Shown: in pieces, positions 1 to 32,000 of the stretch
How the letters are laid out: each line of letters starts with the position of its first letter
How positions within the stretch are numbered: position 1 is the stretch's first letter
DNA from: an uncultured Chloroflexia bacterium
Lineage (GTDB): Bacteria; Chloroflexota; Ktedonobacteria; Ktedonobacterales; JADMIN01
Length of the DNA: 32,000 nt
Direction of reading: 5' to 3'
Assembly (NCBI GenBank): GCA_963718915.1
Contig: CAVRAI010000015.1
Span: 510,001 to 542,000, forward strand
Made by a program: the position numbers and the translations under genes
The notes under the pieces: generated by a model
What the model was told of the DNA's origin: nothing
Databases searched by the model: none
Seen by the model: only the letters and a program-made list of their open reading frames with translations

Positions 1-60
1 CCGACGAGCGGCGAAGGGCCGGTCGAGACGCTCTAATCGCTGGCTCTGGTAGCGCATCTG

Positions 61-86
61 CCCCTTCTCCACATCTGGAGAGGGGG
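61..86 (+). terminator. Candidate intrinsic terminator hairpin
   Basis: CCCCTTCTCC (61-70) and GGAGAGGGGG (77-86) form a 10-bp stem (one G-U pair) around a 6-nt loop, followed by CTTTCTC. It lies just after an in-frame TAA (34-36) of a reading frame entering from the left edge. The tail is only weakly U-rich. Confidence 0.35.
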
Positions 87-145
87 CTTTCTCATGTCCG
101 GCGGTTGAATGCATGTTCTATACTGAACAGCAGGAGGATCTGGTC

Positions 146-616
146 ATGACATCTTCGCAGACAAACACATCCGAAACACCTGGCGACGCGACCATAGCCG
201 CACTCTATCGCCGACTGCTGGACAGCTGGAATCGGCGAGACGCCAGCGCATTTGCCGCGCTCTTCGACGACGAGGGGCAGAGCATCGGCTTCGACGGCAG
301 CCCGATGGGCGGACGCGATGAGATTGCCACGACGCTGGGCCAGATATTCGCCGACCACGTCACCGCGAGGTACGTTGCCAGGATTCGCGACATCCGGTTT
401 CTCGCGCCCGATGTTGCGTTGCTGCGCGCGGTGGTCGGGATGATCCCGCCGGGGCAGGCGGACATCAACCCGGCGGTCAATGCGATGCAGACGACGGTGG
501 CGGTGCGGCACGCGGGCGAGTGGCGCATTGCCCTGCTGCAAAACACGCCCGCGCAGTTCCACGGCAGGCCGGAGATGGCCGAGGCGCTGACGGTGGAGCT
601 GCGTGCGTTGCTCTAG
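146..616 (+). CDS. SgcJ/EcaC-family (SnoaL-like / DUF4440-type) small protein
   Basis: ORF 113..616. Start placed at ATG 146 because AGGAGGA (132-138) lies 7 nt upstream. ALYRRLLDSWNRRDASAFAALFDDEG...GRDEI...WRIALLQNTP matches the NTF2-like SgcJ/EcaC pattern. Confidence 0.7.
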   Translation: MTSSQTNTSETPGDATIAALYRRLLDSWNRRDASAFAALFDDEGQSIGFDGSPMGGRDEIATTLGQIFADHVTARYVARIRDIRFLAPDVALLRAVVGMIPPGQADINPAVNAMQTTVAVRHAGEWRIALLQNTPAQFHGRPEMAEALTVELRALL

Positions 617-744
617 TGTGAGTTGTCCTGGTTGCCCTTGTGGCGTCGCGCATGCCACAATCACGGAGGATACATACGATCAACCGTGGTGGACGCACTG
701 TCGCGTTCGCGCCGTGCACTGTCCTGAAAGGATGGAGAACACCG

Positions 745-1899
745 ATGTTCTTGCGCCTCGATGACGAGCAACAGGAAATTCGTGAGCTGGTGCGCAAGTT
801 TGCCCAGCAGGAAATCGCACCGCACGCCGAGGAATGGGACGAAGAGAGCCACTTCCCGCGCGAGCTATTCCCGGCGCTGGGTGAATTGGGGCTGGCGGGC
901 ACGCTCGTCCCGGAGGAGTACGGCGGCGCGCAGCTCTCGCGGCTGACGGGCACACTTATCTACGAGCAGATTGCCCAGGCTGATATGTCCACCGCCGTCT
1001 GGCTCGCCGTCCACAACATGGTCAGCGGGCTGATCGCCAAATTTGGCAACGATGAGCAGCGACAGCGCTGGCTGCTGCGGATGGCGGCTGGCGAGCTACT
1101 GGGCGCGTTCGCGCTGAGCGAGGCGCACGCGGGTTCCGACGCGGCCAACATTCGCTGTCTGGCGCGGCGCGATAGCGACGACTATATCCTCAACGGCACG
1201 AAGTTCTGGGTGACCAGCGCGGGTCAGGCCGATATTTACGCGGTGATGGTGCGAACTGATCCCGATGGCGGCGCGCGCGGCATCAGCACGCTGGTCGTAG
1301 AGAAGGGTACGCCCGGCTTCTCCATCGGCAAGATGGAGCGCAAGATGGGGCTGCACTCCAGCCCAACGGGCGAACTGATCTTCGATGATTGTCGCGTGCC
1401 CGCGTCGCATCTGCTGGGCAACGAGGGCGACGGCCTGACGATTTCGCTCTCGTCGCTCGATGGTGGGCGCATCAACATTGGCGCGATTGCCACAGGCGTC
1501 GCGCAGGCCGCGCTCGACGTCAGCACCCGCTACGCGCAGGAGCGTCTCGCGTTTGGCAAGCCGATTGGCGCGTTTGAGGGCATCCAGTTTCTGCTGGCGG
1601 ATATGGCGATGAAGGTTGAGGCGTCGCGGCTGCTGGTCTATCAGGCGGCGTTCAAGATGGATGAGGGCGAGCACGCCACACCGTATGCCGCGATGGCCAA
1701 GTGCTTCGCGACCGATAGCGCGATGGCCGTCACCACCGACGCGGTACAGGTGCTCGGCGGCGCCGGATACGTACGCGACTGGCCGGTGGAGCGCTACATG
1801 CGTGATGTGAAGGTCGCCCAGATCTTCGAGGGCGCGAACCAGATCCAGCGCATCGTGATCGCCCGCTCGCTGCTCGGCACGATTGCCAAGGTGTCGTGA
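745..1899 (+). CDS. Acyl-CoA dehydrogenase
   Basis: ORF 640..1899. Start moved to ATG 745 (MFLRLDDEQQEIRELVRKFAQ..., AAAGGATGGAG upstream). Full-length ACAD pattern: LVPEEYGG, FALSEAHAGSDA, TGELIFDDCRVP, QVLGGAGY and C-terminal IFEGANQIQRIVIAR. Confidence 0.92.
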   Translation: MFLRLDDEQQEIRELVRKFAQQEIAPHAEEWDEESHFPRELFPALGELGLAGTLVPEEYGGAQLSRLTGTLIYEQIAQADMSTAVWLAVHNMVSGLIAKFGNDEQRQRWLLRMAAGELLGAFALSEAHAGSDAANIRCLARRDSDDYILNGTKFWVTSAGQADIYAVMVRTDPDGGARGISTLVVEKGTPGFSIGKMERKMGLHSSPTGELIFDDCRVPASHLLGNEGDGLTISLSSLDGGRINIGAIATGVAQAALDVSTRYAQERLAFGKPIGAFEGIQFLLADMAMKVEASRLLVYQAAFKMDEGEHATPYAAMAKCFATDSAMAVTTDAVQVLGGAGYVRDWPVERYMRDVKVAQIFEGANQIQRIVIARSLLGTIAKVS

Positions 1900-1952
1900 G
1901 GGGAGGAACTGGCCCGGATTTGATGGTGATTTACAAAGTACTGAGGGCTGGG

Positions 1953-2163
1953 GCGCGGGCGGTTAAAACCGCGCCTCCATGGCCTCTCCTGCTGCGCACG
2001 CTCCGCCACAAAACCTGCCTGCGCAGGTTTCTCTCAGAACACGCGCCACGCGCTCTCCCATTGAGGCCAAGGTCGGGGAGGGGAGTCCGCGCAGGCGGAC
2101 TTTGTGGCCGGAGCGGAGCGCAGGCCGTTTAGGCGCGACTTCAGTCGCCAGCCGACGTGGCTG
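1953..2163. repeat. Cluster of short GC-rich hairpins in a convergent intergenic region (REP-like or terminator-like)
   Basis: Perfect small inverted repeats: GCGGTT-AA-AACCGC (about 1958-1971); AAACCTGC-CTGC-GCAGGTTT (2011-2030); AGTCCGC-GCAG-GCGGACT (2084-2101); GCGAC-TTCA-GTCGC (2135-2148); CAGCC-GACGT-GGCTG (2149-2163). The region lies between the stop of the acyl-CoA dehydrogenase gene (1899) and the stop of the minus-strand gene (2206). Confidence 0.45.
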
Positions 2164-2205
2164 TCCTTCGTAAATGCTAAAACCACATCATGGCCGAGAC
2201 AGCTA

Positions 2206-3474
2206 TCACTCCTGCCACGCGCGCGCCAAGGCCCGTAGACGCGCATCGGCGACTCGCATTCCTGGGAGGAGCTGGTGCGCCTCGTCATCGACGGCGAAGA
2301 GCAGGCCGAAGCGATACATCACCGTGAAGGGAATGCGCGCCACTCCCGTCACATCGACGGCATCGCCCGCCGCCAGACAGCCATCGGCAGGCGTGGGCGC
2401 GGAGATCAGCTTCAGGTTGGAGAGCGGCGCGCCCGCCAGATGCAGCGCGGCGAAGAGGTTGAGCGCGACAAAGCAGATGGGGCTGGTAGCCAGCGAATCA
2501 GCGATGCCCACATGCCATGCGCCATCCCACGTCACACTCAACGGCACGATGCTATCAGGCAGAATGCCTTGCGGTGCGGCGCTTCCGGGGATAGCGCCAA
2601 CGTTCTCCTGAGTATACGTCCATGCGGGGCGAACGTGCGCCGCCACGACCCAGAGCGCGTGCGCATCGCTGAGGTAGGAGGCGGGCTGGATATCGCATAA
2701 AATGGCGCAATTATGGGCGCTGCCGGGAACCGTGTAGTCGCTTTTGGGATCAGTGGCCATTGAGTAACTCAGCGTCGCGGTCATACGGTCAGATGCCACC
2801 TGTGGCGCGCCGGTAGTGTTGGCGAAGCTATCGTCCGCCGTGATGGTCGTGCTGCTCGCGAGGGTTGCGATGGTCCGCGCCGCCGCAAATTGCAGCGAGG
2901 ACAGCAGGTCTGGCGAGAGCGAGGCGGGATCGCCACTAAGATTGAGCACGCGCTCCGCGGGAAAAGGCGGAATGACATCCTGGATGCCACGTGTATCAAC
3001 CAGCGGGCAGGTGTCACTATGCGACGCGGGAACGCTGATCCGGCACTGTACTGTTGGGAAGGGCGGAGCGCTGTATGCAAGCTGATGTCGTCCATAGGGG
3101 ATACGGAGTGAGGTATAGAGCTGCTCGAAACCGGTGTAGGGCTGCTCTGACTCCACATTGGTGACCGGCTTGCCATCCATGAGCAGCCTACCCCAGGGAA
3201 GGCCGTGCTCGAAGTAGACGATATCTCCGGCGAGGGCGAGTGTCGGTGAGGGCGCGGGCGTTGGCAGATGGAGCGCCTGTTGCATCGTCGCGCCGAATCC
3301 CGGCACGCCGACGAACGAGACCACCAGCACGGCGACCAACGCCAGCATTGTGACGATGACGCCCAGGCGCCGCCTGCGCTGCCGCCGCTCATCGGCCTGG
3401 GCGTACACGCGCTCGTCTGGCAGGCCTGTGCGCAGGTCAGTCACCTGGAAGTCAGGTTCATCCATCGGGTTCAT
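2206..3474 (-). CDS. Hypothetical signal-anchored protein (short Arg-rich cytoplasmic N-terminus, one TM helix, large extracytoplasmic domain)
   Basis: 422-aa ORF. RRQRRRRLGVIVTMLALVAVLVVSFVGVPGF is a charged stretch followed by a hydrophobic helix. The rest has balanced, non-repetitive composition with no motif I can name. Start could also be the Met three codons downstream (3465). Confidence 0.6.
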   Translation of the reverse strand: MNPMDEPDFQVTDLRTGLPDERVYAQADERRQRRRRLGVIVTMLALVAVLVVSFVGVPGFGATMQQALHLPTPAPSPTLALAGDIVYFEHGLPWGRLLMDGKPVTNVESEQPYTGFEQLYTSLRIPYGRHQLAYSAPPFPTVQCRISVPASHSDTCPLVDTRGIQDVIPPFPAERVLNLSGDPASLSPDLLSSLQFAAARTIATLASSTTITADDSFANTTGAPQVASDRMTATLSYSMATDPKSDYTVPGSAHNCAILCDIQPASYLSDAHALWVVAAHVRPAWTYTQENVGAIPGSAAPQGILPDSIVPLSVTWDGAWHVGIADSLATSPICFVALNLFAALHLAGAPLSNLKLISAPTPADGCLAAGDAVDVTGVARIPFTVMYRFGLLFAVDDEAHQLLPGMRVADARLRALARAWQE

Positions 3475-3619
3475 CGCGATGCCCGCCTATCGTTGCCGCT
3501 ACTCGCCAATTGTTCAATGAAGTATTGTTGGCGGAGTGAATACGGTCAAGTCGCCATTTCAAAAGCCCGCAAGCCGGTGTACGATATGGGCAGAGAAATC
3601 CTGCTGGAGGTAACGTATC

Positions 3620-4372
3620 ATGATTCTTCGCGTTTTTCGCGCGCGGTTGAAGCCGGGAGCGCGCCAGGCGTTCGAAAAGCTCTGCTACGATGTGAGCATC
3701 CCGCTGTTGCGCTCGCAGCCGGGAATGGTCACGCTACATGTCGGGCGGCCACTGCCGGAATACCCCGACGAGTTCGTCCTCGTCTCTGTCTGGACCGATC
3801 TCGAAAGTCTCAAGGGATTCGCGGGCGACACCTGGGATCATCCGCTGATTCTGCCCGGCGAGGCCGTGCTGGTGCAGGAAACGACGGTGCAGCACTACGA
3901 CGAAGACCGTCACCTGCTTCAGGATTCCCCACTGCTGCCTGCCGACCTGCTCAAACAGATGGAGCAGCGGTTCGTCTGCGATCTGGCGCTCACCGACGAG
4001 CAATGGGCGCGCATCCAGCCGTTGCTGCCCGCCGCCCGCAAAGAGGGCCGCCCGCGCGCCGACGACCGCCGCACGCTGGAGGGCATCCTCTACGTGCTGC
4101 GTACTGGTTGCCGCTGGAACGACCTCCCGGCGGAATATGGGAGTGGGGTCACGTGTTGGCGTCGCCTCACTCAATGGGAGGCTGACGGTTCCTGGGATCG
4201 CATCTGGAAGATACTCGTGGCGACACTCGATCCACAGGCAAAGCTGGCCTGGGCGCAGGCGTTTCTCGCGGGAACCATCGTCCCCGTCCGACGTGGCGCG
4301 CACGAGCGCTCCGTCACATTGCGGCGGGCTGGACGTTTGCCTGATGGTCCGGCGACGCGCGCGCTTCGTTGA
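3620..4372 (+). CDS. Chimeric ORF: ABM (antibiotic-biosynthesis-monooxygenase-like) domain reading through into an IS transposase remnant
   Basis: ATG 3620 preceded by GGAGG (3606-3610). The first ~100 aa (MILRVFRARLKPGARQAFEKL...FVLVSVWTDLESLKGFAGDTW...VQHYD) look like a complete ABM/Dabb-fold domain. From codon 114 (ATG 3959) the same frame encodes a transposase N-terminus. Confidence 0.7.
   Translation: MILRVFRARLKPGARQAFEKLCYDVSIPLLRSQPGMVTLHVGRPLPEYPDEFVLVSVWTDLESLKGFAGDTWDHPLILPGEAVLVQETTVQHYDEDRHLLQDSPLLPADLLKQMEQRFVCDLALTDEQWARIQPLLPAARKEGRPRADDRRTLEGILYVLRTGCRWNDLPAEYGSGVTCWRRLTQWEADGSWDRIWKILVATLDPQAKLAWAQAFLAGTIVPVRRGAHERSVTLRRAGRLPDGPATRALR
3959..4372 (+). mobile_element. Truncated IS5-family (IS4/IS5 superfamily, DUF4096-type N-terminus) transposase remnant
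   Basis: LTDEQWARIQPLLPAARKEGRPRADDRRTLEGILYVLRTGCRWNDLPAEYGSGVTCWRRLTQWEADGSWDRIW is the conserved N-terminal DNA-binding region of IS5-group transposases. The sequence decays after AFLAGTIVPVRRG (canonical ...FLDG..VPAKKGG, so the first catalytic Asp reads Ala). No DDE domain follows in any frame before the next gene, and no terminal inverted repeats were identified. Confidence 0.75.
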
Positions 4373-4438
4373 CGTGAGCCAGGACGCGGCATACACTGTC
4401 CCCATGCTTGTGTCGCCACAGACCAAGGAGCCGAAGCC

Positions 4439-5767
4439 CTGGAACCGTCATCATTAGCATCCCTACCATCCGTCGGCGTCGTCGTAACAGGCGACAACCA
4501 TCTCTCCCCACGGCTGCCTCGGCTGACACCGCAGCGGCGCGAGCAGCGTCGCGAGCGATTGTGCCAGGCATTCGGCGCCGCCGTAGAATATGCCATCACA
4601 CATCACGCGCGCATCTTCGCCCACGTCGGCGATCTCTTCGACCACCAGACGCCCTCCAACCGCGACCGGGCGTACGTCGCCGGAGCGCTGGCGCGGCTGC
4701 GACAGGCGGACATCATCTGTGTCGCCATTGGCGGCAACCACGATACGCCGCGCATGCAGACCGAGCACGGTGGCGCTGGTCCGCTGTGGGTCTATGCCGC
4801 GCTGGATGGGCTGCGCTACTTTGGCGCGCATGATGTGCTACGGCCAGAGTTGCTCGAAATCAACGGCCTGCGCATCGCCGTCGCTGGGCTGACCAATAAT
4901 CCCGTTTCGCCGCCAGGGAGCGATCCGCTGGCGCAGGTGCGGGTGGACGACCCGAAGGGCGCGCTGGCCCAGGCGGATGTTGGCTTGCTGCTGCTGCACG
5001 CCGCCATCGAAGGGCTGAGCATGCCCAACGAGGGTGAACGCACCGTCGCTCTCGCCAGCCTCGACGCGCTCGATCCAAGGTTCAATGTCGTCGCCTCCGG
5101 TCATATTCACCGCTACGCGCATCAGCGCATCGGCGGGCGCGAGGTGGTCGTTTCTGGCTCGACCGAGGTGATGGAATTCGGCGCGCATGCGGGAGGCGCG
5201 GGCTTCGTCTGGCTGGATCTGACCCGCGATGGCGCGCAGCATATCCAGCATATCCATCTGGAGGCGCAGCCACGGAAGGACATCACGCTCTCGACGGAAA
5301 ATCTCTGGCCGGAGAACCGCGCTTTCAGGACGGGCATCACCGGCGCGCTTGTCGGCAGAGACGCCGCGCTGATGCAAACGGCGCAGACGAAGCCAGCGGC
5401 AACGCCGCTTGAAACGGTCATGCGGGAACTGGAGGGCTGCACGCCAGAAACCATCACCCGGCTACGCATCGCTGGGCCACTGACCCGCGACCAATATCAC
5501 GAGCTGCCGATACGCGAGATTCTGCGCCTGGGACAGGAACGCACCTTCTCGCTCGACCTCGATACCCGCGCCCTGTATCTCTTTGACCCTGACGCAGGTG
5601 GCCTCGCGCCGACGAGCGGTATTGGGCCGATCTCGCTGCTCGATGAGCTGGACGCGCTGGTGGTGGCGCGGCGGCAATCGGCCAGCGGTACCGCGGACGA
5701 CCTCGAGGCGGCGGCGCGGCTCCTGAGGGAGCGTATCAGCGCGGCGGAGGGGGAGCGCGGCCAATGA
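4439..5767 (+). CDS. SbcD/Mre11-family metallophosphoesterase nuclease (YhaO/SbcF-like)
   Basis: Calcineurin-like phosphoesterase motifs in order: VGVVVTGDNHL, HVGDLFD, IGGNHD, LLLHAAIEG, ASGHIH. The ORF-track start (TTG 4559) would remove the first motif. The frame is open from 4373 but has no ATG, GTG or TTG before that motif. CTG 4439 sits 8 nt after AAGGAG (4425-4430), so the start is tentative. The stop overlaps the next gene's ATG (ATGA at 5764-5767). Confidence 0.8.
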   Translation: MEPSSLASLPSVGVVVTGDNHLSPRLPRLTPQRREQRRERLCQAFGAAVEYAITHHARIFAHVGDLFDHQTPSNRDRAYVAGALARLRQADIICVAIGGNHDTPRMQTEHGGAGPLWVYAALDGLRYFGAHDVLRPELLEINGLRIAVAGLTNNPVSPPGSDPLAQVRVDDPKGALAQADVGLLLLHAAIEGLSMPNEGERTVALASLDALDPRFNVVASGHIHRYAHQRIGGREVVVSGSTEVMEFGAHAGGAGFVWLDLTRDGAQHIQHIHLEAQPRKDITLSTENLWPENRAFRTGITGALVGRDAALMQTAQTKPAATPLETVMRELEGCTPETITRLRIAGPLTRDQYHELPIREILRLGQERTFSLDLDTRALYLFDPDAGGLAPTSGIGPISLLDELDALVVARRQSASGTADDLEAAARLLRERISAAEGERGQ

Positions 5768-8170
5768 TTCTCCTGCGGCATCTGCGCATCGACGCCTTCA
5801 AGCATCTGCGCAACATCGACCTGTGGTTTCCCCGGCAGGGCAGCGTCCTGATCGAGGGACATAACGAGTCGGGCAAGTCCACGCTCTTCGAGGCGATCTA
5901 CTTCGCGCTTTACGGCAAGGCGCTGGTCGGCGAAGATTCGGGCGCGCCCTCGCTCGAAGCGCTGGTACCGCATGGCGAGTCGCATGCGCGCGTCCAACTG
6001 ACGATTCTGGCAGGGGCGACCGAACTGGAGATTACGCGCACCCTGGCAAGCAGACCACAGCGGATCATGCATGACGCCGTCGTGCGTATTCATCGGCCTG
6101 GGCAGCCCGTCGAGACGCTTTCGGCAGTGAAGGCGGTCAACGACTGCATTCTGGCCGAGATGAACGGGCTGGATAGCAATGTGCTACGCAACTCGTGCCT
6201 GATGGAGCAGCAGGCGCTCGACCGCATCGAGTCGCTGAGCAAGTCCGAGCGTGAGATGGCTATCGCCAAGTTGCTTGGCATCGAGGCGATTCAGCGCATC
6301 GAGCATGATCTCAGAGTCGCCACAAAAGATAGCGATGCCCTGGCGCAGGCGCAGACCCGGCTGGACGTGGCCCGCAAATACATGGAGGCGCAGCAGGCCA
6401 GAACTGAGGCGCAGCGCGTTCCGGGTGGCGCTCTGTGCGGCGAGGGCGCGGGCAGCGCTGGCGGCGCGCGATTCGCTGGCGGCGCGGATTCGCGAGGTGG
6501 AGACGCAGCTGGACGAGGCGGAGCGCGAGATGGCGCAACTCCGCGAACGCTCGCACCGTGCCATTACATTGGAGGCGTTGCGCGCCCGGAGCGACGAGAC
6601 GGCGCAACTGCTGCACGACGCCACGCAGGAAGAGAACGCGCTGGCGCTCATGCGCGCACATCAGGAGAGCGCGGTCAGTGTCGATGGTATCGCGAGCCAG
6701 CTTGCACAGGCGGATAGCGATATCAAGGCTGCCGAGGAGCGGGAGCGGGAGCAGCGCGCGGAGATTGAAGCGGCCCGGCGCCGCGCCCGCTCATCCGGAT
6801 GGCTGGCTCTTGTCACGTTCCTCGCTGAAGCGGCCGTCGTTGTGGGTAGCGTTATTTTGCGCTTACCATGGCTGCTTCTGCCGTTGTTTGTCCTGTCGGG
6901 CGTCGCCATTACAATGATAGCGCTCTTGATGCTAAACCGCTTCAGGGCGGAGGTAAGGCGCTCGAAACTGGCGACGCTTGAGCGCGCAATGATAGGGCTG
7001 CGCGCCAGGCACGAGACGTTATGCGGCCTTGGTGTTGGCGCGGGAGGGCAGACGCCGCCGGAAGCGCTCGCCACTCAGCAGCACAAGGCGACGACGGCCC
7101 TTGCCAGTTGCGCCACGGCGCTACACGAGCTGGCGCAATCGCTCTCCCAGGCGGGCATCTCCATCCCAACGGATAGCCTCGCGCTGGCATCGCTAGACGA
7201 GGTGCGGCAGGCACATGAAGCGATGGCGAGGTCGCTGCAAACTGAGATGGCGCGGCTGGATGTTCCCGCGACGCAGCAGCAGTACGGTACGCTCGGCGAG
7301 ATCGAGCGGCAGACGCGCGCGAAATTGGATGAGGTCACCGCGCAACGTGACGAAGCCCGCCAGCGGCTGGTGGACGCACTGGCAGAGACTGGCATCGCGG
7401 CAACCGGGGACGAGCCGACGGAGACTCTGGTTGCCGATTGGCCCGCCCTGGCAGACGTGGGCGATCCTGACGCGCTTGCCGATACTCTGGCGCGTACCAG
7501 CGCTGTCGAGGGACAGTTGCGCCAGCAGGTCGAGGCGCTGTGCCAGCAATATGGATTCGACGCCGACACGCTGGATGTCCAGGAATGCCAGAAGGCGTAT
7601 GACGATCTGGCGCGGGAGCAGCGCCAGCGCCGATTGGCGGCTGAGATGGCCGACGAGGTGTTCAAGCGGATCGTCCAGCGCGTGCTGCCTGAGACCGAGA
7701 TGCACATGCGCGCGCTGCTGCCTGATCTGACGGATGGGCGCTACCGCGATGTGACGCTACTTGGCGGCGATGAGAACTCGGCTGACCTACGCATCCGCGT
7801 CTGGGACGAGCAGGCGGGGCGCTACGTTGGTAAGCATCTCTTCTCTGGCGGCACGCGCGACCAGTGTTCGCTGGCGCTGCGGCTGGCGTTTGCGCTGGCG
7901 ACGTTGCCCAAGGAGCTTGGCGCGATGCCCGGTTTCATCTTCCTGGACGAGCCGCTCAGCTCGTTCGACGACCGGCGGTCGCAGGCGCTGGTGGATGTGC
8001 TGACGCGCGGGCCAATCGCGAAGCAGTTCCCGCAGGTCTTCCTCATCTCCCACAGCCAGTCGTTCGATCCGGCGGCGTTCACCTGCGCGCTGCGCATGGC
8101 CGGGGGACGGGTCGCAAGCTCCACGCTGCCCGACGAAGCGGCGGCGCGAGCCCAGTGGCGACAGGATTGA
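5764..8170 (+). pseudogene. SbcC/Rad50-family SMC-like ATPase (YhaN/SbcE-like), frame-broken as sequenced near 6421-6425
   Basis: The N-terminal half (frame of 5764) has Walker A (IEGHNESGKSTLFEAIYFALYG) and a Q-loop region (SCLMEQQ). The C-terminal half (frame of 6251) has the signature FSGGTRDQCSLALRLAFA, Walker B/D-loop FIFLDEPLSSFD and H-loop FLISHSQ. Sensible coiled-coil sequence switches frame at GTTCCGGGTGGC (6418-6429); deleting one base there gives one ~801-aa protein. The central segment (6791-6944) encodes two hydrophobic helices. There is no CxxC zinc hook anywhere. Confidence 0.85.
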
Positions 8171-8224
8171 CGGGGTTGATGGGCGGCGCCATCTCTGACT
8201 ATGGTGTTATTATGGAGGAACGCT

Positions 8225-8461
8225 TTGCCGACAGTCTTACGGGTTGGCCCATATCGCTTCTTCTTCTATTCGAATGAGGGGAACGAGCCACCCCATGTTC
8301 ATGTCGAGGCGGGTGAGCATCTGGCGAAGTTCTGGCTCGATCCGGTGCAATGCGTCCACACGGGCGGTTTCAGTGCCAAAGCGGTGAGCGCCATCGCCCG
8401 CATTGTTGAGCAGCATCGGCAAGAATTGTTGGAGGCGTGGAATGTCTACTTTCATCCCTGA
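8225..8461 (+). CDS. DUF4160 domain protein
   Basis: ORF 8201..8461. Start placed at TTG 8225, 6 nt after GGAGGA (8213-8218), giving (M)PTVLRVGPYRFFFYSNEGNEPPHVHVEAGE..., the hallmark DUF4160 N-terminus. Confidence 0.75.
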   Translation: MPTVLRVGPYRFFFYSNEGNEPPHVHVEAGEHLAKFWLDPVQCVHTGGFSAKAVSAIARIVEQHRQELLEAWNVYFHP

Positions 8462-8720
8462 TCCTAACGCTATCCCAGACCGGGTTCCCAGGCTGGAGGC
8501 GCGCGCCGTCGCCCTCCGGTTTACCGCTGACCGGCTCATCCTGCGGTTGGCCGATGGACGCGAGATTTCCGCTCCCGTCGCCTGGTTTCCACGACTGGCC
8601 GGAGCCAGCGAGGCCCAGCGCGCCGACTGGCGACTGATGGGGAATGGCGTCGGCGTCCATTGGGAGGACGTTGATGAGGATATCTCCGTCCCTGTTCTGC
8701 TCGGCCTTCCCTGTGAGTAG
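8442..8720 (+). CDS. DUF2442 domain protein
   Basis: ORF 8403..8720. Start placed at ATG 8442 after GGAGG (8431-8435). LRFTADRLILRLADGREISAPVAWFPRL...WRLMGNGVGVHWEDVDEDISV matches the DUF2442 pattern. It overlaps the upstream DUF4160 gene by 20 nt. Confidence 0.75.
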   Translation: MSTFIPDPNAIPDRVPRLEARAVALRFTADRLILRLADGREISAPVAWFPRLAGASEAQRADWRLMGNGVGVHWEDVDEDISVPVLLGLPCE

Positions 8721-8901
8721 GGCGAGCAGGCGTTGAGTGACCAGGTCCGTGATAGTTCGCGTGCAATTTGTACAAGCCCTGGCCGTGCTGGTCAGGGCTG
8801 CTCATATGGTTACCTTAATCTGTGACCAGAAGACACCTTCCTTGAGGCATGAGAGGAATGGCGCAAACTGTTGACCGTCCTACTGGAATGGAGGTGCTAC
8901 T

Positions 8902-10527
8902 ATGGCGCTTGCGCGACGCCCGATATTGCTGCTGCTCAATGGCGATATCCACACGATGGACGCGGCCAACCCACATGCGACGGCGCTAGCCATTGATCGC
9001 TCCTCCGGACGCATCCTGGCGGTGGGTGATGATGCCGAGATGCGCACGCTGGCCGGGCCGCTGACCGATACAATTGATCTGGGTGGCCGGACGGCGCTGC
9101 CCGGTTTCATCGACGCGCATACCCACCTCGCCTACTATGCGGAGGCGCGGCTGAATGTTGACCTGCGCCACATCCCTTCGGAGGATGCGGCGGTCGCCCG
9201 AGTGCGCGAACGCGCCGCGACGCTGCCGCCGGGCGCCTGGATCTATGGGCAGAGTTGGGATGTCAACGAGTGGCCGGGCCAGCGTTTCCCGACGAGGGCA
9301 TCGCTCGACGCCGCCGTGCCTGAGCATCCGGTGATGCTTTCAAGCCACGATTTTCACTCGGCCTGGGTGAATTCCGCCGCGCTCCGCCTGGCCAACATCA
9401 CCGCGCAGACGCCAGACCCTGCGGGCGGACGCATCGAGCGCGCTGGCGACGGTGAGCCGACGGGCATGCTCTTCGAGGGGCCAGCCACGGAGCTGGTAGA
9501 ACGGGTAGCGGCGCCGATTGACGATGACCTGTTGCTGGCGGAACTGCGGCGGGTGCTGGCGGAGCTTCGCGCGCGCGGTGTCACGGGCGTCCACAACATC
9601 GAAGACGCCCGTAGCCTGCGCTTTATGCAGACACTGCATGCTGAGGGCGCGTTGCAGCCACGCATCCTGCTCTACATACGACATGGCGCGCTGCCCGAGG
9701 CGGTGGCGTTGGGCATCGAGGCGGGCTTTGGCGATGACCATCTGCGTTTCGCGGGCGTCAAGCTCTTCATGGATGGCGCGCTTGGCTCGCATACTGCCGC
9801 GATGCTCGATCCCTACGAGGGTCAGCCAGACAACCGTGGGCTGCTGGCGCTGGAGGAGCCTGATGTCGTCGAAGCAGTACGCATGGCAGCGGGGGGAAAT
9901 CTTGGTATCGCCATCCACGCTATCGGCGACCGTGCGGTGCGCACCGCGCTCAACGGCATCGAGGCGACGCTGCGACAGGTGGCGCAGGCGGGCGGCTCAC
10001 CCGTGCGACGTTTCCGGCTGGAGCATGTGCAGCTCGCCGCGCCCGAAGACCTCCAGCGGATGGCGCGGCTGGGTGTCGTCGGCTCGGTGCAGCCGTTCCA
10101 CGCGGTGGTAGACCGGTTCTCCGCCGAACGCTTCTGGGGCGCTCGCCACAAGCGCGCCTATGCCTATCAGACGATGCGCCAGTTGGGTATTCCGCTGGCG
10201 CTTGGCTCCGATGTGCCGGTGGATACCGCCGACCCGCTCCGCATCCTGCATGCCGCCATCGTCCGTCGCGATGACACACGCCCGGAACAGACGCCGTGGC
10301 TGCCAGATCAGGCGCTGACACTGCGAGAGGCGCTCTATGCCTATACGGTGGGCGCGGCCTATGCAGGCGGCCAGGAGGCGCGCCAGGGATCGCTCGCCTC
10401 CGGCAAGCTGGCCGACCTGGTGGTGCTGGCCGAGAATCCCTTCACGCTACCAGCGGAGCGTCTGGCGGGCGCGGAGGTGGCGGCGACGCTGGTGGGTGGC
10501 GAGATGGTTCACGGCGCGCTGGAGTGA
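8902..10527 (+). CDS. Amidohydrolase-3 family metal-dependent hydrolase (YtcJ-like)
   Basis: 541 aa. GGAGG lies 8 nt upstream of the [14 protein letters not shown]...[17 protein letters not shown]...[18 protein letters not shown], then later [10 protein letters not shown] and LGSDVPV, are typical of the YtcJ/Amidohydro_3 family. Confidence 0.9.
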
Positions 10528-10662
10528 TACTCCATGCGTATCGGCGATTGTCGCTTGTGTTGAATGGAATGCGCCAGTTCTCCCCTTGCGCCATCCATGT
10601 CATGTTGGGCGCCGCAAAGTGCGCGAGAGTAGGGCCAGAAGTGGATAGATTTGGTACGAGAC

Positions 10663-11754
10663 ATGGAACGAACACACGATGATGACCGCTGGAAAGGCTT
10701 CTTCACCCAGGAGCGCGCCCGCCTCATTGAAGCGCTTGGCATGATCGCGGACGGCGGAATCGTCGAGCATATCGAGCAGGTGGGAGCGACCAGCGTGCTG
10801 GGTCTTCTCGGACAGCCATCTATCGACATCGCTATCTCCGCGTGGCCTTTTCCGCTGGAGGAGCCTGAACGTCGCGCCATCGAGTCGTTGGGCTACGAGC
10901 TTGACGCGGGCTTTTCACGTCCTCAGGAACAGCGTTTTCTGCAGACGGACGCGCCATTTCGACTCTACGTGGCCGAGGCAGGAAGCCCATTGTGGGCGGA
11001 TTTCGTGCTGGTTCGCGACTACCTGCGTCACGATGAGGCGGCGCGGAAGGCTCTTTCCGCCCGCAAACAGGAGTGGGCCGGCAATACCGAGTCATCCGGA
11101 TATCACGAGGCCAAGGGAGAGTGGTTTGATCAGCTTGCGGGTGATGCCCACCAGTTCTGGATTGAGCGGGAGCAGTTCAAGCCTCTCCTGCGTGTGGCTG
11201 AGGATCTGCGTGATATGCCCTGTCCGTGGTATATCTGTGGCGGCTGGGCGCTGGATCTCTTCCGCGACCAGGTGTCACGTGTTCACCTCGACGTGGATCT
11301 GATCGTGCCACGCGCCGACCAGCTTGCCATGCAAAAGCACCTGTCGGGTCGAGGCTGGTCACTGGTGACAGCGTCGCTTGATGGCCCGCGACTGGAGCCA
11401 TGGCCGCTGTACATTCGCCTCGAACCGCCGCGCCACCAGTTTCACGCCCTTCGCGATGGCGCGTTCATCGATATCCTACTGACCGATCTCGATGGCGCCT
11501 GGCACTACCGGCGCGAACCGTCCATTATCCGCGACCTGAGCCGCATCGGACTTCGATCAGTAGATAGCATCTCGTTTCTCGCGCCTGAACTTGTGCTGCT
11601 CTTCAAAAGCGCCAACACCTCTGGCAGGGAGCGCATCAAAGACCAGCGAGATTTCGAAGGCGTATATACGAGTCTGGAGCCAGAACGGCGTGCCTGGTTG
11701 CGATGGGCTTTGACGGCGGTTGACCCATCACATCCGTGGATCGAGCGGCTCTAG
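10663..11754 (+). CDS. Two-domain protein: GrpB-family domain fused to an ANT(2'')-like (aminoglycoside-2''-adenylyltransferase family) nucleotidyltransferase domain
   Basis: N-terminal half: IEQVGATSVLGLLGQPSIDIAISAW ... FVLVRDYLRHDEAARKALSARKQEW (GrpB/UPF0157 pattern). C-terminal half: CPWYICGGWALDLFRDQVSRVHLDVDLIVPRAD, resembling the W.GGGWA.D...G...R.H.D.DL motif of the AadB/ANT(2'')-Ia family. Start is ATG 10663 or TTG 10651; no clear SD. Confidence 0.75.
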   Translation: MERTHDDDRWKGFFTQERARLIEALGMIADGGIVEHIEQVGATSVLGLLGQPSIDIAISAWPFPLEEPERRAIESLGYELDAGFSRPQEQRFLQTDAPFRLYVAEAGSPLWADFVLVRDYLRHDEAARKALSARKQEWAGNTESSGYHEAKGEWFDQLAGDAHQFWIEREQFKPLLRVAEDLRDMPCPWYICGGWALDLFRDQVSRVHLDVDLIVPRADQLAMQKHLSGRGWSLVTASLDGPRLEPWPLYIRLEPPRHQFHALRDGAFIDILLTDLDGAWHYRREPSIIRDLSRIGLRSVDSISFLAPELVLLFKSANTSGRERIKDQRDFEGVYTSLEPERRAWLRWALTAVDPSHPWIERL

Positions 11755-11781
11755 ACCTGGTCAATTCGGGCGGCGGTAGTG

Positions 11782-13044
11782 TTACGCGCTCGCCCCTGTC
11801 TTCTCCGCATACTTGCGGGCGAAGGCCAGCCGGTTGCCAATCGACGGGTGGTTGTAGAGGAAGAACTCGACCAGTGGGTTGGGATTCAATTCGGCGAGAT
11901 TCTGGTTGGCCAGTCGCGTCATCGCGCTGATGAACGCAGCGACTTTGCCCGTCGATTCGAGGGCGTAGCCATCCGCCTGGCGCTCGACGACCCGGCTGAA
12001 GCCGTTGGTCAGCGGCAACACCACCAGCCCAAAGATACCCAGCACAGCGGCCACCAGCGGCATCGTCGCCGGGTCGGACAATCCGTGGTAGGCCGGGAAC
12101 GCGCCGACGACCGCGTGTAGCGCCAGATTGACCAGATACAGCCCACCAAGCATTGTCACTGACTGCACGAGAATCAGCTTGGGGATATCGCGATGCACCT
12201 GATGTCCCAGTTCGTGCGCCACGACAACTTCAATCTCGTCGGGCGTGTAGTGGTTGAGCAGCGTATCGCCGATCACGATGCGCCGGGTGTTGCCCAGCCC
12301 CATTACCGCCGCATTGGCCGCCGTCGTCTTGGCGCTCATGTTCATCGAATAGATGCCACGCACGCGCGTATGGGCCTGCGCCGCCAGCGCTAGCGCCCGC
12401 TCCTTCACATCGCCATCGGGCAGCGGCGTCAGCTTGTAGAAGAGCGGCAGCAGCAGGATCGGCGCGAGATTCGCCAGCACGACGGTGAAGAGGAGCATCG
12501 CCAGCCCGGTCCAGAGCCACCATGCATTCGGCGAGACAGCCAGCAGCAGGTAGACAAACAGCACCGCTAGGATCTCAATGGGAAGCGAGATCGCCAGTGA
12601 CTTGACCCCATCGAGCAGCCACGCGACGGGCCGCTGGGTCGAGAGGCCGTAACGGTGGGGGAGGACATAGCCACTATACCAGGTAAGCGGCGCATCGATA
12701 ACCGCAACCGCCACGCCCAGCGCCAGGAAATACAGCGCTATGCGCAGCGGCTCCCAGCCCGCGATGGGCTGCCAGCCAGCGGCGAACTGTAGCGCATCGC
12801 GCAGCCAGAAGCTCAGCCCGCTGAAGAGCAGGACGGCGATCACCACCGCGCTGATGCCCAGATTGATGAGCATCAACACCTGACGCTGGCGCGCATAGCG
12901 GCGGGCCTTCTGCTGGCGGGCGTCATCGAACGTGGCCATAGCAGGCGCTATGGCGGGTTCAGCGGTTGCCCCGGCGTCTTCATCTACCGCCCGGAGCACC
13001 GTCCCGCATCGCCAGACTTCGCGCCACCGCGCTATGATAGCCAT
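11782..13044 (-). CDS. M48-family zinc metallopeptidase (Ste24/HtpX-like), polytopic membrane protein
   Basis: 420 aa with several hydrophobic helices in the N-terminal half. HELGHQVH zinc-binding motif, downstream ERQADGYA and C-terminal HPSIGNRL are typical of M48 peptidases. Confidence 0.9.
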   Translation of the reverse strand: MAIIARWREVWRCGTVLRAVDEDAGATAEPAIAPAMATFDDARQQKARRYARQRQVLMLINLGISAVVIAVLLFSGLSFWLRDALQFAAGWQPIAGWEPLRIALYFLALGVAVAVIDAPLTWYSGYVLPHRYGLSTQRPVAWLLDGVKSLAISLPIEILAVLFVYLLLAVSPNAWWLWTGLAMLLFTVVLANLAPILLLPLFYKLTPLPDGDVKERALALAAQAHTRVRGIYSMNMSAKTTAANAAVMGLGNTRRIVIGDTLLNHYTPDEIEVVVAHELGHQVHRDIPKLILVQSVTMLGGLYLVNLALHAVVGAFPAYHGLSDPATMPLVAAVLGIFGLVVLPLTNGFSRVVERQADGYALESTGKVAAFISAMTRLANQNLAELNPNPLVEFFLYNHPSIGNRLAFARKYAEKTGASA

Positions 13045-13101
13045 TCAACCGTCTCCCCGCGTGTTCGGGCGCTGATCCAGGTAGAAATGCGCGAGATAGC
13101 C

Positions 13102-13329
13102 CTACGACTGCTGAGGCGCCTTCAGCATCGTCTCGAGCACCGTCGCGCCCTCGGCAAAGCTGCACAACTGCTCGACGGTAAAGACGCGCGAGCCGCCGCC
13201 TTGTGGGTGCGCAACCTGGTACAGCCCGGCGCGCCCCTGTGCTTGCTGCACGGTGAACCCCAGGCGTTGCAAGGCGTTGATGGCCTCGCCCTCATTCAAG
13301 ATACGATCAATCCGCATAAGATTTGCCAT
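13102..13329 (-). CDS. Small hypothetical protein (75 aa)
   Basis: Same strand as, and lying between, the ferredoxin-like gene and the M48 gene. Coding-like codon usage and a GGAGG just upstream, but its spacing to ATG 13329 is only 1 nt, and 13 nt to the next in-frame ATG at 13317. No recognisable family. Confidence 0.45.
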   Translation of the reverse strand: MANLMRIDRILNEGEAINALQRLGFTVQQAQGRAGLYQVAHPQGGGSRVFTVEQLCSFAEGATVLETMLKAPQQS

Positions 13330-13373
13330 TCCTCCGCATCGCAGGCATCACGCTCACGTCGGCGATCTGGTGG

Positions 13374-13712
13374 CTAGCGCCTCGTCCGGCAGCGTGTGGT
13401 GACTTCGCAGTCCTCCAGCACGATTAGCTGGCAGGCCAACCGCACACGCGGATCGCCCTTCTTGCCAGGAGGAAACGAGCCGAACTGATGCATCGCCTTT
13501 TCGAGCACGGTGGTCTCGGTGACGGCGCTGGCCGGGGTGACCCGCACACGGTCGGTCCAGCAGAGGCCGTTGCCGTGGCAGTTGGCGAATTTCGAGAGGC
13601 CAAACCACATACAATAGAGCGGGATGCCGTTTTCGAGCGCGGCATAGCGCAGTGACGCGCCGCGTTCGACCTCGACGGTTTTCTTTTCGTTGACGAAGGT
13701 GACCTTAGGCAC
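13374..13712 (-). CDS. Ferredoxin-fold (2Fe-2S-like) protein with non-canonical cysteine spacing
   Basis: ORF 13374..13952. Start moved to GTG 13712, with GGAAGAGGA upstream on the minus strand. (M)PKVTFVNEKKTVEVERGASLRYAALENGIPLY...RVRLACQLIVLED follows the beta-grasp 2Fe-2S ferredoxin layout. The Cys pattern is C-x10-C-x5-C...C rather than C-x4-C-x2-C...C. Confidence 0.55.
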   Translation of the reverse strand: MPKVTFVNEKKTVEVERGASLRYAALENGIPLYCMWFGLSKFANCHGNGLCWTDRVRVTPASAVTETTVLEKAMHQFGSFPPGKKGDPRVRLACQLIVLEDCEVTTRCRTRR

Positions 13713-14006
13713 AGATCCTCTTCCTATTCTACCTGTTCCACATGCCGCCACCATATGTCGCTTACGATGCCGCGACATGATTCCGGGAGTCTCGCGCGCT
13801 TCCGCTGGCGGCGGTGTCGTTTTCCGCATCGGATATGCCGGGGAAGGGGGCATATATGCCCTCATGTAAGTGTAACATGGGCCTGCGAGATGGGTCAACG
13901 CGCAGACACGCTGTACCATTGTTGGAATACCGGGACCACACTGCGCTCTCAACTGCTGATATGATACAAGCCTGTCACCGTTTTTTCACGCTGGAGCCTG
14001 CTCATT

Positions 14007-14684
14007 ATGTCCTTGCCATCGTCTACCACATCCACTGTTCCCCCGCGTCGGCTGATTATCTTCGACCATGACGGGCTGATGGTCAACACCGAGGATGTCG
14101 TCTACGCCGCGCTCGTCCAGCTTTTTGAGGAATATGGCTGCGCGTTTCCGTGGGACTATTACATCACGTCGCTGGGGATGCCTGTCGCGGAGTCGCTGGC
14201 GATGTATCTACGCGACCTGCCGCTCGGTTTGTCGATGGATGAGCTGGTCACGCTCCGCAGCGAACGCGTCCAGGCACGCATAGATACCGACCTGCGCCCG
14301 ATGCCGGGACTCGCGCCACTGCTCGATGCGTTACAAGCGCGCGGCGATCTGCTGGCGGTGGCGACATCCGGGACACGCTCGCACATCGACATGAGCCTGG
14401 TGCGGTTCGGCCTGACCAGCTACTTCGACGCCGTGGTCTGCATCGACGACGTGGCGCGCGGCAAGCCACACCCCGACCTCATCCTGGAGGTGCTCCGACG
14501 TACAGGGGCCGCCGCCAGCGACGCCATCATGCTCGAAGACGCTCCACGCGGCGTCGAGGCCGCCCACCGCGCTGGGGTGTTCTGCATCGCCGTGCCGACC
14601 CACGGCGTCCTTTTGGACGAGTTCGCTCTGGCCTCGGCCATCGCCCGCGATCTTAACGCCGTCCAACGGCTGCTGGTGGGGTAG
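14007..14684 (+). CDS. HAD-superfamily hydrolase, subfamily IA (beta-phosphoglucomutase/phosphatase-like)
   Basis: LIIFDHDGLMVNTE (DxDG motif I), VATSGTR (motif II), GKPHPD (motif III Lys) and LEDAPRGVEAAHRAG (motif IV). Its last 225 nt are repeated at 16282-16506. Confidence 0.9.
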   Translation: MSLPSSTTSTVPPRRLIIFDHDGLMVNTEDVVYAALVQLFEEYGCAFPWDYYITSLGMPVAESLAMYLRDLPLGLSMDELVTLRSERVQARIDTDLRPMPGLAPLLDALQARGDLLAVATSGTRSHIDMSLVRFGLTSYFDAVVCIDDVARGKPHPDLILEVLRRTGAAASDAIMLEDAPRGVEAAHRAGVFCIAVPTHGVLLDEFALASAIARDLNAVQRLLVG

Positions 14685-14685
14685 C
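14461..14685 (+). repeat. Direct repeat copy A (3' end of the HAD gene), partner at 16282-16506
   Basis: Hand alignment of 14461-14685 against 16282-16506 is gap-free with 14 mismatches in 225 nt (about 94%). Both copies end at the same TAG. Confidence 0.9.
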
Positions 14686-14775
14686 GATCAAAAGCCCAGC
14701 ATTAGCCAATGTCTATCTGGCATCATATATCCATACTCGTTCCATTTGATATAGCATGGGCGATCACCTGAAAGA

Positions 14776-14805
14776 TTGACAACCACCTAGAGCGCGATGT
14801 ATTTT
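14776..14805 (+). promoter_or_regulatory. Candidate sigma70-type promoter for the first gene in the insert
   Basis: TTGACA (14776-14781), 18-nt spacer, TATTTT (14800-14805), about 75 nt upstream of ATG 14882 in an AT-rich stretch. Confidence 0.35.
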
Positions 14806-14881
14806 ACATCAGGTTGCTTTGGGTAACCGCCGATTCAGTTCAGGATGTGTTGAAATCGGCGTTTATAGAAAGGCTGTCTTG

Positions 14882-15640
14882 ATGAAGCGGACATGGTATC
14901 GCGCTCTTATCGGCCTCGGATGTTGCGTAATTGCTATTTTCGGTATTATTAGCACCGGGGGCACTACTCAAGCCGCAGCAAATCCTGACCCTACTGTGGT
15001 TGTTGTGCGCGATTCCACGCCTCTTGGATGTTTAGAGCGCCGAGGCCTACTCCAGGGAACTACATGGGTGACAACGTCAACATTCGCTTGTCCAGCGGGT
15101 ACGCGCATGAGTCTTGTGCAGGTGCTGTTGTCCGAGGCAAAAGCTAACCACGAAGCCTATGTGGTAATGCCTTCGCAATCAAGTTCGCGCGCCGAGCAAG
15201 ATGCAGCAATGGTAAATATTCAGGCACTAGCAAAAGCAGCCAATGCAACGTTTCAGTCTGCTAATTCAGTTGTTCCGCTGAGCAGTTGCTCCCCACGCAC
15301 CCAGTATCTAGCCATCTACAATGGCAACACCGCCTGGGATTCGCAGAACAAGTATGACATGAACGTGGACTACGACACCCATTCCGATTGTAGCGTTTAC
15401 ATCCACCTCAGCGCCATTACTGGAGAATACATCCATAGTTACTTCTATTGGGGTTGGGATCTTTATGCTTCATGGCAGTCGCCGAAGCTTTGTACGCCAG
15501 TGACCAACGGTACTAAGGGCTGGAACCCTAATACTACGCACAATTCGGGCTACTATTACGAGCAATGGATGTATAGTGGCTCAAATTGTACCGTGTTCGA
15601 CCACGATTCGTACTACAATGTGGGCCCGTTGTACCCGTAA
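14882..15640 (+). CDS. Secreted orphan protein, Cys- and Tyr/Trp-rich (252 aa)
   Basis: ORF 14819..15640. Start placed at ATG 14882, giving MKRTWYRALIGLGCCVIAIFGIISTGGTTQAAA (signal-peptide-like). The mature part has 8 Cys and aromatic-rich segments (YFYWGWDLYASW, GYYYEQWMY). GC is visibly lower than in flanking genes. No family recognised. Confidence 0.6.
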   Translation: MKRTWYRALIGLGCCVIAIFGIISTGGTTQAAANPDPTVVVVRDSTPLGCLERRGLLQGTTWVTTSTFACPAGTRMSLVQVLLSEAKANHEAYVVMPSQSSSRAEQDAAMVNIQALAKAANATFQSANSVVPLSSCSPRTQYLAIYNGNTAWDSQNKYDMNVDYDTHSDCSVYIHLSAITGEYIHSYFYWGWDLYASWQSPKLCTPVTNGTKGWNPNTTHNSGYYYEQWMYSGSNCTVFDHDSYYNVGPLYP

Positions 15641-15740
15641 ACTAAGTCGACAATTCGCCCCATCGTCGCGGGGAGGTGCCATCCGCCTTAAGAGCCCTCC
15701 CGCGATGGCTCTTATGATGCGAACACAAGGAGCAGAGAGC

Positions 15741-16169
15741 ATGACACAAAGGGTGATCCTCCTAATCAGTGTTTGTATTGCATTGGTTATTGTTATTGCC
15801 GCTGGGACATGGTTGGTACTAAACCCTAATAGCATATTTGCTGCTAATCGCGGCCAATCTATGCCTACTACCGATCAGGTGCGCGGTTCAATACAATGCC
15901 AGACGCCAATCACAACTGCATGTTCTGTGACCATTACCAATGATGCGGTTTCCCACAACACATACGACTGGCAGTTGGTCAGTTTAGCCCCAGCAGCCAC
16001 CCGCAGTTCGTCCTCGTCAGGGACACTGTCTCCCGGCGCTACCGCGAATATTCAGGTAACATACCCTGATGCCATCATGCACATATGCCCAATAATGCTT
16101 ACCTTTTCGATGCGCCCGGAGTCGTCGACCTCGTCTCACAGCTTGGTACTTACATGGCGCTGTTCTTGA
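15741..16169 (+). CDS. Signal-anchored orphan protein (142 aa)
   Basis: ORF 15576..16169. Start placed at ATG 15741, 8 nt after AAGGAG (15727-15732), giving MTQRVILLISVCIALVIVIAAGTWLVL (TM helix). It continues with a Ser/Thr-rich domain containing GTLSPGATANIQVTYP, which looks like a beta-sandwich. No family recognised. Confidence 0.55.
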   Translation: MTQRVILLISVCIALVIVIAAGTWLVLNPNSIFAANRGQSMPTTDQVRGSIQCQTPITTACSVTITNDAVSHNTYDWQLVSLAPAATRSSSSSGTLSPGATANIQVTYPDAIMHICPIMLTFSMRPESSTSSHSLVLTWRCS

Positions 16170-16281
16170 TTTACAGGTTCTTGAGATTCAGTCCTTCCGA
16201 CGACATGGATCCGACTGATTTTTACCTGTGACCAGCCAGAAGTGGGTCTGGCTCGCAGCGCCACCAATGTTGTAACGTGCG

Positions 16282-16505
16282 GCAGGCCACATCCCGACCT
16301 CATCCTGGAGGTTCTGCGGCGCACAGGGGCCGCCGCCAGCGACGCCATCATGCTCGAAGACGCTCCACGCGGCGTCGAAGCGGCCCACCGCGCTGGGGTG
16401 TTCTGCATCGCCGTGCCGACCCACGGCGTCCCTTTGGACGAGTTCGCTCTGGCCTCGGCCATCGCCCGCGATCTCCACGTCGTCCAGCGGCTGCTGGCGG
16501 GGTAG
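16282..16505 (+). pseudogene. Orphan 3' fragment of a HAD hydrolase gene (direct repeat copy B)
   Basis: Encodes GRPHPDLILEVLRRTGAAASDAIMLEDAPRGVEAAHRAGVFCIAVPTHGVPLDEFALASAIARDLHVVQRLLAG. That differs at 5 residues from the C-terminus of the intact gene at 14007..14684. Upstream homology fades after a 5-nt gap (ACGTG[GCGCG]CGGCA). There is no N-terminal HAD domain. Confidence 0.85.
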
Positions 16506-16551
16506 CATCTGATACCAATTTCGTTTGAATTGTTGTCCTTCGGGGGCAGGT

Positions 16552-16592
16552 CGTAGCGTAAACGCTACGGCGAATTTCTCCGCCCATTCGCC
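16552..16592. repeat. Second small hairpin cluster (REP-like or terminator-like)
   Basis: CGTAGCG-TAAA-CGCTACG (16552-16569) is immediately followed by GGCGAAT-N10-ATTCGCC (16569-16592). Same style of short GC stems and 4-nt loops as 1953-2163. The 9-mer TGTCCTTCG occurs next to both clusters (2162-2170 and 16534-16542). Confidence 0.35.
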
Positions 16593-17076
16593 GTGGCCTT
16601 CAGGCTACGGCGCGCTCGCCAACGACAACAACTTAGCCGGATTTGGTATGAGCTGCTGTTGCTAAGGATGGATTCCAGCTATATACGCTGTTTCGAGCGC
16701 TCTCCTGTTCTCATCAAACCACGCGCTCAATGGATGGTCCTCCTTCCATGCCCTCTCGATCCCCATCAGACCGCAAATGTTGCGAACGTTGCAAATGCTT
16801 AGTGCTCTCCATGCTCTCCATGCTCGCAGAATCGCTGGCAGAGGCACGTTTGGCCCACAGCGCCCTGCGGGTCACTGCTGAGCGCATGCGGGCAAGATTT
16901 CACCAGTGAATTCATCATATAGGACTAACTAGTGTCAGGTTGCATTACGCATTCTGTCATGTTACTTTTGGCGTACAAGTCCTCGACGAGGGCTGTCTGC
17001 TTGCGCGTTGACACCTGGGGCGCTCGAACGGACGCGGGCAGGCATTGTGTGGTGTGGAGATCGCAAGGAGTGGGGT

Positions 17077-19776
17077 ATGCCGAGAGTATGGACCCGACGA
17101 GCGTTGATCCCGGTAGTCACTATCGTAGCGCTCGCGGCCATCATCACGTCCGTCGCGTTGGTGCGCGGGCAGACCGCGCAGGCAAACACAGCAACCGCTC
17201 GTCCCGGATATTATCAGCGGGACAACGCATTGGTCAATCGTCTTCTGAAAGCGTCTCATCAAACTTCCGCAAGCACGAACGCCGCAGCCGCGAATGTCGC
17301 GAGTGATCCAGACCAGGGCGGCGACGATGATCAGGCGGAGACCCCGGAGCAGTTCGCCTATGCGCAGCGCGCCGCGCCCGGTGGTTATATCGCTCCGTCG
17401 GCGGTCATCAATGGTCAGCAACAGGCCAACAGCATGGCCAGCGCTGGTTCGGGCTTCCCCTGGCAGGAAGTCGGCCCGCGGACGCTCAACAACGGCAACT
17501 ACTTCCCTGAGCCAGTCTCCGGGCGTCTGCTCGCTGTCGCGTTTGATCCGACCAACTCGCACATCATTTATGTTGGATCGGCGCAGGGCGGCATCTGGAA
17601 GACCACCGACGGCGGCCAGCACTGGAAGCCGCTCAGTGACTTCGAGCCTTCGCTGGCGATCAATACCATCGCCATCGATGGCAAGAACCCGAACATCATC
17701 TTCGCGGGTACCGGCGAAGATAACCTTTCGTGCGACTCCTATCAGGGTCAGGGTATCCTGCGTTCCACCGATGGTGGCAACACCTGGAAGGTGTTGGGCA
17801 GAAGTCTCTTCGCGGGTACGGGCATTGGCAACATCTTGCTCGATCCCCGCTATGAGGGCAACGCCAACAACGAGCACCTGATTATCGGCGCGGGTTTCGC
17901 CGGGCGCTCCAATAGCTCGACCGAGTCGTGCGACAATTCGCTGCCCGCTGGCCAGAACCCACCATACGGGGTGTTCACCTCCAACGATGGCGGCCAGAGC
18001 TTCACCGAGACGCTCAGCGTCGGCTCATCCGCGGACTTCCCCTTTGAGCTGGGCACCAGCGATATGGTCATGTCGCCGTCTAACCCGAACGTGATCTATG
18101 CCGCCGAGCAGATCGAGGGCATCTTCAAGAGCACCGACGCAGGCAAGACCTGGACGAACCTCAACACCGCCAGCAGTGGGATGCCCGCTCCTGAGAGCGG
18201 CTTCGACCGCATCCAGCTGGCAATCGCGAAGTCGAATCCCAATGTGTTGTATAGCGCCTACTCGAACGTGGTTTTCCTTGGCACACACATGCAGGCGTTC
18301 CGCACGAACAATGCTGGCACGACCTGGAAGGATTTGACGAGTGTTCCAGATGTCTGCGACGGGCAGTGCTGGTATGACATGCCCATCGCCGTCAGCCCGA
18401 CCGACCCGAACTCGGTCTTCATTGGTGGCAACGCCAACTACTCGTACATCTTTACGCTCTTTGGCGAACCGCCTGACCCAGCCGACTGCGCGACCATCGC
18501 CGCGCTGAGCAATTTGCCCGCCGACTGTAACGCAACCATCGCGAAGTCCACCAACGGCGGCAAGACCTGGCAGGACATCGGCCTCGGTGATGTGGGGACC
18601 AACGGCTTCCCGAAGGGCCAGTACACGCTGCACCCAGACGATCACGCGATTGTCTTTGACCCGAACAATCCAAACATCATGTATACCGGCACCGATGGCG
18701 GCCTGTTCTACACCACGAATGGCGGCCATAGCTGGCATGACCTGAATCCTGGCCTTGGCACCCTCCAGTTCCAGGCCATCTCGGTCAGCCCCAACGGGCA
18801 GATCTTTGGTGGCACGCAGGACAACGGCACGGAGCAATTCAAGCCGTCAACTGGCCAGACGTGGAACAGCGTGGATGGCGGTGACGGCGGCCTGACGCAG
18901 ATCGACCCCTCGAATCCGAACACAATCTACCATACCTATGCTGGCGGGAGTCTAGTGCGCTCTGACGATGACGGCCAGACGTGGAACGAGGTTGACGCTC
19001 CGTTCTTCGACGACTTCGCCTCCTTCTACCCCGCGTTCGCGCTGGCGCAGTCGAAGCCCAGTACGCTCTACTACGGCACCTATCGCATCTGGCGGACGGA
19101 CAATAAGGGCGGAACTGGCGCGGCGTCTGACTGGACGGCCATCAGCCCGGCGCTGGAACCCGCGAACTGCGGCTTCAACTGCATCGTGGATGTCGCCGTC
19201 TCGCCGGTGAATCCGAATGTGGTGGTTGTCGCGGGCGGCGATGGGAAGATCTGGCAGAGCACGAACGCTGATTCGGCCAGCGCAACCTGGACGGCGATCA
19301 ACAACGCGACGACGCCTAACCGCTTCCCGACGCAGATCATCTTCGCGCCAGGCTCGCAGAACACGATCTATATCACGTTCTCGGGCTTCAACAGCAACGC
19401 TGGCTCCTCGGCGCCGGGTCATGTCTTCCGCAGCAGCAATATCGGCGCAGCGGCGCCAACCTTCACCGAGGTTGATGGTCAGAATGGTGGGAACTCGTTC
19501 TTCGCCATCCCCGACCTGCCCACGAACAGCGTGCTCGTAGACCCGCAGTTGCCGAGCGTGCTCTTCGTGGCGGCGGACTACGGCGTCTATGCCTCTCCCG
19601 ATAGCGGCAAGCACTGGTTCCGCATCGACTTCAACCTGCCGCACTCGGAGGTTTACCTGCTTCAGTACAATCAACAAACAATAGCATTGTGGCCGCCACA
19701 CACGGCCGCGGTGTCTGGCAGCTCCCGTTGCCAGGTAGCGCTTCATTCAACCAGTTGGTTCACTAATGGTGGATGA
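17077..19776 (+). CDS. Large secreted Asp-box (BNR) repeat beta-propeller protein (sialidase/sortilin-Vps10/GH74-like fold)
   Basis: ORF 17008..19776. Start placed at ATG 17077, 6 nt after AAGGAG (17065-17070), giving MPRVWTRRALIPVVTIVALAAIITSVALVRGQTAQA (signal). There are at least nine S/T-x-D-x-G-x-T/S-W boxes: TTDGGQHW, STDGGNTW, SNDGGQSF, STDAGKTW, TNNAGTTW, STNGGKTW, TTNGGHSW, SDDDGQTW, SPDSGKHW. The last ~30 codons appear frame-shifted (see findings), and the likely true stop is TAA 19764-19766. Confidence 0.9.
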   Translation: MPRVWTRRALIPVVTIVALAAIITSVALVRGQTAQANTATARPGYYQRDNALVNRLLKASHQTSASTNAAAANVASDPDQGGDDDQAETPEQFAYAQRAAPGGYIAPSAVINGQQQANSMASAGSGFPWQEVGPRTLNNGNYFPEPVSGRLLAVAFDPTNSHIIYVGSAQGGIWKTTDGGQHWKPLSDFEPSLAINTIAIDGKNPNIIFAGTGEDNLSCDSYQGQGILRSTDGGNTWKVLGRSLFAGTGIGNILLDPRYEGNANNEHLIIGAGFAGRSNSSTESCDNSLPAGQNPPYGVFTSNDGGQSFTETLSVGSSADFPFELGTSDMVMSPSNPNVIYAAEQIEGIFKSTDAGKTWTNLNTASSGMPAPESGFDRIQLAIAKSNPNVLYSAYSNVVFLGTHMQAFRTNNAGTTWKDLTSVPDVCDGQCWYDMPIAVSPTDPNSVFIGGNANYSYIFTLFGEPPDPADCATIAALSNLPADCNATIAKSTNGGKTWQDIGLGDVGTNGFPKGQYTLHPDDHAIVFDPNNPNIMYTGTDGGLFYTTNGGHSWHDLNPGLGTLQFQAISVSPNGQIFGGTQDNGTEQFKPSTGQTWNSVDGGDGGLTQIDPSNPNTIYHTYAGGSLVRSDDDGQTWNEVDAPFFDDFASFYPAFALAQSKPSTLYYGTYRIWRTDNKGGTGAASDWTAISPALEPANCGFNCIVDVAVSPVNPNVVVVAGGDGKIWQSTNADSASATWTAINNATTPNRFPTQIIFAPGSQNTIYITFSGFNSNAGSSAPGHVFRSSNIGAAAPTFTEVDGQNGGNSFFAIPDLPTNSVLVDPQLPSVLFVAADYGVYASPDSGKHWFRIDFNLPHSEVYLLQYNQQTIALWPPHTAAVSGSSRCQVALHSTSWFTNGG

Positions 19777-20042
19777 GATTGGCGGCGCGAGGCAACTTGC
19801 CCGCCATCTCACCTGACCAGGCGAGACCACGGCGGATTCCCCAGGCGCCCTTGGGGGATTCGCCGTTCTCGTCATGCGGATATGTCATCGGTCGCGGTAT
19901 GTCGTGGTATGTCGTGGCGTGACCAGGAACACACTGCATGTTTGCGGCGTCGTAGACCTGGTGACCCATAATGCGCACGGATAAAATACATGTGGGACAG
20001 ACAACGCGGAATGACTGGCGGCGAGGAAAGCGAGGCGAGTCT

Positions 20043-20606
20043 ATGTCCGACCCTGACATCGAAGCGCGCGGCAGAGGCGTGGGACGTTACCGTGCGATGT
20101 GTTTTTGTGTTGTGCTGGCGCTGGCTCTAATCGTGGCGGGTTGCGGCGTCACGACCGCGAATGGCGGAGAGGCGTCCACGGGCACACCATCGCCGACGAT
20201 CAATGCCACGGCTACGCCAAGTCTCGCGCCCCCGCCAGCCTCAACCGCGACCCGGACCCCCACTGGAGGCTCAAGCGCCGTGGCATGCCCTGAGAGCAGC
20301 CAGGGTCCTGGTAATCCAACGCTCATTCTGACGCCAACGACACCAGATCGTGCAGGGAGCGCGCACGTCGGCGACATCGTGCAGGTGCGGTTGCCCACCA
20401 CCTCGAAGTGGTCGTATGCGCCCGCGCAATCCTCCGGCGCGCTCAGCCCAACCCAGCCCAGTGGCGTCCTGATTCACTCGCTCAACGCCTGCGTCTGGAC
20501 CTTCAAGGCCGTCGCGGCAGGGAACCCAGACGCTGCCGTTTTCTGGTCAGGCGATCTGCAAGGTGGGACAGCCCTGCGCCGACTACAGAATCGCGATGAC
20601 ATTTAG
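20043..20606 (+). CDS. Lipoprotein, function unknown
   Basis: ORF 19971..20606. Start placed at ATG 20043, giving MSDPDIEARGRGVGRYRAMCFCVVLALALIVAGC (lipobox IVAGC). A Pro/Thr/Ser linker follows, then a small domain (GDIVQVRLPTTSKW...CVWTFKAVAAG). The C-terminus appears frame-shifted at 20520-20522, with the likely true stop at TAG 20620-20622. Confidence 0.65.
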   Translation: MSDPDIEARGRGVGRYRAMCFCVVLALALIVAGCGVTTANGGEASTGTPSPTINATATPSLAPPPASTATRTPTGGSSAVACPESSQGPGNPTLILTPTTPDRAGSAHVGDIVQVRLPTTSKWSYAPAQSSGALSPTQPSGVLIHSLNACVWTFKAVAAGNPDAAVFWSGDLQGGTALRRLQNRDDI

Positions 20607-20695
20607 CGTCACCGTTTCATAGCAGCCCTGCCGCATCGCGTTCCTTCGGTGTGATACCCTGCCGGAGAAGTCAACATCGAAGGGAGGCGTTCACT

Positions 20696-21520
20696 GTGGC
20701 CGAGACAAAGGCCGGATATATCGAACAGGTGGATGGCAGACTCTACTACGAGGAGGCAGGCGAGGGAGAGTCACTTGTACTGGGTCATGCTGGCTTCGTA
20801 GATAGCAGCATGTGGGATCCCCAGTGGGAGGCGTTCGTGCAACAATATCGCGTGATCCGCTACGACATGCGTGGGTTCGGCAAGTCTGATCCAGCTCCGG
20901 GGCCACGCAACCGGAGGAACGATCTCGCGCAATTGCTGCAGTCGCTACGGGTCGAGCGCGCCGCGCTGCTGGGATGTTCGATGAGCGGCACGATCATGCT
21001 TGACTTCGCGCTGGAACATCCGGCGATGGTCTCGGCCCTGGTGATCGTTTCCAGCTCCCCCAGCGGCTACCAGCCCGAAGGCGACCCTCCGCCGGAGCTT
21101 ATGGCGATGTTCCCGGCGGCGAAGCAGGGCGAGACTGCGCGCGTCTCCGAGCTTCAGATGCGCCTATGGATCGATGGCCCGACCCGCCAGCCAGACCAGG
21201 TCAATCCAGCTGTGCGCCAGCGCGCCGCCGAGATGAACCGCATTCCGGTCGAGCGAAACACGTTCTTCACCGCCGATCTCCAGCCCTTCGAGCCACTCGA
21301 TCCGCCCGCAATCAGCCGTCTGGCCGATATCTACGCTCCCGCGCTCATCGTGGCAGGCGCGCTCGATTATCCGACCACGATACATGCGGCGGACATCATG
21401 ATCGAGGGTATCTCCGGCGCTGGGAAGCATCTCTTTGCCCACAGCGCCCACCTGCCCAACATGGAAGAGCCGGACGAGTTCACCCAGGTCGTGCTGGAGT
21501 TTTTGGCTGGACAGAATTAG
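20696..21520 (+). CDS. Alpha/beta-fold hydrolase
   Basis: ORF 20651..21520. Start placed at GTG 20696, 8 nt after AGGGAGG (20681-20687). LVLGHAGFVDSSMW (HG oxyanion region), nucleophile elbow GCSMSG and C-terminal AHLPNMEEPDEF (catalytic His) are typical. Confidence 0.9.
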   Translation: MAETKAGYIEQVDGRLYYEEAGEGESLVLGHAGFVDSSMWDPQWEAFVQQYRVIRYDMRGFGKSDPAPGPRNRRNDLAQLLQSLRVERAALLGCSMSGTIMLDFALEHPAMVSALVIVSSSPSGYQPEGDPPPELMAMFPAAKQGETARVSELQMRLWIDGPTRQPDQVNPAVRQRAAEMNRIPVERNTFFTADLQPFEPLDPPAISRLADIYAPALIVAGALDYPTTIHAADIMIEGISGAGKHLFAHSAHLPNMEEPDEFTQVVLEFLAGQN

Positions 21521-21565
21521 ACGCTACGCGCGTTTCGCATCTTGACAACTGTCAGTCACATGTTT

Positions 21566-21592
21566 CATCATACTGTACAGTACAGTATGATG
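21566..21592. promoter_or_regulatory. Perfect 27-bp palindrome, candidate TetR operator overlapping the promoter
   Basis: CATCATACTGTAC-A-GTACAGTATGATG (13-bp arms, 1-nt centre) lies 21 nt upstream of the TetR ATG. TTGACA at 21542-21547 is followed 18 nt later by CATCAT, the left edge of the palindrome and a possible -10. Confidence 0.7.
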
Positions 21593-21612
21593 TTTTATAG
21601 GGGGTGTGTTCG

Positions 21613-22233
21613 ATGGACGAACCTGCCCGCCCACATGCCAAACGGCAACAGATTCGCACTGGCGCGCAACGGCTTTTCCTGAAGTGGGGGTATGAGCGCG
21701 CCTCGATGGATGCGATTGCCGCCGAGGCACGCGTTTCCAAGCAGACACTCTATCGCTACTACCAGACAAAGGATGCTCTTTTTGTAGACATCCTGCGGCA
21801 GATGACGGTGGGGAGCTTCCTGCGCGAGACGCCTGCGATTGCGGATGAGTCGCCGCTCACCAGCAGCGCCGACCTCGAGGCGGCGCTCGTGGCCTTCATC
21901 ACAAGCGCGAGCGAGTACCTCTTTGCGCCTGCCTACATAGCGATGCTGCGGGTGCTCATCGCCGAGGCTCCACGTTTTCCCGAGCTTGCCGAGCAGATGC
22001 GCTCGACGCTCATCGCGCAGGGGAGCGGCGCCCTCACGCAACTGTTGACTCGCGCCTATCAAACCGGGATCATCGCACAGCCGCCGACAGACGAGATGCT
22101 GCTGCTGGTGGTCGCGCCGTTGCTGGCCTATCTACTCGCCGATGGTTTGATCGCGGGGCACGAGCAGCCGCCAAAACCGCCGCATGAAACCCTGGCGACA
22201 TTTGTCCGCTTTGCTATGGCTGCAATTACCTGA
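21613..22233 (+). CDS. TetR/AcrR-family transcriptional regulator
   Basis: RQQIRTGAQRLFLKWGYERASMDAIAAEARVSKQTLYRYYQTKDALF is the canonical TetR N-terminal HTH. Start is ATG 21613; the ORF track offers GTG 21604. Confidence 0.9.
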   Translation: MDEPARPHAKRQQIRTGAQRLFLKWGYERASMDAIAAEARVSKQTLYRYYQTKDALFVDILRQMTVGSFLRETPAIADESPLTSSADLEAALVAFITSASEYLFAPAYIAMLRVLIAEAPRFPELAEQMRSTLIAQGSGALTQLLTRAYQTGIIAQPPTDEMLLLVVAPLLAYLLADGLIAGHEQPPKPPHETLATFVRFAMAAIT

Positions 22234-22256
22234 GGGTTGCCTGCGATGGGAGGGTC

Positions 22257-22754
22257 ATGCGGATGTCCACGACTGAATCGTTGTTATTGCTGGCCATCGC
22301 CGCCACGGCGCTGGATGGCATATTGGCGGGCGCCAGTCTCGATCAATCTATCAAGCAATTGCCCGCGCGTCGCCGCATCGGCGCAATCGCCTACTCGGTC
22401 TATGCGCGCGCTGCCGATCTGGGGACGGGTATCGTCTGGTACGCTGCGCTCGGAATCGGCGCGGCGCTGCTCACCATCGTCACGGCCATTGTCGCGCTTG
22501 TGCAGCGAGTGCCTACGAGCGTCGCGTTACCGCTGTACCTCGCCGCCGCCGCCAGTCTGGCGCACTCGTTCACCACGTCACGCGCCGCGCCCACGATGCT
22601 CTCCCAGCGCCAAATTGCGGCGACAGTAGAGAACGAACCAAAACTGAAGGCGATCTTCGACAGATTTGAACGCTGGCAGACGGTTCGAGCCATTCTGCAG
22701 TCCGCGACTTTCGCCCTGATGCTCTGGGCGCTAGCAGCCATCGCGCTGGCATGA
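22257..22754 (+). CDS. DUF1772-like (anthrone-oxygenase-like) four-helix membrane protein
   Basis: 165 aa; GGGAGGG lies just upstream of the ATG. Four hydrophobic segments with the family layout (LAGASLDQSIKQLPA..., ...FERWQTVRAILQSATFALMLWAL). Assigned by pattern recall only. Confidence 0.6.
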   Translation: MRMSTTESLLLLAIAATALDGILAGASLDQSIKQLPARRRIGAIAYSVYARAADLGTGIVWYAALGIGAALLTIVTAIVALVQRVPTSVALPLYLAAAASLAHSFTTSRAAPTMLSQRQIAATVENEPKLKAIFDRFERWQTVRAILQSATFALMLWALAAIALA

Positions 22755-22804
22755 CGCTCTCTGGTTGATGATTGGCCAGTTTCTCAGAAGGGGAAGCGCC
22801 GCTC

Positions 22805-23371
22805 ATGAATCTGTATCAACTTGCGCTCTTTCTCCATATCGTCGGCGTCGTCTGTTTCTTCATGCCATTAGGTGTGTATCTCTTCGGCTTGCTGGCGCTA
22901 CGGCGCGCGAGTCAGGCGCAGCAGGTACGCACAGTGTGCCAGGCGATCTTTGCGACCGACGCGGTTGCCGTGGGTGGGATACTGCTGCTGGCAGGCGCGG
23001 GCCTCTACATGGCTATCACAACATGGGGACTGGCTACCGGGTGGGTGCTCGTCGCGATCATCAGTTTCGCATTGATAGCGCCTATTGGCCCCCTGCTGGT
23101 TGAGCGAAGTTTGCACGTTATCGCCAACCTGGCCGCTGAAGCGCCCAACGGGCCACTATCGCGCGAAATCCAACAACGCATCGCCGATCCCGCCATGGGC
23201 GCGGGGCTGCTACTTATGATTGCGTGGCTACTGGGCATTATTTACTTGATGACCACCAAGCCGACGCTACAAGGCGCGATTTTAGCGATGAGCGTCGCGG
23301 CGATTGTGGGCATCCTGACAGGTATGCCGCTCTGGTTCGCCCGTCGGCGCGCGAAAACGGTCACTGGCTGA
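22805..23371 (+). CDS. Integral membrane protein (DUF2269-like)
   Basis: ORF 22772..23371. Start placed at ATG 22805 (MNLYQLALFLHIVGVVCFF...). Four or five hydrophobic helices. The family name is tentative. Confidence 0.55.
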   Translation: MNLYQLALFLHIVGVVCFFMPLGVYLFGLLALRRASQAQQVRTVCQAIFATDAVAVGGILLLAGAGLYMAITTWGLATGWVLVAIISFALIAPIGPLLVERSLHVIANLAAEAPNGPLSREIQQRIADPAMGAGLLLMIAWLLGIIYLMTTKPTLQGAILAMSVAAIVGILTGMPLWFARRRAKTVTG

Positions 23372-23387
23372 TACTCGCGTGGGATGG

Positions 23388-26300
23388 CTATTCCGCCAAG
23401 TCCTCCTTGCCCCCCTCGTTTCCCTCGTCCCCTTCGTCGTCTTCGACGCCGAGCATCGCGTCGATTTCCGCTAGCGCCTGCTCGCGCTCGCGCTGCCAGC
23501 GGCGGAGTGAGAGGCGATGCACCTGCCAGCCCGCGCGCTCCAGAATCGTCTGACCGTTGACCGTATCGAGCGAGACCTCGCCGGGAATCGGCGCGTGGCG
23601 TTCGGGGTCGCCGTCGCAAGCGATGGCCAGCGCTCGCCCGCCGTACTGCGCCACCACGTCCACTGCGAAGCCCGCGACTGGGTAGCCTATATATACCTCG
23701 TAGCCGCCGCGCTGCCGCAGCGCCTGGCCAATCTCGCGCTCGAAGGCGGTGCCACCATCCGTGTGATCCTCGGGACGATCCGGCTCCAGGCATTCCCCCG
23801 CATAGTCGAGGTAGCGGCCCAGCAAATGCTCGGGCGGCAGGTGGCGGGCATCCAGCCCGGTGAAGATCACCTGGCGACGGCGGGCGCGTGTCACCGCGAC
23901 GTTAAAGAGATTGTCGTTATTCATGAAGGTGACGGTGCTGCGGTGTGATGATGGGTCGGCGCAGAAGCTGAGCAGCATAATGTCGCGCTCGTCGCCCTGG
24001 TAGGTATGCGCCGTCCCAATGGCGATGTCGTGGTCCTGAAGAATCTTTGACTTGAGCTTCTGCGCCAGCATCCGCGTCAGATAGTTCACCTGGTCGCGAT
24101 AAGGCGAGAGGACGCCAATGGTCGAGCGTTCGCTGGGGAGCAGCTTCGCCTCGGCTTTGGCGATGTTGTTGATCTCCTTGAGAATCGCCTCAGCCTCCTG
24201 CGGGTTGAAGCCCTCTTTGCCGCGTTTGCCGTTCACCTTGCGCATCTCCACGCTACGAGCGCCGAGTGTATCGGGGCGGCGTGTCATCACGCGCAGCGCC
24301 TGGCCGTAGAATGTGCGGTTGCTGAACTCGATAATCTGCGGCAGGCTGCGATAATGTTCATCCAGCAGGACGACGTCATCCTGCGAGGGCAGCGCGCCGT
24401 TCACCACATCCAGCAGGCTGTGCGTGCGGTAGTTCCACTGCGACCGCTGGCTGGCGGAGAGGCCATGTTGCGAGGCGAGCGCCGCCTGGCGATCCTCGCG
24501 CAGGAACGAGAGATGGCGTAGCTGCTTCGGGTCGCCGCAGACGATGGCCCGCTGGCCGCGATAGAGCAGCGGCAGCGCGCTGGAGACATCACACTGCGAC
24601 GCCTCATCCACGATCACCAGATCGAACATCTCGCGGTCGAGCGGCAGCATCTCGGCGACGTGTGGGTTGGTCGTAGCCCAGATGGGGAACGTGTTGAGCA
24701 GCGCCGAGAAATCCAATTCGGCGAAGATTTTGTCCTGCTCGGCGGTGGTGCGCGCCTCCAGCGCCGTCTTGAAGAGCGAGAGCGTGCGCCGATTGAGCCG
24801 GAGCGCCTCGGCAAGCGCCTCGCGCCGTCGCGCCGCCAGCAACTCACCCACCAGCGCGCCACGGTCCGCGCGCAAGCGGGCATGCCGCGTCAAGAGCGCG
24901 TTCACATCGTCCCGCGCCAGCAACGTGCGCTCGGTCTGTATCAGCCCCGCGCGAAGCTGTTCGCGCCGGAGCACCGCCTCCAGGTGGGGCAGGTCGCTCT
25001 CGGCCAGCCCAATCCGCGAGGCGATGTCGCTGGCGGCCTGCTCGCGTTTGCGTCCGGCCATCCAGCTTACCACAGGCAGTTTGCCGGTGTCGCGGTGGAT
25101 CTCCTCATAGGCAGCTTCGAGCGCCTCCGGGCCGAGCGTGGCTGCTGCCGCCTCATTATAGGCGGGCGGATGGATGCGTCGGAGCGCGGCGACATGCTGT
25201 GTCCAGCGCGTCTCGGCATCCAGCAGGAAGCGAATCTCGGCGTCAAGCTGCGCCAGTTCTTCATCGGCGGCGCGTAGACGGTCTTCGAGCATCTCGATCT
25301 CGCCGGGCCGCGGTCGTGGTGGCGCGCCAGTGCCGTCGAAGAGGTTATCGAGGAATTTCTTCAACTCGTTGCGATAGCGCCGGTCGCCGCCGCGTAGGAT
25401 GACCGTCAGGCTGCCAAGGTGTGGCTGGAGCTTCTCGACGACGACATCTACCGCCTTGTTCATCTTGGAGGAGAGCAGCACCGTCTGCCCGCGCGCCACG
25501 GCGTCCAGGATGATCTGCGCGATGGTGAACGACTTGCCGGTGCCGGGAGGGCCAATCACCAGCGTCAGTGGGCGGCGCTCGGACTGGCGCAGCACGCGCG
25601 TCTGGGCGTTGCTCAACTCCGCGCCACTGAGGATCGGCCGCTCGATCTCCACCTCGGGCAGCATCCCGGTGACGGGGGCGCGCTCGGCGCGGGCGGCGTC
25701 GGTGAAGATGGCGGCGAGCGGCGCCGACATATCGCCGCGTCCGGCCATCATCTGTAGCTCGGTGAGCACGCCACGCGCCTCCTGGGGTCGCCGCACCAGC
25801 GCCATCGCCGAGGCGCAGAGCAACTGCACGGGGCTATCCATCAGGTCGCGCAGGGCCGCCTCGGTCTGTAGCTCCGGCCATGCCTGCAAATCGTCGGTAC
25901 GCAGGTCGGGAATCAGTTCGGCGAGGACGGCGGCGAACTCGCGGATGGCGGCGGTCTCGAAGGGCGCGGTGGGCGCCTGCGCCAGAATCGCCTCGGCGTA
26001 GGCCTGCGCCTGCTCGTCGTTTTCGGCGTCGATCAGCGAGGCCAGCAGCGGGAAGTTGATGTGCTGCTCGTCCAGATCGACGCTCAGATACGCGTGGGAG
26101 CCTTCCTGCTCGATACGCGCGGGCCAGTAGAGCAGTGGCGCGCAGAAGACCTCGCCCTTGCGGCGCGCGGTCTCTGGGCGGCCTCGCCCCACGAGAAAGA
26201 TCGACCCCCAGATGAGGTACTTCTCGCGGCGATTGACGTCGGCGGCGTTCTGCGCGGTGACGCCGGTGCTCAGCGGCACCTCCAGCCGGTCAAGTTGCCC

Positions 26301-26603
26301 GGTGGCCAGCGGCTCGACGCCATCGGCGAAGACCAGATATTCCGCCTGGTTCTTATCGAGGATGTTGGTGAGGGTGCCTCCGCGTGAGTCGGCGGAGAAG
26401 CAGTCCTGGAAGTAGCGACAGACCCCGGAAAAGAGCGAGGATGTTGGCCCCGGCGGCATTGGGCGCGCGGGAATGGCGCCGCCCTCGACCCACTGGCCGA
26501 CCGGCGTGAGGTCAGCGCGCGCGACGACATCCACCACTACGGGCTGAATCGGCGGGCGCTCGCGCGGGTCGTCGTCAGTCTGCCTTCCACGTCGAAATAC
26601 CAT
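23388..26603 (-). CDS. Superfamily-1 (Upf1/DNA2-like, AAA_11+AAA_12) helicase with C-terminal DUF559/Vsr-like endonuclease-fold domain
   Basis: ORF 23388..26783. Start moved to ATG 26603 because GAGGAGG lies about 8 nt upstream on the minus strand. Motifs: VIGPPGTGKS (encoded near 25535-25555), VIVDEASQ (near 24595-24617), CGDPKQL, YRSLPQIIEFSN, IGVLSPYRDQV, GTAHTYQGDERD, NVAVTRARR. C-terminus: FEREIGQALRQRGGYEVYIGYPVAGFAVDVVAQYGGRALAIACDGDPERH, followed by an acidic tail. Confidence 0.9.
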   Translation of the reverse strand: MVFRRGRQTDDDPRERPPIQPVVVDVVARADLTPVGQWVEGGAIPARPMPPGPTSSLFSGVCRYFQDCFSADSRGGTLTNILDKNQAEYLVFADGVEPLATGQLDRLEVPLSTGVTAQNAADVNRREKYLIWGSIFLVGRGRPETARRKGEVFCAPLLYWPARIEQEGSHAYLSVDLDEQHINFPLLASLIDAENDEQAQAYAEAILAQAPTAPFETAAIREFAAVLAELIPDLRTDDLQAWPELQTEAALRDLMDSPVQLLCASAMALVRRPQEARGVLTELQMMAGRGDMSAPLAAIFTDAARAERAPVTGMLPEVEIERPILSGAELSNAQTRVLRQSERRPLTLVIGPPGTGKSFTIAQIILDAVARGQTVLLSSKMNKAVDVVVEKLQPHLGSLTVILRGGDRRYRNELKKFLDNLFDGTGAPPRPRPGEIEMLEDRLRAADEELAQLDAEIRFLLDAETRWTQHVAALRRIHPPAYNEAAAATLGPEALEAAYEEIHRDTGKLPVVSWMAGRKREQAASDIASRIGLAESDLPHLEAVLRREQLRAGLIQTERTLLARDDVNALLTRHARLRADRGALVGELLAARRREALAEALRLNRRTLSLFKTALEARTTAEQDKIFAELDFSALLNTFPIWATTNPHVAEMLPLDREMFDLVIVDEASQCDVSSALPLLYRGQRAIVCGDPKQLRHLSFLREDRQAALASQHGLSASQRSQWNYRTHSLLDVVNGALPSQDDVVLLDEHYRSLPQIIEFSNRTFYGQALRVMTRRPDTLGARSVEMRKVNGKRGKEGFNPQEAEAILKEINNIAKAEAKLLPSERSTIGVLSPYRDQVNYLTRMLAQKLKSKILQDHDIAIGTAHTYQGDERDIMLLSFCADPSSHRSTVTFMNNDNLFNVAVTRARRRQVIFTGLDARHLPPEHLLGRYLDYAGECLEPDRPEDHTDGGTAFEREIGQALRQRGGYEVYIGYPVAGFAVDVVAQYGGRALAIACDGDPERHAPIPGEVSLDTVNGQTILERAGWQVHRLSLRRWQREREQALAEIDAMLGVEDDEGDEGNEGGKEDLAE

Positions 26604-26802
26604 GAGTGCTGCCTCCTCGTACCGCCTGCGCGCCACGTTATGTTCGGGCATGTAGCGCGCACCCGGCAGCAGGCAGTGTAGGCACGGCGGCTGGCGACCG
26701 TCAATCTTGTGCCCATTATGGGCCAGTACCCATGGGCGATGACGAGGCAAAAGCACGCCGCTGGGGAGCGATGTCGGTGGCATGGTGTCATCGTCGAAGC
26801 TC

Positions 26803-26811
26803 TGCTATAAT
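26803..26811 (+). promoter_or_regulatory. Extended -10 promoter element (TGcTATAAT) for the CPBP gene
   Basis: TGCTATAAT at 26803-26811, about 64 nt upstream of ATG 26875. AGGAAGG lies before the ATG. No good -35, which is consistent with an extended -10 promoter. Confidence 0.4.
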
Positions 26812-26874
26812 CAGCCAGCGCGCATAGCAGGCGATAGCCGCACTGGAGAGAACGAATAGCAGGAAGGCGACCCG

Positions 26875-27671
26875 ATGTCCCAACCTTTTCCGCAACGTCG
26901 GCCACTGCTCTTTATCGGCCTGCTTCTGTTTCTTATACTCGGTATATTCCTCATCACATTCGCTGTAACCGCACTCGGGCATTGGCCAGTGACCGCAGCC
27001 AGCCTTATCAGTGAAATTTTGCTGGGCCTGGTCGCCGTGTTCTTGCTCAGCCGTTTCCAATGGTGGCATGTCGCCGGATTTCGTATGCCTCGGTATTCTC
27101 CGGCCTTCTTATGTCTGCTAGCGCCGTGTTTTGTCCTGGTTACCGATGCCAATACTGTATCCCAGTATTGGGACTATCTCCCTGGCCGCAACAATGCCCT
27201 GTTCTTCGCCATCTTTGCGATGTTGGTTGGCTTTGTCGAAGAAAACTACTTTCGCTGGGCTGATACTGCGTACTCTCCTGGTGAGAGGGCCATGGTTGGC
27301 AGCCATCGTCTCGTCCGTTGTATTCGGCGCGATGCACCTGTTACATCTTATCGAAGGACAGAATCTGGTCGCAACGGCTATCCCAGGCCATCTGGGCGAC
27401 GGCCCTCGGCTTCCTCTTCGCCGCCGTAGCTCTGCGCACCCAAAGCATCCTGCCGCTGATCATAATCCATGGATTGATCGACTTTGTTGCGTTCCTTGCC
27501 CTCAACGGCACGGTCATCACCTACACCCCGAGTTCTGGCGACGTCACAGAGACTGTCGTCGAAGTGCTCGTATACGTCACGCTCGGCATCATCGCGATGC
27601 GCGGAATACACACGCCTGACCTCGAACCCGATCCCGATGGTCGTGACGGGAAGCTGGTCGAGGTGAGGTGA
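26875..27671 (+). pseudogene. CPBP-family intramembrane glutamic endopeptidase (CAAX protease / Abi family), two frame breaks as sequenced
   Basis: Three consecutive frames together encode one typical CPBP protein. Frame of 26875: ...FAMLVGFVEENYFR (EExxxR motif). Frame of 27131: GLILRTLLVRGPWLAAIVSSVVFGAMHLLHL (FxxxH motif). Frame of 27318: SQAIWATALGFLFAAVALRTQSILPLIIIHGLIDF (HxxxD/N motif). The breaks lie at about 27256-27259 (TGGG) and 27382-27384 (CCC). GC is lower than in neighbours: 30 of 60 at 26881-26940. Confidence 0.8.
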
Positions 27672-28003
27672 GCCACAGCACTGACATCTACGTGCTGGGG
27701 CATCTGGCCTACGAGACCGATGAGAACGGGACGGTGCTCGCCACCTTCACCTATGACAGTATGGGCGTGCCGGTCAGCGTCCGAGTGGGCAACGACCCGA
27801 ACAGTTCGCCACGCTACTATTACGTCTACAACGGCCATGGCGATGTGGTGGCACTGTTGGATGCCCAAGGCAACAGTGCCACCAGCTACGCCTACGATAC
27901 CTTCGGCTAGTTGACCTCAGCCTCCGAGAACTTCGGCAGTGGGACGACCTGGACCAATCCCTACCGCTATGACGTGCGCGCCGACACTGAGAGGCGCTTG
28001 TGA
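27668..28003 (+). pseudogene. Rhs/YD-repeat protein fragment (no N-terminus, no toxin tip, internal stop)
   Basis: HLAYETDENGTVLATFTYDSMGVPVSV...YYYVYNGHGDVVALLDAQGNSATSYAYDTFG then TAG (27908-27910). The same frame continues ...TWTNPYRYDVRADTERRL then TGA (28001-28003). These are YD repeats and a decayed version of the NPYRY..(TD.ETGLYY) region near the Rhs core end. Confidence 0.7.
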
Positions 28004-28120
28004 CTGCCGCATGACACAATGCCTGAAGTGGCATCAATACTGCATCTCGTGGGTGCGCAGACGCGCCTGATTGGGCGCGAGGCGTCTGGGTGAAGTACGT
28101 GTGCCACGGGGAGGAAGACG

Positions 28121-28886
28121 ATGCAACTTCAAGGAAAAGTGGCGGTGGTCACCGGAGCGGCCTCCGGGATTGGGTCTGGCGATAGCCACGCGCTTCGCGG
28201 CGGAGGGAGCCAGCGTCGTCGCGGGCGACTGGAATGCGGAACGGCTCGACGCCGCCGTCGCGCATATCAAGGAGAGCGGCGGCACGATTTCCAGCGCGCA
28301 GGGCAACATCGCCGACCAGGCGTCGGCGGAAAGCTTGATCGAGCGAGCCATCAGCGCGTACGGACGGCTGGACGCGCTCTGCAACGTCGCCGGGGTGATG
28401 GACTACATGCAGGGCGTGGGCGAGCTATCGGATGACATCTGGCGCCGCGTCCTGGGCATCAATCTGGACGGGCCGATGTTCACCAGTCGCAAGGCGGTGC
28501 AGTACATGCTGGCGCATGGTGGCGGCTCCATCGTCAACATCGCCTCGACCGCTGGAATCCACGGTGGGGCTGCGGGCGCCGCCTATACCGCCTCCAAGCA
28601 CGCCGTCGTCGGCCTGACACGCAACACCGCCTGGATGTATGCCCAGCGGGGCATTCGCTGCAATGCCATCTGTCCGGGCGCGACCAAGACGAACATCGGG
28701 GAATCAATGCCACAGGAGCGGCTGGACCTCGCTGGCGCCCAGCGCGCCCAGACGTTTGCAGCGCTCGCCCCAGCCTACCTGGAGCCATCCGATATCGCCG
28801 GGCTGGCTCTCTTCCTCGCCTCGGACGACTCTCGCCAGATCAATGGCGCGATCATCCCCGCCGATGGTGGCTGGGCCGCCGTCTAG
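28121..28886 (+). pseudogene. Short-chain dehydrogenase/reductase (classical SDR), single frame break as sequenced at 28172-28175
   Basis: ATG 28121 follows GGGGAGGAAG. MQLQGKVAVVTGAASGIG (TGxxxGxG) is in one frame; the next frame continues LAIATRFAAEGASVV...NVAGV...YTASKHAVVGLTRN (YxxxK)...PGATKT...INGAIIPADGGW. Deleting one base in ATTGGGTCTGG restores a ~254-aa SDR. Confidence 0.88.
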
Positions 28887-28994
28887 CATGGCTCGCATGC
28901 GGTAACCATACCAAGCCAGCACACTCTCCGTCCGCCGGATCGTCTTCTTTAGCAGATGAGCGTGGGAGCGGAGAGCGCGAAGGGTCGGCTGCGC

Positions 28995-29789
28995 ATGAGA
29001 GCGCCAATACAGCTGAAGGCTATCCTGATGGGCGCGGGCATCCTTGCGCTGGCCGTTGGCGTGATCGTCGTCGCTTTCGCTGGCATCGAGGTCTTCAGCC
29101 ATCAGGCGGCGGTACGCTCTGGGCGCCTGGCCGCCGCCACAGCAGGGCCGACGCCAACACCACTCCGCAGAGATGTCAGCCGTCCGACCTGTGGCGTGTC
29201 GGGAAAGCCGGATTGTCCCACGCCTGATCCGGGATGGATTACGTTCACCTCAACCTCTCCCGGCGCCGTTCTCGCGGCGATGAAGCAGACGTGGATCTTT
29301 CAGATAGACCTCAACGACGGCGGCGACCATATCGATGACCTCTCGCACCTGGGAACGCCGTTCCTCGTGCGCGGCCTGGCGCCCCAGGGGGCGACAATCG
29401 CCGACTACTACGTGCTCCCCATCATGGACGCACACGGCGTCATCACCGATATCGGCGAGTTCGAGCTGAACGTAACGCATACCGCTCTGCGCTTTGCGGC
29501 GACAACCAGCTTCGACGGCCGCTTTCGCATCGTGCGGCAGACTGCCAGCGCCGCTATCACTGCCGTCAAGGTACAGCGCCACGTCTCCATGCGAGCAGGC
29601 ACGCAGCCGTACCTTGCCTTCTTCCCGATAGACGCGTACGACCTCGAGACGGGCAAGGTGGTCTGGAAGGCAGGCGGTCTGTGGCCGGGCGAGCCACTCT
29701 GGCTTGTGCCGGGATCCGACGGCCAAAACTACCTCTTTGGCAACGATGACAAGGTTTATGCCCAGCGCGAAATACCCATGAGCGCCTGA
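28995..29789 (+). CDS. Hypothetical signal-anchored protein
   Basis: ORF 28956..29789. MRAPIQLKAILMGAGILALAVGVIVVAFAGI is an N-terminal TM helix. The rest is a globular domain with no motif I recognise. Start is ATG 28995 or ATG 28956. Confidence 0.55.
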   Translation: MRAPIQLKAILMGAGILALAVGVIVVAFAGIEVFSHQAAVRSGRLAAATAGPTPTPLRRDVSRPTCGVSGKPDCPTPDPGWITFTSTSPGAVLAAMKQTWIFQIDLNDGGDHIDDLSHLGTPFLVRGLAPQGATIADYYVLPIMDAHGVITDIGEFELNVTHTALRFAATTSFDGRFRIVRQTASAAITAVKVQRHVSMRAGTQPYLAFFPIDAYDLETGKVVWKAGGLWPGEPLWLVPGSDGQNYLFGNDDKVYAQREIPMSA

Positions 29790-30016
29790 TTTTCCTCATG
29801 AGCATCCACCATCCTCAAAACACGCTGTCTGTTTGGCATGCGATTTGCTACCATCCGTAGTTGCGCGCAGCCCCTGCCTCCTATACAATGGGCGGGCAGT
29901 CGCAAGGACTGGTCATGTCATGGCAGGGCCGCCAGGTTGGGATGTGTTGGGTTGGTGTTGTGTTGGCGAGCCTGTGCGCTTCGCCGGATGCGGGATTACC
30001 CGCGAAGGAGTGTGTA

Positions 30017-30427
30017 ATGATCGTTTTGGCGGCCAGTATTCCGAGTTACAATTTCCCGATTCCCAAAGGCAGCTTCTTCGACCTCCTGTTTCATCAGACC
30101 TACTTCAGCTTGCAGGTGCTCGGCCTGCTCAACCCGCCTTTTCAGATCAACCTCATTGGGCTGATTATCATCGTCCTGATCGCGTTCGCCGCAAACGCGG
30201 TGACCGAAAGGCTGACGTCGAACAAGGCTGGGGGCCTCTTCACGGCGGTCCTCATCACGCTGCTTGGCTCGTACCTCTTCGCCGCGTTCGTCCGGCTACC
30301 TTTCGACTTTAACCTCGAGGGTGTGCGTATCATCGCGGCGCTCATCGGCGCGATCATCATCGCCGTGTTTTACTCGCTGATACGGAAGCAAAGCTCAAGC
30401 TCGAGTAGCTCAAGTAAGAAAGGCTGA
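30017..30427 (+). CDS. Small membrane protein, GlsB/YeaQ/YmgE (transglycosylase-associated) family-like, with poly-Ser tail
   Basis: ORF 29861..30427. Start placed at ATG 30017, 6 nt after GAAGGAG (30004-30010). LIGLIIIVLIAFAANAVTERL...GGLFTAVLITLLGSYLF...RIIAALIGAIIIAVFYSLIRK resembles the Gly-zipper helices of that family. Ends KQSSSSSSSSKKG. Confidence 0.5.
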   Translation: MIVLAASIPSYNFPIPKGSFFDLLFHQTYFSLQVLGLLNPPFQINLIGLIIIVLIAFAANAVTERLTSNKAGGLFTAVLITLLGSYLFAAFVRLPFDFNLEGVRIIAALIGAIIIAVFYSLIRKQSSSSSSSSKKG

Positions 30428-30444
30428 TGCCCGCGCGCGGTTTA

Positions 30445-30828
30445 TCAACCGCCGCCGGAATTCACGGTAGGAATCGGTGTTGCGGGCGGAGGGAGCGTTG
30501 CGGTCGGCACGGCTTGCGGCGTCGCCGTTGGGCTGGGATGGCCGCTACCACCACCGCCTCCACCACTGCCACCTGAAGCGCCCTTGACCGTGGCGGTTGG
30601 TGTACCCTCTGTGTCAGGCACAACCGTGAGCACCGTTTGGATCGTCGCGGTCGGCGTTGGCTGAGCGCCTAACTGCGCGTCCGCGGTTGAGCGATTGAAT
30701 AGACCGATCACAAAGACTATCAACAGCACAATCGTCAGCGCGAGTAGAACATACGTTCTTGGCACGATTGGCCGGCGACCACCACCTGGTGGATTGCTGC
30801 CATTGGGCACAGTTGTCACAGGCGCCAC
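30445..30828 (-). CDS. Signal-anchored Pro/Thr/Gly-rich low-complexity protein
   Basis: GTG start at 30828. RRPIVPRTYVLLALTIVLLIVFVIGLF is a TM helix. Then PTPTAT-type and GGSGGGGGGSG low-complexity sequence. Lies directly downstream of, and on the same strand as, the GT-C-like gene. Weak SD. Confidence 0.45.
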   Translation of the reverse strand: MAPVTTVPNGSNPPGGGRRPIVPRTYVLLALTIVLLIVFVIGLFNRSTADAQLGAQPTPTATIQTVLTVVPDTEGTPTATVKGASGGSGGGGGGSGHPSPTATPQAVPTATLPPPATPIPTVNSGGG

Positions 30829-30942
30829 CCCTTACTTCGGCTGAGAGTTGGTGAAAGTCGGGGAGAATTTGCCGCCAGTATGCCAAAAGCAGCCAGTTGT
30901 CGTCAAGTGGGGACACATGGGTACTACTACCACCACATATCG

Positions 30943-32000
30943 TCATACGCGGACAAACGTCACCGCGCCGTTGGGGGCGACCTCGGCCATGTAGAATGTG
31001 CGGTCGGGATAGCTCGCGTGGAGTTGTTCCAGGACTTCAGGTGATGGCGCGTAGGCGTAGAGTGTCTCACCGCGCAGGTTCGGATCGTTCAGCGGCCAGA
31101 GGATGTAGTTGTAGATATACCAGTTGTTCGTCAGCACAATAGACTGGTTCGGATGGAATCCATAGAGCGTCGCGGCGTCAACCTTCATCGAGACGGGCAG
31201 GCCAGTGTAGCCCTGGTAAATCTGCGCCTGGCGCGGCGAATAGTAGAAGAGGTTGCAGGCAATCAGCGCGACAAGCAGCGCGCCAGCTACCCCCATTGCC
31301 AGCGTTCGTGTTGACCGGATCGCTCCCAGCGCTCGCCCCACGCGCTCCAGCGTCTTCGCCAGCCCGGTTACGCCACGCGCCGTCAGCAGCAACAGAAATG
31401 GCAGCGTCTCGAAGAGATAGCGCGGGCCAAGATAGATACCATGATAGAAATAGCCCGCCTGCGCGCCAACAAGTAACACCAGCATCAGCGCGCAGAAAAT
31501 ATCCCAGCGCGTGCCCGCGTCGCGCCGCAGAAACGTGAGCGGGAGCAACGCCAGTGTCAGGTAGAATGGCCAGCCGTAGAGATCGATAAGCAGAATGGTC
31601 AGCAGTTGGTCGAGGATGAGCATCCCCGCGGCGAAGGTGTGCTGGCCGTAGAAGCCGATTCCCTGGCCAAAGCCGTAGCGGTCGCCTGGAAAGAAGAGCG
31701 CGCGCGGCGAGAGCGTGGCGCTGCCGGTCTGTAGCCGGTTGTAGAGCAGGTAGAGCACTACACCGCTCAGGAGGATACTGAGGGCGAAGACGAAGACGGG
31801 CCAGATCATTGTGAGGCGCTCGCGCAGGGCGCGCCACTGTCCACCCAACAGATACGCCGTCGCCGCGACGCCAATCACCACCGCGCTGAACTCGCGGGTG
31901 AGCAGCAGTCCGACGGCAAAGACCGCCGCCAGCGCCAGATCGTACCAGCGCCAGTTGCGCGTGAAGCGAACCAGCATCCACAGAAAATAGACGGCAAAGA
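30943..32000 (-). CDS. Polytopic membrane protein, probable GT-C-fold (ArnT/PMT-like) glycosyltransferase; 5' end beyond the window
   Basis: The reading frame stays open past ATG 31977 to the window edge (...FAVYFLWMLVRFTRNW...). There are at least eight hydrophobic helices followed by a ~90-aa soluble C-terminal domain (YIYNYILWPLNDPNLRGETLYAYA...), the layout of GT39/GT83-type enzymes. The catalytic N-terminal loop is not in the window, so the family call is tentative. Confidence 0.55.
   Translation of the reverse strand, partial: FAVYFLWMLVRFTRNWRWYDLALAAVFAVGLLLTREFSAVVIGVAATAYLLGGQWRALRERLTMIWPVFVFALSILLSGVVLYLLYNRLQTGSATLSPRALFFPGDRYGFGQGIGFYGQHTFAAGMLILDQLLTILLIDLYGWPFYLTLALLPLTFLRRDAGTRWDIFCALMLVLLVGAQAGYFYHGIYLGPRYLFETLPFLLLLTARGVTGLAKTLERVGRALGAIRSTRTLAMGVAGALLVALIACNLFYYSPRQAQIYQGYTGLPVSMKVDAATLYGFHPNQSIVLTNNWYIYNYILWPLNDPNLRGETLYAYAPSPEVLEQLHASYPDRTFYMAEVAPNGAVTFVRV

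Follow-up and report, generated by a model that had tools for sequence, protein, structure and literature searches.

A duplicated HAD-phosphatase 3' end around a conserved low-G+C gene pair in Ktedonobacterales: a candidate for homology-driven 3'-end displacement and concerted evolution

The window (the whole 32-kb stretch of DNA analysed here) comes from a soil Chloroflexi genome (Ktedonobacterales) and contains a complete HAD-family gene, followed by two cargo genes and then by an orphan fragment of the HAD 3' end, all on the same strand (Table 1). The HAD gene product gives a Pfam HAD_2 match of 8e-37 and a match to NCBIfam TIGR01509 above its cut-off, and its orthologues in Ktedonobacterales MAGs and metagenomes show 74–84% amino-acid identity. 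Further downstream lies a gene whose product has Pfam Sortilin-Vps10 and BNR matches; relatives of this protein reach an amino-acid identity of 91% in contig L058, 82% in L048 and 66% in L047.

Table 1. Coordinates of the features at the locus, numbered from the first nucleotide of the window.
Feature	Position	Strand	Description
HAD gene	14007..14684	+	225 aa, intact; HAD-family (subfamily IA) phosphatase; last 231 nt = copy A
Copy A	14455..14685	+	Repeat copy forming the 3' end of the live HAD gene
Left junction and cargo leader	14686..14881	+	G+C 0.44; promoter-like TTGACA-N18-TATTTT at 14776-14805
cargo1	14882..15640	+	252 aa, secreted, signal peptide, conserved cysteines; uncharacterised family
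cargo2	15741..16169	+	142 aa, N-terminal membrane helix and Ig-like beta-sandwich; conserved partner of cargo1
Right spacer	16170..16275	+	Ends at non-homologous junction 16275/16276
Copy B	16276..16506	+	Putatively displaced HAD 3' end; fragment without 5' part
Central repeat tract	14502..14653, paired with 16323-16474	+	A and B 98% identical; putative gene-conversion tract
BNR gene, downstream neighbour	17077..19776	+	899-aa BNR/sortilin-type protein; one reference point for the ancestral context and the variable locus

The two HAD 3' ends form a single direct repeat of 231 nt, which the repeat search returned as gapless and 94% identical, and our own count gives 15 mismatches between copies A and B. 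No other two-copy repeat family longer than 44 nt was found in the 7-kb region. The first-pass annotation had described a gapless repeat of the last 225 nt of the gene with 14 mismatches, five of them amino-acid changing. Recounting over 14461–14685 gave exactly these numbers (the replacements are K/R, L/P, N/H, A/V and V/A), and the repeat turned out to extend to 231 nt. As also stated there, the same TAG terminates both copies in the alignment; the likeness ends one base past it, and the next 60 nt are unalignable. The two copies encode the same C-terminus, with 5–6 amino-acid differences, and the Pfam match of copy B is limited to HAD_2 positions 132–178. Identical runs between the copies reach 56 nt. 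The distal (left) 47 nt of the repeat hold 7 of the 15 differences and no identical stretch longer than 20 nt (14472–14491).

A repeat of this kind might also be produced by duplicated or collapsed contig ends, an objection raised together with the original claim. We found nothing in its favour and regard its probability as practically negligible. A Logan contig from a separate assembly (L001, run ERR11563127) is 100% identical to window positions 14624–16352 and carries A-specific bases at its left and B-specific bases at its right, so that both junctions are spanned; moreover, the same layout recurs in contigs of three other samples.

The insert between the repeats comprises 1.59 kb with about 50% G+C and two genes. 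Over 14801–16000, G+C is 0.48–0.52 versus about 0.60–0.65 on both flanks, and the GC3 of cargo1 (0.53) and cargo2 (0.51) is lower than that of the HAD gene (0.80) and the BNR gene (0.77). The insert is therefore compositionally distinct, as had been reported, and the promoter-like site reported for it is present in its leader. Both the left junction sequence and the TTGACA box are kept in contigs L080, L081 and L082 (alignment A3), and an AAGGAG lies upstream of the cargo2 ATG. Neither cargo gene has a match in Pfam, NCBIfam or PHROGs. The cargo1 family comprises 98 cluster representatives at E<=1e-3, and its alignment (A2) contains five invariant columns, four of them cysteines. The AF2 model of cargo1 has a pLDDT of 87.5 and gives no significant fold match to the PDB in Foldseek, whereas the cargo2 model gives weak, generic beta-sandwich matches. 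We flag the pair as an uncharacterised conserved two-gene module with a confidently predicted fold for which Foldseek gave no match among solved structures. No indication of a toxin or immunity role came from Pfam, NCBIfam, PHROGs or the structure matches.

The cargo genes are not the orphans that they had been taken for. Cargo2 homologues lie directly 3' of cargo1 homologues in L029–L036 and L077, and the pair is found at two other loci, where (L029–L040, L077) no captured gene end was seen, neither a HAD fragment nor a flanking repeat. In L029–L031 the pair occupies an Eis-like acetyltransferase / DUF4097 locus. Comparison with L080–L082 gave dN/dS values of 0.12–0.17 for cargo1, and those for cargo2 were 0.27–0.37, which shows that purifying selection acts on both genes. 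The G+C of the module is about 13 points under that of its hosts at each of three loci. The cargo pair is a conserved, selected and persistently low-GC module, and since low G+C is a lasting trait of the pair, seen at its other loci as well, it is no marker of recent arrival.

The order HAD end, cargo1, cargo2, HAD fragment is also present in other metagenomic lineages, at 84–87% identity. L081 and L082 have the same left junction, and in L082 a single contig with both junctions comprises the A part, the two cargo genes and the B part. Its right spacer is conserved to ...CCAGCCAGAAG, after which a deletion of about 65 nt runs across the junction (alignment A4). This deletion at the 5' edge of B shows that copy B is being eroded. 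An open reading frame at 16242–16505 was considered as a functional mini-ORF of copy B and found to be unsupported, as its 5' part is deleted in L082 and its own substitutions lack a synonymous bias. The lineages with the same junctions are separated by a dS of about 0.3–0.4 (0.29–0.43 for the cargo genes). Since lineages at 84–87% identity have this layout in common, the event is old, and the insert is fixed across related lineages. Judged by these shared junctions, the insertion is not recent and no fresh scar of a mobile element. No relative closer than about 87% identity was present in the collections searched, and the donor arrangement (HAD followed by the cargo, without B) was not found.

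The A/B differences were polarised with 12 orthologues. The A lineage has five synonymous and two non-synonymous changes and the B lineage two and three, respectively; therefore, the synonymous bias stems from the live gene, and copy B's own substitutions look neutral. It had been proposed that B diverged elsewhere under coding constraint, and this is not supported by the polarised changes, which put the bias on A. The differences form a mosaic: the central 152 nt contain 3 of them and the 79 terminal nt the other 12. The divergence of orthologues puts 63% of differences in the centre, where 3 of the 15 were observed (binomial p = 7e-4), and all five derived bases common to A and B lie in this near-identical tract. 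Copy A is 94.5% identical to copy B of its own genome versus 86.3% to the A copy of L081 and 81.8% to that of L082, with a dS of 0.16 between A and B versus 0.68 between A and the L082 A copy; the L081 and L082 segments compared are short (73–110 nt), and the A and B parts of L082 do not overlap, so that concerted evolution is directly shown in the window genome only. The pattern points to gene conversion across the central tract of about 150 nt as the process that has maintained the likeness of A and B, and not to independent divergence. Homogenisation of the tract by conversion would be the reason why B looks coding-constrained.

An empty site in relatives had been suggested as a check, and more distant relatives do have such sites: in L047 a complete HAD gene is followed by 165 nt and then the BNR gene, and in L043 by a BNR remnant and then a lipoprotein gene. 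L058 was rejected as a further empty site, since this contig starts 17 nt inside the repeat and may equally well begin in a B copy. Other contigs carry alternative content, namely a 407-aa lipoprotein gene before the BNR gene in L048, and genes for lipoproteins of about 430 aa and 211 aa after HAD in L002–L005, L042, L046 and L054. From the HAD stop codon to the gene for the 211-aa lipoprotein, no fewer than five different arrangements exist among relatives. The locus directly downstream of HAD thus appears to be a gene-content hot spot in a Ktedonobacterales clade, and we flag it as a variable surface- and secreted-protein locus in this order.

The leader of the BNR gene (window position 16911 onwards) lies about 130–165 nt after the complete HAD gene in L047 and L043 and about 400 nt after copy B in the window; the first 400 nt or so past B align only weakly and include an extra hairpin. 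By its position relative to this leader, copy B occupies the ancestral place of the HAD end. The hairpin 3' of copy B is 160 nt long; being absent from L058, L043 and L047 and having no second copy in the window, it was rejected as a part of the insert.

These flanking sequences bear on a purely local origin, according to which the pair was first inserted after HAD, and the HAD end was then copied to a place further downstream by tandem duplication or template switching and decayed there. A and B are indeed mutual closest relatives with five shared-derived bases, and the neutral look of B's own changes would agree with such decay. However, a tandem duplication predicts A's downstream sequence after B, while the likeness stops one base past the stop codon and what comes after B is the ancestral leader of the BNR gene and no cargo sequence. 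The shared-derived bases are accounted for by the conversion tract, and we consider a local origin quite improbable.

Any trace of a mobile element was sought in the window and in databases. All 26 of the 26 large ORFs were scanned, and no recombinase was found in the insert, as noted before, nor in the 32-kb window; the sole mobile-element signal among these ORFs is a DUF4096 remnant at 3620–4372, about 10 kb off. No integrase, transposase, IS element or tRNA gene is present near the insert, and scans of the window for tRNA, tmRNA and Rfam families returned nothing. With cargo1 as a query, tblastn gave no match in 72,556 plasmids or 50,697 phages, and IMG/VR gave none either. Inverted repeats that would pair the ends of 14686–16275 are not found and there is no transposase, so features of a transposon or MITE are absent; to our knowledge, a duplication of 231 nt far exceeds any known target-site duplication. 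As regards the site-specific integration (attL/attR) originally proposed, its geometry stands, i.e., the repeat and an intact HAD gene with a replacement end, but no other defining feature accompanies it.

This geometry resembles that of E. coli icd, in whose 3' end e14 and phage 21 integrate, leaving the icdC fragment (Hill et al. 1989, via PMC13626634). As far as that account describes it, there too the insert supplies the working 3' end, the original end becomes a far-side direct-repeat pseudogene, the differences are mostly silent, and a functional chimeric gene is re-formed when the DNA between the repeats is deleted. In contrast, e14 is described as about 15 kb long with its own integrase and SOS-induced excision, and the insert studied here has 1.6 kb, no recombinase and no phage genes. 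It is conceivable that a larger island or prophage integrated site-specifically in the HAD 3' end, supplying the replacement end, and that it subsequently lost its integrase and most of its cargo through internal deletions. Besides the icd/e14/icdC likeness, such a history would suit a homology that reaches the stop codon and ends there, the atypical composition of the insert with its own promoter-like site, and a presence that varies among relatives. On the other hand, a recombinase is lacking from the insert and the whole window, phage, plasmid and PHROG links are absent, and elsewhere the same two genes are ordinary chromosomal ones without att-like repeats or HAD fragments. The distal repeat end, where a core site is expected, has diverged most, with 7 differences in 47 nt, although a crossover core at this end could have been erased by the event's age. 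Moreover, 3/3 cassette-bearing lineages are equally minimal, which places any decay before their split. We therefore find a decayed integrative element unlikely.

The reading that we favour, with a probability only slightly better than even (about 0.55), is that the 3' end was displaced by homology-driven recombination at a gene-content hot spot and that concerted evolution came after. The first-pass annotation had itself listed homologous recombination among its alternatives, and we infer the recombination route from the geometry and the missing features. The incoming DNA would have carried a closely related HAD 3' end followed by the module, which encodes a cysteine-rich secreted protein and a small Ig-like protein anchored in the membrane. 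On its left, this DNA would have paired in register with the homologous sequence of HAD, and on its right a single illegitimate junction at 16275/16276 would have linked it. It may have arrived in linear form (homology-facilitated illegitimate recombination) or as a circle entering via the HAD homology (Campbell type), and both routes would leave HAD intact with a replacement end (A) and push the original end (B) downstream, dead. Since identical runs of up to 56 nt exist within the 231-nt repeats, a RecA-dependent deletion of the cassette would give back a normal HAD gene.

Displacement of this type has been described for rhs C-termini, through circular intermediates and with no integrase (Jackson et al. 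2009, PMC2935791), and for T6SS effector-immunity genes, where it was attributed to homology-facilitated illegitimate recombination (Kirchberger et al. 2017, PMC5361080). In common with these systems, the locus shows a complete gene with a new 3' end, cargo and the orphaned old end in the same orientation and free of any integrase, as well as a hot spot where conserved flanks enclose differing gene content and an orphan fragment that is contiguous with ancestral downstream sequence (the BNR-gene leader after B). The new end in rhs and T6SS systems brings a different toxin tip with an immunity gene as cargo, and displaced ends form arrays; here, there is one displaced fragment, and both ends, with 94% identity to each other, code for the same C-terminus of the phosphatase. 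That the new and old ends are nearly the same, while those of the known displacement systems differ, counts against the favoured reading. The homology that stops exactly at the stop codon, as with an element-supplied replacement end, also counts against it, as do the age of the event and the lack of a donor arrangement among the findings.

The pair may alternatively travel as a non-autonomous cassette, i.e., cycle with its HAD-end copy as a circle, through A × B excision and re-entry into the HAD gene of related cells, in which case the A–B divergence would reflect donor versus recipient. The identical runs would allow RecA-dependent excision and re-entry, the low G+C persists, and HAD-end likeness does not cleanly split cassette-bearing from cassette-free lineages. 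Nevertheless, neither a circle nor an empty site is in evidence at the strain level, the other loci of the pair lack a captured gene end, and conversion in place explains the mosaic and the shared-derived bases no less well, which makes the cycling scenario a long shot. The same low odds apply to its broader form, in which a compositionally distinct cassette would be spreading among Ktedonobacterales chromosomes by host recombination alone, with a captured host-gene end as its homing homology. If this were true, the repeats, kept alike by conversion, would double as a clean excision switch.

For practical purposes, attL/attR-like geometry with mostly silent differences does not on its own attest to a recent integrase event or to divergence in another host, and an old recombinational insertion, followed by gene conversion with the live gene, fits better here. 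The value of the case lies mainly in this caution for island-calling and in drawing attention to an unstudied protein family. Gene conversion lets dispersed bacterial repeats evolve in concert, tufA/tufB and the rRNA operons being the classic examples. As in those, the copies within the genome are closer to each other than to orthologues from genomes with the same duplication, and identity forms a mosaic along the repeat; unlike in those, one of the partners here is a dead 231-nt fragment of a single-copy gene.

The window holds a single long direct repeat, a gap-free pair of segments (94% identity) formed by the 3' end of a HAD-IA phosphatase gene (copy A) and a displaced HAD 3' end (copy B), with two genes, cargo1 and cargo2, between them. 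For the last 225 nt of each copy, the first-pass annotation had counted 14 mismatches, of which 5 change an amino acid, and our recount agreed exactly; both copies end in the same TAG, and similarity ceases one base past it. The possibility of an assembly artefact, also raised there, was ruled out by L001, a Logan contig from a separate assembly of run ERR11563127, since it is 100% identical to window 14624-16352 and spans both junctions, bearing bases specific to copy A on its left and to copy B on its right. The structure itself is genuine and clear-cut.

Features of the locus and of the surrounding window
Feature	Coordinates	Strand	Size	Properties
Copy A	14455-14685		231 nt	3' end of the HAD gene upstream of the insert
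Promoter-like TTGACA-N18-TATTTT	14776-14805			
cargo1	14882-15640		252 aa	signal peptide, conserved cysteines
cargo2	15741-16169		142 aa	N-terminal membrane helix, Ig-like sandwich
Copy B	16276-16506		231 nt	displaced HAD 3' end
Hairpin	16495-16664		160 nt	near-perfect, 72-nt arms, begins at copy B stop codon
BNR/sortilin gene	17077-19776	+	899 aa	
Lipoprotein gene	19971-20606		211 aa	
ABM/DUF4096 ORF	3620-4372	+		ABM monooxygenase domain (aa 1-67), DUF4096 IS4/IS5-type transposase N-terminal domain (aa 124-196)
GrpB/nucleotidyltransferase-like gene	10651-11754			
SF1 helicase	23388-26783	-	1131 aa	AAA_11/AAA_12, C-terminal MTES_1575 restriction-endonuclease-like domain
Short ORF	26811-27152	-		no Pfam match
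Short ORF	30445-30828	-		no Pfam match

The nearest loci, which share 77-87% nucleotide identity with the window, come from MAGs of Ktedonobacterales (Chloroflexota) and from contigs of soil metagenomes; we compared their gene content from the HAD stop codon to the 211-aa lipoprotein gene. HAD is followed by a ~430-aa BNR-like lipoprotein and then the 211-aa lipoprotein in L002-L005, L042, L046 and L054, by a 407-aa BNR-like lipoprotein and then the 899-aa protein in L048, by 165 nt and then the 899-aa protein in L047, and by a mere remnant of the 899-aa gene and then the 211-aa lipoprotein in L043. Window 14686-19830 is thus a gene-content hot spot relative to L002-L005, L042-L048 and L054, with the ~430-aa lipoprotein, the 899-aa protein, both or neither as alternatives, all secreted or surface proteins. 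As HAD is complete in both L047 and L043 and cargo is lacking, these are true empty sites; L058 is an ambiguous case, since its sequence opens 17 nt into the repeat. Copy B is followed in the window by the conserved leader that precedes the 899-aa gene and starts at 16911, so copy B occupies the ancestral position of the HAD end. Homology halts at the stop codon because insert DNA follows copy A and the ancestral spacer follows copy B. Segment 10528-11800, with the GrpB-like gene, is unaligned to the otherwise syntenic L002-L004 and is another presence/absence difference.

The layout is old and common to related lineages, as it was found in three contigs from other samples at 84-87% identity. 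L081 carries the HAD end, the left junction as in the window and cargo1; L080 carries cargo1 and the start of cargo2; and L082 carries part of A, both cargo genes, the right spacer as in the window and then part of B. The B part of L082 begins about 65 nt later than window B, which indicates a deletion across its right junction. Between the window and these lineages the cargo genes show dS of 0.29-0.43 and dN/dS of 0.12-0.37, and thus they have been kept by selection. At about position 420 of L082, a single-base deletion (GACCC-ACC) in the signal-peptide region shifts the cargo1 frame, reflecting either an assembly error or the onset of cassette decay in the L082 lineage; cargo2 is intact.

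Although the layout is older than the split from L081 and L082, window A is closest to window B (94.5% identity, against 81.8% to the A copy of L082 and 86.3% to that of L081), and dS is 0.16 for A and B versus 0.68 for A and the L082 A copy. The A/B differences are mosaic: the central 152 nt (14502-14653) contain 3 of them and the remaining 79 nucleotides, at the ends, contain 12, whereas in orthologues the centre accounts for 63% of differences (binomial p = 7e-4). The repeat ends are ~15% diverged, near the raw cargo-region divergence of the window from L080-L082. Polarisation with 12 orthologues assigned seven changes to the A lineage (5 synonymous, 2 non-synonymous) and five to the B lineage (2 synonymous, 3 non-synonymous), left 3 ambiguous, and revealed five derived bases shared by both copies, all in the central tract. 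The earlier suggestion that copy B diverged elsewhere under coding constraint does not fit its 2 synonymous versus 3 non-synonymous changes. In our reading, the duplication is old, and its central part was evened out afterwards through gene conversion with the copy under selection; this accounts for the silent look of the A/B differences.

On the left, the insert is joined in register inside HAD; on the right, at 16275/16276, it abuts unrelated sequence. From this geometry, the insert most likely arose by one homologous exchange and one illegitimate junction. A linear fragment could have entered by homology-facilitated illegitimate recombination, or a circle by Campbell-type entry; these are also the routes put forward to explain C-terminal displacement at rhs (PMC2935791) and T6SS effector-immunity arrays (PMC5361080). 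A decayed integrative element that entered site-specifically would leave the same repeat geometry, as e14 does at icd/icdC (PMC13626634), but this origin is unlikely: no recombinase was found in the insert or the 32-kb window, the search for phage or plasmid links of the cargo gave none, the distal end of the repeat has no clear core, and at other loci the cargo genes behave like ordinary chromosomal genes. Of the integration scar without an integrase proposed in the first-pass annotation, the geometry and the missing recombinase hold, and site-specific integration is unsupported. The structure exemplifies known processes, namely 3'-end displacement at a variable locus and then concerted evolution, and represents no new kind of element.

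The cargo genes had been called orphans; however, the cargo1 family has 98 representatives at E<=1e-3, and cargo1 and cargo2 make up a conserved pair that recurs in two other chromosomal contexts. In L029-L040 the pair has a gene for an Eis-like acetyltransferase on one side and a DUF4097 gene on the other (53% identity to the window for cargo1, 35% for cargo2), and L030 and the HAD orthologue L004 are about 50 kb apart on one MAG contig; L077 is the third context. Neither flanking repeats nor HAD fragments were found at these other loci. The two proteins have no match in Pfam, NCBIfam, PHROGs or PDB sequences, and a PDB fold search with the confident AF2 model of cargo1 (pLDDT 87.5) returned nothing significant.

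The insert is compositionally distinct, as had been noted together with its promoter-like motif: G+C is 0.48-0.52 between the copies versus about 0.60-0.65 in the flanks, and cargo1 and cargo2 have GC3 values of 0.53 and 0.51, respectively, versus 0.77-0.80 for neighbouring genes. Since low G+C has been kept over the whole span separating the window from L080-L082, it is no mark of recent arrival. The pair is low in G+C again in L029 (GC3 0.56-0.60 beside 0.75-0.81) and L077 (G+C about 0.50, flanks 0.68 and 0.75), and the module seems to have retained this composition as a lasting trait. At L029 2127-3816, L030 9500-11160 and L077 782-2164 it forms a ~50-55% G+C island in high-GC genomes. The two short ORFs (GC3 0.57-0.58) coincide with G+C dips of 0.54-0.56; they, too, may represent small inserts, either foreign or fast-evolving.

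The hairpin (RNA MFE -83 kcal/mol, z = -6.5) is a separate insertion, as it is absent from the corresponding site in L058, L043 and L047, and is possibly a MITE- or REP-like palindrome. The window has no second copy; one match (55 nt, 80%) is intergenic in L003 (2096-2150). The ABM/DUF4096 ORF resembles the remains of a transposase that are either fused to a host gene or overlap one. The helicase shares 91-92% DNA identity with relatives, versus 78-86% for neighbouring genes, reflecting either unusually strong conservation or recent exchange.

Follow-up and report, generated by a model that had tools for sequence, protein, structure and literature searches.

Among described systems that join a superfamily 1 (SF1) helicase to a Vsr-like nuclease domain, the closest in architecture to the protein we describe here is Hhe, a single-gene anti-phage system. 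HheA of E. coli and Klebsiella is a 1,911-aa protein in which a DUF4011-type N-terminal region is followed by an Upf1-like SF1 core, with its RecA1 domain split by an insert, and by a C-terminal MTES_1575 domain. The initial annotation of our locus credited Hhe to the PADLOC survey, but it was reportedly first described by Gao et al. in 2020, and PADLOC and DefenseFinder are said merely to include it. Hhe is an accessory gene, present in 302 of 5,426 E. coli genomes and also carried on plasmids, where it adjoins IS elements. The founding example of the C-terminal domain is the MTES_1575 protein of Microbacterium testaceum (Anantharaman et al. 2013, PMC3710099), in which an SF1 helicase is fused to a Vsr-type REase domain of the same kind as in our protein, but which exceeds 2,100 aa and carries a transglutaminase domain, two wHTH domains and a HEPN domain, none of which is present here. 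The motor core and motif set are also those of the eukaryotic and archaeal Upf1-like SF1B helicases UPF1, IGHMBP2, Sen1/SETX and DNA2, which lack both a DUF4011-like N-domain and a Vsr-like C-domain; the nuclease of DNA2 lies at the N-terminus and belongs to another PD-(D/E)xK type. A RecA1 insertion is typical of the Upf1-like SF1B group.

The window analysed here is a 32,000-nt stretch of a contig from an uncultured Chloroflexia bacterium. Read from the furthest start, the ORF of interest encodes 1,131 aa (23388..26783, minus strand). The N-termini of about 100 homologues, which are 1020-1080 aa long, coincide with the ATG at 26603 (M-x-F-R-R), for which reason we reject the longer start at 26783 and retain the single 1,071-aa ORF originally called (Table 1). 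The local arrangement also stands as originally read: on the 3' side lies a convergent gene for a DUF2269 membrane protein, its ORF and that of the helicase ending 16 nt apart, at 23371 and 23388 respectively, and on the 5' side a divergent Rce1/CPBP gene starts at 26875. This CPBP gene carries two frameshifts in the window.

Table 1. Features of the helicase gene and its product, with positions in the window
Feature	Residues	Position	Strand	Basis
Complete CDS including the stop, for a compact protein of 1,071 aa with predicted DUF4011-like, Upf1-like SF1 helicase and Vsr-like parts	1-1071	23388..26603	-	ORF, Pfam, homologue N-termini
Sigma-70-like promoter match, 5' of the ATG at 26603		26675..26704	-	weak evidence
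Predicted disordered, poorly conserved leader	1-55	26439..26603	-	pLDDT 41-49; variable in alignment
Ordered alpha/beta N-terminal domain, putative divergent DUF4011-like module	56-330	25614..26438	-	model and family comparison
Helicase motif I / Walker A, GPPGTGKS	351-358	25530..25553	-	motif read; invariant in family
Arg/Glu/Leu/Ala-rich helical insert in RecA1, between motifs Ia and II	401-640	24684..25403	-	composition; AAA_11 split across insert
Helicase motif II, DEASQ	666-670	24594..24608	-	motif read
Remaining helicase core (motifs II, III, V, VI; RecA2 = AAA_12)	641-930	23814..24683	-	Pfam, motifs
Vsr/DUF559-type REase fold (Pfam MTES_1575), incomplete acidic site	954-1050	23454..23744	-	Pfam and model
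I-A-C-D-G	994-998	23610..23624	-	A995 in place of Glu (E1731 of E. coli Hhe)
Acidic Gly/Glu/Asp tail, near-neutral evolution	1051-1071	23391..23453	-	dN/dS 0.4-1.0

Judged by its motifs, the helicase motor is intact. SF1 motifs I, II, III, V and VI are all present and are invariant in the family alignment, Pfam places AAA_11 at residues 334-696 (1.7e-22) and AAA_12 at residues 741-914 (1.9e-26), and the closest solved relatives are IGHMBP2, UPF1, DNA2 and Sen1 (E 1e-17 to 1e-15). The protein thus has the features that define Upf1-like SF1B membership, namely motifs I, Ia, II (DExxQ), III, V and VI together with likeness to solved members. The initial annotation had described an Upf1/DNA2-type core with Walker A and DEASQ about 310 codons apart, an Arg/Glu/Leu/Ala-rich insert between them and a full set of downstream motifs, and this description is borne out: the two motifs are separated by 315 codons, these four residues make up 55% of the insert as against 41% of the whole protein, and motifs III, V and VI are found.

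The N-terminal region, in which no motif could initially be named, turns out to be modelled over residues 56-300 as an ordered alpha/beta domain (pLDDT 80.8), with C68, D72, E127, P156, N183 and E282 kept across the family. Of the Pfam families suggested at the outset, AAA_11, AAA_12 and MTES_1575 are found in the window protein but DUF4011 gives no match, even at E<=10 on residues 1-331. When 52 diverse family members were searched, 19 did give sub-threshold DUF4011 matches (best E 3.8e-5), and each of these falls at the corresponding place, profile positions 99-158. When the family N-terminal profile was compared by hhalign with one N-terminal sequence each from Klebsiella Hhe, a Sphingobium DUF3320 protein and an Acinetobacter protein, nothing reached significance (E 0.1-0.3), though the alignment paired CAPLLYWPARIE with YAPLFTIPVRCE. 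A Foldseek search of the N-domain model against the PDB gave nothing significant (best E 0.33, with weak matches to EndoMS and SPARDA), and BFVD yielded a single match, to a phage 'AAA domain protein'. The N-terminus of the window protein may at best be a divergent DUF4011.

The C-terminal segment has the DUF559/MTES_1575, Vsr-like layout that the initial annotation proposed. MTES_1575 is matched with 47.7 bits (52.6 for the domain alone), above the Pfam gathering cut-off of 38.2 bits, and the structural model (pLDDT 87.7) has the alpha-beta-beta-beta-alpha-beta REase core and matches 3hrl (TM 0.82, rmsd 2.3 A, probability 1.0). The model also matches I-Bth0305I, Hjc and chains of the T. gondii mitoribosome, while searching the PDB with the C-domain sequence returned chance matches only; the sequence of the canonical Hhe domain weakly matches (E 0.3) RAP-domain proteins of the same T. 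gondii mitoribosome entries. The fold is one that the domain has in common with DUF559/Vsr-like proteins (PDB 3hrl, NGO0050; I-Bth0305I, 3r3p) and with RAP domains. Unlike the DUF559/Vsr-like endonucleases, however, the domain in the window protein is attached to the C-terminal end of a helicase, and Glu, His and Arg are missing from its version of E-x-D-G-x-x-H ... R. Of the complete constellation D ... E-x-D-G-x-x-H ... R it keeps D982 and D997 and has Ala for the Glu.

The motifs of this domain align residue for residue with those of Hhe (FxxDxx ... I-x-C-D-G ... ILERxGW). Where Hhe has I-E-C-D-G the window protein does read I-A-C-D-G, A995 aligning with the Glu, which is numbered E1731 because an in-frame ATG lies four codons upstream. 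The substitution E1731A in E. coli Hhe abolishes defence (bioRxiv 10.1101/2022.06.16.496414), which strengthens the early suspicion that the nuclease is inactive. Close relatives (group A) have Ala at this position in 66/66 proteins and keep D982, D997 and D999 in at least 65 of the 66, and they have lost the canonical His and Arg, the His position being variable and the Arg replaced by Gly. Members of the sister group B retain the Glu and have Pro at the first Asp (16/16), and in the distant group C it is the second Asp that is lost (20/20). We infer that the Vsr-like domain has lost its nuclease activity or, at most, keeps it in a much weakened form. PD-(D/E)xK enzymes can relocate catalytic residues, and Vsr itself is not known to have an acid at the Glu position; given the two or three acids left near the site (D982, D997, D999), residual or altered nuclease activity could therefore persist.

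Searches with defence profiles lead to Hhe-type proteins, but at scores far from those expected of a member. The closest profiles in the defence library are PDC-S37 (1.4e-54), the Mokosh helicases and Hhe, and in NCBIfam ProA and Hhe. The NCBIfam Hhe model (NF042953) scores 118.4 bits against a curated cut-off of 2000, with residues 634-1047 on profile positions 1256-1676 of 1797, and the PADLOC Hhe profile (PDLC02194) scores 86 bits on positions 1356-1776 of 1911. ProA (NF058533) scores 197.5 bits against a cut-off of 1500, with residues 649-1052 on positions 1293-1704 of 1,903, and PADLOC PDC-S37 scores 183.5 bits on positions 927-1343 of 1,550, which falls short of a full-length match. The Hhe and ProA scores are thus 6-13% of the curated cut-offs, and the matched part is the C-terminal ~400 residues only. 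RecA2 and the Vsr-like domain (residues 649-1056) are shared with ProA and PDC-S37, but only about 410 of the 1,550-1,903 profile positions are matched. With such scores, partial coverage and about half the length, we reject Hhe, ProA and PDC-S37 as the identity of the protein; no paper on PDC-S37 or ProA was found in the literature library searched. Mokosh (MkoA/MkoC), which joins a helicase to a PLD nuclease (type II) or works with the partner genes MkoB/MkoC (type I), is likewise rejected, the match being limited to the helicase core, with no PLD domain and no conserved partner gene found. The initial suggestion of the Hhe single-gene architecture is therefore right as to the SF1 helicase, the Vsr-like MTES_1575 domain and Hhe-type profiles as the nearest, and the module order and the split RecA1 agree, but it does not hold as to membership. 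The window protein differs from Hhe in its length, in the Walker A to motif II gap (315 residues, compared with about 950 in Hhe), in giving no DUF4011 match at threshold and in the loss of the catalytic Glu.

From full-length sequence matches, the protein is best placed in a large, so far unnamed family, with members of about 900-1,070 aa, of which it forms the Ktedonobacterales branch. More than 150 clusters at 50% identity match over the full length, a second homologue search with the family profile gave a nearly identical list, and no curated NCBIfam model covers the family. The gene is present in about 45 Ktedonobacterales species-level genomes and the wider family has members scattered over many phyla; cultured Ktedonobacteria are absent from the 80 best genome matches, and so the gene is not universal. 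Synteny is common within sub-clades. By crude gene calls in the flanks, the neighbours at this locus encode an SDR, an alpha/beta hydrolase, a TetR regulator, membrane proteins and the CPBP protease, and those in other lineages include rpsA, HIT, GDPD, AroE and FGGY genes. No PADLOC family is recurrent among 150 non-redundant neighbours and no defence partner recurs; we also reject a two-gene system, since no neighbour recurs across loci. A scan of viral contigs found no close member; its matches were confined to distant helicase-nucleases and L088, which may belong to group C. Over the whole gene dN/dS is 0.06-0.10, and over the Vsr-like domain it is 0.01-0.11; in 18 of 22 locus pairs the helicase gene shows higher conservation than the median of the flanking genes shared by the pair (for example 96% compared with 80-92%). 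Purifying selection is strong on every domain and the context is not that of an island. The strong conservation of the Vsr-like domain fits retained catalysis as much as binding. Whereas Hhe is accessory, the window gene is lineage-conserved and lies among metabolic genes. Shared sub-clade synteny, ordinary neighbours, the lack of a recurring defence partner and conservation above that of the flanks largely answer to the conserved, housekeeping-type pattern that the initial annotation had named as evidence against its proposal. Defence genes can be core genes: a DUF4011 gene that may or may not be defensive is core in P. aeruginosa (PMC10250203).

We favour, with a probability of about one half, a reading in which the protein is a vertically inherited chromosomal helicase and its Vsr-like domain has come to serve mainly in binding nucleic acid. 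The residue that Hhe requires is missing, the neighbours are ordinary and inheritance is vertical, and a chromosomal nucleic-acid helicase is for these reasons likelier than a mobile defence gene. The protein would be an active, ATP-driven Upf1-like (SF1B) translocase or helicase with the Hhe-type domain order at about half size, in which a DUF4011-like N-domain would be followed by RecA1 with its helical insert, RecA2 and the C-terminal Vsr-like fold. The motor would, by analogy with its family, move 5'-3' on single-stranded DNA or RNA, and the N-terminal and Vsr-like domains would serve as nucleic-acid recognition or clamping modules, the latter working like RAP-type domains of the same fold. 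Its cellular role may be resident nucleic-acid maintenance or surveillance, and not an Hhe-style, horizontally traded and nuclease-dependent defence. We note, against this reading, that the nearest profile matches are all defence proteins.

Those matches, together with the agreement in domain order with Hhe, are what would be expected if the protein were instead a miniaturised Hhe, a single-gene anti-phage defence whose helicase senses phage replication or recombination intermediates and whose Vsr-like domain cuts by means of rearranged acids (D982, D997 and D999, with or without E1001). The scatter of the wider family over many phyla, the strong purifying selection on the Vsr-like domain and the near-constancy of the three Asp residues in group A would also fit. 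Nevertheless, the profile scores are a small fraction of the cut-offs and concern the C-terminal part only, and the Glu essential to Hhe defence is missing in every close relative. The neighbours, moreover, are neither defence nor mobile genes and include no recurring partner, the gene exceeds its flanks in conservation and is syntenic within sub-clades where Hhe itself is patchy and in part plasmid-borne, and the viral contigs scanned hold no close member. We regard this account as unlikely, though not far-fetched.

Kinship of the core with DNA2 invites a further account, that of a housekeeping repair or recombination helicase-nuclease comparable to Dna2 or AddAB, which would process 5' flaps or DNA ends with a non-canonical working site. 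Chromosomal context, vertical inheritance, strong conservation and a conserved Vsr-like domain with two or three acids retained all agree with it, but the acidic triad is short of a different member in each of three clades, which is hard to square with one catalytic mechanism, the canonical His and Arg are lost in group A, no repair genes are linked and the gene is not universal; we think it distinctly improbable. Loss of the catalytic Glu and the frameshifted CPBP gene next door might suggest a decaying, non-functional remnant of a former defence gene. This is scarcely credible and effectively refuted by the dN/dS values and intact motifs, to which the intact 1,071-codon ORF and some 100 intact orthologue clusters can be added.

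The favoured reading, of a resident helicase with a binding domain, can be extended to the family as a whole, if only tentatively. It is possible that, in this unnamed, widespread, compact DUF4011-like/SF1B/Vsr-like family, Hhe-type defence proteins have a counterpart that resides on the chromosome and is inherited vertically, and that the nuclease of this family has become a non-catalytic binding module at least three times independently, each time by loss of a different acidic residue. Such a repeated change from nuclease to binding module would give bacteria a parallel to the organellar RAP domains. Hhe/ProA-type helicase-nuclease fusions are increasingly annotated as defence from domain content alone; here a half-size relative with the Hhe domain order behaves like a resident gene, with a substitution that inactivates Hhe fixed naturally, which would counsel caution in calling defence from architecture. 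Reversion of A995 to Glu (A995E), together with a comparison of groups A, B and C, offers a clean natural experiment on the role of the Vsr-like domain in Hhe-type proteins. If the favoured reading holds, the family would be an uncharacterised group of bacterial helicases, present in many phyla, in which a nuclease-like domain has been repurposed.

The C-terminus of the 1,071-aa helicase adopts a Vsr/DUF559-type fold, as the initial annotation had proposed. Pfam MTES_1575 matches it at 47.7 bits (52.6 on the isolated domain; gathering cut-off 38.2), and residues 912-1071, as modelled by AlphaFold (pLDDT 87.7), match the DUF559-like structure 3hrl with a TM score of 0.82, an rmsd of 2.3 A and a probability of 1.0. 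Further fold matches are the Vsr-like homing endonuclease I-Bth0305I, Hjc resolvases and T. gondii mitoribosomal chains; in sequence, RAP-domain proteins from those T. gondii mitoribosome entries are weak matches (E 0.3) of the canonical Hhe domain. Domains of the MTES_1575 type canonically read D ... I-E-C-D-G-x-x-H ... R-Q, and the window protein does read I-A-C-D-G instead of the Glu-bearing form. In Hhe, the substitution E1731A is reported in a preprint to abolish defence (10.1101/2022.06.16.496414). RefSeq numbers the Glu of I-E-C-D-G in Hhe as 1727, and counting from an alternative ATG, in frame and four codons upstream (M-E-N-I-M), makes it 1731, with no other Glu nearby; by matching the two numberings we infer that it is the E1731 of the preprint, and A995 of the window protein would thus be a natural loss-of-function substitution.

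Position 995 is Ala in all 66 analysed members of group A, the clade that includes the window protein, of which 65 have Asp at the D982 position and 66 at the D997 position. The sister group B (n=16) has Pro, Glu and Asp at the 982, 995 and 997 positions in every member, and the distant group C (n=20) has Asp, Asp and Ile or Val, again in all. The acid of the triad that is missing therefore differs from group to group, and group A also lacks the canonical His and Arg, which suggests that catalysis became dispensable in this domain. These losses fall short of proving inactivity because D982, D997 and D999 remain; the earlier proposal of a possibly inactive nuclease is favoured by the invariant Ala and the clade-specific losses but tempered by the acidic residues kept.

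The motor is almost certainly active. Walker A and DEASQ are 315 codons apart, close to the 310 first noted, and the insert between them is rich in Arg, Glu, Leu and Ala as described (55% over residues 401-640, against 41% for the whole protein). The expected downstream motifs III, V and VI are present, and Pfam matches AAA_11 (1.7e-22) and AAA_12 (1.9e-26). Most likely the protein would translocate 5'-3' on single-stranded nucleic acid, a polarity taken from its Upf1-like relatives. The ORF was confirmed, and the 1,071-aa product proposed for it is the right call, since about 100 homologous protein clusters of 1020-1080 aa each start at the equivalent of ATG 26603 with M-x-F-R-R and a promoter-like site lies upstream (see table).

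Features of the helicase gene and its surroundings (window coordinates)
Feature	Position	Strand	Residues	Remarks
Helicase ORF	23388-26783	minus		product starts at ATG 26603
Promoter-like site	26704-26675			upstream of ATG 26603
Walker A	25530-25553	minus	351-358
DEASQ	24594-24608	minus	666-670
I-A-C-D-G motif			994-998
Rce1/CPBP protease gene	26875-27671	+		broken by one frameshift around 27240-27255 and another around 27376 (frames 1, 2, 3)
80-aa ORF	27668-27910	+		RHS-repeat match (PF05593, 3.5e-07); abuts CPBP gene end
TetR regulator, 165-aa membrane ORF, DUF2269 membrane protein	21604-23371	+		between helicase and alpha/beta-hydrolase gene
922-aa protein, Sortilin-Vps10/BNR (Asp-box) repeats	17008-19776	+		shorter relative at same relative position in locus L004

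The N-terminal region is predicted to be disordered over residues 1-55 and is modelled as a confident alpha/beta domain over residues 56-300 (pLDDT 80.8), with no significant neighbour in the PDB and a single one in BFVD, the N-terminal end of a phage 'AAA domain protein'. C68, D72, E127, P156, N183 and E282 are kept throughout the whole family. Pfam DUF4011 does not match this domain in the window protein; of 52 diverse members of the family, 19 match it (best E 3.8e-5; the listed matches are mostly under the gathering score), at one common place, profile 99-158, corresponding to window residues ~127-185 (EKYLIWGSIFLVGRG...CAPLLYWPARIE). MTES_1575 matches 41 of the 52.

An Hhe-type architecture had been proposed, and the module order is indeed that of authentic Hhe, taken from a Klebsiella plasmid and an E. 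coli chromosome (1,911 aa; DUF4011 30-308, Walker A near 430, motif II near 1380, MTES_1575 1683-1780), but the window protein is about half as long. Its top matches (PDC-S37, MkoC, MkoA and Hhe in PADLOC; ProA and Hhe in NCBIfam) span at best RecA2 and the nuclease-like domain only, and lie far under the cut-offs (ProA 197/1500 bits, Hhe 118/2000). We therefore reject membership in Hhe, ProA or PDC-S37 and regard the protein as a compact divergent variant of the DUF4011/SF1/MTES_1575 architecture. We note that the hhe genes of the Klebsiella plasmid and of E. coli chromosomes are >99% identical, and that the same DUF262-domain gene precedes hhe in both replicons (L083, L086), a pattern consistent with recent horizontal transfer, perhaps of the two genes as one unit.

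No curated NCBIfam model matches the window helicase family above cut-off, and with >150 clusters at 50% identity giving full-length matches >890 bits among 1.84 billion representative proteins, the window protein belongs to a sizeable family. Its nearest relatives all come from uncultured Ktedonobacterales (Chloroflexota) MAGs. Group A proteins are 65-96% and group B proteins 55-58% identical to it. With each GTDB species represented by one genome, a scan placed the gene in ~45 Ktedonobacterales species-level genomes, with no cultured Ktedonobacteria among its best 80 matches, and placed group C (~905-940 aa, 28-42% identical) in Acidobacteriota, Bacteroidota, Verrucomicrobiota, Planctomycetota, Nitrospirota and other phyla. 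Three long-read MFD MAGs (L034, L036, L070) carry the helicase as two adjacent or split ORFs, likely through frameshift errors rather than tandem duplication. A scan of viral contigs found no close family member; the sole viral-collection contig with a match across residues 61-1031 (IMGVR_UViG_3300048835_000780, L088; 33% identity) may carry a group C member, on DNA that is classed as viral.

The gene has the behaviour of a chromosomal resident. Comparison with five species at 90-96% identity gives a dN/dS of 0.06-0.10 over the entire gene; the helicase core has 0.03-0.06 and the Vsr-like domain 0.01-0.11, and near-neutral evolution is confined to the acidic tail (residues 1051-1071). The best-conserved gene of the neighbourhood is the helicase (96% identity, against 80-92% for shared flanks), and in 18 of 22 locus pairs its identity is above the shared-flank median. 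Sub-clades share the order of the genes around it, and this order drifts with distance, which fits vertical descent with rearrangement; Hhe, in contrast, occurs in 302 of 5,426 E. coli genomes and lies beside IS elements on plasmids.

As first described, the gene is convergent with its 3' neighbour, the DUF2269 gene (16 nt apart), and divergent from the Rce1/CPBP gene; an SDR gene and an alpha/beta hydrolase gene also lie nearby. The TetR-to-DUF2269 block is an indel polymorphism on the 3' side: the hydrolase gene comes straight after the helicase in a 96%-identical relative (L004/L006), while L008 has the three extra genes. Judged against the intact 266-aa orthologue in L004 (67-74% identical, against 96% for the adjoining helicase), the frameshifted CPBP gene reflects either a pseudogene or assembly errors. 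The adjacent 80-aa ORF, in a lower-GC stretch (57-58%), looks like an orphan piece of an RHS/YD toxin gene. GC is 0.50-0.55 at 14500-16500, compared with ~0.62 in the rest of the window, and this segment may have a foreign origin or form an island. Elsewhere the helicase neighbours homogentisate-pathway genes, a peptidase and an amidase (complete genome CP126532) or, in group C, rpsA, HIT, GDPD, MFS and rhodanese genes, HAD and FGGY genes, or aroE.

We favour, at a probability of about 0.5, a resident helicase whose nuclease fold has been repurposed. The Vsr-like domain is kept for a function, and the fixed E-to-A change with alternating losses in sister clades makes nucleic-acid binding somewhat likelier than Hhe-like cleavage. 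That the gene is a relic is highly improbable given its low dN/dS. A true defence function, to which the module order shared with Hhe points, appears unlikely: a PADLOC scan of 150 non-redundant neighbours at Ktedonobacterales loci found no recurrent partner gene, and its hits were singletons (TnpB/Cas12f-like, mad2/3, one type IV REase and one AriA-like ATPase). Still less likely is a repair-type helicase-nuclease with a non-canonical site, for which the retained Asp residues could serve, set against the triad losses.

The initial annotation is thus confirmed in its observation and partly supported in its interpretation. Mechanistically none of this is without precedent. The helicase family is unnamed, however, and the Ala that the window protein naturally has in place of Glu gives a useful entry point to Hhe-type proteins.
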